Source: Octopus vulgaris
Lineage: Eukaryota
Reading direction: 5' to 3'
NCBI GenBank assembly: GCA_951406725.2
Contig: OX597816.1
Location: 47,926,001 to 47,990,000, forward strand
DNA length: 64,000 nt
In this document: one piece after another, positions 1 to 64,000 of the stretch
How the letters are laid out: every line of letters starts with the position of its first letter
Numbering within the stretch: position 1 is the first letter of the stretch
Program-made: the position numbers and the translations under genes
The notes under the pieces: model-generated
Seen by the model: only the letters and a program-made list of their open reading frames with translations
The model's database searches: none
Told to the model about the DNA's origin: nothing

Positions 1-589
1 TTATTTCTTTTTTTTCCTTTCATGATAGAAATATTTTTATTGATGCTAGAATGGTACTAATTGTTAACTTTTAAAAGTGATTGAATTAAAGAAGTCTGCC
101 AGTAAACTCAAAAAGATATTTCTTTTTGCAAAGCAAGTATTATTTTTATTTAAAATGCTGCTAGGGACAGACATTGCCATTCCACTTTTTTGAAAGAATA
201 AACTAAGAACTAATAATACATTGGTATTAACTGAATCAGCAATAACTCCAACCTTAAAAATAATTCCCATGCCAACAGAAATCTTTATTACTGTGTTCTG
301 TCACTTGAAAAGACAATGGTATATGAAATTTTCTTTTTTTTTTTTCTATAGATTCTAGAATTATTTTGCATAGCTGAAACGTCCGCCAATAAAGATACAA
401 AGCACAGAAATAGGTTATATTTGATATTCTTGAATGAATTATTTATTTTCTTTGTGTGTGAAATATGACACTTAGCTCTTCTCTCTTTACAGTTGTCCTT
501 GTCATCAAACATCTTTTGCCCCTAATAAAGCATCATAATATACCAGGAAATTTGAATAAATAGAAACATCTTTGATATGAAAATATTTG

Positions 590-890
590 CAAGTTTGGGG
601 TCAGTAACACTCTGCCTGGTGATGTGTTTGGTTTTAAGGAGGAACCTTTATGTCAAGCAAGTTTGTGTTCAGTCCAAGCTTGTGTTACAAAGCTTGTCAA
701 CTGATAGCTGCTGTAAATTTCAGCCTGATTGTGCTGATTTGCAAATTGGATCAAGGAATGGAACGATCATGAGACATCTGTGTGCCATTGAATTCAAGTG
801 ACAAAAGCTTGTACAACACTTTGCCACTCTTTCAGTCACCATAGCACGTTCTAGTGATCAGTAGTGTAACCAGCTTCCAAAGATACAGGG
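590..890 (-). mobile_element. Possible degenerate mariner-type transposon 5' fragment
   Basis: Minus strand reads ...gctgaaatttacagcagcta... (AEIY..) and ggcagagtgttactgac (RQSVTD-like), resembling the mariner N-terminal HTH region. It is frameshifted and weak. Confidence 0.3.
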
Positions 891-949
891 AGTGAGTACA
901 TAAATAAAAGAGCCACAGTGACACATACCCAACAATTTTTAACTCAATT

Positions 950-1175
950 CTCTTATATTACAGGGAATATTTCATTAACAATTGCAGCGTGGAAGGTCGC
1001 GGTCTTATAGCGACGAAAATATTTTGACAAATTAAACTTAAATGTTGAAGTGAATGGAACGGCTTTTGTGTGTTTCTTAAATGGCTTACAAACACCTTCC
1101 ACGCTGCAATTGTTTTCGTTCCAGCACACGATCTCAGATCAAATCACTTGCTATGCAAGTACCTCTCCGTAATAT
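950..1175 (+). mobile_element. Penelope-like pseudo-LTR fragment with short inverted arm (family P1)
   Basis: aacaattgcagcgtggaagg (~977-996) is inverted at ~1095-1114. The 3' half of a hammerhead-like motif, gtcgc-ggtcttata-gcgac-GAAA-atattt-tgacaa, lies at 996-1030. Homologous to 27345-27668 and 34423-34560. Confidence 0.6.
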
Positions 1176-1260
1176 TTAATTAGTTATGATATATGTAAAT
1201 TTATTCTACATTCATTAATTTCACTTTTCAGTAACAATGTCATTATGTATGAAACATACA

Positions 1261-1495
1261 AAGGCAGCGAGCTGGCAGAAACGTTAGCATGCCGGGTGAA
1301 ATGCTTAGCGGTATTTCGTCTGTCTTTACGTTCTGAGTTCAAATTCCGCTGAGGTCAACTTTACCTTTCATCCTTTTGGGGTCGATAAATTAAGTACCAG
1401 TTACGCACTGGGGTCGATGTAATCGACTTAATCCGTTTGTCTGTCCTTGTTTGTCCCCTCTGTGTTTAGCCCCTTGTGGGTAGTAAAGAAATAGG
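1261..1495 (+). mobile_element. tRNA-derived SINE, family B (Meta/MESC-like central domain)
   Basis: Head aaggcagcgagctggcagaaacgttagc, B-box gagttcaaattcc and core cctttcatccttttggggtcgataaattaagtaccag. Many copies in the window. Confidence 0.85.
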
Positions 1496-2189
1496 TATGA
1501 AACTTACAACTACTGATATAGGTGTGATGTGAAAAAGATGAAGCTCCACTGGATTGTCCAGTGTTGGAAGGTTACGATGTCAAGGTTTGTTTTGGCTCTT
1601 TAGATGTCAGTGACTGCTAACACATCACAGGAAATTGGGCAGACAGTTCAAAAACATGGGAAGTCAGTTGCAATAAAGTAATGGTTTAGAAGGCCATGTG
1701 ATTGACAAATAAAAAGAGATTTGATTTTTATTGCACAAGTGAATTAAAGAGTTTAAAAAATTGGTGAAAAAGCACCAATTTTGAAAAAAGTTGCTTATGG
1801 GAAGTGGCTTCTCACCCTTGATCTCCTAATTGCAACACCACTACCAGTGACAACCATTGTAAGATGATTGGTACAATTTTGACTGCAAATTTTATGTTAG
1901 AGTATCTTTGGCAAAAAACAAAAAAAAAACGAGATTCATTTACCCCTGAGAAATATATTTAACCCATAAATAAGGCCATGACAGGTACTCCTGTTCCAGT
2001 CAGAATGGGCCTAGGAGTAATGATAATTAAGAGGCATCGCCACACTCTCCACAACTCCAGAACTTCTGAACTGGACCCTCAATCCAGTTACAGTTTAATG
2101 TTACACCCAATATATATATATATATATGTGTGTGTGTATATATATATCATCATCATCATCGTTTTACGTCCACTTTCCAAATATTCTGA

Positions 2190-2446
2190 CTATATGCCTG
2201 TGCACACCTTTGAATGCGGTGTATGCCAGAAGGTTTGCCAATCTAATGGAGGCCTCAAAAGACATGTTAAGATCCACAAAGAGCAGGACTTTTCTGCAGG
2301 TTTTGGTGGTCCAAATCAGAGGTGCAATCTATGTGGGTGTCTTTTCAGAACATTGTCTGGTTTAAAAAGCCACATCAGACGCCATGATGGTGGTAAGGTG
2401 TAGGTACAGGAGGTGGTCAAAATCTGTATAAGTAGACAACCACCAT
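2190..2446 (+). mobile_element. 5'-truncated RTE-type LINE 3' end encoding two C2H2 zinc fingers
   Basis: FECGVCQKVCQSNGGLKRHVKIH and RCNLCGCLFRTLSGLKSHIRRH, stop at 2403, a short 3' UTR stem ggtggt...accacc, then a microsatellite tail. No TGEKP linker. Confidence 0.65.
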
Positions 2447-2573
2447 GTATATATATACACACACATGCACACACTCATACATACATACATGCATACATAC
2501 ATAACATACATGCATATATATACACACACACATGCATACATTATATACATACGCACATACATACATACATACA

Positions 2574-2606
<33 letters not shown>

Positions 2607-2613
2607 GTATACA

Positions 2614-2675
<62 letters not shown>
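2447..2675. repeat. (TACA)n/(TA)n microsatellite
   Basis: Direct inspection. Confidence 0.95.
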
Positions 2676-2677
<2 letters not shown>

Positions 2678-3477
2678 ATATTACTATACAATGAAATTAA
2701 CCATATATATAATTTTGTTGTCATATTCAATTTTCTTGTATTTATATGCAAGCTTGTAGTTTTATCAAACTTTAGAATGTTACTGAAATCAATGAAAGAA
2801 TATTTGACAAAAGAATTGTATTGTTCTCTGAATTTTGAACTGAAAATTCATATTTATAGAGTAGTTTTTATTTCTAAAATAGGTGCAAGGTCTCAGATTT
2901 ATATGGGCAAGGAAATGGTGAGAGTTAGGATAATTATATATATCCCAAAAGCATGAAGGACAAATGTTAGGTGATATTTGGGTCACTGGCTTAGTTCAGT
3001 CTGAGTTTATCTTTGTTCGTAACTGTTATTTTATTCCTAGTCTTTTTAAGTATTATTTAACTGAATCAAACAATACAACTAGAAAAGCTATTGAAGTGAG
3101 CTTGAGGTTTATAGAAAACAATGGGACATTGTAATAGCCTGTGATGAAATATTAAAATTATGTATGTTTAAATAATCAGTTTTTGAACTTATTTTTATGG
3201 TTTAGTCAGAAAAGAAACAGCAGCACTTATGGTATGCTGAACTGGTAGGGGAACGGGAGATGAAAAAAATGGAGACTTGGTCTCAATACTTACAGTAGAG
3301 TGGACTCCACTGAAGGCATCAAAGAGCCAGATAATGTTAAACTGGATAATTTTGCGATACATAAGTTTAAACTGTAGTCAAAAGCCCAAAATTAAACATT
3401 AGTGAAAGTATAAATTCAGAAAAGTGAAAATATCCTTGGATAAAATGAGCTTTTTATCTTTTTCTATCTTCTACATA

Positions 3478-3707
3478 TCACAGTTATTGGACTCAAGGTT
3501 TAGTTGAACAAGTAATGTCCAGTGCTTATTTTCTTATCAAATGCTGATACTTATTCTATCAGTCACTTTTGGTGAACTGCTAAGTTACGGGAATGTAAAC
3601 AAACACCACTGGTTGTCATGCAATGGCTGGGGACAAACACAGCACAAAGACAGACACACATTGATATATACATACTTATACATATATGTATACATAGATA
3701 TACATAC

Positions 3708-3780
<73 letters not shown>

Positions 3781-4355
3781 CTCCTTTGAGTTTCTTTGCC
3801 CTAGGAGTCGGGAAGACACTCGGCAAGAAATGGAAGCAAATTTGAAAGAAGAAAAAAAAAATAATAATAATAAAAATGATGATGATGATGATGATGAGGA
3901 TGATGATGATGACAATGATGATGATGATTATGATGAAAATGATGATGATGATGATGACAATGACGACGACGATAGTGATGACAACGGCGATGACGACGAC
4001 AACGATGACGATGATGAGGATATTAATAATAATATTGATGACAACAACAATGGCGACGAGAATTATGATGATGATGATGATTGTTATTTGCTTTTTTAGC
4101 CACAAATAATTAAAAAAAAATATACAGAAAAATATATAATGTTCACTAGAGTATTCGTAAAGAAAGGAATAGGGAGTACATGGCTGATATATATATATAT
4201 ATGATGGGATTCTTTCTGTTTCTGTTACAAAATCAACTCGCAAGCATTTGGTCATCCCAGGGATAGAGCAGAAGATACTTTCCTAAAGTGTCACACTGTG
4301 GGGCTGAACTCAAGACCACTAAGTTGGGAAGCAAGATTCTGAACCTCACTGTCAC
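3478..4355 (-). mobile_element. Old family A SINE split by an expanded compound microsatellite
   Basis: SINE 3' part at ~3478-3670 and head at ~4200-4355. (TA)n, (TAA)n and (GAT)n lie between them. Confidence 0.65.
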
Positions 4356-4598
4356 ATTTTTAAATACCTAATTGCTTTCAGTTCATGAATAAGAGGCTTG
4401 AACTAATCCAATGGGATACCTTCACTTTTTAATCTTGGAACATCATAAACTGAAGCAAAGGTGGGAAAAAAAAAACTCTGTGCCAATGGATTGTGAGGGC
4501 CACTTGGAATCTAAGAGTGAAAACGATAAGGAGATATTTTCCTTAGTGTTGATAAAGAAATAGTTTCAGGCCTAGGCAGTAAATTTCTAGGGTTTCCT

Positions 4599-4658
<60 letters not shown>

Positions 4659-4660
4659 TG

Positions 4661-4714
<54 letters not shown>

Positions 4715-4724
4715 ATCCCTTAAA

Positions 4725-5210
4725 ACAGAAAACATTAATGAGATTAATGTGGTTGATTTTCAACTTGAACTTCTGCAGGTCAATGTTTTTAGGGAAAATA
4801 TGGAGTGGGCAGAAGATCTTGGAGATTACAGTTCCAATGGGGAAAAGAATGAATGTGTTTAGTAGAGGGGTGACTGAATTGTGAGATACAGAAGAAATGA
4901 GAGGAAGAGAAAGACAGAAGCATTAAGAAATATTTTGATGGGTGAAGTACATGTGATAATTCAAAGGAGGGAGGAAGGTGTTATAAAAATGGCAGAAGAG
5001 TGAGGGAGAGAGAGAGAGAGAGGGATATGATTCAGTGCATCTGTGACTTTGTGGTTTTGGGTATGGTTCTTCGTGTTATATTTGAAGTGTATAAGGTTAA
5101 TAGTTGGTGAGAATATCTGGACAGGAAAAATTGCCAGAGTAATGCCATTTAGTGATGAAAGATTGCATATTTTGCTTTAGTGCTGAAGTTAAGAATTAAG
5201 ATAGAGAGTG
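4725..5210 (-). mobile_element. Degenerate CR1/Jockey-type LINE 3' end
   Basis: Minus strand ends ...LPTPYF/IFPKNIDLQKFKLKINH, resembling the WN.LP..IFP...DLQ.FK..IN C-terminus of CR1-like ORF2. Heavily mutated. Confidence 0.45.
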
Positions 5211-5237
5211 CATGGCAAAAACTGAACAAACAGATAT

Positions 5238-5239
5238 AC

Positions 5240-5270
<31 letters not shown>

Positions 5271-5330
5271 TGTATGTATGTATGTATGTATGTATGTATG
5301 TATGTATGTATGTATGTATGTATGTATGTA

Positions 5331-5361
<31 letters not shown>

Positions 5362-5439
5362 ATGTATCTATCTATCTATATGTATATATGCATGTTTGTG
5401 TGCATGTATTTGTGTGTATGTATGTGTATATATATATAC

Positions 5440-5472
<33 letters not shown>

Positions 5473-5566
5473 TTTTAGATATAGATAAAGATATTTATTA
5501 TGTATGTATATAAATATATATATTTATATACATATATATATACATACACATTATACATACATACAT

Positions 5567-5634
<68 letters not shown>

Positions 5635-5645
5635 ATATATATATA

Positions 5646-5698
<53 letters not shown>

Positions 5699-5878
5699 AT
5701 ATATTATATATATATATACATACATACGTATATATGTATACACACACACACACATGCATGTAAGAGATTTTGTAAGTATCCACTTTGCTTATACATATAT
5801 ATATATACATATATATATATTATACATATGTATATATATTTGTATGTGTATATATATACATATATAAATGTATATATA

Positions 5879-5916
<38 letters not shown>

Positions 5917-5955
5917 CATATGTATACACACACATACACACAAACACATCTATAT

Positions 5956-5992
<37 letters not shown>

Positions 5993-6030
5993 ACAGACAT
6001 ATGCACACACGTATATATATATTGCACACA
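5238..6030. repeat. Compound (TATG)n/(TA)n/(TG)n microsatellite block
   Basis: Direct inspection. Confidence 0.95.
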
Positions 6031-6371
6031 CATTGATGGTAGTTTGGGAATAATAGCTGGGTGAAAGTATTCTAATCAGATATTTTCCTCTAGTAGTATA
6101 CAGTATACTTTTTTTGACTTTTTGGCTTTTGTTTTGTGTAGCTGCGATGCATTGCAAGATTTCAGATATAAGAGAAGAGATATACATGAAAGCAACACAG
6201 CAATTAATGGTGTAACAGAACCTGTAGATCTGCTTGATCAGAAAGGTTTTGTCCAGTTTTGATGTTTAAGCCATAATACATTTTGTAGCTGGTGCTAACT
6301 ATGAGAAAATTTCCATTGATGTTCGGCAGAACTTTATGGGGCATCATTTAGCAAAAGAAAAAAGTATAAAA

Positions 6372-6406
<35 letters not shown>

Positions 6407-6803
6407 GGGAACATTTTTCTTTCTGTTTTTTCTTTTCTTTTTTTTTTCCTTTTTTGTCTTTTAGTTTGAAGACCACAAAATATAAATGTTTAAGTCAACT
6501 GTTTGTTTTATTGATTTTTGGATTAAAGTGTTGCAGATGTTATGCCGGAGGAATTATATTTGAAGAAAGACTGTTAAAAAGAGCTGCAGCAACTTAAAAT
6601 AAATAAATAAATAAATAAATAAATAAATAGAATGAAAATAAAATATACAAAAAAAAAAGACAACAACAGCTGCATAAATTGGGAGCCAGTGAGTTTTCTT
6701 GTTGGTATCTACATATGCTATTGAAATATAAATGTCCATTGCTTGAATCAACAGAATTATAGAAATTGCTATATATAGAATGTTATGATTGGTTTTCTCA
6801 TAT

Positions 6804-6847
<44 letters not shown>

Positions 6848-7023
6848 AAAATAATTAAAAGGGCGGGCAACAGGCTGCTTCGCCGCATACTGAATATATA
6901 TATATTCATAAATACACATATTTATGTATATATGTGTGTGTATACATGCCTACGTATATATATATATATATTCATACACACACATATTTATGTATATATG
7001 TGTGTGTGTACATACATACATAC

Positions 7024-7060
<37 letters not shown>

Positions 7061-7829
7061 TACGAAAAATTATAAGATATAAAAATATCTTACTTTCTTT
7101 ATATAAAGCCTAAGAAGTTGAAATCATTGACACAAATGACTATAAGCTGGAGATAGACGTCCTTTTATAGAACACTTTGGAGGGATGAGAAAAATGATTT
7201 TGTTTTTGTGGGGAGAGGAAGCTAGTCTGTTTACAGTTAACTTTCCCTGCAGATGGAACTCAGTTTATAATTATAACTGACAGTCATCAGTTTTAGGGTA
7301 CTGTCATCACTAACAGCAGAGAGATTTTCCAACCCTGTATCTAGTTAGTGGACTTAGTCATTTGATCAGTAACAATGTTTATAACAAGGAACAGCATGGT
7401 TCATGATCTGGCAACAGAACCTAAATTAATTGTATATATTGTCTAACCCCATGTTGGCCCTAATGGAACATCTGAACAATAGAGTTCTTTGTTGAAAGCT
7501 TCCTATGGAGTTATCACTACCTCACTACATTTATACTAGTGAGAATGTCAAATATCACAACTCACATGAAACAAAAACCACAAAGTACTTTGTTCAAAAT
7601 CATGCTTTTAATGATTCTTTGACTCATGTTCACATATTTTGCTGATAAACATCACCAAAAGATATACATACCATATTTTCTGGTACACAAGTCAAATTTT
7701 TCAGACCAAAATTTACTGTCAAGAAAGGTAGGAATACTTACACTAAAACAAATTTGGGGGACTGAAAATTCCATATGAAAAGCAGCAGGATTTTGAAAGA
7801 TTATGACAATATTTTGGTATATTTTTATA

Positions 7830-8243
7830 GGTCAGGCATTACTGTGTGGTAAGAAGTTTGCTTTTTAATGACTTGGTTCCAGGTTCAGTCCCACTGCATG
7901 GCATCTTGAGCAAGTGACTTCAGTGATAGCCTTGGGCTGACCAAAGCCTTGAGTGGATTTGGTACATAGAAACAGAAAAGCCCATCATGTGTGTGTGTGT
8001 GTGTGTGTTTCTGTGTGTGTGTGTTTCTGTGTGCGTGTGTCTGTCTTTGTCCCACCACCATCACTCAACAACAGGTGTGGGTGTGTTTATGTGTGTGTAA
8101 CTTAACAGTTCAGTAAAAAGAAACTGGTAGACTAGGCTTTAAAAAAAAGTTAGAAAACAAGCCCTAGAATCAGTTTGTTCAATGAAAACCCTTCAAGGCA
8201 GTGCCCCAGCATGGCCATAGTCTAATGACTGAAATAAAAGATA
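7830..8243 (+). mobile_element. tRNA-derived SINE, family A (CORE-like, octopus OR-type), diverged
   Basis: A-box-like ctgtgtggtaag, B-box ggttcagtccc, CORE-like cttgagcaagtgac, internal (TG)n and tail cagcatggccatagtctaatgactgaaa. Confidence 0.8.
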
Positions 8244-8335
8244 TCTGAATGTTTACTCTATGTCTTTACACCAGTGCTCCACAACTTTTTTTCACTTGCA
8301 GTACACATATTCTTTTCAAACATTTACAGTACATA

Positions 8336-8497
8336 GGCGCAGGAGTGGCTGTGTGGTAAATAGCTTGCTTACCAACCACATGGTTCTGGGTTCAATCCCA
8401 CTGCGTGGCACCTTGGGCAAGTGTCTTCTACTATAGCCTCGTGCCGACCAGAGCCTTGTGAGTGGATTTGGTAGATGGAAACTGAAAGAAGCCCATC

Positions 8498-8500
<3 letters not shown>
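8336..8500 (+). mobile_element. Family A SINE 5' half; 3' continuation at ~11330-11388
   Basis: ggcgcaggagtggctgtgtggtaa...ggttcaatccc...ttgggcaagtg...gaaactgaaagaagccc. The next SINE segment (tgtttgtcccccacaacatcgcttgacaac) resumes at ~11350. Confidence 0.85.
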
Positions 8501-8537
<37 letters not shown>

Positions 8538-8539
8538 AA

Positions 8540-11330
8540 TCCAAACGGGAAACAAAAAAACAACAACAATGGAACAATTACAGTATTATTATTAATAGGC
8601 GCTCAGGAAATGGAAGCAGGGAGGTATGACGTTTCGAGCGGAGCTCTTCGTCGGAAACATAAAGAAGGAAGAGAGAGGAAAGAAAGATCCCGGAGCGGGC
8701 AACGGAGATAGAGAAAAAAACGACTGGTGTTAGGAGTAGCACATGGTGAAAGGCGGATGTTTACGATAACAAGAGCAAAGTGGGTTTTTAAAGGCAAAAG
8801 AGTGGAGACAAGGTTGGTAACGCAACAGATGTGTGTGTATGTGTGAGTGTGTGCGTGTGCGTGTGTGTATGTGTGTGTGTGAGGCGAGGTAAAAAAACAA
8901 AAAATATATGTATGTGTTAGTGTGTGCGTCTGTGTGTAGGCGTGTGAGGTAGGGCGAGACGGTGGTCAGCATAGCAGCAGCATAGCAGACAAAGGTCAGT
9001 AGTAAGAAAAGGGAGGAAGGAGGAAGGGAGGGAGGGGAAGGGGTGGGGGCGTATGTAGCGTGCCAGCGTGTGTTGAGTAGTAGTGTGTGTGTGTGTCCAG
9101 TGTCGTGGTAGTATTAGTGGCGAGTAGATTGAATGTGTGTAAGAGTAATGTATATGTTTAAGCAATGTGTGTATATGTGTGCGCGTGTGTGTAACGAAAA
9201 AAAAAAGGGGGGGGGGTAGGAAAAGGACTCCAGCGGAGGGGAAGATGGAAGAGTGGTCCCGCGGAGACGGGCGTGGGAAAACCCAACGACAAGCGACATC
9301 CCAGGAACGGGCGGGAGGTCTCGTCGGGTCCAAGGGCGAGGTGCATGCGTGCGCGAACCGGCGCAAGCGCGTGTGTGCGCGCGCCTGCGAGTGTGCGCGT
9401 ACGTATGTGTGTGTGTGGATGTGTGAGTGTGTCTGTGTGTATGTCTGGGTGGCAGTGTGTCCGATGAATGTATGTGAGTATGTGTGTATATATGTGTGTG
9501 CATAGATGTATGTCCGTGTGTGTGTGTGTGTGTGTATGTGTATGAGTGTGTATGTATGTACGTGTGGGTGTGGGGAAGTGTGTGTATGTGCATGTGTGTG
9601 CGCGAACATACAGGTGTGTGAGTGAGTGCGTGTGTGTGTATGTATGTGTGAGTGTGTATGTATGTGTGTGTAGGATGCATGTATGTGTATGGGTGTATGT
9701 ATGCGTGTGTGTATGTATGTATGTGTACGTGCGTGTGTGTGTGTGTATGCGTGTAGGTGTGCGCGTGTGCATGCGTGCATGTATGTGCGTATGTGTGTGT
9801 GTGTGCATGTGTGTGGGTATATATGTGTGTGCGTATATGTGTGTGTATGTGCGTACATGTGTGTGTGTGCATGCATGTGTGTGTAGGTGTGTAGGCGTGT
9901 GTGTATAGGTGTATGTATGTAAGTATGTATGGGTGTGTCCGTGTATGTGTGTATGTATGTGTGTGTATGTAGCTGTGTGGGCGTGTGTATATGTGTGTGT
10001 ATGTAGGTGTGTGGGCGTGTGTATATAGGTGTATGTATGTATGTCTGGGTGTGTCCGTGCATGTTTGTGTGTGTGTGTGTATGCATGTGTATGTAGGTGT
10101 GTGTGTACGTGTGTAATGTATGTGTGTATGCGTGTGTATGCGTGCGTGTGTGTATGTAGGTGCGTGTGTATGTGTGTGGGAGTGTAGGTGTGTGTGTGCG
10201 TGTGCGTGTTTATGTTGGTGTGTGCGTATGTGAGTGTGAGTGTATGGGTGTTTGTCATGCATGTGTGTGCGCGTGCAGGTGAGTGTGTGTGTAAGTATGT
10301 GTGTGTGTATGTTTGTGTGAGTGTGTATGTGTGTATGTCTGTGTGTATGTATGTGCGTATAGGAGTATGTAGGTATGTGTGTGTGTATGTATATGGGTGT
10401 ATGTATATATGTGTGTGTGTGTGTGCATGTGTATAAGTATATGCGTGTGTGCGTATGTGTGTGTATGTGTATGTGTGTGTGTTTTTGTATGTGTGTATGT
10501 ATGTGTGTAGGCGTGAGTGTGTAGATGTATGTATGTATGGGTGTGTGTCAGTGTGTGTTTGTGTGTGTGTGTAGGTAGATGTGTGTGTCTGAGTGAGGGT
10601 ATGGCTGTGTAGGTGTGTGTGTGTATGAATGTAAGTGTGTGTGTATACAAGTGTAATGTATGTATGTAGGTGTGTGTGTGTGTGTATGTGTACGTGTGCG
10701 TGTGTATGTGTGTGTGTGTATGCGTGTGAGTGTGGGTGTATGGGTGTATGTCTGTGTGTGTGTATGTCTGAAGTGGGTATGTGTGTGTATGTATGTATGT
10801 GTGTGTGTGTGCGGGTATGTGTGTGTGTGTATGTGTGTGTGTGAGTAGGTGTGCGTGTATGTATGTGGGTAGGGATGCATGCGAGTGTGTGGGTATGTAT
10901 GCAAACATACGCATGCGCACATCCGAAGCAAGCCCACACACACGAAGCGCGCTCACGCACACAGCGCACAAGCAGTGCAACGCAAGCCCAAAGGGGCCGA
11001 CCGAGCCCCAGCGCGCGCCAAGGCGCGCGAGCGCAAAGGCCCTCGAACGCCCCGCTACGCGGGAACCGAGGATCCATCAGCCAAAACCGGAAAGCAGAAA
11101 AGAGGGGGGGCTGCCTGGATGCAAAAAGGTGTATGTGTGTGTGCATTCAGTGTACGGGTGTGCATGTGTGGGTATGTATGTATGTATGTGCCTACATGTA
11201 TGTGTGCATGTGTGTGTGTGTGAAGTATGTACGTGCGGTGTGTGTGTGTGAGTGTGTGTGTATGTATGTGCGTATGTATGTGTGTGTGTATGTGTGTAAT
11301 ATATATACATATATATGTATGTATGTGTGT
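8540..11330 (-). mobile_element. ~2.8 kb insertion with a Penelope-like pseudo-LTR end and a (TG)-rich degenerate body
   Basis: 8545-8730 is homologous to 56305-56490 and holds a hammerhead motif. The body is imperfect (TG/TATG)n with GC/CpG-rich islands at ~9230-9400 and ~10905-11130. It sits inside a SINE's internal microsatellite. Confidence 0.5.
8624..8658 (-). ncRNA. Minimal type I hammerhead ribozyme motif (U4C variant, GUC site)
   Basis: Minus strand: gttt-CCGACGA-a-gagc-tcc-gctc-GAAA-cg-TC-atac. Stem II has 4 bp, stem III is palindromic (ACGT) and stem I pairs at 3 of 4 positions. Confidence 0.65.
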
Positions 11331-11394
11331 GTATATGTTTGTGTGTCCATGTTTGTCCCCCACAACATCGCTTGACAACTGATGTTGAAGTGAT

Positions 11395-11515
11395 CACAGA
11401 GCTATGCGAGATTAAGTGTTTTGCTCAAGAACTCAACGCCCCACTCGGTGTGAGAATTGAAATCACAATCACTAGATTGTGAGTCCAACACCCTAACCAC
11501 TGGGTCATGGGCCCT
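11395..11515 (-). mobile_element. tRNA-derived SINE, family C, 5' fragment
   Basis: Reverse complement gives cagtggttagggtgttggactcacaatc...gatttcaattctc...ttcttgagcaaaacactt. Confidence 0.65.
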
Positions 11516-11534
11516 TATATATATATATATATAT

Positions 11535-11930
11535 ATATATACTCATTATATATACAGTGTACATTTAAACACATAAGAGATGGCCATAATCGGACATCTA
11601 AACCGCTAGGAGGAGTTAAAATCCAAACCCCAATTAGGGGTAATTTCGGAAGGAAATGAAAAATAAAAACACTTACCATCTATTTCCTGAACCATGGTTT
11701 CAAGCTATCTTCAGCAATAAAGCTTTGCCCAGCAAATTACTTTATTTGCTGAAGATAGCTTGAAACCATGGTCCAGGAAATAGATGGTAAATGTTTTTAT
11801 TTTTCATTTCCTTTCGAAATTACCCCTAATAATGGTTTGGATTTTAACTCCTTCTAGAGGTTTAGATGTCTAATTATGGCAATCTCTTATGTATTTAAAT
11901 GTACATTGTATATATAATGAATAATATATA
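11535..11930. mobile_element. ~395 bp palindrome: tail-to-tail Penelope-like pseudo-LTR pair
   Basis: Arms 11535-11722 and 11739-11930 are near-perfect reverse complements, flanked by TA-rich sequence. Each arm carries a hammerhead-like core. Confidence 0.8.
11745..11777 (+). ncRNA. Ultra-minimal hammerhead-like motif (C3-G8, GUC site)
   Basis: tttg-CTGAAGA-tagctt-GAAA-ccatgg-TC-cagg. Stem III ACCATGGT is palindromic, and the stem II region is only 6 nt. Confidence 0.55.
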
Positions 11931-12012
11931 GTCTATTGACTAGTTTTTCTATATGCTAGGCCACAGTGGTAAAAAAATTCTAAATAATATTTTACTACTC
12001 TGAAATTTATTA

Positions 12013-12109
<97 letters not shown>

Positions 12110-12403
12110 CGTGTGTGTGTGTGTGTGTATGAAAATTAAATAAATGACAAAGGAACAGGAACTTAGGTAATGAACAGCTGTTTCTGCTATAAGGTGTAGT
12201 GCACTCAGAGCTGAGAGCTTGTGCATCACTTTATAGTTTCTTTGGAGCTTCAAAAATGAAGTGCAAGTGTACTTGAGAAGTCATTTACAAATATAGAGCA
12301 TTTACAGGGTGAAGGATTGGAAGTGGCAGATGAAATGCCTTGTAGCATTTGTCTTTCATCCCTTCAGGGATGCAATTTTCTTGCATTCAAGAAAGCAAAA
12401 TAG

Positions 12404-12459
<56 letters not shown>

Positions 12460-15299
12460 ATTTTCCTTCCTTTGTCATGATGTTCAAAAAGTTGATTTTA
12501 TTGTATGTGGTTATTTTCTTGTCTACTTTTGAATCTACACAGACCCCTACTTAGTGAACCAAAGACCACTACTTGAAAAACATTGAACAAGGGTATCATT
12601 ATATTTTACTGGTTTCAGGGATTTGACAATGGTTATGTTGGAATACCACCTTCCAGTTTATAGTTCATTACATATAAATCCCAGTCGATACTATTTCATT
12701 GGCTTCAGAAGCAAAGATGAAAAGAAAAAAAAAAGAAAAATAACCCGCATGAGATTCGAACAATGAATGTCAAGATATGCAGCCAGGAATTTTGTCTGAT
12801 ATTACACTGATATGGTATTTAATTAAATCAAATGATAATTATTTTATCAAGCATTGAAGGGTGGAAATAAAAGATGACATGCATAGTCTTTGAACAATGA
12901 GTATGAAAATTATGTAGTCAGGTATTTTGTCTAATATTCCACTGATACTAATGTCCATCTGCTATCTTATTCTTGTTTTCATAGAAAAGTAAATGCAAAA
13001 CAATAACAAAGAGAAACATTTCATCTTTTCAAAAATTTGCTCATTATTTTTGAGGTTTCTTGAGGTCACACTGAAAATTTCTTGAACAAAATGGCTAAGT
13101 AGAATGTGATGTAGTATCAGCTCACAAGTCCATAAATGTTGAGTTCAAATTAATCTGCATGCATTTTGTTCAGTATTTGGGAAGGGCATTTGATTCTACA
13201 AAACTCAGTTTATTCCAGTGTTAAGGTTATGTATCAGAAAAGGAAGAAATTTTGACCGATGGCCTATTCAAAGAGAACATTTACTTATCATCTTAGACTG
13301 GACTGACCTACATCAAGCTTGCATCCTATATAAGGGTTTATTAGTCTATGATCCAATTAACAAGATAATGAAGTTATTTAGCAGTATCATTTCACTTCTT
13401 TGACAGAATTGTGCTTCTTTTGTAGCTAACTTTATAATGCTATTCATCATCATCATCATCATCATCATCATCGTCGTTTAACGTCTGATGATGATGATGA
13501 TGGTGAGGATGATGATGATGATGATGCTGATGATGAATAGCTATTAAAATTACTAAGTCTTACTTTTCATTTTGTGGTAATGTCACATTTTATTACATTT
13601 TCCCAGCCATTTTACTCTTAGAAACCCTTGAAAAAGATTCTGTGTTTCAGAAAACTCCTACAAAACAGTAATTATATATCTTTGTAAAGCACATTTCTTT
13701 CTCTTTCATAAACATAAATTTCAAAGAGGATTGAACAAATCTGAAAACTGTCTTTGAAAAGTTTGCTAGTTTTAAATCCATTAAATTCCACAAAGTATGT
13801 TTTAGAAATTTCATTTTAATCAAGAACTTCCTTAAAACAAATCTTCCTACAATTTTTCCCTTAACAAATAAATTTTTTCCCCTGGGGTCTTTTTATTAGC
13901 TAGAGATGCCAGGATTTTCTTAGCTAAGGAATATTTACTGTGCATGTAAAATAAAATTTAAAATATAGAATTAAACACAAAAATGCATTTGTGTATATAT
14001 GCATGTATTATCTATATTATTATATATTATATATATTATTTGCAGATAATTATATATATTTGTATGTAACTATATATATTTTTATGTAATTATATATAAA
14101 TTTGTATATAATTAAACAATTAATTTTAACACTATTTTTCATGGAATCCCTTAATGTTTCTCATGGGACCCTTGGTTTTCAGGGGACCCTGGTTGAGTTA
14201 TATCAGTCTATAATGTGTAGAATGATGAGAAGCTGGCCAAGTGAATAAAAGTTGAGATACTTTCAGTTTGATACAACCTACCACTTACCATCAACAGTTA
14301 TTGCATTACATACAATAAAATTGCATGCTTCTGGTTTTGTTGTCTCTTGTCTATACAATTATTGCATTATAACTAAAACTCGTGTCTATATTCGCAGACA
14401 ATTTTTGTGTCCTTTAAACAACAATTTTTAATTTAATCATTTTCCTGGAAATTTTTTTATATCTTCTTGCATTTCTTTACCATCCATAAACAACAAATGA
14501 CATTAAACGTTATACATTGATGTCAGTATCTGTCAACTAAACGGACACTTTTTATTACCACTTCATATATAGGTTTTATAGCACAGTAAAAAAAAAACTT
14601 GTTTTATTTCTACTTTTCACTTGGTCATTCGATTCTTCAAAAGAGAAGTTATGACATAAGGAAATCGATATTAGTAAAAATGAAAAAAAAATTAAGTAAT
14701 CAATAAAATATAAACTGAGATGGATTGACAGTATAAGTAGTACAAAGAACAAAGCTGTCGTATTTTGAGTGGGTCATTTTGCCAACAAGAAACACACACC
14801 AGTTCTATTTTACTTCTTTTTATTATTGTAAGTCAACAAACTAATTAATTATCCACCTAACTTATCAATTACTTGATTTATAGTTTAATTGATCAATCAG
14901 TTAATTTGTCATCTTTTTGTCGCCACTTGCAACCACATCAATGACCTATCCTTGTTAATCCAAAAATGCAAACTATTTTTATGTATTTGAGGAGAGATGA
15001 GTTGTGATGTTTTAAATAGGTTTTTTTTTTTTTTTTACTTAATTGAGATTATGGCAAATGTATTTATTTTAAGAAATTTATAATAATCACTAGCTGACAC
15101 TGTGCCATCAAAAATGACAGCTAATTGTAGTATCTTATATATAAATAAGGTATAAAATAAGGTACATAATAACCACAGATACAAACATTCACATACTTCC
15201 TTTGTACATGCACACACATACAAATATATATTCAAACAGAGTTGAAATGCTGTTTGATTTTTCTTTTCAGCATTGAACATTCACCATCGCATTTCCATT

Positions 15300-15333
<34 letters not shown>

Positions 15334-15780
15334 TCACATACCTCCCTTTTACATACACACACATATACTCCCTCACAGTTGAAACGCTGACTTTTTTCAC
15401 CCCTTCCTTTCTTCATTACTATTACTTTCTCTTACTCTCTCTCAGTCAGGGGCCATTATTCTCACTACTTCTCCTTCACTGAATTACTATTTTCTCTCCT
15501 CTTCCTTCACTTATACTACTCTTTCTCCTACTCCTACTCCTACTCTGTGATTTTGGACATATATATATATATAGATATATATATATATATACATATGTTA
15601 AATACTATTGGATTTTACTCAAAAGGTATTGGAATCTTATATATATATATCGTTCTGCCTAAAAAAATGGATCTACAAATGCAATATCCATACATATCTC
15701 ACATCTATTTTCTTTTATTTCCTCCACCTCACTCTCTATTTTATACCTTATCTAAATTAACTATTTCTTAACCATCCTCT

Positions 15781-15885
15781 CACTCCATCTGCGATGAAGC
15801 CTTATAATAAATATCCTGGAAACAGCTGTAAGACCTATCTATAAATGTTCTAAAATCTACACAGCCTTGGTTTTCTATCTCATTA
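15781..15885 (+). mobile_element. Penelope-like pseudo-LTR fragment with decayed hammerhead
   Basis: tct-gcgatga-...-GAAA-cagctg-TA-aga (15788-15833), with palindromic ACAGCTGT. Confidence 0.45.
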
Positions 15886-15889
15886 CCAC

Positions 15890-16312
15890 ACAGGAGTGGC
15901 TGTGTGGTAAGTAGCTTGCTTACCAACCACATGGTTCTGGGTTCAGTCCCACTGCATGGCACCTTGGGCAAGTGTCTTCTACTATAGCCTCGGACAGACC
16001 AAAGCCTTGTGAGTGGATTTGGTAGACGAACTTGAAAGAAGCCCGTCGCATATATGTATATGTATATATATATGTATGTGTGTGTATATGTTTGTGTGTG
16101 TGTATATGTTTGTGTATCTGTGTTTGTCCCCCCCAACATCACTTGACAACTAATGGCGGTGTGTTTACATCCCCGTAATCTAGCAGTTCAGCAAAGGAGA
16201 CTGATAGAATAAGTACTAGGCTTACAAAGAATAAGTCCTGGGGGCGATTTGCTCGGCTAAAGGCGGTGCTCCAGCATGACCACAGTCAAATGACTGAAAC
16301 AAGTAAAAGAGA
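15890..16312 (+). mobile_element. Family A SINE, near full length
   Basis: Head with A/B boxes, CORE-like segment, internal microsatellite and tail gtcaaatgactgaaacaagtaaaaga. Confidence 0.9.
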
Positions 16313-16564
16313 GTGCTGGCCATTATTTCTATAGAATATCTGTAGAGTTAACCTTAAGTGTTTTGAATATATGCATTAAGGTCAAGGACTTTGAAAGAAC
16401 ATTTCAAGGTTGCTTTTACCCCTATCCAACCTTAGAATTTATCCTCCCAAAATTCAATTTTTCTTTTGTTCAACTGTGGGTCCATTTAGATATTCATATG
16501 CCATTTGTGGCTTTCTGGATCTTTAACCAATCTACTGGTTGAACCCTAATCTTACAGGTCTTGA

Positions 16565-16910
16565 TTAAGGCAGTGGACTAGCAGAAACAATAGAGTCCTG
16601 AACAAAATATCCTGTGTTATTTAGTTATAATTCTTTATGTTCTGATTTTGAATCTGTCCAAAGTTAAGTTCACCTTTCATCTTTTCGGAGTTGATATAAG
16701 AAGTGCCAGTAAGGCAGCAAGCTGGCAGAATTGTTAGCACACCAGCCAAAATGCTTGGCAGCATTTCATCTTTCTTCATATTTTGAGTTCAAATCCCACT
16801 AAGGTCAGCTTTGCCTTTCATCTTTGCAGGGTCGACAAAATAAGCACCAGTCAATGTAATCGACTTCTCTTTTCCCCAAAATTGCTGGCCTTGTGCCAAA
16901 ATTTGGAATT
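16565..16910 (+). mobile_element. Two tandem diverged family B SINEs
   Basis: Heads at ~16567 and ~16711, each followed by a cctttcatc...gat/caaa..ccag core. Confidence 0.75.
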
Positions 16911-17833
16911 GGCATAAGAAGTGCTAGGGTTAGATAAGAGCAGAGAGTTGATGTAATCAGGTGTAAACTGATGCATGTCACCTTGAGTATGATGGATTAG
17001 CTTGCTGTTCGGTAATGGGCAGTTAGTGAATAATGTACACCTGCATAAACCTGCAATTGCTGCAAGAAAAGGATGTAGTCAAAAGATATGCAACATAAGT
17101 ATGTGCTATTATTATGCTGTCCAATTAAAAAAAATATATATTTATGTTGCAAATGTTCTAAATTTGTAAGCTGTTACCGTTGCTGAAAGCTGGAATATTT
17201 GATGTTAATTAGATTACACTGCTCATGAAAGATCTGAGTTTCCTTCATATGAAGAAAGCAAACGAATGAAAAAGGAATTGCCAAACATTTGAAGGAGTCG
17301 GAAGTTTTCTTTGCAAGGCTAAAGTTGGGTATGATGACGATCTAGTTATTTTTAACTTCACAATTTATTTTTTACCGACATTTTAGACCTTTTAACACAA
17401 GTGTCAAATTGCATTTCTAACAGTTACTAAGAATACTTTTCGCGAAGCCTTAGATCAGCAAATAAAGAGAGCAAGGACATCAAAATGGGGGAGAAACGGT
17501 ATAAAGGAAGATAGAAAATAACACTGTTGCTTCTTACAGACAGGAAGTTTTTAATTTTTGCTGAGCAAAACAGAAATTTAATTCCAAGCTCATTAATATT
17601 CATCAAAGTGCATGTCTCTGTATTTTATTTATTTTAGTCAATGGAGTGTGGCCATGCTGGGGCACTGCCTTGAAAGGTTTAGTCAAACAAATCACCACAA
17701 TACTTATTTTTGTTAAGACTGGTACTTATTCTATTGATCTCTTTTGTTGAACTGCTAAGTTATGAGAATGTAAATAAACAAACACCAGTTGTCAAGTGGT
17801 TTTGAGGGACAAACACAGATGTGCACTAACAAA

Positions 17834-17867
<34 letters not shown>

Positions 17868-17868
<1 letters not shown>

Positions 17869-18484
17869 TCTTTTATTTATTCCAGTCATTTGACTGCGGC
17901 CATGCTGGAGCACCACCTTAAAGGATTTTAGTCGAAGAAATTGAGCTCAGGACTTATTCTTTGTAAGCCTAGTACTTATCCTATCAGTCCTTTGCTGAAC
18001 CACTAAGTTACAGGGAGGTGAACACACCAACATCGGTTGTCAAGCAATGGTGAGTAGGGGGGAGCAACACAGATACAAATATATACACATATATATTCTT
18101 TTCTATTCGAGGTTGAACTAATTGATCTGGGCCAGTCAATAAGATCAACCCCAGTATGTAACTGGTACTTAATTTATCGACCATGAAAGGATGAAAGGCA
18201 AAGTCGACCTTGATGGAATTTGAACTCAGAACATAAAGACAGATGAAATACCGTTAAGCATTTTGCCTGGCATATTAATGTTTCTGCCAGTTCGCCACCT
18301 TATATATACACACACATATATACGATGGTCTTGTTTCAGCTTCTGTCTACCAAATCCAATCTCAAAGCTTTGGTTGGTCTAAGGTTATAGTAGAAGACAC
18401 TTGCCCAAGGTGCCACACAGCAGGACTGCACCCAGATCCATGTGGTTGGGAAGCAAGCTTCTTACTACATAGATATTCCTGCAC

Positions 18485-18487
<3 letters not shown>
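17868..18487 (-). mobile_element. Family A SINE with a family B SINE (~18115-18302) nested in its internal microsatellite
   Basis: A tail and body at 17868-18095, B copy in reverse, A head at 18305-18487. Confidence 0.8.
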
Positions 18488-18519
<32 letters not shown>

Positions 18520-18584
18520 CATTTATATACAGCCATCTAAGAATGTATAAGTCAGGAAAAAATGCACTCGTATATTTGTCAGTA

Positions 18585-18910
18585 GAGTGGGTACCCCTTT
18601 TATCATGGGACTGTGCCTAGAAAGTTCCCCTCCAAGGCACAAGTCTGGGAAAACTGTTTATTGAAGACCAGCAGTCGTCCATGCCTACCAGCCTCCCCTC
18701 TCTACACCACCAATGTTATCCAAAGGAAAAGCAAAGGCCAATACAGCTTGTTATCAGTGACATTGCAACTCATTTCTACAGCTGAGTGAACTGGAGCAAC
18801 GTGAAATAAAGTGTCTTGCTCAAGAACACAACACGCAGCCTGGTCTTGGAATTGAACTCACAACCTCAAAATCGTAAACTTGACACTCTAACCACTGAGC
18901 CATGTGCCTA
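18585..18910 (-). mobile_element. Family C SINE, near full length
   Basis: Reverse complement begins gcacatggctcagtggttagagtg...gagttcaattcc...ttcttgagcaagacacttt (A box, B box, CORE-like). Confidence 0.8.
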
Positions 18911-19823
18911 CATCATTATTTATTCACCATTGTTTCATTTGCTAATCAGAGTTACAAAATTGTCCATGTAGGAGAAATATGTAAGATATCTGCTGTTGGA
19001 AATCTTTCAGACAGAATCAAATAATGATTAGAGATAGGGAATGAGCTGTGGGCAGAGGATATCAGTTTAGCAGAGAGGGAAGTGAAGGAAATAGGGTAAA
19101 ATAAAAGATTGATGGAAGAGTGGGTGTCAGAAGATGAGTTGTTGGGGATGGCTTGGCAGAACTGAAATTCTACTGAGATGGATGGGGCTTTACAAGCAAA
19201 GTATATGTGCTTTTGTGTCTCTGTTTGCCACCCCTATTTCTTCTCATTGCTTGACAACAAGTGTCGGTTTGTTTGCCTCCCTTTTAATTAGCCATTGGCA
19301 AAATAGAATGTTAAAAATAAGTAACAGACTTAAACAAAAAAAAAAACCCCACATAAATACCAAAATCAATCTGTTTGACTAAAACTTTTGAAAGCGGTAC
19401 CCCATTATGGCTGCAGTCCAATGACTGGAACAAGTAAAAGATAAAAGATTAAAATAAAGGACTACAAAAACAATAAAACCCACCCCCAAAAAATCACAGC
19501 TCCAATCACTTCTGCATGCAATACCACATTCCTTAATTTTCTGTATCAATTTCACATTTCTTTATCTAATTTTCACCGACGCTGTTTTCAGTTTTTACCT
19601 GGAGATACGAAACCAGGTAATTAGCACAGATGTTTTATTTTAAATTCATTAGCCTTCTTTTTGCATAGCTTTGTGAAAGTTTATTTATGTAATTTTTATC
19701 TTTTGTTTTGTCTCCAAATAGCCATTAGAACAACAGGTGTAACAAATTGTCATACTTCAAAAGGCAATGTGTATGCTAAATATGTATGAATGCATCTGAA
19801 TGTATATATTTATATTTATATAT

Positions 19824-19857
<34 letters not shown>

Positions 19858-19956
19858 ATGTATGTATGTATATGTGTGTGTATCTACATAAATATGCAGA
19901 TATGCATGTGCATACATATGCATGTGTGTGCATATATATGGATGTGTATGTATGTG

Positions 19957-20006
<50 letters not shown>

Positions 20007-20194
20007 TAAAAACGGTAAGATAACGAAAGAAAGAGACCTCAATATTATGTTAATATATATATATATATGTATACAGATATATTTATATATATATATACAT
20101 GCGAGTATATACATACTATATACACATGTGAGTAGCTGTGCACATTTTAGAGTAACTGCAAATGAAATAGTGAAAACATACATATGCACTTGAA

Positions 20195-20342
20195 TACAGA
20201 TAGACAATAGATAGATAAATAACTATGTAGATAAATAGATGCATAGATAAATAGATAGCTAGATTGACAGACAGACAGACAAACAAACAGATAGATAGAC
20301 TGACAGGCAGACAGACATAGATAGATAGATAAACACACAGAT

Positions 20343-20417
<75 letters not shown>

Positions 20418-20470
20418 CAGATAGATAGAAAGACAGACAGACAGACAGACAAATAGACAGATCGATAAAC

Positions 20471-20508
<38 letters not shown>

Positions 20509-20509
20509 C

Positions 20510-20571
<62 letters not shown>
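20195..20571. repeat. (GATA)n/(GACA)n microsatellite
   Basis: Direct inspection. Confidence 0.95.
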
Positions 20572-20797
20572 TTAATAGGTACTTGTATACTCATCTTCAA
20601 AACAGATACAATATATATCTATCTGCATACATAACTAGCTTGCACACAGACATGCACTTACGTACAACACCCTCTGAGACACACCTTTAAAGATATATTT
20701 CCTTTTAAAAAAAGTGCTTGTTACAATAGATCCAATTAATTATTATGAATATTGAAACTTCATATAAAACATTCACAAATAGTAAAATATGTGTGTT

Positions 20798-20845
<48 letters not shown>

Positions 20846-20875
20846 CACACACACACACACACAATATATATATAT

Positions 20876-20928
<53 letters not shown>

Positions 20929-21442
20929 CACATATATGCATGCATGTTTGTGTGTGTATTTGCATGTATATACATTATATAATAAGTGTGTGTATGTGTA
21001 TGTATATATGTATGTGTGTGTATATATATATATATACACGCACACACGCACTCACATGCATACACATGCGCACACATGTATGCACACACACATACACACA
21101 CACACTCATATATACTTCGTGAGATACTGTTGAAGTGTACTTTATGCAAAATTCACCTATTTTTAATAATTAATTAGAAGCCATTGTAAGAACATGTTTT
21201 AAAAATATTTGTTTAGAGGTGTGTCGATTAAAATTTTAGGTGTTGGTATATATCCAGGACAAAGCATCATTTACACTGGAAAAATACTGAGTAATAATGT
21301 AAAACCTCATGGGCCAACAGCATTGCCACTATACGGCCAGTCGTTCTGCTAGAAATAACAACCAAATCTCATGCCAGTGACACTGTTGTATAAGGAAGAT
21401 GCAGAAGGATGTGCTTGATAATGTAGTTCTAGAAACCATTAA

Positions 21443-21663
21443 CCCTTTTGTTACCAACCCGGCTGAAACTCGCTCTGGCTCTGTAGTACAAATGTCTTGT
21501 ATTCAAAAGTTTTGAATTAAAATCTTCCACCAAACCTTTGCCACAATTTATGTTCCTAACACTAGCTTAATGATAACTAAGTTATTTTACAAAATTCTTT
21601 GTTATATTTAAAATAATTGAAAGACACACAGAGCATCTCAAAATAAATACGGTAGCGAAAGGG
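21443..21663. mobile_element. piggyBac-type MITE
   Basis: TTAA at 21439-42 and 21664-67; TIRs cccttttgttacc / ggtagcgaaaggg. Second copy at 28758-28977. Confidence 0.9.
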
Positions 21664-21879
21664 TTAAATGGCAGAGTATGGTCATTGCCTGACTGTCTTT
21701 GATTATAGGTGCGACTGGCTGGAGTTGACTTGGGGCTAAACAGCAACTATAACTCTAGTAACACTAGCATCATCATCATCAATAACAACAACAACAACAG
21801 CAGCAGTAACAACAGAAATATCGACAACAATTGCAGAAACAGCAACGGCTATGACAATAACAACTACAACACCAATAAC

Positions 21880-22362
21880 AGTCATTTCTACATTAGATCC
21901 ATGGGCTGGAATTTTGATGGATGAAATGCCACTAAGCATTATCGACTAGCTCGCCCCCCCCCAATACACAACTGGTACTTAATTTGTTGATCCTGAAAGG
22001 ATGAAAGACAAAGTTGATCTTGGCAGAATTTGAACTCAGAACGTAGCTGCAGATGAAATACCTCTAAGCTTTCTGCCCAGTGCACTAATGATTCTACCAG
22101 CTTGCTACCTTAACAACAATAATAATAATAATAATAATAATAATAATTCTTTTCTGCTCTAGGTACAAGGCTCAAACCTTTGGGGAACAGAGCCAGTCGA
22201 TTAGATTGACCCCAGTATGCAACTGGTACTTAATTATTCGATCCTGAAAGGATGAAAGGTAAAGTCGACCTCGGCGGAATTTGAACTCAGAACATAAAGA
22301 CAGATGAAATACTGCTAAGCATTTCACCCAGCATGTTAATGATTCTGCCAGCTCACTGCCTT
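21880..22362 (-). mobile_element. Cluster of family B SINEs
   Basis: Reverse-oriented ctggtacttaat...gaaaggatgaaag...ggaatttgaactcagaac at ~21970-22112 and ~22145-22362. Confidence 0.8.
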
Positions 22363-22386
22363 AACAATAACAACAACAACAACAAC

Positions 22387-22420
<34 letters not shown>

Positions 22421-22421
<1 letters not shown>

Positions 22422-22831
22422 GACCGGATATAGTTGTCAGAGATCATGAAGAAAAAAATGCTTTCTAATTGATGTATCAATACCGGCAGATGACAACGTG
22501 TCTCTAAAAGAAATGGAGAAACTCTCAAAATACAAAGACCTGGAAATAGAGGTAACTAGAATGTGGAATCTGAAAACAGAAACAATTCCTATCATAGTAG
22601 ATGCATTAGGCATGATAAAAAAATATTCAGACAAATACATAACAAAAACACCAGGACTTACAAACACATATAACATACAGAAAATTGCACTACTAGGCAC
22701 TGCACACATCCTATGCAGAACACTTTCCATACAATAACCATCAGAGCATCACAACAAATCACAGCACATACCCAAGGCACACAGAGCTGCGCTCGGTAGT
22801 GAAGTGAAAGCACACTATAAAAATAAAACTA

Positions 22832-22836
<5 letters not shown>
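22421..22836 (+). mobile_element. R4/Dong-clade non-LTR retrotransposon, 5'-truncated (restriction-like endonuclease domain + 3' UTR)
   Basis: RPDIVVRD..(fs)CFLIDVSIPADDNVSLKEMEKLSKYKDL...IPIIVDALG...LLGTAHIL, a PD-(D/E)xK-type motif. (TAA)n on both sides. Confidence 0.85.
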
Positions 22837-22881
<45 letters not shown>

Positions 22882-22899
22882 TGATGATGATCATCATCA

Positions 22900-23210
22900 T
22901 CATCATCATCATCATTTAGCGTCCGTTTTCCATGCTAGCATGGGTTGGACGGTTATTTTATGTGCCACCGACACAGGTGCCAGACGAGGCTGGCGAACGG
23001 CCACGCTCGGATGGTGTTTTTTATGTGCCACCGACACTGACTACGTTGCCGGGTCTTTGGATGGTGTTTTTATGTGCCACCGACACAGGTGCCAGGTGAG
23101 GCTGGCGAACGGCCACGATCAGATGGTGTTTGTTGTGACCACAGTCATAAGTGTCACAAGAAGGAAGGTATGCACAGGACTGACTACGTCCCAGGTCGGG
23201 GCCACGGGTT
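22900..23210 (-). mobile_element. RTE-type short non-autonomous retroposon with internal tandem repeats
   Basis: (CAT)n-ttagcgtccgttttccatgctagcatgggttggacgg terminus and three copies of tttttatgtgccaccgacac. Confidence 0.65.
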
Positions 23211-23249
23211 ATGATGATAATAATAATAATAATAATGATTATAATAATA

Positions 23250-23465
23250 ATGGTTTCAAGTTTTGCCACAAGGGCAGCAATTTTGGGGGAGGGGATGAGT
23301 CGATTACATTGATCTCAGGGTTCAAATGGTACTTATTTTATCGACCCCAAAAGGATGAAAATTAAAGTCAACCTAGGCAGAATTTGAACTCGGAACATAG
23401 CAGCAGATGAAATACCACTAAGCATTTCACCTGGCATGCTAAAGATTCCGCTGGCTGACTACCTT
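23250..23465 (-). mobile_element. Family B SINE
   Basis: Reverse core and head motifs. Confidence 0.8.
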
Positions 23466-24069
23466 AACAACAATAACAACGACATCAATACCAATGACAG
23501 CAACAACAACAACAACATTAACAACCACCAGCAACAACAACAACAATAGCAGCAGCAGCAACAACTGTTGTTATAGCAAAGCAATAATTAAAGCAACAAA
23601 CAATTACAACAATAACAACAGCAACGTGGACAGGAATATCTGAAATCCTAAATAAAATAATGGACATTCAGTGCAAGAAGACTTCTGAAGCTATTTTGGT
23701 TTATAAAAACATATCCTGTCATCAGAAGTGAAGTATTAGATAGGGAGGTGGTGTTGGAAGAATGTGACAGCTGGGGTTTCATTATATCAATAAAGTTAAT
23801 GCCTGATGCACTGGACTATCTCACATAAACACACATACACGCACATAAAGGAGAAAATAATTTATTCTTAGTTTAATTTAAATTTATCACTTAATTGCAG
23901 AAAGAAAATAGACACATCATGATGGTAATTGTTAGAGACTCTCTAAGAAGCTTGCTTCCCAACTACAGGATTTGGGCTTCTGTCCCACTACCTGGCATCA
24001 TGGGCAAGTGTCTTCTGCTATAACCATGGGCAACAAAGCATTTTACATATATATATACATACATAAATA

Positions 24070-24460
24070 CATACATATATATACATACCTACATCTATAT
24101 GTATATATACATGCATATATGGATACAGGACATCAACAAAACGTTGAACACAATGAGAAACGAAAACATAAAAACAAAAACATGGAAATGAACTTTTTTC
24201 AAACAACGGAAAAAATGAGTACAAGACATACAACACAAGGAATATTGCCCTTCTTCAGTTGTCCCTGTTTCGTCTACTCCACGTTTCGAAGGTTACCTGT
24301 TTTTTTGTTGTGTGAAAAAAAGTTCGTTTACATGTTTTTGTATTTATGTTTTCGTTTCTCATTGTGTTCAACGTTTTATTCGATGTCCCGTACCCATATA
24401 TGCATGTATATATACATGTAGATGTAGGTATGTACATATATGTATGTATATATGCATATA
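24070..24460. mobile_element. Palindromic Penelope-like pseudo-LTR pair
   Basis: Arms ~24070-24215 and ~24298-24460 are reverse complements. The asymmetric centre has CTGAAGA and CGAAACG on the minus strand. Confidence 0.7.
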
Positions 24461-24538
24461 TTTATATATCATTTATATTATTATATGATCGAACGCCATG
24501 CATCCTTTTCCAAGTATATACAGTATATATATATAATA

Positions 24539-25385
24539 CAGGGATTGGACAAAATAATGGAAACACCTTAAAATTCCAAGCAAATTTATTTTAATATGGG
24601 TTTGGACTGCCATTGGCAGTAATTACAGCTTGAATTCTATGAATATGGTCTCGTACAACGTTTGAATTGTTTCCAAAGGAATTTTTGTCCTTTCTTCAGC
24701 TAAAACAGTTTTCGGTTCTTGTAGTGATGATGGTGGAAGATATCGACTCCTTACTTATTTTTATAAAATGCACCATAATTGTTCAATAATATTGAGATCT
24801 GGGGACTGTGGTAGCCAGATAAGATGTTCAACTTCACTAGAATGTTCCTCGTGCCATCCAGTAACAACTTTAGTGGTGTGAATTGGTACATTATCATCCT
24901 GAAAGATTGTATTTCCCTCCAGATACAGTTCCACAACCAGAAGATGAATTTGATCTGATAAAATGCTTAAAGAGTCTTGACTTTTAATTCTGCCATGAAG
25001 GGAAACCATTGGACTGGCAGATTTCCAAGATATAGCCCCATCATATCATCACAGATCCTCCTCGATGTTTAACAATTGGAAGAAGGCAGTCTGGGTCAAA
25101 TGCTTCTTTTGGCTGTTTCCAAACATATACGTGGCTGGTGGTCACAAATAAGGTAATGGATGACTTGTCCTAGAAAATAACATTCTTCCACTGCTCTTTT
25201 AATGAATTTTAATTACGTTTTTCTTATGATATTTGAAAAGAAACAGCAATTTTAGCAAAACATTAAGCAACACTAATAATAAATCAAAGAGTATACAAAT
25301 AAACAAGCTTTTGACAGTTTTATAGATATTTCAAAATTATGATGCTATGATGCTAGGTGTTTCCATTATTTTTTCTAACTGTCTG
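24539..25385 (-). mobile_element. Internally deleted Tc1 (DD34E) transposon
   Basis: TIRs cagggattggacaaaataatggaaacacc / ggtgtttccattattttttctaactgtctg, with TA at the left end. Minus strand reads QWKNVIF*DK, FQDDNVPIH and WLPQSPDLNIIEQLW. Confidence 0.9.
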
Positions 25386-25451
25386 GATGTTTTGTTGACG
25401 CCTGTTACATTCTTGTTATATATACATATAGCGGCATATGTACACTTTTGG

Positions 25452-25494
<43 letters not shown>

Positions 25495-25521
25495 CATGCA
25501 TACACACACACACACACACAT

Positions 25522-25888
25522 ACTCTTTTACTCTTTTTCTTGTTTCAGTCATTTGACTGCGGCCATGCTGGAGCACCGCCTTTAATCGAGCAACTCGACC
25601 CCGAGACTTATTCTTTGTAAGCCCAGTACTTATTCTATCGGTCTCTTTTTTTTTGCCGAACCGCTAAGTGACGGGGACAAAAACACACCAGCAAACACAC
25701 ACACATACATATATATATACATATATACGATGGGCTTCTTTCAGTTTCCGTCAACCAAATCCACTCACAAGGCTTTGGTCGGCCCAAGGCTATAGTAGAA
25801 GACACTTGCCCAAGTTTCCACGCAGTGGGACTGAACCCGGAACCATGTGGTTGGTAAACAAGCTACTTACCACACAGCCACTCCTGCG

Positions 25889-25890
<2 letters not shown>
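25522..25890 (-). mobile_element. Family A SINE, young (CpGs retained)
   Basis: Full head-to-tail reverse match to the other family A copies. Confidence 0.9.
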
Positions 25891-25937
<47 letters not shown>

Positions 25938-25939
<2 letters not shown>

Positions 25940-26455
25940 TGATAAAACGGTAAGATAACAAAGAAAGAAAGAGACCTCAATATTATGTAAATAGAGGAAA
26001 TTTATCTATACAATATGTTACATTACTCGGTAGTCAAGATAAAACTCTGAGTTTCAGATGCCGAAGTGGAAATCCACAACACCATCATATCATAGAATAA
26101 TCTATGTGATATGCGTCCATATTAGATTCTTTTGTTTGTGAGAGTCCTCAACCGATGTTAGGCGATAATCCCAAAAAGGTCGTATTAGCTCTTAGTTGAG
26201 AATAACGTCGTCCGGGAGGTGATTTATTGATAAAACGGTAAGATAACAAAAGAAAGAAAGAGACCTCAATATTATGTAAATAGAGGAAATTTATCTATAC
26301 AATATGTTACATTACTCGGTAGTCAAGATAAAACTCTGAGTTTCAGATGCCGAAGTGGAAATCCACAACACCATGGTGTTGTGGATTTCCACTTCGGCAT
26401 CTGAAACTCAGAGTTTTATCTTGACTACCGAGTAATGTAACATATTGTATAGATA
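25938..26455 (-). mobile_element. Penelope-like element remnant: two direct pseudo-LTRs plus one inverted partial copy
   Basis: 25938-26085 is repeated at 26226-26374 and mirrored at 26372-26455. The spacer ends on the minus strand in ATG (26120) MDAYHIDYSM. Confidence 0.75.
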
Positions 26456-26581
26456 TATATTTATATATATATATATTTATTTTATATATACAAAAATTTT
26501 ATATATATAAAAATATTTATATATTTTATATATATATATATATATATACACATATATAATATATCTATATATATCTATATA

Positions 26582-27221
26582 TATAGGGATTTAACTTGAC
26601 CCTACCTGAGATTTGAAACCAAATCCACCTGCTTGTTGCTTGTCAAAATGAGTGGGAAATACTCTCCACATCAGATGAGGGATAAGGAAACACTGGACCT
26701 TCTAGGACCTGCGCTAGTCGAGGAAAGGTCAATCCTTTGTCTAAGGTTTGACCTACATTACTGAACATAGTCTATATAACAGAGAAATTCCTATCTCTTC
26801 CTCTTATGTGTCAGCTATGACCAAGGAGCATCACCCTCTCTTTTTTGTCAGTCAGACCAAGGAGCAACACCAACTTTTGACTCAGCCATGACCAAGAGCA
26901 GCACTTTCCTTTCAGCCATAAGAAAGACTATGCCACCTTTATCTTTTCTAGTCAGCACCATGCATACCTTACTCTTTCACTCTCTACTAACAGACAACCT
27001 TTTTTTTACACTATCACTACAATTACTACTGCCTTTTTAACTGCCTATTGGACAAACAAATAAATGTATGTAAATAATATTTCTTCCTTCTTGGTGTTGA
27101 TTCTTCGATGTTTACTGGTACTCCAACATGAGAAGATTGAAGCGTTACATCTACATGCTACATTTAGTTGTGGGTTACATCATATCGAATTGATATGACA
27201 CAGCACACCCAACCCGCTACA
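26582..27221 (+). mobile_element. Probable solo LTR
   Basis: Ends tataggga.../...cccgctaca (degenerate TG..CA inverted termini), TATA-like ctatataa at ~26772, AATAAA at ~27059, three short internal repeats, and (TA)n on both sides. Confidence 0.55.
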
Positions 27222-27234
27222 TATATATAAACAC

Positions 27235-27278
<44 letters not shown>

Positions 27279-27344
27279 TTATATTTTTGGATGGTCATTT
27301 TTTCTTCTTTTCACAAATACATAAACATATATACTTATAAATAT

Positions 27345-27668
27345 ATTATGGAGATGTACTTGCATAGCAAGTAACTTGGTCTGAAATTGTGTGCTAAAAC
27401 AAAAACAATTACAACGTGGAATCTGTTTATAAGCCAATTAAAAGACACAAAACTGTTAGATTCACACAACATTTAAATTTAATTTGTGTCAAAATATTTT
27501 TGTCACCTTGAAACCGCGATCTATTCACTGACAAAATTTCATGTTTGCTTGTCAGTGAACAGGTTGTGATTTCAAAGCGATGAAAATATTTTGACACAAA
27601 TTAAATTTAAATGTTGTGTGAATGTAACAGTTTTGTGTCTTTTAAATGGCTTATAAACACCTTCTACA
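27345..27668. mobile_element. Palindromic Penelope-like pseudo-LTR pair (family P1)
   Basis: Arms ~27415-27533 and ~27549-27668 are reverse complements. Homologous to 950-1175. Confidence 0.8.
27550..27596 (+). ncRNA. Hammerhead-like motif with G3-C8 core
   Basis: tgtca-GTGAACA-g-gttgt-gatttcaaa-gcgat-GAAA-atat-TT-tgaca. Stem I is tgtca/tgaca; stem II is intact (gtcgc/gcgac) in the paralog at 996-1014. Confidence 0.55.
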
Positions 27669-27749
27669 AACAAATATATATATATATACATATATATACA
27701 TACATAGACACACAAATACACATACACACACACATATGTGTATATGTCT

Positions 27750-28384
27750 ACGGTTGTCTTTATGCTTATATTAGTTTCCCACCACTGTCACTTGACAACC
27801 AGTGTTTGTTTGTTTACATCCTTATAGTTTAATGGCTCAGCAAAAGAGATCACTAAAATTAGTACCAGGCTTTAAAAAAAAGCAAAAGAAAACAAGTACT
27901 GTGCTCTATTTGTTTAACTCAATCTTCCAAGGTGGTGTTCCAGCATGGCCATAGTCTATTGACTGAAAGAAGTAAAGGATAACAGATAACAGATACTCTT
28001 TTACTCTTTGACTGTGGCTATGCTGGAGCACCGCCTTTAGTCAAGCAAATCGATCCCAGGACTTATTCTTTGTTAGCCTGGTACTTATTCTATCGGTCTC
28101 TATTGCCGAACCACTAAATTACAGGTACATAACACACCAGCATTGGTTGTCAAGTGATGTTTGGGGGAACAAACAAAGACACACAAATGTATACATGCAC
28201 ACATACATATATATATATACATATATACGATGGGCTTCTTTCAGTTTCCGTCTACCAAATCCACTCATCAGGCTTTGGTTGGCTCAAGGCTAAGTAGAAG
28301 ACACTTGCCCAAGGTGCCATGCAGTGGGACTGAACCCGGAACTATGTGGTTGGTAAGCAAGCTACTTACCACACAGCCACTCCT
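27750..28384. mobile_element. Tail-to-tail family A SINEs (+ strand 3' half 27750-27985; - strand copy 27995-28384)
   Basis: Family A tail motifs in both orientations. Confidence 0.8.
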
Positions 28385-28757
28385 GTATTATTTTATTTTT
28401 AATTATTTGAGCAATAGTTTCATTTGTGACTTTTGGGAACTACTGATCAAGTCAGCAACATAATTGATTATGCGAAAACAGAGAGAGACAGGACAAATCA
28501 CTATATAATTGATATGCTTTCAGATCAAGAAACTCTCCAAAGATTTATACAGGAAATTCTTTTTGGAAATTTTAATGTAAGTCTTCATGAAAGTGAAAAA
28601 CACTTGAAGTAAAACAATTTGGACAATAGGTGCAGGTGTAACCATTTGGTTGAGAAGTATAGCCTGATAGCTACAAGGTTCTGGTTTCAATCTTGTCTTG
28701 TGGTGCTTTGAATAAATGTCTTTTGCTGCAGTGCTTTCTACTAGTTGTCATGTTTAA

Positions 28758-28977
28758 CCCTTTCATTACCAACCCGGCTGAAACTGGCTCTGGCTCTGAG
28801 TACAAATGTCTTGTTTTCATAAGTATCGAATTAAAATATCCCACAAAACTTTAGTTACAATTTATGTTCTAAGCACTAGCTTAATGATAACTAAGTTATT
28901 TTGTTAAATTATTTGTTATATTTAAAGTAATTGAAAGAAACACAGAGCGTCTCAAAATAAATACTGTAATGAAAGGG
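28758..28977. mobile_element. piggyBac-type MITE
   Basis: TTAA at 28754-57 and 28978-81; TIR ccctttcattac / gtaatgaaaggg. Confidence 0.9.
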
Positions 28978-29944
28978 TTAAAAGTGTTGTCACAAACCAA
29001 AGAGCAATGATAATGAAAATTCTCAGTTTTAATTACTCTGCAGAAAAGGTGGAAAAAAGCCAAATTTGCTATCTTCCGATTGGTTTTTGTGCCTGACTTC
29101 ATGTATGGTCATGAATGATGGATAATTACTGAAAGAATATGATTGCGAAGACAAGCAGTCAAAATGGGGTGACCTCTTAATGATTTGTAGAATAATGTTC
29201 CTCCACAGAATAAGAAGTTAAGAAATCAAGGAATTTCTCTAGGTGGAGTTATTGAGAGTTATTATCAGCAGTGGGTTGTGGTCACATTGGAGAAATATTT
29301 GTATTCAGGTTATATCATGACTGTCGTTTGCAAGTGAATATAACTTGGTAATATGTACTGTAGCTGGTTGGTATGTGTATATGTGATTGTGTGTGAATGA
29401 TGTAACAACACCAAGCAAACTTAATAGTAACTTTTAATTCACTGCATGAGTTGGTCATAAATTATAAAGTTGATCATGAATAATAAAATTGCAACATCAA
29501 GTCAACTCAGTTGAAAGAATAATTCTGTAGCATTCATAATTAGTTGATTAGAAAAGCTTGTAACAAAAGCATGTCAAGACAAGAGAAAATATACTCAGTA
29601 GCTTTATTTCAGCTAGCTAAATCAGCATAACCAAGTTGAGCAGATAGCTGTGAAAACAACCATTACAAAAGTGAAAGAGTGTGTGTAGCTACAAAGGTGA
29701 AAGAGTGTGTGTAGCATGTTCACAAGTTACCATATAATCTGTTAATTAGTGCTAAAACTAGCCTTTATTTAACCATTGTAGGGAAAAGTTCTAAAGGGAT
29801 CTAGATTGATCTAACAAATGAAGTCTGGTAAATGATTGGCCAATAACTTGGCCTTCCATGTGAACAAGCCATTGTTATGTCATGATTTTAACTTTGTAAT
29901 TTGACAATACATGTTCAAGTCTCACTGCAGTATCATAGAAGCCC

Positions 29945-30205
29945 ATGCAATTATGAACAGACATAAACATCCTCTTGATTTTCCTACTCGTGACCCAGCA
30001 GAACATTGTGGATGTGATAGCTGGAGTGATAGAGGGCTGTTCTAGCAATTGACTTGTACTCATTACGGGCCAGGAAGATTGGAGCAAAAATGAAATGAAG
30101 TGCCTTGCTAAATGACATAATGCACAGCCTTGTTTGAGAATTGAACACACTGTCTTATGACCATAAGCTGAACACTTTTACCTACAAAGCCACGTGACTT
30201 CACAA
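29945..30205 (-). mobile_element. Family C SINE, diverged
   Basis: ttggagcaaaaatgaaatgaagtgccttgct...gagaattgaac motif. Confidence 0.6.
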
Positions 30206-30849
30206 TTCAGATGAAGTTAGTGTTAAAGTAATTGATGTGAAGTGTGTCAAAAAGTTAACTTGAAATAATTATTTGGTGAGATAAAAAAAAACAAACACAA
30301 AACTAATCGCCAATGTTTTGAAAGGTATTTTGACAAGTGTGAGAGACAAGTCCAGACATGTTATGATATCATTGTATTTGACTTCATCAGAATGATGGAT
30401 TGTCTGAATTGCAAGAGTATTGGACAAAGTACTTTGCAATATTTAGTTACAATTCATTACATTCTGAGTTCAAATCTCACTAAGGTCAATTTTTTTTTAA
30501 CCTTTCATCCCTTAGTGGTTGATAAAATAAAGTAGCAGTCAAGTAATGGGGTCATATAATTGACTGTTCCATTTTCTTCTAAATTTCTCGGTCTGTGCTT
30601 ATATCAGAAACATATAGTTTGACAAGTATGTGAAACAACTTCAGTCATGTTTTTGGTATCATTATACGTGATTTCCTGAACCAGAATTGTAAACACATTG
30701 CGCAATGTGCTTAGCAGCATTTAGTCTGTCTTTCTGTTGTGAGTTCAAATCCTGCTGAGGTCGACTTTGCCTTTCATCTTTTTGGGGGTCAATAAAATAA
30801 GTACCAATTTCAGGCCTTGTGCCTATAGCAGAACGGATTGTTATAATCA

Positions 30850-31006
<157 letters not shown>

Positions 31007-31458
31007 GAGTGAGAGTAAAATATGTGCGCAACATGGTGATCTCATATCAAGATAAACAGTGCATGACCTTGCAGGTGAGGCCCAGTTAGAATTTCCTTCT
31101 GGTCGAGTAACCCATCCCACTCAAAAGGTCCCTGAATAGGGATTGTTTAAGGATGTTGAATGAACCAACCATGTTTCCAAAGGTGAATTATCCAAACCTC
31201 TAAGAATTCCATTCAACACATGGCTATGATGCTCCCCCACTACTTCTGCTCATGATCAGAGATGCACATATCATCAGCAATTAAGGGACATGCTCAACTG
31301 GTTAAGGTCAAACAACTGACAAGCAAATCTGTGGTATTGAACAGAATATTTGCTGTAGCCTATTTTTTTATAGCAAGACAAAACAATGTACATGATAACA
31401 CTTCCAATTAGTTAAAATCAGGAACCCTGAGAGCCACTGTCTGGTACTGCATCAGGGC

Positions 31459-31461
<3 letters not shown>
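31007..31461 (-). mobile_element. Non-coding element embedded in (TTA)n, probably derived from a (TAA)n-targeting LINE
   Basis: Unique ~455 bp bounded on both sides by (TTA)n. Its terminus gagtgagag resembles the element starting after (TTA)n at ~63929. Orientation is inferred. Confidence 0.45.
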
Positions 31462-31524
<63 letters not shown>

Positions 31525-31770
31525 AGTTGACAAGCTGTCTAAATCATTTGCACACTGGGTGAAATGCTTAGCGTATTTCATCAGCTGCTATATTCTGAGT
31601 TCGAATTCCACCGAGGTTGACTTTGCCTTTCATCATTTTGTGGTTGATAAATTTAGTACCAGTGAAATTCTGGGGTCGATGTCATCAAATAGTCCTCTCC
31701 CACAAAATTTCAGGCCTTGTGCCTATAGTAGAAAGAATTATTATTATTATCATCGTTATTATTATTATTA

Positions 31771-31854
<84 letters not shown>

Positions 31855-32445
31855 TTATGTAAGGTGACAAGCTGGCAGAATCATTAGCATACTGGGTGAA
31901 ATGCCTAGCAGTATTTCATCAACTGCTATGTTCTGAGTTCAAAGTCCGCCGAGGTTGACTTTGCCTTTCATCCTTTTGGGGTCGATAAAATAAGCACCAG
32001 TTGAATACTGGGGTCAATGTAATTGACTATCCACTTCCCATAAAATTTCAGGCCCTGTTCCTATAGTAGAGAGGATTATGTATGATTTCCTAAGGCAGAG
32101 ACATGGCAGAATCATAAACACATTGAACAAAATGCTTTGCAGTATTTTGTCCATTTTTTGTTCTAAGTTTAAATTCTGCTGAGGTCAGCTTTGCCTTTTA
32201 TCCTTTTAGGATTAATAAAATAAGTACCAGTTGAGCACTGGGAGTCGATGTAACAGTCTTATCATTGCTTCAAAATTGCTGGCTTTGTGCCAAAATTTGA
32301 AGCCATTATATATGGTTTCATGAAATTGGTGAGCTAGCAGAATACTTACTGTGCCAGACAAAATACTTAGTGGTATATTATCCATCTCGATGTTCTGATC
32401 TCAAATTCCACTGAGGTTGACTTTTTCTTTCATTGTCTCAGGGTT
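31525..32445 (+). mobile_element. Array of four family B SINEs
   Basis: Heads at ~31525, 31861, 32092 and 32325. Confidence 0.8.
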
Positions 32446-32494
32446 CATCATCATCATTATCATCATCATCATCGTCGTCGTCGTCGTCATCATC

Positions 32495-32675
32495 ATCATC
32501 ATCATCATCATCGTCGTTTAACGTCCGTTCTCCATGCTAGCATGGGTTGGACGGTTCGACCGGGGTTCTGGGAAGCCAGAAGGCTGCACCAGGCTCCAGT
32601 CTAATTTGGCAATGTTTCTACAGCTGGATGCCCTTCCTAACGCCAACCACTCCGTGCACGCCAACCACTCCGTCA
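32495..32675 (-). mobile_element. RTE-type short retroposon 3' part
   Basis: cgtttaacgtccgttctccatgctagcatgggttggacgg...gctggatgcccttcctaacgccaacc. Confidence 0.75.
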
Positions 32676-32982
32676 TTATTATTTAGCATCATCATTATTT
32701 AGCATCCATCTTCAATGCTGGTATGAGTTAATAATTATGAGTTGAACCGGAGGTGGGTGTCAATGTAATTGACTAACCACTGCCTCCCCAAAATTCTGAC
32801 CTTGTCTCCTCCTCCTCCTCCTTTAACGTCCGTTTTCCATGCTAGCATGGGTTGGACAATAGAAAAGATTATGTATGGTTTCATTCTAGCAATCTATTTT
32901 CTGAGTTGAAATCTTGCTGAGGTAAGCTTTGCTCTTTATTATTCTGTAGTTGGTAAAATATATACTAGTTGAGTACTGAAAA

Positions 32983-33220
32983 GGTAAGGCAAAGTTTACT
33001 TCTTGAGTCATACTGAGTCCTAAGGGTCAGTTTCCCAATTCCCCAACTGGATAGGACACCAGTCCATCACAGGATTACTCACTTTTGCCAGCTCAGTGGA
33101 CTGGAGCAACATGAAATGAAGTGTTTTGCTCAAGAACACAACATGTTGTCCAGTCCAGGAATCGAAACCACAATCTTATGATCACGAGTCCAATACCTTA
33201 ACTGCTAAGCCACACATTAC
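32983..33220 (-). mobile_element. Family C SINE
   Basis: gactggagcaacatgaaatgaagtgttttgctcaagaacac...ggaatcgaaacc. Confidence 0.75.
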
Positions 33221-34422
33221 CACTAGTTGAGTACTGGTACTGATGCAATTGAATAAACCTTCCCTCAAAATTTCAGGCTTTATGACTATATTACTTACAA
33301 AGGATTATATATAACTTCATAGACAACGAAGCACTGATTTCACTGCACTTGCTGAAGTAATGTTGTAAGAATATCTAAGCTGATGTGAATGAAATATCAT
33401 AGATTTTTGTAGAAAAATAGAATTGTTTAGAGAATAATTAACAGAAGGACAACACTTGCATGGAAAACAATGATTAAATTTTAAAACGGTATTGTATTGC
33501 ATCATCACGTCACAACCAATCTTCCGACTGAGCCAAAAGAGCTTACATTTCCATAGCTCTTCAAAATTACTTGATACCATCTGTCATTTACAATTCTTCA
33601 CCGAAGCGTTACCATTTCTGTTTACTTATTTATTTATTTACTTATTCATTTATTTTACTTTGTCAGTGACAGGTATGATTTGAACTCTGGATTAACGGAG
33701 GTATCTTTGTTTTGTATACTTTCTGCATTCTGAATACGAGTTCTTTTGAGATCAACTTGCGATGTAGGAAAATAATTAATATTTTCAAAGCATGAACGTG
33801 TTATATTTGTTTTATATTTGTTTTTCATTTGTTATTGTTTTTAACGGTTTCACTCATAAGTGTGTGACTATGTGGGGTGGGGTGGGGGGGGAGGATCGTT
33901 CAAGTGAGGAGTCAAACCTATCAGGCCCTGGTATTTATTTTATCAAGTTTTATTTGTGGAACCGCTAAATTGCAAGACATTAAGAGGGGGACACATAAAC
34001 ACACACGCACACAAACATGTGTGCATATTATTGTGTCATATATATCATCATCATCATCATCATCATCATTTAACGTCTGCTTTCCATGCTGGCATGGGTT
34101 AGATGGTTTCACAGCTGAATGGCTGTTCAAGCTTCCTGCCTGTTTTGGCATGGTTTCTACAGCTGGATGCCTTTCCTAATGCCCACCACTTTACAATGTA
34201 CTGGGTGCTTTCATGTGGCACCAGCACCTATAAGCTTGTGATATTAGGGATCCTCAGCTGGAGAGGGTTGCAGGGGACAAGCTTATATGCAAGAACAACC
34301 ACACTTTTACTTAGCTTGATATATCTTTTTGAGCACAGAAAACTGCCAGGAGTCATCGCCTCTGTGAGTCCCAACCTCTGTAGCATATATATATATATAT
34401 ATATATATGTGTGTATATATAT

Positions 34423-34560
34423 ATGGAGATGTACTTGCATAGCAAGTGATTTGATCTGAGATCGTGTGCTGGAATGAAAACAATTGCAGCGTGAAGTGAA
34501 TCGAACGGCTTTTGTGTGTTTCTTAAATGGCTTACAAACACCTTCCACACTGCAATTGTT
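34423..34560. mobile_element. Family P1 Penelope-like fragment with short inversion, inside (TA)n
   Basis: Homologous to 950-1175; aacaattgcag...ctgcaattgtt is inverted. Confidence 0.7.
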
Positions 34561-34569
34561 ATATATATG

Positions 34570-34613
<44 letters not shown>

Positions 34614-34682
34614 AAGGCGGTGCTCAGCATGGCCGCAGTCAAATGACTGAAACAAGTAAAAGATTAGAAAGATTTATATATA

Positions 34683-34735
<53 letters not shown>

Positions 34736-34737
34736 GT

Positions 34738-34843
<106 letters not shown>

Positions 34844-34851
34844 ATATATAT

Positions 34852-35238
34852 AGGCACTGGAGTGGCTGTGTGGTAAGTAGTTTGCTTACCAGCCACCTGG
34901 TTCTGGGTTCAGTCCCACTGCGTGGCACCTTGCGCAAATGTCTTCTACTATAGCCTCGGGCCGTCCAAAGCCTTGTAAGTACATTTGGTAGATGGAAACT
35001 AAAAGAAGCCCGTCGTATATATGTATATGTTTGTGTGTCTGTGTTTGTTCCCCCAACATCACTTGACAACTGATATTGGTGTGCTTACATTCCTGTAATT
35101 TGGCAGTTCAGCAAAAGAGAATGATAGAATAAGTACTAGGCTTACAAAAATAAGTCCTGAGGTTGATTTGCTCAACTAAAAGCAGTGCTCCAGCATGGGC
35201 GTAGTCAAATGACTGAAACAAATAAAAGAATAAAAGAA
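34852..35238 (+). mobile_element. Family A SINE, full length
   Basis: Head-to-tail match. Confidence 0.9.
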
Positions 35239-35264
35239 TATATATATATATATATACACATACA

Positions 35265-35296
<32 letters not shown>

Positions 35297-35759
35297 CATA
35301 TATATATATATATGCCATCATCAATATTTCATTTAGTCTACCACCCTGAAAGGGTGAAAGGAAAAGTTGTTAGGATATGAACCTGCTGGTAAGAGAAACA
35401 AATATTGCAAAGTATTTTATTTGATGCTTTAATGATCTGCCTATCAGCAGCATCTACTTAGTTGAACTAACTGCAATATTCATTGGAGCCAATGAGGAAT
35501 CTCCGATCTGGTGAACCTGCTAGAAATAACAACCAAGTCTCTCTAATTTGAAATTCTGCAATTCTGCTAACTTGTGAAAACGAAAAGATAATGATACATT
35601 ACAAAATGTAGTCCTAGATACACTATGCCTGAATAAAGAAATGTAGGATGGTCATGGCTAGAATGTTTTTACTTGTCTTCACAAATCACAGGATTAACTC
35701 AACAGGACTAACTTGGAGCTAAACAGCAACTATAGTCACTATTATTAGGCATAGTACTA

Positions 35760-36220
35760 CGGTGGCAAGCTGGCAGAATCGTTAGTATGTCAGGCAAAAT
35801 GCTTAGGGGCATTTCGTCCGTCTTTATGTTCTGAGTTTAAAGTCAACTTTGTCTTTCAGGGTCAATAAAATAAGTAAAAAAGGAAAAGCTTTTTTCTTGA
35901 GTCAAATTGACTCTATAAGGGTCAGCATTCATGGTGTATATAATCCCCACTTGGACAAGATACTGGCCTATCACAGGATTACTTAATTTTGCCAGCTGAG
36001 TGGACTGAAACAACGTGAAATGAAGTGTTTTGCTCAAGAATTCAATGTATCCCAGTCCAGGAATCGAAACCACAATCTTGCAATTTTGAGTCCAACACAC
36101 TAACCACTAAGCCACATTCCTCTACAATAAAATAAGTATCAGTTGAGCATTGAGGGTCAATGTAATTGGCTTAGCTCTCCCTCAAAATTTGGGCCTTGTA
36201 TGAAAATTTAAATCCAATAT
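35760..36220. mobile_element. Family B SINE (+) interrupted by a family C SINE (-, ~35890-36122)
   Basis: The B core ends aataaaataagta at ~35876 and resumes aataaaataagtatcag at ~36126, a TSD-like duplication. Confidence 0.7.
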
Positions 36221-37739
36221 TTAACACAGGACTTCCATACATGAAAATCTTTTCACACACACATGCTCACACAGAAAAATTAATTTTTCTGGTGGTGGTG
36301 GTGGTGGTGGAAAGAGATTAAAAAGTGATTTGTGATTAAATCGAAGCAAAACTGAACTTCCTATCTCCACCTGTTAAGTATATTTACTCAACTACAATAT
36401 GATCTCAAACATAATACAGCCTTCTCTTTTCCAACTTTAAAATATCAATAATATACAACTGAGAAGCACTGAAATGTAATACTATCTGTGTATGCCAGTT
36501 TTGGGAAAATTGGTAAACTGCAGCCCATAGGACTTGCTGAATGTCATATCTAATTTTATGAGGAAAATAACATTTTATAAAATTTTGGGTTTTTTTTTTG
36601 TAGTACAGCTCATCTGAAGATGAACCATGTCTCATGTGGGTCAGTTCTCGTAAAAGGCTGCTCATGCCTCATGTATACTATATTGATTAGTATACTATGC
36701 ATACGATAGAATACTATGTATACTATAGAAGATTACTATTGGCTCATACAACAATCTATTTCTATTCAAACATGGTAAAAAAACATATAAATTTACTGAA
36801 AAATGTAACCTTATTGAACATTTGAAAAAAAAGTGTCCTTAATTTGCATGTTTGAAAATTTTGAATATATAATTAGTTAATTTGCATATTTGATTTGATA
36901 TTGAACTTGTTATAAAAACACTACAACGTAGCACACAAGTAAACAGCATACAAAATTTGATAAGTGTGCTACTTATAGAATTGGAAACATTTCATTTACT
37001 CAAATTAATTAGACAAACTTAGTCACTTTTTCTGATCATCTCTGCATATGCAGAGAAAATTTTTTGCTGAAGAACCACATTTCAAAGTTTTCTGTTTTAC
37101 AACTACAATAAATAATACACTTGATTTGTTTATAGAGTTGTTTAGTCAATTTATGTCAAAAGATTTTTTTTCAAATGAGAGGTTTAAATTACAAAAAAAA
37201 AAAAACACATAAAAAAAACCATCAACATGTTTTGCCAAATTGCATTTCATGTCAGGTTTCCCTATATTTTGAGAAAACTTTAAATAGCAATAACTTCATG
37301 GAACATTGTCTAATATGCATAATTTTATTTCACCAAATGAAATTTGTTGCCAAGATCTTTAACATATGGATAGATTTATACATGTCATTTAGATGTGAAT
37401 GCTTTATTTGCCATATCTGCTAAGATGAGGGGGCAGGTGTATGGACTGGGGGGTTAAGTTTGTGGGCTGTCCGTTAGGTCAGGGGTTTGATTCTCAGACC
37501 AGAGAGCACATTATGTCTCTCAGCAAGCAAGGCACTTCATTTTGCTTACCTGAAACTGAGCATCAGAGCCAGCTGCATGTTTAACCCACTGATGGACTGA
37601 TGTCATGTTTAGAAGTGAGTCTTGTAATTCCAGTCAATTAAATACCATGAAATCTGGGACAATCTCGGCTATAAATGGGCCTGGTAGATTCATGATAGAC
37701 TTTTATATTTACTAATGCAAACTAATATATTGTGCAGCC

Positions 37740-38130
37740 TAAGAGCAGTGAGCTGGCAGAAACATTAGCACACCGGACGAAATGCTTAGCGGTATTTTGT
37801 CTGCTGTTACGTTCTGAGTTCAAATTCTGCTGAGGTCGACTTTGCTCTTCATCTTTTCAGGGTCAATAAATTAAGTACCAGTTACTGTCTGTCCTTGTTT
37901 GTGCCCTCTATGTTTAGCCTCTTGTGGGCAATAAAGAAATAAGAAACGTTAGCATGCTGGGCAAAATGTTTAGTGGTATTTTACCTGTCTTTAACACTCT
38001 GAGTTCAAATTCTGTTGAGGTTAGCTTTGCCATTTATCCTTTCAGGGTCAATAAAATACTGGGGTAAAAGTAATCAACTTACCCCTCCCTCTTAAAATTG
38101 CTGGCTTTGTGCCAAAATGTGAAACCAACA
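37740..38130 (+). mobile_element. Dimeric family B SINE
   Basis: Two consecutive B units. The same arrangement occurs at 38520-38915. Confidence 0.8.
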
Positions 38131-38519
38131 TATTATACAGCCAAAAATTTTCTCAAATTAAACCATATTGTCTTAAAAAAAAGCATATGTTAGCTATTGT
38201 AGTTCTAGGTCAGGATGGTCATGCTTGGAACTCCTTTGATTATAGGTCTGTTTGATCAGAGCTGACTAAGTTGTAAACAGCAACAGCTACATTAGAGTAG
38301 TTCTAAATATACTGTTTTTCAAAAAAAAAAAAGGGATGGTCACAGCTGGAATGGATTTAGAGACACTTGTATCCTTGTTTATCACAGAAATTTGGCCAAA
38401 ATTTTTGTTTCTTTAAAAATTGTGTAATTAGAGTTTCTTTTAAATGTATTTGCATGTATTTTAGTTTCCAGTATATTTTTGTAGACAAGCTTTCTGTATC
38501 TTGATATTGCAGAGAGATT

Positions 38520-38915
38520 AAAGCAGCAAGATGGCAGAAACATTAGCACACTGGCTGAAATGCTTAGTGGTATTTAGTCTCCTGCTATGTTCTGAGTTCA
38601 AGTTCCGCCGAGGTCGACTTTCCCTTTCATCCTTTCGGGGTCGATTAAATAAGTACCAGTTACGCACTGGTATCGATATAATTAACTTAATCCTTTTTTC
38701 TGTCCTTTTTTGTCCTCTCTGTGTTTAGCCCCTTGTGGGTAGTAAAGAAATAGTATTTCATCTGTCTTTATATTCTCAGTTCAAATTCCACCAAGGTTGA
38801 CTTTACCTTCATCATTTTGGAGTCGATAAATGAAATACCAGGTGTGTACTGGGTCGATCTAATTGACTAGCCCGATCCCCCAAAATTTCAGGCCTTGTGC
38901 TTAGAGTAGAAAAGG
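38520..38915 (+). mobile_element. Dimeric family B SINE
   Basis: Full unit followed by a 5'-truncated unit. Confidence 0.8.
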
Positions 38916-39249
38916 ATGTGGCAAGACGATTATATTTTCAAAATACATTTTATGTCATCTAAAAATCTACAGCATGTTATTACTGGCCCCCAGCAAGGCA
39001 TTAATTCAGTATAGAGTCAAATGTTCATATGAAATGCATGACTATCTCATATTTGGTGACAGCTACAGAATAGCTGTGCAGTCAAGAAGTTTGTTTTGAG
39101 ATGAAGTAGTTTCAGGTTGCAGTTTTACTAATTGGTGTCTCGGCCCAAGTGTCTTCTACTGGGTGACCATGGCCTTGTGAGTGAAACTAGTCAGTAGGAT
39201 TGGAGTAGAAGCCCATTGTGCAGTCAACCTTTATCTTGTAAAAATATAT

Positions 39250-39650
39250 ACTCTTTTACGCTTTTACATGTTTCAGTCATTTGACTGCAACCATGCTGGA
39301 GCACTGCCTTTAGTCAAGCAAATGGAGCCCAGGACTTATTCGTTGTAAGCCTAGTACTTATTCTATCGGTATCTTTTGCCAAACCACTAAGTTACAGGGA
39401 TGTAAACACACCAGCTTCGGTTGTCAAGCGATGTTGGGGGGACAAACACAGACAAAAAAACACACATATATACATATACATATATACGATGGGCTTCTTT
39501 TCAGTTTCCCTCTGCCAAATCCACTAATAAGGCTTTGGTCGGCCCAAGGCTATAGTAGAAGACACTTGCCCAAGGTACCATGCAATGGGACTGAGCTCAG
39601 AACCATGTGGTTGGTAAGCAAGCTACTTACCACACAGCCACTCCTGTGCC
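39250..39650 (-). mobile_element. Family A SINE, full length
   Basis: Reverse head-to-tail match. Confidence 0.9.
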
Positions 39651-39665
39651 TTATATAAAACTTCT

Positions 39666-40132
39666 TAACTCTTAACCCATCAGCTGTTTCAGGATCCTTA
39701 GATTTATGTAATAATAGTAATGTTCATAATTTGTAGATGGAATGTGCAAAATATCTTGGGTATGCCTCTTGAGGAGAGAGAAAGAGGGAGAGTGAGAGAG
39801 GGCAAGAGAGAGGGAAAGAGAGAGAGAGAGAGAGAGTGAGAGAGAGAGGGGTAGTAATGCAGATAAACAGAATTAAGCTTCATATGCACACACACATACA
39901 GACACATATATAGATTGATACACCACAAGGACACATATATATATACAAATATTCAGAAATATGAACACATATACATATGATTACATATATACAAATATAT
40001 TTACATAGAGAATGAAAAATACAGAATACAAAGAAGAGAATACATAACTCTTAACCCAACAACTGTTTCAGGAAGCTCAGATAGTAATGCTCATAATTTG
40101 CTAAGGGAATGTACAAAACATCTTGGGTATGC
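39666..40132 (-). repeat. Diverged direct repeat pair, Penelope pseudo-LTR-like
   Basis: taactcttaaccca.ca.ctgtttcagga...tcttgggtatgc at ~39666-39766 and ~40045-40132. Confidence 0.55.
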
Positions 40133-40222
40133 AATGATTAAACAGTTACACTGAGATATTACCAGAAGTCTGGTTACCAAGAGAAAGTTGGCAAAATGGT
40201 GTATATAAATATATTTGTGTAT

Positions 40223-40416
40223 GCGTGGCTGTGTGGTAAGAAGCTTGCTTTCTTAGTCACATAGTTCCGAGTTCAGTCCTACAGTGGGGCATTGTGAGCA
40301 ATGTCTTCTACTATAGCCTCGGGCTGACCAAAGCCTTATGGGCGGATTGATTTGGTAGGTGGAAACTGAAAGAAGCCCATCATATGTATGTATGTATATA
40401 TACATACATATATATA

Positions 40417-40452
<36 letters not shown>

Positions 40453-40708
40453 TGTATGTATGTATGTATGTATGTATGTATGTATGTATGTATGCATGTA
40501 TGTATGTGTTTAAGTGTGTGGGTCAGTGTTTGTCCCCTCTGCCATTGCTTGTGAGTTTGTGTTCCTGTAAATTAGCATTTTAGCAAAAAAGACTGATAGA
40601 ATTATTACTAGGCTTACAAAGAATAAGTCCTGGGGTCGATTTCTATGACTAAAATCCTTTAAAGTGGTGAGCCAGCTTGGCCATAGTTAAATGACTGAAA
40701 CAAGAAAA
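40223..40708 (+). mobile_element. Family A SINE with expanded (TATG)n
   Basis: Head-to-tail match. Confidence 0.85.
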
Positions 40709-41404
40709 ATAATATATGTATATACTTATAGTAGTTGAAAAATATCATTATAGGTATAAATTATACCATAAACAATTATAGAAAAATGGAGGAGAGAAAG
40801 ATGTTGCATCAAAATTAGATTTAATGCAAAATAGAATTCAATACATACACACATTTCAAAGGACAAGGCAAATATGTAAGGAAAAATTATAATTATAGTA
40901 ATTATAATTAAATTTATGCATTGTCATTCTCATCAGTGTGAAGAATTTTTGGAAGGACATCAAAAAGGTTTAATAGAATAAATTAAAATAAGATACAATA
41001 AGGGAGAATACAAAAGGGGTAATAGGGAAAAATCAGATATTTACAAGCAAGTTGTAAAAGTGAAAAATTACAGAAATAATAATAGTGAGAGAGATGAAAG
41101 AGAAAAAAAGACAGACATATCAATGTGTATGCACGTCTATATGTGCAGTAAAATATAACATAAAAATAAGGATAAAAATCTAATGAATATGTTTAGGAAA
41201 ATGGTAACAGGTCGAGACAAAGTATAATATAAACAGGGCCATGTGTGTATAGTAGAATATAATGTAACAGGTGAATTAGCAGAAAAAAACCATAAAGAGT
41301 TATACATATACATATTAATATTGAAAAATGAATGCATCTCATTAGAAACAACATGGTCCCATTTTCTTCTTAAGAAAAAATATATTTTCATATAAATTAA
41401 ACAT

Positions 41405-41441
41405 TGTATCATGAATAGCAATTGCGAAACCGGTCGATACA
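41405..41441 (+). ncRNA. Minimal type I hammerhead ribozyme motif with A3-U8 core, GUC site
   Basis: tgtatc-ATGAATA-gcaattgc-GAAA-ccgg-TC-gataca. Stem I is a perfect 6 bp, and stems II and III are palindromic. Predicted cleavage after 41435. Confidence 0.7.
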
Positions 41442-41569
41442 TTAAAAATTATACTATAACCATGTAAGTGTGTGTATTTTCCGTTTTTATTTTATTTTTC
41501 ATATATACATTACAATCCACCACGTGGGGACAACCAAAATTCCTCTTTTCTGTTACTACTATATATAAA

Positions 41570-41750
41570 GCACCCACTACACTTATGGAGTGGTTGGCGA
41601 TAGGAAGGGCATCCAGCTGTAGAAACATTGCCAGATAAGACTGGAGCCTGGTGCAGCCTTCTGGCTTCCCAGATCCCCGGTCGAACCGTCCAACCCATGC
41701 TAGCATGGAGAACGGACGTTAAACGATGATGATGATGATGATGATGATGA
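41570..41750 (+). mobile_element. RTE-type short retroposon 3' part with (GAT)n tail
   Basis: ggagtggttggcgataggaagggcatccagc...aacccatgctagcatggagaacggacgttaaac(gat)n. Confidence 0.8.
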
Positions 41751-41789
41751 TATATATATATATATATACCGGAGTATATATAAAATAAA

Positions 41790-41831
<42 letters not shown>

Positions 41832-42129
41832 AAAACGAGGTTAAAAGTAATAGGCAAGGCTATGTTAGAAAAAAAGTTACAATATTTAAGTAAAAATGTA
41901 CATACAAGCAAAGAAAAAAACCTAAGAGGACTTAACAAGGAAAAAAACATTGATCTCAGACAAGACCGGCTGGTGTATTTGGGAGAGTTACTTGACTCAA
42001 AAACTAGCCCGGGAATAGAGAGACAATCAGAAAAAAAGTAGGAACAAAAATGAATATATGTATGAAGGAGAAAATTATTATAAATTTACAAGTGACAGAA
42101 AAAACATATACACTTAACATATAAGGATA

Positions 42130-42431
42130 AGATTATTATGTGTGGAGTGAAAGACCAACAAAACTTTTTCTAACACCAAAGATGAACCGAAGACAAGGAT
42201 TATGGCAGCATTCACCAACTTAAATAAGGAGACTGTCCAGAAGAATTCCAGGAGATTCTAAAGTTGTCTGGGGTCATGGTTGAAGCCAATGGCGATTTTA
42301 TTGAATAAATTTACTCTTTAGTATTTCAAGATATGTTTATGTAATTTCGGTAAATATATCTGTTAAAATGAGATGTCAGTGATATATTTGTTTTTGCATG
42401 ATTTAGATGACAATATATTCATCGCACCCTG
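42130..42431 (+). mobile_element. Tc1/mariner-superfamily 3' remnant (maT/DD37D-like)
   Basis: DYYVWS...NTKDEPKTRIMAAFTNLNKETVQK...VMVEANGDFIE*, then terminus catcgcaccctg-TA. Confidence 0.7.
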
Positions 42432-42565
42432 TATGTGTGCATGTGTGTGTGTGTGTGTGTGTATGTATGTACATATGTATGTATGTATATGTATGTATAT
42501 ATGTATGCATGCATGCATATATGTGTGTGTATATATATATATATGTGGATGTGTCAGTGTGTGTG

Positions 42566-42614
<49 letters not shown>

Positions 42615-42825
42615 ATGTGTCACTTGAAAAAAAAACAAAAATTGCTATCAAAGTTTACTGTCCATAATTTAGTGGAATAGCAAATAGAGATGGTTAAGAT
42701 TAATACCAGACATCAAACATAAACACTAGTGATAATATGATCAACTGAATCACTTTAGAGCAGTACTCAAACATGGCTCAGTCTGGTCATAATAAGGAAG
42801 TCACTGCACACTTGAAACGATAATG

Positions 42826-42898
<73 letters not shown>

Positions 42899-42974
42899 TA
42901 ATCCTTTCTACAATAAGCACAAGGCCTGAAATTTAGGGTGGGGAATAATTGATTACATTGACCCTAGTGCCTTG

Positions 42975-43476
42975 GTTCTTATGCCGTAAACACCAATATG
43001 AAGTAACAGAGAACTGGCATGAGCATGTACCAAGTAAAGTTATGCAGGAGGATGGAAAAGTAACAATACTCTGGGACTATGATTTTCAGACGGATCGTGT
43101 AATCAAACATCGTCGGCCGGATGTTGCCATATTAAATAAGAGAGACAAATAATGTCAGATCATTGATGTAGCCATACCAACTGATATGAATGTTGTGAGT
43201 AAAGGGGTTGAGAAAATCACCAAGTATTCCGACTTGATAGTGGAAATGGCAAGACTGTATGGAATGTGAGAGGGTAATGCAGAAGTGATACCAGTGGTGA
43301 TCGGAGCGTCTGAAGGCAACTGGAAATCCCATGCAAAATTGTTGTCTTGCAAAAAGTAACCTTACTGAGCACAGTGCACATCTTAAGGAAAGTATTATCT
43401 GTCCAAGGTCCTTGTTGTGACTTGACAGATGACTAAAAACTCCGGTGCATTTTTACCTACACTGTGTTACGAAGGA
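42975..43476 (+). mobile_element. R4/Dong-clade LINE 3' fragment (second family)
   Basis: WHEHVPSKV..ILWDYDFQTDRVIKHRRPDVAIL..CQIIDVAIP..EKITKYSDL, ending in an aataataat tail. Confidence 0.85.
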
Positions 43477-43484
43477 ATAATAAT

Positions 43485-43900
43485 AGTCTCTACTAAAGGT
43501 ACTAAGCCTGAAAATTTGTGGGAGTGCACTAGTTGATTACATAGTTGGTTCATTGGTACTACTTAATTTATTGATCTCAAAAGGATAAAAGGCAAAGTTC
43601 ACCTTGACAGACTTTTAACTCAGAGCATAAAGACAGATGAATACTGCTAAGCATTTTGTTCAGCATGCTTACGATTCTGCCAGCTCGCTGCCTTGCTTAT
43701 TAATAATAATCCTTTCTGGGGGAGGGTTATAGTAAAACATATTGACCCCAATACTTAGCTGGTACTTATTTTATTGACTCCCAAAAAGATGAAAAGTAAA
43801 GTTGACTTGGTGGAATTTGAACTCAGAATGTGAAGGCAGACGAAATACCGCTAAGCATTTCGCCCATCACGCTAACAATTCTGCTAGCTTGCCACCTTAA
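43485..43900 (-). mobile_element. Two family B SINEs
   Basis: Reverse motifs at ~43485-43695 and ~43715-43900. Confidence 0.75.
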
Positions 43901-44014
43901 TATTATTACTAATAATAACAATAGATTAATAAATAAATAAATAGATAAATAAATAAATAGAGAGAGAGAATTAAAAATAACTTTTAATTGATATAGACCT
44001 AGAAATATAATTTG

Positions 44015-44530
44015 AGACAAAAAAATATTCTAAAATTTATATAATGAGCATTAAATAAATATATATTTATTATATGGTTATTGTGGGAAAAGGAAATAAG
44101 CAAATGGAATATTTTCAAGATAAAAGAGTATTTTCAAATAAAAGCCAAACATTTAACATTAAACAAAATTCAAAAAGCTAATTTAAATTCTTTTACACGA
44201 GCGTTTGATCTGAAAATGCGCTTTCTTTCTTTGTTAGATTTCTCGAAGTATTTCCTAATGTTGCTTTGTTTTGCTGACTTCTGCTTAGTAGTGATCAATG
44301 CATTTTAAAGCATATGCACATGCATAATTTGTTACATAGAGAAACTTGGCTTCTGTTCAGAATAAGAAAGAAAGGTATCCATGCACGAATGAGCTTTAGG
44401 CCAAAGATAGTTTCACAGTTGTTTCGTTTCTAATTTTCGTGTTTAGTCAGAACAGGTTGTTGAAGGCTTGATTCTCTGAAACTTACAGCATGGTCAAATA
44501 ATCTCTTGATTACTGTCTCAACATGTTATC
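44015..44530 (-). pseudogene. Tigger/pogo (Jerky-like) transposase 3' end and 3' flank, copy A
   Basis: Homologous to 46900-47460. Minus strand reads TTKQKSAKQSNIRKYFEK. Confidence 0.65.
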
Positions 44531-44547
44531 TTTCTTGATGGGAATTA

Positions 44548-44588
<41 letters not shown>

Positions 44589-44714
44589 TGCTTGTTTGAT
44601 TTGACAAATGAACAGCACGTTCATTAACTACATGAACAAACATTTCATGAATTTGGTGGCAGTTTGGCAAAGTTGTTTGAGTGTTCATCATCATCATCAT
44701 CTTCAATGTTCTCC

Positions 44715-45170
44715 CCTTCTTCTTCTTCTTCTTCTTCTTCTTCTTCTTCTTCTTCTTCTTCTTCTTCTTCCTCTTCCTCTTCCTCCTCCTCCTCCTCCTC
44801 CTCCTCCTCTACTTCTTCCCCTTCTTATTCTCCAACCTCTTCTTATTCCCCCTCCCCCTCTTCCTCCTCTTGTTTTTCTTATTCCCCTCTCTTCTTCTTC
44901 TTCTTCCTCTTCCTCCTCTTGTTTTTCTTATTCACCCCTCTTCTTCTTCTTCTTCTTCTTCTTCCTCCTCCTCCTGCTGTTCCTCCTCATATATCATCAA
45001 TATCCCCTTCCTCTCCTTCATCATCAACATCCTTGTTATCATCCTCAACATCACCACCACCATTATCACCATTACCACCACCACTGCACTCCCCTACCTT
45101 CACCATCATCACCACCAACATCATCATCACCATCATCATCATCTTCATTAATATCATCATCATTACCATC
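44715..45170. repeat. (TTC)n/(TCC)n/(CAT)n compound microsatellite
   Basis: Direct inspection. Confidence 0.95.
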
Positions 45171-45834
45171 TTAACATCCACTTTTCCATACTTGCAAAGT
45201 TGACCTCAGTGGAATTTGAACTCAAAACGTAATGGCAGACGAAATACCACTAAGCATATCACCTGACATGTTAATGATTCTGCCAGCTTACTGCCCTTCA
45301 ATATTATTAGGAATTGTATAAAAAAAAAATTGTTAAAATATTTTGTGAATCTTGTGTATTGTACATAAACTTTAACAACAAAATCTTATATGGACCCTCA
45401 AGGGTCATATAGACCCTAGTTGAGAGCTACTGAACTAGAATCAATAAACTAGCCTAATAATGGTTTCAAATTTTGGTACAAGACCAGCAAATTTTAGGAG
45501 AGACTGTTAGTCAATTAGATTGAACCCCTAAACTAGACAGGTACTTTATTTTATCAATCCTGAAGGAGTTGAGAATATGAAGTTGACCTCAACAGGATTT
45601 GAAGAAAGAGTGTAAAGGACTAAAAAAAAAACAAATGCAGTTAAGCATTTTGTCCGATGCTTTAATGATACTTCCAGCTCACTGTCATCATAAACTTCCC
45701 TAATAATAGCAACCTTGTTGTTAATTAGCCCAAAATCAGCCTAGTTGAACAGACTTATGACAAAGGGCATTCCAACCATGCCCGCTCTGTCTTTTACCTA
45801 TGTGCAAGGAACACAGGCTGTCATTCCTTATTTT

Positions 45835-46053
45835 GGAATTTCAACCGTGTTTTTGTGGTCTGTTACCACAACAGCTCCTTTATAGGATCTAGTTAGCTCA
45901 AGACATCATCAGAAGGAACCACGTCCGGTTTCGGCCCCTACTCCTCTACCGTTTTGATGTGGTGGGCCCCACCCTTTCGGAGGTGTCTTCAGCTCTGGTG
46001 TTGGGTGCATGTTTTCTTTCTTCTTCTTTCTTCTGTTCCCTGGTCTCTTCGAT
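45835..46053 (-). mobile_element. Structured dispersed repeat with two CUGAnGA cores (Penelope pseudo-LTR-like)
   Basis: Reverse complement of 56810-57043. Minus strand has CTGAAGA (45992-86), GAAA (45932-29) and CTGATGA (45912-06). Confidence 0.65.
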
Positions 46054-48086
46054 GTTGTGTCAATGAGTGTCAGCAAGCGACTAACTGTCTCGTCAAATTT
46101 TTTCCCTGTAAATGCACATATATTACTTTTTACCGCTAGGGCAGACTTTGCCTTTCATCCTTTCGGGGTCGATAGATTAATTACCAGTTGGTGTACTGGA
46201 GTTGATCTAATTGACTGGCCCCACTACACAAAAATTTCGGGCCTTATGCCTGGAGTACAAAAGAATATATTACTCTTTAACATGTTGCAGTGTGAGCTAA
46301 TAAAAGTTAGGTTGCTGTTTTTAGCTGATTGAAGAACCATATAAAGATTCCTTCATTGGTTTGAGTAACTTCAGGGATGTGAAATACTATTATTATGAAT
46401 TTTTCTGTTGTCGAGGGAGTGGCTGTGTGGTAAGAAGTTTGCTTCTCAACCACATGGCTCTGGGTTAAGAAGCAGTGATACAATATAAAGAATACTATTT
46501 TATGAACTGCTTAATATAAAAAGTGCAGCCAGTCAATGCTTGCAAGTGAGAATAACTCAGTAATGTGTACCATGTTTCTATTAATTGTTTTAGATGCTCT
46601 GAAGTTATATGTAGACATAGACATTCTCTTGGCTCCTCACCTATGACCCAGTGGCACATTCAGAATGAGAGAGCTGGTGCAAGAGAGTACCACACAAATG
46701 CCTGGTTAGTACTCATTTACAATTGAGTAAATGAGTAAGGTGAGTAATAAGAATAATGTGAAATGAGGTTCTCTTGATTGAGGAACTAAAGCATTGACTT
46801 TATGATTATTAGCTGAACACCCTAACTCCCAGGCCATGTGCTTTCACAACTACTAAATATTCAACAAGCAAACTGGGAAGAAAAATAAAATCAAACATTG
46901 TAAAATTTTATTTAAAAAAGAAAAAGGCATTTTGAAAATAAAACTAAAATTCTAGATCTCACAGCAGAAGTGTTATATAATGAATATATGTTTATTATAT
47001 GGTAATTGCACAATAAGGAAATAAGCAAATCAAATATTTTAAAGATAAAAGAGTATTTCCAAATAGAAACAAAACATTTTTACTTCAACAAATTTCAAGA
47101 AGCTAATTTAAATTCTCCAGCATGACTGTTTGATCTGTAAATGTACTTTCTTTCTTCAATGGATTTTTTAAAGAATTTTCTAATGTTGTTTTGTTTCACT
47201 GATTTCTGTTTTGTAGTGATTGGTGCATTTTAAGCATGTGCACTTGCATAATTTGCTGCATAGAGAAACTTGGATAGCGTTCAAAATGAAAAAAAAAAAT
47301 AAATAAAGGAAAATATTAATGCACAACTGAGCCATTGACCAAATTATCTTTACAATTGTTTCATTTCTATCGTCATCTTTGTTCAAAACAGATTTAAAAA
47401 AAAAACATTTGCTGAATCTTGATTTTAGGATTAACCACACTGTCAATAATCTCCTGGTATGAAAAGCTATGGGTTAATTCAATATCAATGTTAATTGCTA
47501 TTTCATTGATACCTTTACCCCACATGATAATAAAATATATTTTCTATGGATGTTTCTACAGTCTGTATTATTTCTTTTGTGTTCTGCTGAGCATAAAATT
47601 CAGCAAAAGCCACTTCATCTTCAACATCAGAAATTGAATTGCTCAGCATTTAAAATAAACCAAAATTTTAGCAATGTTCCCAGAAGAGTAATAGGTTTTA
47701 ACAGAAGTCCATATAAAACCAGATAACTTTTAAATTGACTATAACAATCAGGGACAGGAATTTTGATGCAGATTAACTATTTCATAAAATCATTTCTATA
47801 GTGACATTTAAAATTATGGATAAAACCCCCAGACCATCAGTTTAATAACAAAAGTGAAATTGAGTTGTAAATAACAAGAAACATTTCCATAATCCCAAAT
47901 TAACTTAAATTCAAGGCGAGGAACTCAGTGGTTACCAAAGTGAAAGACACATTCAATATTTAACCTTTTAGCATTTAAACAAACCATGTCTGGCCAAAAT
48001 TAATCTACCTGTTTTATCATCAAACTGGCCAGGTCTGGCCTATCACACTTAGCCTACAATGTTTTTCTAAAAGTAAACAATCCTAC

Positions 48087-48465
48087 TTGCAGGTATAGCT
48101 GTGTGGTACAAAGCTTGCTTCCCAACTTACATGGTTCTGGGCTGATCCCACTGTATGGCCCCTTGGGCAAGTGTCTTCTACTATAGCTTCAGGCTGACCA
48201 AAGCCTCGGGAGTGGATTTGGTAGACAAAAACTGAGAGAAGCCTGCTATATATATATATATATATGTATATATTTTTGTGTGTTTGTGCTTATACCCCCA
48301 CCATCGTTTGGCAATCGATGCTGGTGTGTTTACATCCCCATAACTTAATGGTTCAGCAAAAGAGACTGATAGAATAAGTACTAAGCTTACAAAGAATAAG
48401 TCCTGAAAGTGGTGCTCCAGCATGGTCACAGTCAAATGACTGAAACAAGTAAATGAATAAAAGAA
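48087..48465 (+). mobile_element. Family A SINE
   Basis: Head-to-tail match with a small deletion. Confidence 0.85.
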
Positions 48466-48516
48466 TGTCACTGAAATCTCAAATCTACAAAGCAATGCAT
48501 GACAAATTCATATCAA

Positions 48517-48957
48517 TTCTTTTATTCTTTTATTCGTTTCAGTCATTTGACTGTGGCCATGCTGGAGCACCACCTTTAGTTGAGCAAATTGACCCCAGGA
48601 ATTATTTTTTGTAAGCCTAGTACTTATTTTATCGGTCCCTTTGCTGAACCGCTAAGTGACGGGGATGTAAACAGCATCGGTTGTCAAGTGATTTGGGGGG
48701 AACAAACACAGACACACAAACATATATACACACACATACATACAAACACACACACACGCACACACACACATATATATATACACGTACATATATATGACGA
48801 GCTTCTTTCAGTTTCCGTCTACCAAATTCACTCACAAGGCTTTGGTCAGCCCAAGGCTATAGTAGAAGACACTTGCCCAAGGTGCCACGCAGTGGGACAG
48901 AACCCGGAACCATGTGGTTGGTAAGCAAGCTACTTACCACACAACCACTCCTGCACC
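48517..48957 (-). mobile_element. Family A SINE
   Basis: Reverse head-to-tail match. Confidence 0.9.
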
Positions 48958-49138
48958 AATGTGTATAAATAAATATTACGTTTCATAGAGTAATCTGAAT
49001 TTTAAAAGGTTAAAGGTTTATCTATATTACTTAAATCAAACTACTGATGCTAATCTGTGTGTAAACCAATCTTTATAAGGTTCTTTACCCATCCTTATAT
49101 CTTTTAACCTCACAAGAAACTGATATATGCAATACAAA

Positions 49139-49867
49139 CAGTGGTTGTCAACCAGGATCCATATGGCCCCTGAGGGATCGTATTTGATTTTTGAGCACAG
49201 CAAAATAGCAAACTGGGGATCCCCAATAATATTTTGAGGGCCCCTAAAAAAATTTTGCTCTTGATGTGTGTGCTGGTATGTACTGCAAGAAACAGCTTCA
49301 TTTCTTCCTCTAACATTTTACATGGTTCAACCTACATAAGTTAATACTCTTTTACTCTTTTATTTGTTTCAGCCATTTGAGTGTGGCCTTGCTGGGGCAC
49401 CGCCTTTAGTCAAGCAAATCGACCCCATGACTTATTCTTTGTAAGCCTAGTACTTATTCTAATGGTCGCTTTTGCTGAACCGCTAAGTTACAGGGATGTA
49501 AACGCACCAGCATCGGTTGTCAAGCGATGTTGGGGGGACAAACACAGACACACAAACATATGCATATATACGATGGGCTTCTTTCAGTTTCTGTCTACCA
49601 AATCCACTTACAAGGCTTTGGTCGGCTTGAGGCTATAGTAGAAGACACTTGTCCAAGGTGCCACACAGTGGGGCTGAAACCGGAACCATGTGGTTCATAA
49701 GCAAGCTACTTACCTCACAGCCACTCCTGTGTGAGATACAAAATAGGAATTTTGAAAGAAGTGTCTATAAAACTAGTCGATAAACACAGAATGGTTATGG
49801 GGGCCCACCAGAATAAAACAATAATCAAAGGGATCCACAGATAAAAAAAAATTGCTGAGAAACCCTG
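49139..49867. mobile_element. hAT-type MITE containing a family A SINE (49346-49730, -)
   Basis: Termini cagtggttgtcaacc / gctgagaaaccctg with subterminal ggatcca. The TSD is not preserved. Confidence 0.65.
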
Positions 49868-50675
49868 TACTAGACTGACTGGAGCTACCAATTATTAAAA
49901 GTTTTTTTCTGTGTTGTCCAGAGGCATTTGCACATTTAGGAACTGTTAGCTGTTCTGTATTAGGCTCTAAATTACTTGCTTTATTGAAACTTCTCAATGT
50001 TTACAATGTTAAACATTTCCAGTGAAGACTGGTTTTATCACCATTGTATATTTGATCAACTGTAAGATTATTTTCCTTGACAAGTTCATCAAATGTTATG
50101 CCATACACGTATAGCCACTTCTGAGTCTGCCAGCAATGTCCATTATTTTTCGCCAGTCAGTGTCCATTTTCCGATACCACAAAGTATCTTAAATTTAGTC
50201 AAGCAAGAAATCGATAAAAGTTTCCAAATCCATTCTCTCATTAAAATCTTTAGCCTTTGGCTAAATTTATAGGTTCAGATATAGTTACACTCTCCAATTG
50301 CTTCAATGAAAATCACTCATGCAATATTTTATTGAAATTTTTACTTGTTGCTTCATGCACATTTCTTCTGTCTGCTATTTTACTGTTAGGCTCAGAAGAT
50401 GCAGTAAAATCTAAAAGCTATTCTTTTGAGTTCTTACTATCAGATACAGTTGAAGATCAGATATGATATATAGAAGAAAATGTGACATCCAAACTAACCA
50501 TGATTATATTGAAGAGTTATAGGTGAGAGTTTATCTAAATAATAGCTATATCTATCTTTGTAGGATCAGACACATGTTCACTTTGCAACCATCATAAGGT
50601 GGCTAATGTCTTCTGAATGGAATTTGATAGACAAGAGCTGTCTTCCAATCAAGCCAATCAATATATATATATATG

Positions 50676-50716
<41 letters not shown>

Positions 50717-50808
50717 ATATATATGTTTGTATATATATATCTATATATATATATATATATATATAACGGGAAGCTTTATGAAAATAAACAAAAGATGAAG
50801 GCAGGTGG

Positions 50809-50840
<32 letters not shown>

Positions 50841-50849
50841 ATGATGATG

Positions 50850-50902
<53 letters not shown>

Positions 50903-50903
50903 C

Positions 50904-50934
<31 letters not shown>

Positions 50935-50951
50935 CATATATATATACATAC

Positions 50952-51018
<67 letters not shown>

Positions 51019-51051
51019 TAGATATATATATAGATAGATAGAGAGATAGAG

Positions 51052-51100
<49 letters not shown>

Positions 51101-51848
51101 TACAGACATGCACACATTTACACATACACAAATATCTACATATATGTGTGTGTATATGCACATGTATATACACATACAGAATCATACATGCACACATAAA
51201 TACATATATACATAAATACAAACATGCGCAAATATTAACCTATAAATATGTGTGCAGTTACATACACATACACATAAATACAAACATACACACATACCTA
51301 CATACTTATATACACACATGTATACACAAACATATATACATATATACATATAAATACTATCCTCATTTAATACTGGCATTATATATACACACATATAATG
51401 CCAGTATTCTTACATATCAGTTATAGTTTTCAGTTAGAGAGGAACATGAATTTGAAGTGTTGAAGTGATTTGTAAATTTTGTGTATACATGTGGAGATTT
51501 AATCTGAATTTTTCTTTCATATATTTGAGTTTAATATATTTAATATATTAGGGTTTAAGATTTCAAGAGATTCTGTGGTGCATAACTGACATGGTTTAAA
51601 GTTATTGGAGTACAATTTGGAGGAGAAGAAGAGAACTAATACTTTATATTATAGGGGTTGAACTGATGGCAGAAACTCATCAAGAACACACCCCAAATCT
51701 TGGTTCAACTTCAGTTTGGAACACTCCACACCTGACATACTCTCCTCCTTTTCTACTGAAAGGAAAATGCAGAGAACAAAGACAACTCTTCTCTGTTGCT
51801 TTCATTGGCTTCATAAAGGCAATCAACCTAAGAAGAAGAGGCAGTAGT

Positions 51849-52165
51849 CTTTTATTCTTTTACTTGTTTAAGTCATTTGACTGCTGCCATGCTGGAGCAC
51901 CGCCTTAAAGATTTTTGTAGTCAAAGAAATCAACGCCCAGAACTTATTCTTTGTAAGCCTCATACTTATTCTGTCGGTTTTCCTTTTCTGAACTGCTAAG
52001 TTATGGGGACGTAAACACACCAGCCTCAGTTGTCAAGCAATGGTGAGGAGACAAGCACAAAAACAAGAACACACACATAAATACATACATATATACATAA
52101 TACATACATACATACATACATACATACATACATACATACATACATGCATACATACATACATACAC

Positions 52166-52217
<52 letters not shown>

Positions 52218-52380
52218 GAAAGGATTCTTTCAGTTTCCATGTACCAAATTCACTCACAAGGTGTTAGTCAGCCTGTGGCCATAGTAGAAGACACTTGCCC
52301 AAAGTGCCATGCAGTTGGACTGAACCCAGAACCTTGTGGTTGGGAAGCAAGCTTCTTACCACACAGCCACACCTGCACCT
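51849..52380 (-). mobile_element. Family A SINE with expanded internal microsatellite
   Basis: Reverse head-to-tail match. Confidence 0.85.
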
Positions 52381-52384
52381 ACAG

Positions 52385-52745
52385 TATGTTCAAAATTTTC
52401 ACTAAGAACGGTTGTCCCTTGAGGCTTCTTGGGATAGTTCAGTTTATCTGTACAGACGAGAGCTCTTCTTTAGAGACCTTTAATGTCTGTAGCTGTATCA
52501 AGCAGGATTGTGTGTTGAAAATTGATTCCACCCTGTTCAGCATAATTTTTGCAGTCATATTTTAAAGTATAACTTAGGAACATCATGTCGAATCAAGCAG
52601 GTGGCTACTCACTCTATGCATGCTAACTGTAACAACCAAAGTACATGAAGTACACATCAAGGACATGTTCTTTGTAGATCATGCATTGTTGGTAATACAC
52701 TTTGAGGAGTAACTGTAACACCATATGTACAGTTTTTCAAAGAAA
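52385..52745 (+). mobile_element. RTE-clade LINE reverse transcriptase fragment
   Basis: FKIFTKNGCPLRLLGIVQ..IKQDCVL..STLFSIIFAV..TKVHEVHIKDMFFVDHALL, matching the GVKQGCVLAPTLF and LFADD motifs in decayed form. Confidence 0.8.
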
Positions 52746-52774
52746 TCAACCTGAGACCTTTGGTGATATACTGA

Positions 52775-53275
52775 GAAGGCCCATCAAGCCAAGTGAAATC
52801 GTAGTCATGGTTGATGCTGGTGTTACATAACTGGCACCCATGCTAGTGGCATGTAAAAAGCACCTTTCAAGCATTAGATCTCATGGAGGCAAAGTGGCTG
52901 AGCTCCTTTTGAGTGTTGGACCTCATGGAGGCAAAGTGGCTGAGCTCCTTTTGAGTGTTGGGCCTCACAGAGGCAATGACCAAGACCTTTGGCATTATGT
53001 CATGCTTGAGAAAAAGACTCATCAAGTCAAGTAGAATCACAGTCGTGGCAGATACTGGTGTCATGCAAATGGCACCCATGCCTGTGGCACATAAAAGTAC
53101 CCATTACACTTTAAGAGTGGTTGGCATTAGGAAGGGTATCCCAGCCATAGAAACCACACCAAATCTGATTGGAGTCTGGTGCAGCTTTCCAGCTTACCAG
53201 CCCTGGTCAAACCATCCAATCCATGCCAGCATGGACAATGGGTGTTAAATGATGATAATGATGATAATGATGATG
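52775..53275 (+). mobile_element. RTE-type short retroposon with an internal ~42 bp tandem duplication
   Basis: ctcatggaggcaaagtggctgagctccttttgagtgttgg occurs twice; 3' aggaagggtatcccagc...gttaaat(gat)n. Confidence 0.7.
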
Positions 53276-53294
53276 ATATAAATATATATTCAAG

Positions 53295-53353
<59 letters not shown>

Positions 53354-53379
53354 GGCTGATAGATTTCTTTGGTGTTTAG

Positions 53380-55371
53380 TGTGTGAAGACAGAGAAGATT
53401 GCATCAAAATTGAGTAAGGAACTTGAAACAATTAAGATTATTAGAATGTGGTATTAGTAATATTCCTCTAATGGAAACACAACATTGAAAAGTCTGTAAT
53501 TAACAGTGAAAAAAATCTTACATTAAAAAATATTCTAGAATTCACAACCTCATCTGAACCTTACGATAATATTGCTAAAAGGAAAAGTTAACATTTGGCC
53601 TAAATTAAAATCTCAATAATGTTTTGTCCAAATGGCTTTTATTAAAATGATCAGAAGGTATAGCAATTACTGGACTGATGCTTATTGCCAAAGCAAATCC
53701 ATTTAAAAAGTAAATGAACATTGAATCATGGTGAGCATTTAGTGATGGATGGTTTAGGAATTTTAAGACTTGTCATGGTATTAGACTGTTAGATACTACT
53801 AGAAAGTGACAGTCAGATGATACACAGGTAGCAACAAAAAATGTGCAACACCTGTCACAATCTGTAAATGACTAGGATTTCATAGCTTAACAAATCTCTC
53901 TATATATAAAGCTGAAGTTGTCTGTGTGGCAGGTTTGGTAGCCTTCAACTAACACTATCTCCTCCGAGACCCTGTGGCGCAAGTTGACCAACATTGTGAG
54001 TATGATAGAAGAAGGCTTGCCCTTCATTCCGTAGAATAAAAAAATTCAAATTGGACCATGTTAACACCAAAAGTTATTTACATCAAAAAGGTGCTTTTTT
54101 TCTATGAAAATCCCTATTTTTTACGATTTTTTACTGCTGTGTCGCCATTTTTCGGTATATTTCAACCAGAAAAATGTTCACAAGCTACATAATGCAAAAT
54201 TTTTACTTTTCAAAAATTCCAATTGTAAAGGGTCGAAACAAATCCTAGCAATGCCGGGCAATACTGCTAGTGTATAATAATGATAAAAGAATACTTAACT
54301 GGAAGTGTTTGACCACAAAAATTTGAATAATCATTGAATAAAAGATAATGGAAGTTAAGATATGAAAAGACTAACTACTCTTACATATGCTAACGTTTCA
54401 AATCAGTATAAAACTGAGCTTTTGGTGATTGGCAAATTTAAGTGTTCATGATCCCTTAAGAGAATTGCACATATAGCAGTAAACTATAAAACCTCAGAGA
54501 GATTACTTGAATGGATAAAGACATATTTTGTGGTTGGTTTGTTCATGATTTTGTTCCATCACTTTCTCAGAAACCTGCAGGAAGCCTGTGAATACAAAGT
54601 GTCTGTTACTTCTTGCCAACTGTAAGGGTCAGCCACATGAATCAGAACTAATGTCTGATTGAGGAGTATTTATACATGCTACTTGCCATCACATGTAGCA
54701 TTATTGATTCTGCCCATGGATTGGATTAATGTGTTGTTAGGAACTTTAAATGTCTCTGTGAAAATGATTTTATGGTGGAAATAATGAATACAAATGTCAA
54801 TCCTTTAGAATTTCAACACAGCTTTATGATCAAAGATGCAATATTTGCACTTGTGATTACACGGAGTGCAGTCAAGTGTGAAACATCTTTTAAGGGAGTA
54901 GTGAAAGTTAGGACCAAATGTGATGTTTGCAGATGCAGTGAATGATCAATATAAAGATTTTGAAGGCTTCCATATAAAGCTGAGGGTATCTGATGTGAAA
55001 GTGAAACTGTTTAATTATTTCTGGAAGACAACCCTCAGTGTAAACTTAATGCTGCTGAGATAAAAGAGTGGATACATAATAGAGATGATTTTGAAGTTGC
55101 AGCCACTCTCCCTGATGAAGAAGTTTGAGAGAATTACAACTCCTGATAAAGATGAAGAGAATTATTCTGAAGAACCTGGTGAAGAAGATAACAAATTCGA
55201 AGAAAGAACATCATTGGTTCATGCAGAAATCTGTACTGAAGTGGTCAATAAATTTGGTAAGAGAACCATATCTTCAGCCTTCGAAATATTACACTTGTAC
55301 ACATAGAGTGAAATAATCTTATCACAAAGAAATTACCAAGTTGTAAACAAGGTGATATTTGAAAATATTTA
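53380..55371 (+). pseudogene. Tigger/pogo (Jerky-like) transposase remnant, copy C
   Basis: FSDGWFRNFKTCHGIR, QMYNNDKRILNWKCL, KRLTTLTYAN, LLVIGK, WFVHDFVP, CLLLLANC, LLILPMD, RNFKC and KQGDI*KYL. Confidence 0.85.
53895..54270 (+). mobile_element. Non-autonomous Helitron
   Basis: 5' TCtctctatatataaag and 3' cctagcaatgccggg...CTAG, inserted between A and T with no TSD. Removing it restores caa atg tat aat in the Tigger frame. Confidence 0.85.
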
Positions 55372-55372
55372 A

Positions 55373-55560
55373 CCCTTTTGATACCAAAGCCATCTGAGAC
55401 CACCTATGGCTTGATGATAAAAACTTCTCATTTCAAAATGATCTACATTAAAACCATCAATCAAAATTTCGTGTCAATTTATGTTCCTGACACCATCTTA
55501 ATAACGACAAAGTTATTTTACTAAACTCTTTATTATTTTAGATTAATTCGTACAAAGGTA
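55373..55560. mobile_element. Partial piggyBac-type MITE related to 21443-21663
   Basis: TTAA-cccttttgatacc start and shared caatttatgttcct..aagttattttac. Right TIR missing. Confidence 0.65.
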
Positions 55561-56304
55561 GTGAGGATAGCAGATGATAAAGAAGTTATAGAAATGAGTG
55601 AATGAATTTGTTCATTGTTTTGTATTTTTGTACTTTGTATGAAAATGTGTTGTGGATCTTTTTGGTTTAACACACTAGTTCCAATTTTATTGAAAATTTC
55701 TGCACAGATGTAGTTTTTTTTGTGTTATTACAAAAATCCCAACCATCTTTTTTTTTTTTTTTGAGAAATTAATAACAAAACTTTTCATAACGTTTTTATC
55801 ATTTATTTTTCCAAAGTTAGTTGTGAATTTTGTAATTGACATACAAAGCAGCATCTATGTACAAATTTTCAATAAAACTGAAACTGAAAAGATTCTGTTT
55901 CATTAATAAACTAAAAATAAAAATAATCAATTTGCATAAAATAACATCTACTTTTATTTTTTATCGTATTCTCTTTTGCTACATACATTTCTTTAAACAG
56001 AATTTAAAGCATTATACCCCCTTTGTCTTTGTTGAGAATAAAAACAATCGCTTGCATTTTTGTCAAGTGTTGAGTTTATTTTTCTTTAAAACTGTTTGTA
56101 TAAATGAATCAAATAATATTTACTGAAGAATAAACTACCAAAATTTACCTAATTATCTCTTTATCTTTCTGTAAATTTGATTATTAAAAGTACTGTCTGT
56201 GAATCTGGAAAAGCCCTAAATCTAGGCCAAACTCAATCCTTAAGCAGTATGGCATTTCAAGCTTGTACAGTGTTTGTATGTGCATATATATATATGATTC
56301 ATCC

Positions 56305-56485
56305 AAACATGAACAAAGAGAAAACACAATGCGAGGACGTGGAACAAGTGTAGTGTTATTGGACGCTCAGGAAAGGAAAGAAAGGAGGATTTAATGTTTC
56401 AAGTGGAGCTCTTTGTCAGAAACATAGGAAAGGCCCAAGGAAGGGAAGATGGAGAAAGAAAATCGCCAACAATACACACGCGGTC

Positions 56486-56490
<5 letters not shown>
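56305..56490 (-). mobile_element. Penelope-like pseudo-LTR fragment with CpG-decayed hammerhead (56389-56423)
   Basis: Homologous to 8545-8730. Minus strand: gttt-CTGACAA-a-gagc-tcc-actt-GAAA-ca-TT-aaat. Confidence 0.65.
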
Positions 56491-56545
<55 letters not shown>

Positions 56546-56809
56546 GTATGTATGTATGTATGGATGGATGGATGGATGGATGGATGGATGGATGGATGCA
56601 TACATATCCTCTTTCTCCTCCTTGTCATCATCATCATCATCATTGTCATCGCCAGCATAATTTAATGTCTGTCTTCTATGCTGGCTTGGTTGAAAGGTTA
56701 GAAAAGATCCAAAAGGACTGAAGACTGCACCCTACACCCATGTTACCGATACAGTCTTATGTAGCCTGTGCTACAGAGGTGATTGATACTTTCATCTCCT
56801 TTCCTGCAG

Positions 56810-57043
56810 ATCAAAGAGGCCAAGGAACAGAAGAAAGAAGAAGAAGAAGAAGAAGAAGAAAGAAGATGTGCACCCAACACAAGAGCTGAAGACACCTCCA
56901 AAAGAGCTGGGGGCCACCATGTCAAAACGGTAGAGGAGTAGGAGCTGAAACCGGACGTGGTTCCTCCTGATGATGTCTTGAGCTAACTGGATCCTATAAA
57001 GGAGCTGTTGTAGTTGCAGACCATGAAACATGGTTGAAATTCC
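56810..57043 (+). mobile_element. Second copy of the two-core structured repeat, inserted in the LINE zinc knuckle
   Basis: Reverse complement of 45835-46053. It splits the LINE SCR|ICRK motif. Confidence 0.7.
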
Positions 57044-58510
57044 TACAGCTACTGTGTGACTGAATTTTGTCAATCTTTACCTTTATCAGATTTGTTCTAA
57101 GCACTTGTTCCTGAGCAGCTCTAGTCAGCAATTTGGTCTCTTGTTTCAGGTTCTTGTCCATCAGCCAGAGCCAACATTCTTTACATCCAATATTCTCAGT
57201 TTGTTGCATGAATTGACCATATAATTCTATTTCTTTCCATTTGTTTGTTCTGTTGTTCTTCCGTCTCTGAGTTCCCCAACTGTTTTAGTCCCTCTTGGGG
57301 AAATCTCTAACTGCTGATAGTATTCTTTCTTTATTCTGCACAACATAATTTCTCAATCCAATATTACGCTACTAATAGTGTCTACTGTGTTTAATAATCC
57401 TCTGCTTCCTTCCTTTCTTGACAGGCAGAGTTTATCTGTGTTGCTTTTAGGGTGGTGACTGTTGTGCATTGTGAGCAGCTTTCTAGTTCTTCTATCTGAG
57501 TTCTATAGCTAAGCCTTTGTTCATTTCAGAAAGGGAGCAGATTATCTTGATAATGGAATAGGCCATGCATTTATTGCTTAATGATATTCCCTCCATTTAA
57601 TTTTGTTTTCAGCTCCTTCCTACTTCTCCTCTTGTACTCTTTTGAGTTTTTTCCCTCTAATTTCACCTTCCAACATTCTATCATCTTGCAGGAACCCTAA
57701 ATATCTGTACCCCTCATTATTTCACTGTGATCTAATGACATTGTCTTGTGGTAATTTTGTCTTCAGAATTTATCTTCTGGTCTCTCTTCAAACTGCATTT
57801 CAATATCTCTGCTGAATATATTTAAGGTTTAGATCAAAGAATCCAGGTCTTTCTCATTTTTGCACATACTTTGAGGTCATCTATACAAAGCAGGTGTTTT
57901 ATTTTCACCTTGGTTTTGGTAAACTAATAGGCAGGCCTGGATTTTCTTAATATACTTGTTTGAGGAATTAATTAAATGAAGAAGAGTAGTCGAGAGAGCA
58001 GGTCTCCCCAGAAAATGCCCCTGTGTATTTTTATATTTCCTAGTGATTCATTTTCACATGTCAGTTCTACTTCCCACACTCTTATTGCATCTTTCAAAAA
58101 GCTGTTTATCTTTTCATTGACTCTGTGAATCCTTAGGCACTCCAAGAGCCAGCTGTGTTGAACATTGTTACACAGCTTCCTGTAATCTATGCATCAGTTA
58201 ATTCTTCTCTCATACTTGCATTTCATTTAATAATCTTCTATCTACATATATCAAACCAGCAGTCTCCCTTGATCTCTTTCTACATCCTTTTTGCTACTCT
58301 GGAAATAAATTTTCCTTTTCTACAAAATTATATACTTCATCTACCCTGAGGTCAATTAATAACTGCCAGAATAATAGTAAACAAGTAACAGGCCTACAAT
58401 TGCTGACATCCCTCTCCTTTTTCTGTCCTGATACAGTATCAGCATTATCATTCTACTCGTCATCTGTGGTGGCATTCCATTTTCTATGCAGCCAATAAAA
58501 AACAGTTGTA

Positions 58511-59076
58511 TTGGGTTGTCTGGAAAGTTTGTGCTGATTTATAGTAGTTTACCTTTCGACTTATTTTAGAACATGGTCGAGTCCAGAAAATAGGATTTGA
58601 CTACACCTCCATTTAGTGCACAGTTTAAGCTATCTTTTCAGGGAAGAAGGTTTATGTTCCTATAACCTGTGTTAATTCTGTAATCCTTTAAAATGGAAGA
58701 TAAGAAAGTTCATTTTCAGCACTTGATGCTTTGGGAACCAGACAAAAATTGCTGCAGCTCGGCTAGGATGTGTTACTCCACCTTCCTTATTCACCAGATA
58801 TTGCTCCTTCGGATTTCCACTTATTCAGTTCTCTGTAGAATAGTCTTAATGGTAAAAATTTCAATTCCTTGTATGACGTAAAGAGATACCTTGATGAATT
58901 CTTTGCTATGAAACCACCTCAATTCGAGGAGGAGGGTATTTTCAAGTTAAAGGAAAGATGGAGACGCATTGTGCAACAAAATGGTTCATATTTGGTTGAT
59001 TAAAAATGTTATGACAAGTATTTAGAGACCTTTTACTTTCCTTTAAAAATCGGCAAGAACTTTCCGGACGACCCAA
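58511..59076 (+). mobile_element. Internally deleted mariner (DD34D) element
   Basis: TA-ttgggttgtctggaaagtt ... aactttccggacgacccaa-TA; MEDKKVHFQHLMLWE, PYSPDIAPSDFHLF and KLKERWRRIVQQNGSYLVD*. Confidence 0.92.
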
Positions 59077-59902
59077 TATATAACTGTACGTATTTGGGAA
59101 ATTTTTGAGCCAGAATTCCTTAACAACCTCAAGAGTTTTCCAGTGTGGTACTTTCTTGATTATCTCTTTTATTTTCTTATCTGTAATTGCTATATTTATA
59201 TTTTCTTGCATCACTCCAACTTCTATTTTTTCTTTCAAATTCCTGCAACCAGTCTGCTTTTATATTCTTTTGGACTTCTTGCTCCAAATTTCTGCCCTGA
59301 ATTTTCTTGCTGCTTCAGTGTCTGGAATATCATTCCCCCAATGCTCCTCCTCATTGTTCAGTCATTTATAGAATTTCTCAAAGGCGCTATTCTCCTGGTG
59401 ATTTATTTTCACTGATTTGTTCTCTGTTGGTATCTGTTTCTTCCAGCTGACACTGCTTTTAATCTTTTTGTCTTTGTTCTTCTTTAACTACCAGTAGTCC
59501 TTTGTATCTTCTGTTGCCCTTTCTTTGCTGTTCATTCCTGTGGCTTTCCCTCACTCTCTTCCTGTCTATAACTGCATATATCAGTTCAATATCTCTCTTG
59601 AGTTGTTTCATTTGGTTCTCTGCATTTTGTCCATCTCTATGTTCTGTGTTCAAATTCTACCAAGGTTGACTTTGGCTTTCATCCATTTCGAGTTCAATAA
59701 AATAAGTATCAATCAAGAACTAGTGCTGATATATTTGACTTAACTCCTCCCACAAAATTGCTGGCCTTATTCCTATACCAGAAAGGGTCATTAGTATTAC
59801 TAGCTGACCCTGTGTCATCAAACGTTATGGCTAATTGTAGTATTTTATATATAAAAAGGGTACAAAATGGTGAAAAAAAAAATCAAACAGTGCTTCAACT
59901 CT

Positions 59903-59940
<38 letters not shown>

Positions 59941-60174
59941 CTGTGCATATGTATACATTTATATGTATGAGTAGCACAGTCTGTAGTGAACACAACTTTC
60001 TATACTTTGTCACAGCCTGCATCCTTCCTTTTAAGTATGCTTGCTTATATATATATATATATGTGCGTGTGTGTGTATGTGTTTAAATGAGCATGTGTCT
60101 GTAATTCTATTTTCTATATATCTTTCTAAATAAACATACACAAACACATATACACTCACTCAAATATTATTAGT

Positions 60175-60435
60175 CTTTTACTCTTTTACTTGTTTCAGTC
60201 ATTTGACTGTGGCCATGCTGGAGCACCGCCTTTAGTCGAGCAAATCAACCTCAAGACTTATTCTTTGTAAGCCTAGTACTTATTCTATCAGTCTCTTTTG
60301 CCAAACTGCTAAGTTACAGAGATGTAAACACACCACCATCGGTTGTCAAGCGATGTCGGGGGGACAAACACAGACAATCAAACATATACACATACATACA
60401 CATATACAATGGGCTTCTTTCAGTTTCTGCCTACA

Positions 60436-60485
<50 letters not shown>

Positions 60486-60653
60486 TATATACAATTGGCT
60501 TCTTTCAGTTTCTGTCTACCAAATTCACTCACAAAGCTTTGGTCGGCCCGAGGCTATAGTAGAAGATACTTGCCCAAGGTGCCACACAGTGGGACTGAAC
60601 CCGGAACCATGTAGTTGGTAAGCAAGCTACTTACCACACAGACACTCCTATGC
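60175..60653 (-). mobile_element. Family A SINE with internal duplication
   Basis: Reverse match; ggcttctttcagtttctg is duplicated around (CA)n. Confidence 0.88.
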
Positions 60654-61311
60654 CTATCTTATGTAATATTTTATATTTATTGTATAATACTTTATATTTA
60701 TGCCATTTACTATATATTTGATGCTTTGGGAAGCATTCCTCACACAATACCTTCTATACAATCAACGTTTAATTCCTCGGACTTCCAATCTGATACACTA
60801 ACATCACTGACTTGCTTAGTTTCTGCAAACTGTCAAAAATTCAATGTATCTATGATACCTTCCCTAAATACAGCCATTCATTTGTACATCTGCACTAAAT
60901 ATTCCGATAATACAATATTTTTTCTACAGACACTCATGGACTTACATACTGAATAGCTACTTCGTGAATACATTGATTATGACTAATGAATTTTCTTATT
61001 ATATTTTAATTATAATCTAATTACACATTACTTTCTAATTTATATTTTGCAAAATCTCATTTGGTATCATTTCACTTCTTTCTTCTTTATTTTTATCTCT
61101 ATCCTTCACCTTATCTTATCTTACTTTGCATTATTTTATTTTATTTCAGATAATTATATTTCATTGTAGTTCTAATCTATATCTTATTTTTGAGTTATCT
61201 GGAATTATCTATTCACATATCTTATTATTCTACTCATCTTAATTTATTTAAAGTACCACCTTCATTAAACTGCCTTGGATCTCTTTTCTTCTCTTCTCTC
61301 TGTATTTTATA

Positions 61312-61790
61312 TACAAGTGCTTTCCAGAAGTTTTCAGACATTTTCAAGGGAGACATGATGATGATGATGATGATAATGATGATGATGATGATGATGAAGA
61401 ACAAAACTCTTTCAATGCACAAGTTTTAGTGCTCCCACCACTTTGTGAGAGCCCCATGGCAATCCTCCAAAATGAAGGTGTCCAACACCCCTGTCATAGC
61501 TTTCTTCATCTTCTCAATGCCTTCAAAACAACTGCTCCTGAAGTTCCCCTTCAGCTTGGGAAAAGTTACAGGGAGCAAGGTCCGCACTGTAGGGTGGGTG
61601 AAGGACATATCTGTCAAGTAATGGGTTGCCAGAATTGAATTGTGGACTGGTCATTGTCCTCATGCCAGTGCTCTGGCCTTTTGTAACAAAATCTATTTCT
61701 GAATTCCTGCAAAAAACCTCCACAAAGAAGTCTTTGTTGACCATCAGTATAGACAGAACTTAGTAGATGTAGATGATGCTCTTGCTTCAC
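61312..61790 (-). mobile_element. mariner transposase 3' remnant
   Basis: VNKDFFVEV, HPPYSADLAPC, FPKLKG, FEGIEKMKKAMT and KWWEH. Confidence 0.8.
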
Positions 61791-61842
61791 CTGACCTCTT
61801 GTGCCAACAAAAAACAGGTTAGTCCATTAGCAGTCTGGGTTA

Positions 61843-62290
61843 TTTACTCTTTTACTTGTTTCAGTCATTTGACTGCGGCATTGCTGGAGCACCGCCTTTA
61901 GTCGATCAAATAGACCCCGGGACTTATTCTTTGTAAGCCCAGTACTTATTCTATCGGTCTCTTTTGCTGAACCGCTAAGTGACGGGGACGTAAACAACAT
62001 ATATATATATAGAGAGAGATAGATAGATAGATAGATATAGATGTATATGAGACTGTGTGTGCATGTTTGAATGCATATACATTTATATATAAATTCTTTT
62101 TTACTATAGGCACAAGGCCCAAAATTTTGGGGGAGGGGGCCAGTTGATTAGATCGACCCCAGTACACAACTGATACCTAATTTATCGATCCCGAAAAGAT
62201 AAAAGACAAAGTCGACCTCAGTGGAATTTGAACTCAGAATATAAAAACAGATGAGATATCACTAAGCATTTTGCCCGATGTGCTAACGTT
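61843..62290 (-). mobile_element. Family A SINE 3' half and adjacent family B SINE
   Basis: A tail at 61843-62000; B at 62095-62290. Confidence 0.8.
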
Positions 62291-62539
62291 TTAATTATCT
62301 TTTTTTTAGCTAAACAGTATGAAACTTCATATACTGACATAATTTCTCAGACAGAACTTTGAAAATACTCTTCACTCTTTTACTCTTTTACTTGTTTCAG
62401 TCATTTGACTGCAGCCATGCTGGAGCACCGCCTTTAGTAGAGCAAATCAACCCCAGGACTTATTCTTTGGAAGCATAGTACTTATTCTATTGGTCTGTTT
62501 TGCCGGATTTGGCAGATAGAAACTGAAAGAAGCCCATGC

Positions 62540-62880
62540 AATCATTGTCGCCTTACTGGTACTTGTGCCAGTGGCACGTGAAAAACATTTGCATGAGGTC
62601 ATTGCCAGTGCCGCTGGACTGGCTCCTGTGCAGGTGGCACGTAAAAAACACCATTTGAGAGAGGCCTTTGCCAGTACTGCCTGACTGGCCCTCATGCCGG
62701 TGGCACATAAATGCACTCACTACACTCTAAGAGTGGTTGGCATTAGGAAGGGCATCCAGCTACAGAAACTCTGCCAGATCAGATTGGAGCCTGGTGCAGC
62801 CATCTGGTTTGCCAGTCCTCAGTATAATCGTCCAACCCATGCTAGCATGGAAAGCGCTCGTTAAACGATGATGATGATGA
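62540..62880 (+). mobile_element. RTE-type short retroposon
   Basis: gtggcacgt.aaaa repeats, aggaagggcatccagc and aacccatgctagcatggaaagcgctcgttaaac(gat)n. Confidence 0.75.
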
Positions 62881-63111
62881 TTATACATATGTGTCTGCAT
62901 GTCTGTGTGTGTGTGTGTGCATTGATTGAAAGGATAATTATAGTCTTGGCTATTGTCTCCTCAGCACATCATACAGGTTTCTGACTGGTGTTGTATTCCA
63001 ATAGTCAAAGGAAGACTGATAAGATTCCAATTAATACAAAGAGAAGCACTTTGCAAAAACCAAAGCAAGATCCAATAGGCTTAACATAAGTCCCGCAGAG
63101 TGAAAAGTAAT

Positions 63112-63482
63112 AATAATTTAAATGAGGAAGGAAGAAGTCAAATTGACATTGTGATCGTTTCCGTGAATAAATGATTTCTTTTTATTTCATATCGCATCCA
63201 ATGTTATGAATCACATTCTGTATATAGAAATATGTTATAGCAATTTTACAGTTTGCTTGCTTCCTTAAACATCTTGATTTGAAAATACAATTGATAGGTC
63301 AATTGTATTTTCAAATCAAGATGTTTGAGGAAGTGAATGAGCTATAAAACTATTATAGCATATTTTTATCTATAGAATGTATTATATCACATTGTATGTG
63401 ATATGAAATGAAAGAAATCATTCGTTTACAGAAACTATTGTAATGACAATTTGATTTCTCCTTTTCTCATTTGAATCATCAT
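63112..63482. repeat. ~370 bp palindrome (foldback)
   Basis: Inner arms aaacatcttgatttgaaaatacaattga / tcaattgtattttcaaatcaagatgttt are perfect around a 4-nt loop (tagg). The outer arms are diverged. Confidence 0.85.
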
Positions 63483-63495
63483 CATCATTGTTATG

Positions 63496-63576
<81 letters not shown>

Positions 63577-63580
63577 GTTT

Positions 63581-63790
63581 AAGGTGGTGACTGGCAGAAT
63601 GATTAGCTCAAAATGCTTAAAAGTATATCATTTGTCTTCATGTTCTGCGTTCAAATTCCGCCAAGGTTGACTTTGCCTTTCATCCTTTCGGGGTTGATAA
63701 ATTAAATACCAGTTGTGTATTGGGGTTGCTGTAATCAACTTAACCCCTTCTCTCCATATTTCAGGCTTTGTGCCTATAGTAGAAAGGATT
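63581..63790 (+). mobile_element. Family B SINE flanked by (TTA)n/(CAT)n
   Basis: Head and core motifs. Confidence 0.8.
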
Positions 63791-63884
63791 ATAATAATCA
63801 TCATCATCATCGTCATCATCATCTTCATCATCATCGTCGTTGTCGTCATTGTCGTCGTCATTATCATTATCATTATCATTATTA

Positions 63885-63928
<44 letters not shown>

Positions 63929-64000
63929 GAATGAGAGAGCTATGCATGCCATCAAAGTGACACTGGGGTAAAATATTACCATCATAACTACCTGTCTGAT

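What the first reader, a model, noticed from the sequence alone, without database searches (positions are those of the whole stretch)
41405..41441. Cleanest ribozyme candidate: 37-nt type I hammerhead with an A3-U8 core
Seen: a perfect 6-bp stem I (tgtatc/gataca) closing ATGAATA, palindromic stem II GCAATTGC, GAAA, palindromic stem III ACCGGT and a canonical GUC site. Positions 3 and 8 both differ from consensus yet stay complementary, which random decay is unlikely to produce. CpGs are retained in very AT-rich surroundings. The upstream A-rich tract (~40740-41400) may be a decayed Penelope ORF end (weak).
Basis: partly seen in the sequence, partly recalled or inferred. Interest (0 to 1): 0.75.

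Follow-up and report, generated by a model that had tools for sequence, protein, structure and literature searches.

The report
Penelope hammerhead with A-U core pair
A jumping-gene family with hundreds of copies in this animal genome carries a tiny hammerhead RNA motif whose usual C-G core pair is replaced by A-U, and related families carry the other three possible pairs, which likely means a self-cutting fold is being preserved, although cutting is untested.

Summary
The motif is real. It is the minimal type I hammerhead of a Penelope-like retroelement (RT, Cys linker, GIY-YIG). The window holds a 5'-truncated end of about 230 bp (41336-41567). A3-U8 is family-wide: 906 of 954 genomic pattern matches have A3, and 92 of 95 listed A3 copies have U8. 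Related families in this genome carry U3-A8, G3-C8 and (2 copies) C3-G8. Stem I also covaries, and the G3 family uses GUA instead of GUC. This points to selection on the active fold, which the common subfamilies are predicted to reach only as a dimer through ACCGGU.

- The upstream A-rich tract is another repeat on the minus strand, not this element's ORF.
- The palindromic stem II is partly CpG decay; stem II is a 2-bp hairpin.
- 3 of 8 CpGs are lost.

Cleavage is untested, and genomic copies show no pile-up at the cut site. Natural U3-A8 is published. I found no natural A3-U8 or G3-C8 in the papers I could read, but four key papers were not held. This scan noted A3-U8 before in other genomes (e1-9564841, e1-3482507). 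Verdict: new variant of a known kind.

The parts
41405..41441 (+). Minimal type I hammerhead motif with A3-U8 core pair (A3 41411, U8 41416), 6-bp stem I, 2-bp stem II with 4-nt loop, palindromic ACCGGU stem III (41429-41434), GUC triplet; predicted cut after 41435
41336..41567 (+). 5'-truncated 3' end (pLTR part plus tail and TA run) of a Neptune/Nematis-type Penelope-like element; 7 mismatches and 1 gap against relative L006
41500..41559 (+). Optional 3' tail of the element (about 55 nt, boundaries approximate); present in 34 of 67 A3 copies examined
40720..41335 (-).
41577..41753 (.). Flank: separate short interspersed repeat (97% to a copy in L058) inserted next to the element
41785..42129 (-). 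Flank: continuation of the second repeat family; the hammerhead element and the short repeat interrupt it at a (TA)n run
   Evidence: 5 of 7 host-family loci match both sides of the gap

Best explanation
This is the pLTR hammerhead motif of a Penelope-like retroelement family in which the core 3:8 pair is A-U, and it likely works as a slow self-cleaving ribozyme that is predicted to fold only when two copies pair through the palindromic stem III. Shown: the motif sits at the 3' end of an RT + Cys-linker + GIY-YIG element and also 174 nt upstream of ORF1 in 5' pLTRs, so tandem transcripts would hold two copies. Also shown: positions 3 and 8, and stem I, covary between families. Inferred: the 3:8 pair is a contact of the active core, so its covariation indicates selection for catalysis in master elements. 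A monomer is predicted to be off (A3 pairs with U16.1 and U4 with G16.2), and a double hammerhead, probably helped by the element's protein, would cut after C17 and free unit-length or circularisable RNA from read-through transcripts. Most insertions appear to be copied from uncut or re-ligated RNA. The window copy is a truncated relic about 3% diverged from a close relative and has no ORF; nothing suggests it does anything for the host.
For: Family-wide core: 906 of 954 pattern matches have A3; 92 of the 95 A3 copies among the first 100 listed have U8. In 28 of 30 loci selected only on sequence 3' of the cut (2 dropped for indels), A3 is in 27 and U8 in 27. Between families: 14 of 22 U3 matches have A8; a G3 family has G3 in 26 of 26 and C8 in 22 of 26; C3-G8 occurs in 2 copies with a similar short stem II. 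These states fall on separate branches of an RT/EN tree (G3-C8 clade and young U3-A8 clade at 100). In 16 hand-picked representatives the 3:8 pair is standard in 15, all 6 stem I pairs show double changes, and the covariation score is 0.54 against 0.16 shuffled and 0.06-0.12 slid. Position 17 mostly avoids the complement of position 3: G3-C8 copies have A17 (13 of 16) and never C17, matching the inhibitory C3-G17 pairing presumed in PMC3884650 (passages). The double hammerhead is the dimer minimum-energy fold for the GAUA-loop and GAAA-loop A3 forms and a U3-A8 form. Hammerheads in 5' pLTRs upstream of ORF1: L274, L280, L293. Precedent: PLE hammerheads cleave weakly as dimers (PMC4209133); a C3G/G8C double mutant partly rescues a protein-assisted PLE hammerhead (PMC11167929).
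Against: No cleavage data. No genomic footprint of cutting: only 2 of 582 matches to the post-cut sequence begin exactly at the cut. Copies within a family inherit one master sequence, so the independent evidence is only about three changes of the pair. The tree is midpoint-rooted, built from broken copies, and one row (L197) looks chimeric. Control (a) ignores relatedness and the rows were chosen by me, through patterns that fix the other core positions. A stem I mismatch (A-C) intermediate was itself mobile. Stem II is only 2 bp, and often 1 bp in the G3 family, for which the model prefers a non-hammerhead fold. For the window's own sequence a stem-II dimer (-21.2 kcal/mol) beats the double hammerhead (-18.1). 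No Rfam hammerhead match. In the anole PLE, hammerhead cleavage was dispensable for insertion in vitro. No complete pLTR-ORF-pLTR A3 element was recovered among the loci fetched.
Confidence: 0.6

Rival explanations
1. The hammerhead-like fold is selected for a non-catalytic job (for example a protein-binding or RNA-dimerisation element in the pLTR/5' leader), and cleavage is negligible.
For: No pile-up of copy ends at the cut site. PAc hammerhead mutants insert normally in vitro and no RNA-seq reads ended at the cut (PMC11167929). PMC4209133 leaves non-cleavage functions open. Very short stem II.
Against: The 3:8 pair is described as a contact of the catalytically active conformation (PMC3884650 passage), and it covaries here. 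H17 is kept and tracks position 3.
Confidence: 0.25
2. The motif is a drifting relic carried along by retrotransposition; A3-U8 arose by chance in one master and was amplified.
For: Copy number reflects amplification, not selection. Few independent changes. A mismatched stem I intermediate spread.
Against: Three or more double changes all land on Watson-Crick pairs. A3-U8 persists through successive subfamilies while N7, the stem II loop and stem I turn over. No family with a mismatched 3:8 consensus was identified, though one small group (L101, L114, L117, L118) is unresolved.
Confidence: 0.08
3. It is active, but through a different route: dimerisation by the palindromic stem II, or as a protein-clamped monomer.
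For: The stem II 8-mer self-duplex is -9.8 (window) or -9.2 (GAUU form) kcal/mol. PAc hammerhead is protein-assisted.
Against: GAUA and GAAA loops, the majority among listed copies, self-pair at only -2.7. The stem-II dimer keeps A3 paired to U16.1. Monomeric stem III would need a 2-nt loop.
Confidence: 0.07

Closest known systems
Minimal type I hammerheads of metazoan Penelope-like elements, variants with a small palindromic helix III (Cervera and De la Pena 2014, PMC4209133)
   Same: Type I topology, location in pLTRs, G10.1-C11.1 pair, palindromic stem III, mostly single truncated copies and inverted pairs, predicted dimer activity.
   Different: Core pair A3-U8 (they report C3-G8 and, in Schistosoma Cercyon elements, U3-A8). 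Stem II is 2 bp rather than large. No extra nucleotide between 9 and 10.1.
Natural U3-A8 hammerheads (Perreault et al. 2011, PMC3088659; Cervera 2014)
   Same: Natural compensatory change of the 3:8 pair; U3-A8 families also occur in this clade.
   Different: Here the pair is inverted to purine-3/pyrimidine-8 (A3-U8, and G3-C8 in a sister family); three pair types occur as multi-copy families and the fourth in 2 copies.
PAc (Poseidon) hammerhead of the green anole (Frangieh et al. 2024, PMC11167929)
   Same: PLE pLTR hammerhead near the ORF start; internal RT start giving an optional tail; 3:8 swap tolerated (engineered C3G/G8C partial rescue).
   Different: Canonical C3-G8; Penelope/Poseidon clade; ORF starts inside the ribozyme, whereas here ORF1 starts 174 nt after position 3.
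Chlamys-2_cBra hammerhead (Craig et al. 2021, PMC8557442, File S2)
   Same: Identical stem III and cleavage-site letters (A-CCGG-U, C17).
   Different: C3-G8 core, 6-bp stem II, and a different PLE clade with N-terminal endonuclease.

Membership tests
Type I hammerhead ribozyme | U4 G5 A6 N7 and A9, G12 A13 A14, A15.1-U16.1, H17 around a three-way junction | tested here: met
   (the total set was selected only on sequence 3' of the cut)
Type I hammerhead ribozyme | Watson-Crick pair between positions 3 and 8 | tested here: met
   A-U here; covaries to U-A, G-C, C-G in related families
Type I hammerhead ribozyme | Canonical C3-G8 letters / Rfam hammerhead model match | tested here: not met
   No hammerhead family at gathering score or at E up to 10
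Type I hammerhead ribozyme | Site-specific self-cleavage after H17 | not testable with these tools
   The indirect genomic footprint test was negative; available runs were contigs only
PLE minimal hammerhead (PMC4209133) | Located in the pLTR at both ends of a PLE ORF | tested here: met
   About 265-345 nt after the GIY-YIG stop in most A3 copies; upstream of ORF1 in L274, L280, L293
PLE minimal hammerhead (PMC4209133) | Short palindromic helix III requiring a dimer | tested here: met
   ACCGGU self-duplex -8.3 kcal/mol; double hammerhead is the dimer MFE in 3 of 7 forms tested; the dimer requirement itself is a prediction
PLE minimal hammerhead (PMC4209133) | Large helix II and an unpaired nucleotide between 9 and 10.1 (consensus traits) | tested here: not met
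   2-bp helix II with variable tetraloop, no extra nucleotide
EN+ Penelope-like element, Neptune/Nematis type | RT followed by C-terminal GIY-YIG endonuclease | tested here: met
   Pfam RVT_1 (28.9 bits, just under the 29.6 cut-off) and GIY-YIG (28.8, above cut-off) in L079
EN+ Penelope-like element, Neptune/Nematis type | CX2-5CxxC linker between RT and EN, and CCHH motif in EN (PMC8557442) | tested here: met
   By inspection of translations: CX4CxxC before the EN, two Cys between the GIY/YIG-like motifs and two downstream His
EN+ Penelope-like element, Neptune/Nematis type | 5' truncation, inverted partial copies, optional tail, (TA)n targets | tested here: met
   (TA)3+ follows 64 of 67 copies, tail in 34 of 67
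EN+ Penelope-like element, Neptune/Nematis type | RT phylogeny placing it in Neptune rather than Nematis | not tested
   No reference proteins were at hand; the protein-representative search was busy
Non-LTR retrozyme | Head-to-tail 170-400-nt non-coding repeats each with a hammerhead | tested here: not met
   Listed A3 matches are single or mostly inverted pairs; a separate 359-bp tandem family with C3-G8 exists in the genome

The most novel reading that the evidence does not exclude
One Penelope-like clade in a single genome has naturally explored all four Watson-Crick pairs at the catalytic 3:8 position and co-adjusts the cleavage nucleotide (G3 family: GUA) to avoid pairing with position 3. 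The core pair acts as an evolved rate dial, with A3-U8 additionally locking the monomer off, so that cleavage is slow, dimer- and protein-gated, and leaves enough uncut tandem RNA for reverse transcription.
Probability: 0.2. Interest if true: 0.72.

Novelty: new variant of a known kind. Interest (0 to 1): 0.5.

Why it matters
Whether the minimal hammerheads of Penelope-like elements are working ribozymes under selection is unsettled: they cleave poorly in vitro and were dispensable for insertion in the one reconstituted system. Covariation of an active-state pair across related families is sequence evidence that the catalytic fold matters, and it supplies a natural matched series (A-U, U-A, G-C, C-G) on an almost identical 37-nt scaffold for direct kinetic comparison. 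It also shows that CUGANGA-based searches and Rfam miss hundreds of such motifs in this genome. The individual window copy is an ordinary truncated insertion.

Tried and rejected
1. Upstream A-rich tract as this element's ORF end: rejected. No tblastn hit of the family proteins anywhere in the window. The tract is its own repeat family (621 first-look candidates), and the family's true upstream sequence is different.
2. Genomic footprint of cleavage: 28 of 582 post-cut matches lack the hammerhead directly upstream. On inspection most are an older subfamily with a longer spacer or copies with small deletions; only L219 and L220 start at the cut. No support for cleaved templates.
3. Rfam: no hammerhead match. 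Single-strand folding z-score is -0.27, so stability alone says nothing.
4. Expression: no RNA holder listed on record; the four runs laid were contigs, which cannot show ends or strand.
5. Search for a complete two-pLTR A3 element: none among 8 long stretches; L262 is a local duplication of a short copy. 5' pLTR-ORF1 junctions were found instead.
6. Clade assignment by protein search: machine busy three times; not pursued.
7. Literature: full-text searches for A3-U8, A3U8, C3A with G8U, positions 3 and 8, and AUGA/UUGA/GUGA core variants listed no paper on a natural A3-U8 hammerhead. Przybilski and Hammann 2007, Lunse et al. 2017, Nelson and Uhlenbeck 2008 and Arkhipova et al. 2017 were not held and may bear on novelty and on expected activity.

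Full report
Observation. The 37-nt motif is at 41405-41441 as described, with A3 at 41411, U8 at 41416 and a predicted cut after 41435. A descriptor allowing any Watson-Crick 3:8 pair hits once in the window and 0 times in 60 simulated 64-kb sequences. Rfam does not recognise it, and its monomer folding energy is unremarkable (z -0.27).

What it belongs to. The window lies in a 2.8-Gb genome. Other notes of this scan call it octopus-like; I did not test that. The stretch 41336-41567 is a repeat with 1351 first-look candidates. Copies share two alternative 3' ends, are followed by (TA)n in 64 of 67 cases, carry an optional tail in 34 of 67, have variable 5' ends and often occur as inverted pairs. 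Longer copies extend into an ORF with RT, a CX4CxxC linker and a GIY-YIG domain. In L274, L280 and L293 the same hammerhead precedes ORF1; position 3 is 174 nt before the ATG in L274. This fits an EN+ Penelope-like element of the Neptune/Nematis type as defined in PMC8557442 (passages, Introduction and supplement part 2 of 59). The choice between those two clades was not tested. A much younger sister family with long open frames (72% RT identity) shows the full pLTR-ORF-pLTR layout with two hammerheads 4617 bp apart. The A-rich tract at 40720-41335 is not this element's ORF. It is the minus-strand, pyrimidine-rich part of a second repeat that resumes at about 41785; the hammerhead element and a short repeat sit in its (TA)n run.

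The core pair within the lineage. A tight pattern gives 162 matches, and all 100 listed have A3-U8. A pattern leaving positions 3, 7, 8 and the stem II loop free gives 954 matches, of which 48 lack A3. Of the 95 A3 copies among the first 100 listed, 92 have U8. In 28 of 30 loci chosen only on sequence 3' of the cut (2 dropped for indels), A3 and U8 are each present in 27. Contigs from four runs under four organism labels list no variant at 41411 or 41416 above the 5% threshold, but do list the paired change at 41406 and 41440 in stem I. This within-family constancy mostly reflects inheritance from master copies.

The core pair between families is the informative part. Of 22 U3 matches, 14 have A8, and most of those examined belong to distinct families with their own stem I. 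A G3 family has G3 in 26 of 26 and C8 in 22 of 26 copies and is linked to the same kind of RT/EN. Two copies carry C3-G8 with a similar short stem II. The young sister family has U3-A8. A tree of 46 of 154 motif loci (those with at least 90 aligned residues) separates the A3-U8 series, the G3-C8 clade, the young U3-A8 clade and a group holding U3-A8 and C3-G8. It is midpoint-rooted, made from broken copies, and L197 looks chimeric, so it gives no direction, only a minimum of about three double changes. On 16 representatives chosen by me, the 3:8 pair is standard in 15, all six stem I pairs show double changes, and slid controls collapse; the shuffle control ignores relatedness. Position 17 mostly avoids the complement of position 3: among complementary-core hits A3-U8 has C17 in 86 of 91, G3-C8 has A17 in 13 of 16 and never C, and U3-A8 has U or C in 18 of 19. 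This matches the presumed inhibitory C3-G17 pairing (PMC3884650, passages), but it rests on few families and is only suggestive.

Corrections on stem II and CpG. The loop reads GAAA, GAUA or GAUU in different subfamilies around an almost constant 2-bp stem. The window's perfect palindrome comes from a CpG-to-CpA change at 41420. The copy has lost 3 of the 8 CpGs of its relative L006, with 7 mismatches and 1 gap overall.

Mechanism. In the energy model the monomer extends stem I by pairing A3 with U16.1 and U4 with G16.2, an off state. For the GAUA and GAAA A3 forms and one U3-A8 form, the two-molecule minimum is exactly the double hammerhead joined by ACCGGU. For the window and GAUU forms a stem-II dimer is 2.5-3 kcal/mol lower, and for two G3-C8 copies a non-hammerhead fold wins. 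I therefore infer a slow, dimer-dependent, probably protein-assisted ribozyme acting on tandem transcripts, as proposed or shown for other PLEs (PMC4209133, parts 1-2 of 4 and supplement file 2 part 1 of 3; PMC6765202, passages; PMC11167929, parts 1-2 of 4). Against a large role for cleavage, only 2 of 582 post-cut matches start at the cut, in line with the anole result that uncut RNA is the main template.

Comparison and novelty. Natural U3-A8 is in print (PMC3088659, passages; PMC4209133). G3-C8 appears as an engineered partial rescue (PMC11167929; PMC8495972, one passage). Searches listed no natural A3-U8, and the hammerhead table in the PMC8557442 supplement shows only C3-G8-type cores. 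Four relevant papers were not held, and one supplementary file of PMC4209133 could not be searched. Also seen, without bearing on the core pair: PMC2920678 (part 1 of 2), PMC7229834 and PMC10085705 (passages), bioRxiv 10.64898/2026.07.22.740005 (part 1 of 5). This scan already noted an A3-U8 Penelope family in another genome and an A3-U8 phage hammerhead, so A3-U8 alone is a repeat within the scan. What this genome adds is all four pairs in one group of related families. Verdict: real, a new variant of a known kind, activity untested; interest 0.5.

Noticed in passing
L129-L153, L116, L125 (e.g. G000:C8:96868458-96868758): Penelope-like family with a natural G3-C8 hammerhead core (22 of 26 copies) and GUA cleavage triplet; stem II often has only one Watson-Crick pair.
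   Followed up: partly
L094-L098 (e.g. G000:C9:2165500-2175300): Very young Penelope-like family with many long open frames (up to 782 aa), an upstream 365-aa ORF1 without a Pfam match, a U3-A8 hammerhead with an extra A after GAAA, and a complete pLTR-ORF-pLTR unit of 4617 bp plus inverted partial copy.
   Followed up: partly
L154-L183 (e.g. G000:C1:20002279-20004541): Tandem 359-360-bp repeats each with a canonical C3-G8 type I hammerhead and the same ACCGGU stem III, a non-LTR retrozyme-like family; most of 103 pattern matches.
   Followed up: no
window 40720-41335 and 41785-42129, minus strand: Second repeat family with a long pyrimidine-rich segment; one copy (L053) has a GIY-YIG-like frame further upstream, so it may be another Penelope-like element.
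   Followed up: partly
L063:806 (-), L069:2622 (+): Other minimal C3-G8 hammerhead motifs with longer stem II and CG stem III, probably pLTR remnants of further Penelope-like families.
   Followed up: no
window 11450-11507, minus strand: Weak partial Rfam tRNA match (33.4 bits), likely a tRNA-derived SINE head.
   Followed up: no
L204-L231: Older A3-U8 subfamily with a roughly 15-nt longer segment just 3' of the cut; its loss in other subfamilies replaced the 3' strand of stem I, and the 5' strand changed to match.
   Followed up: partly
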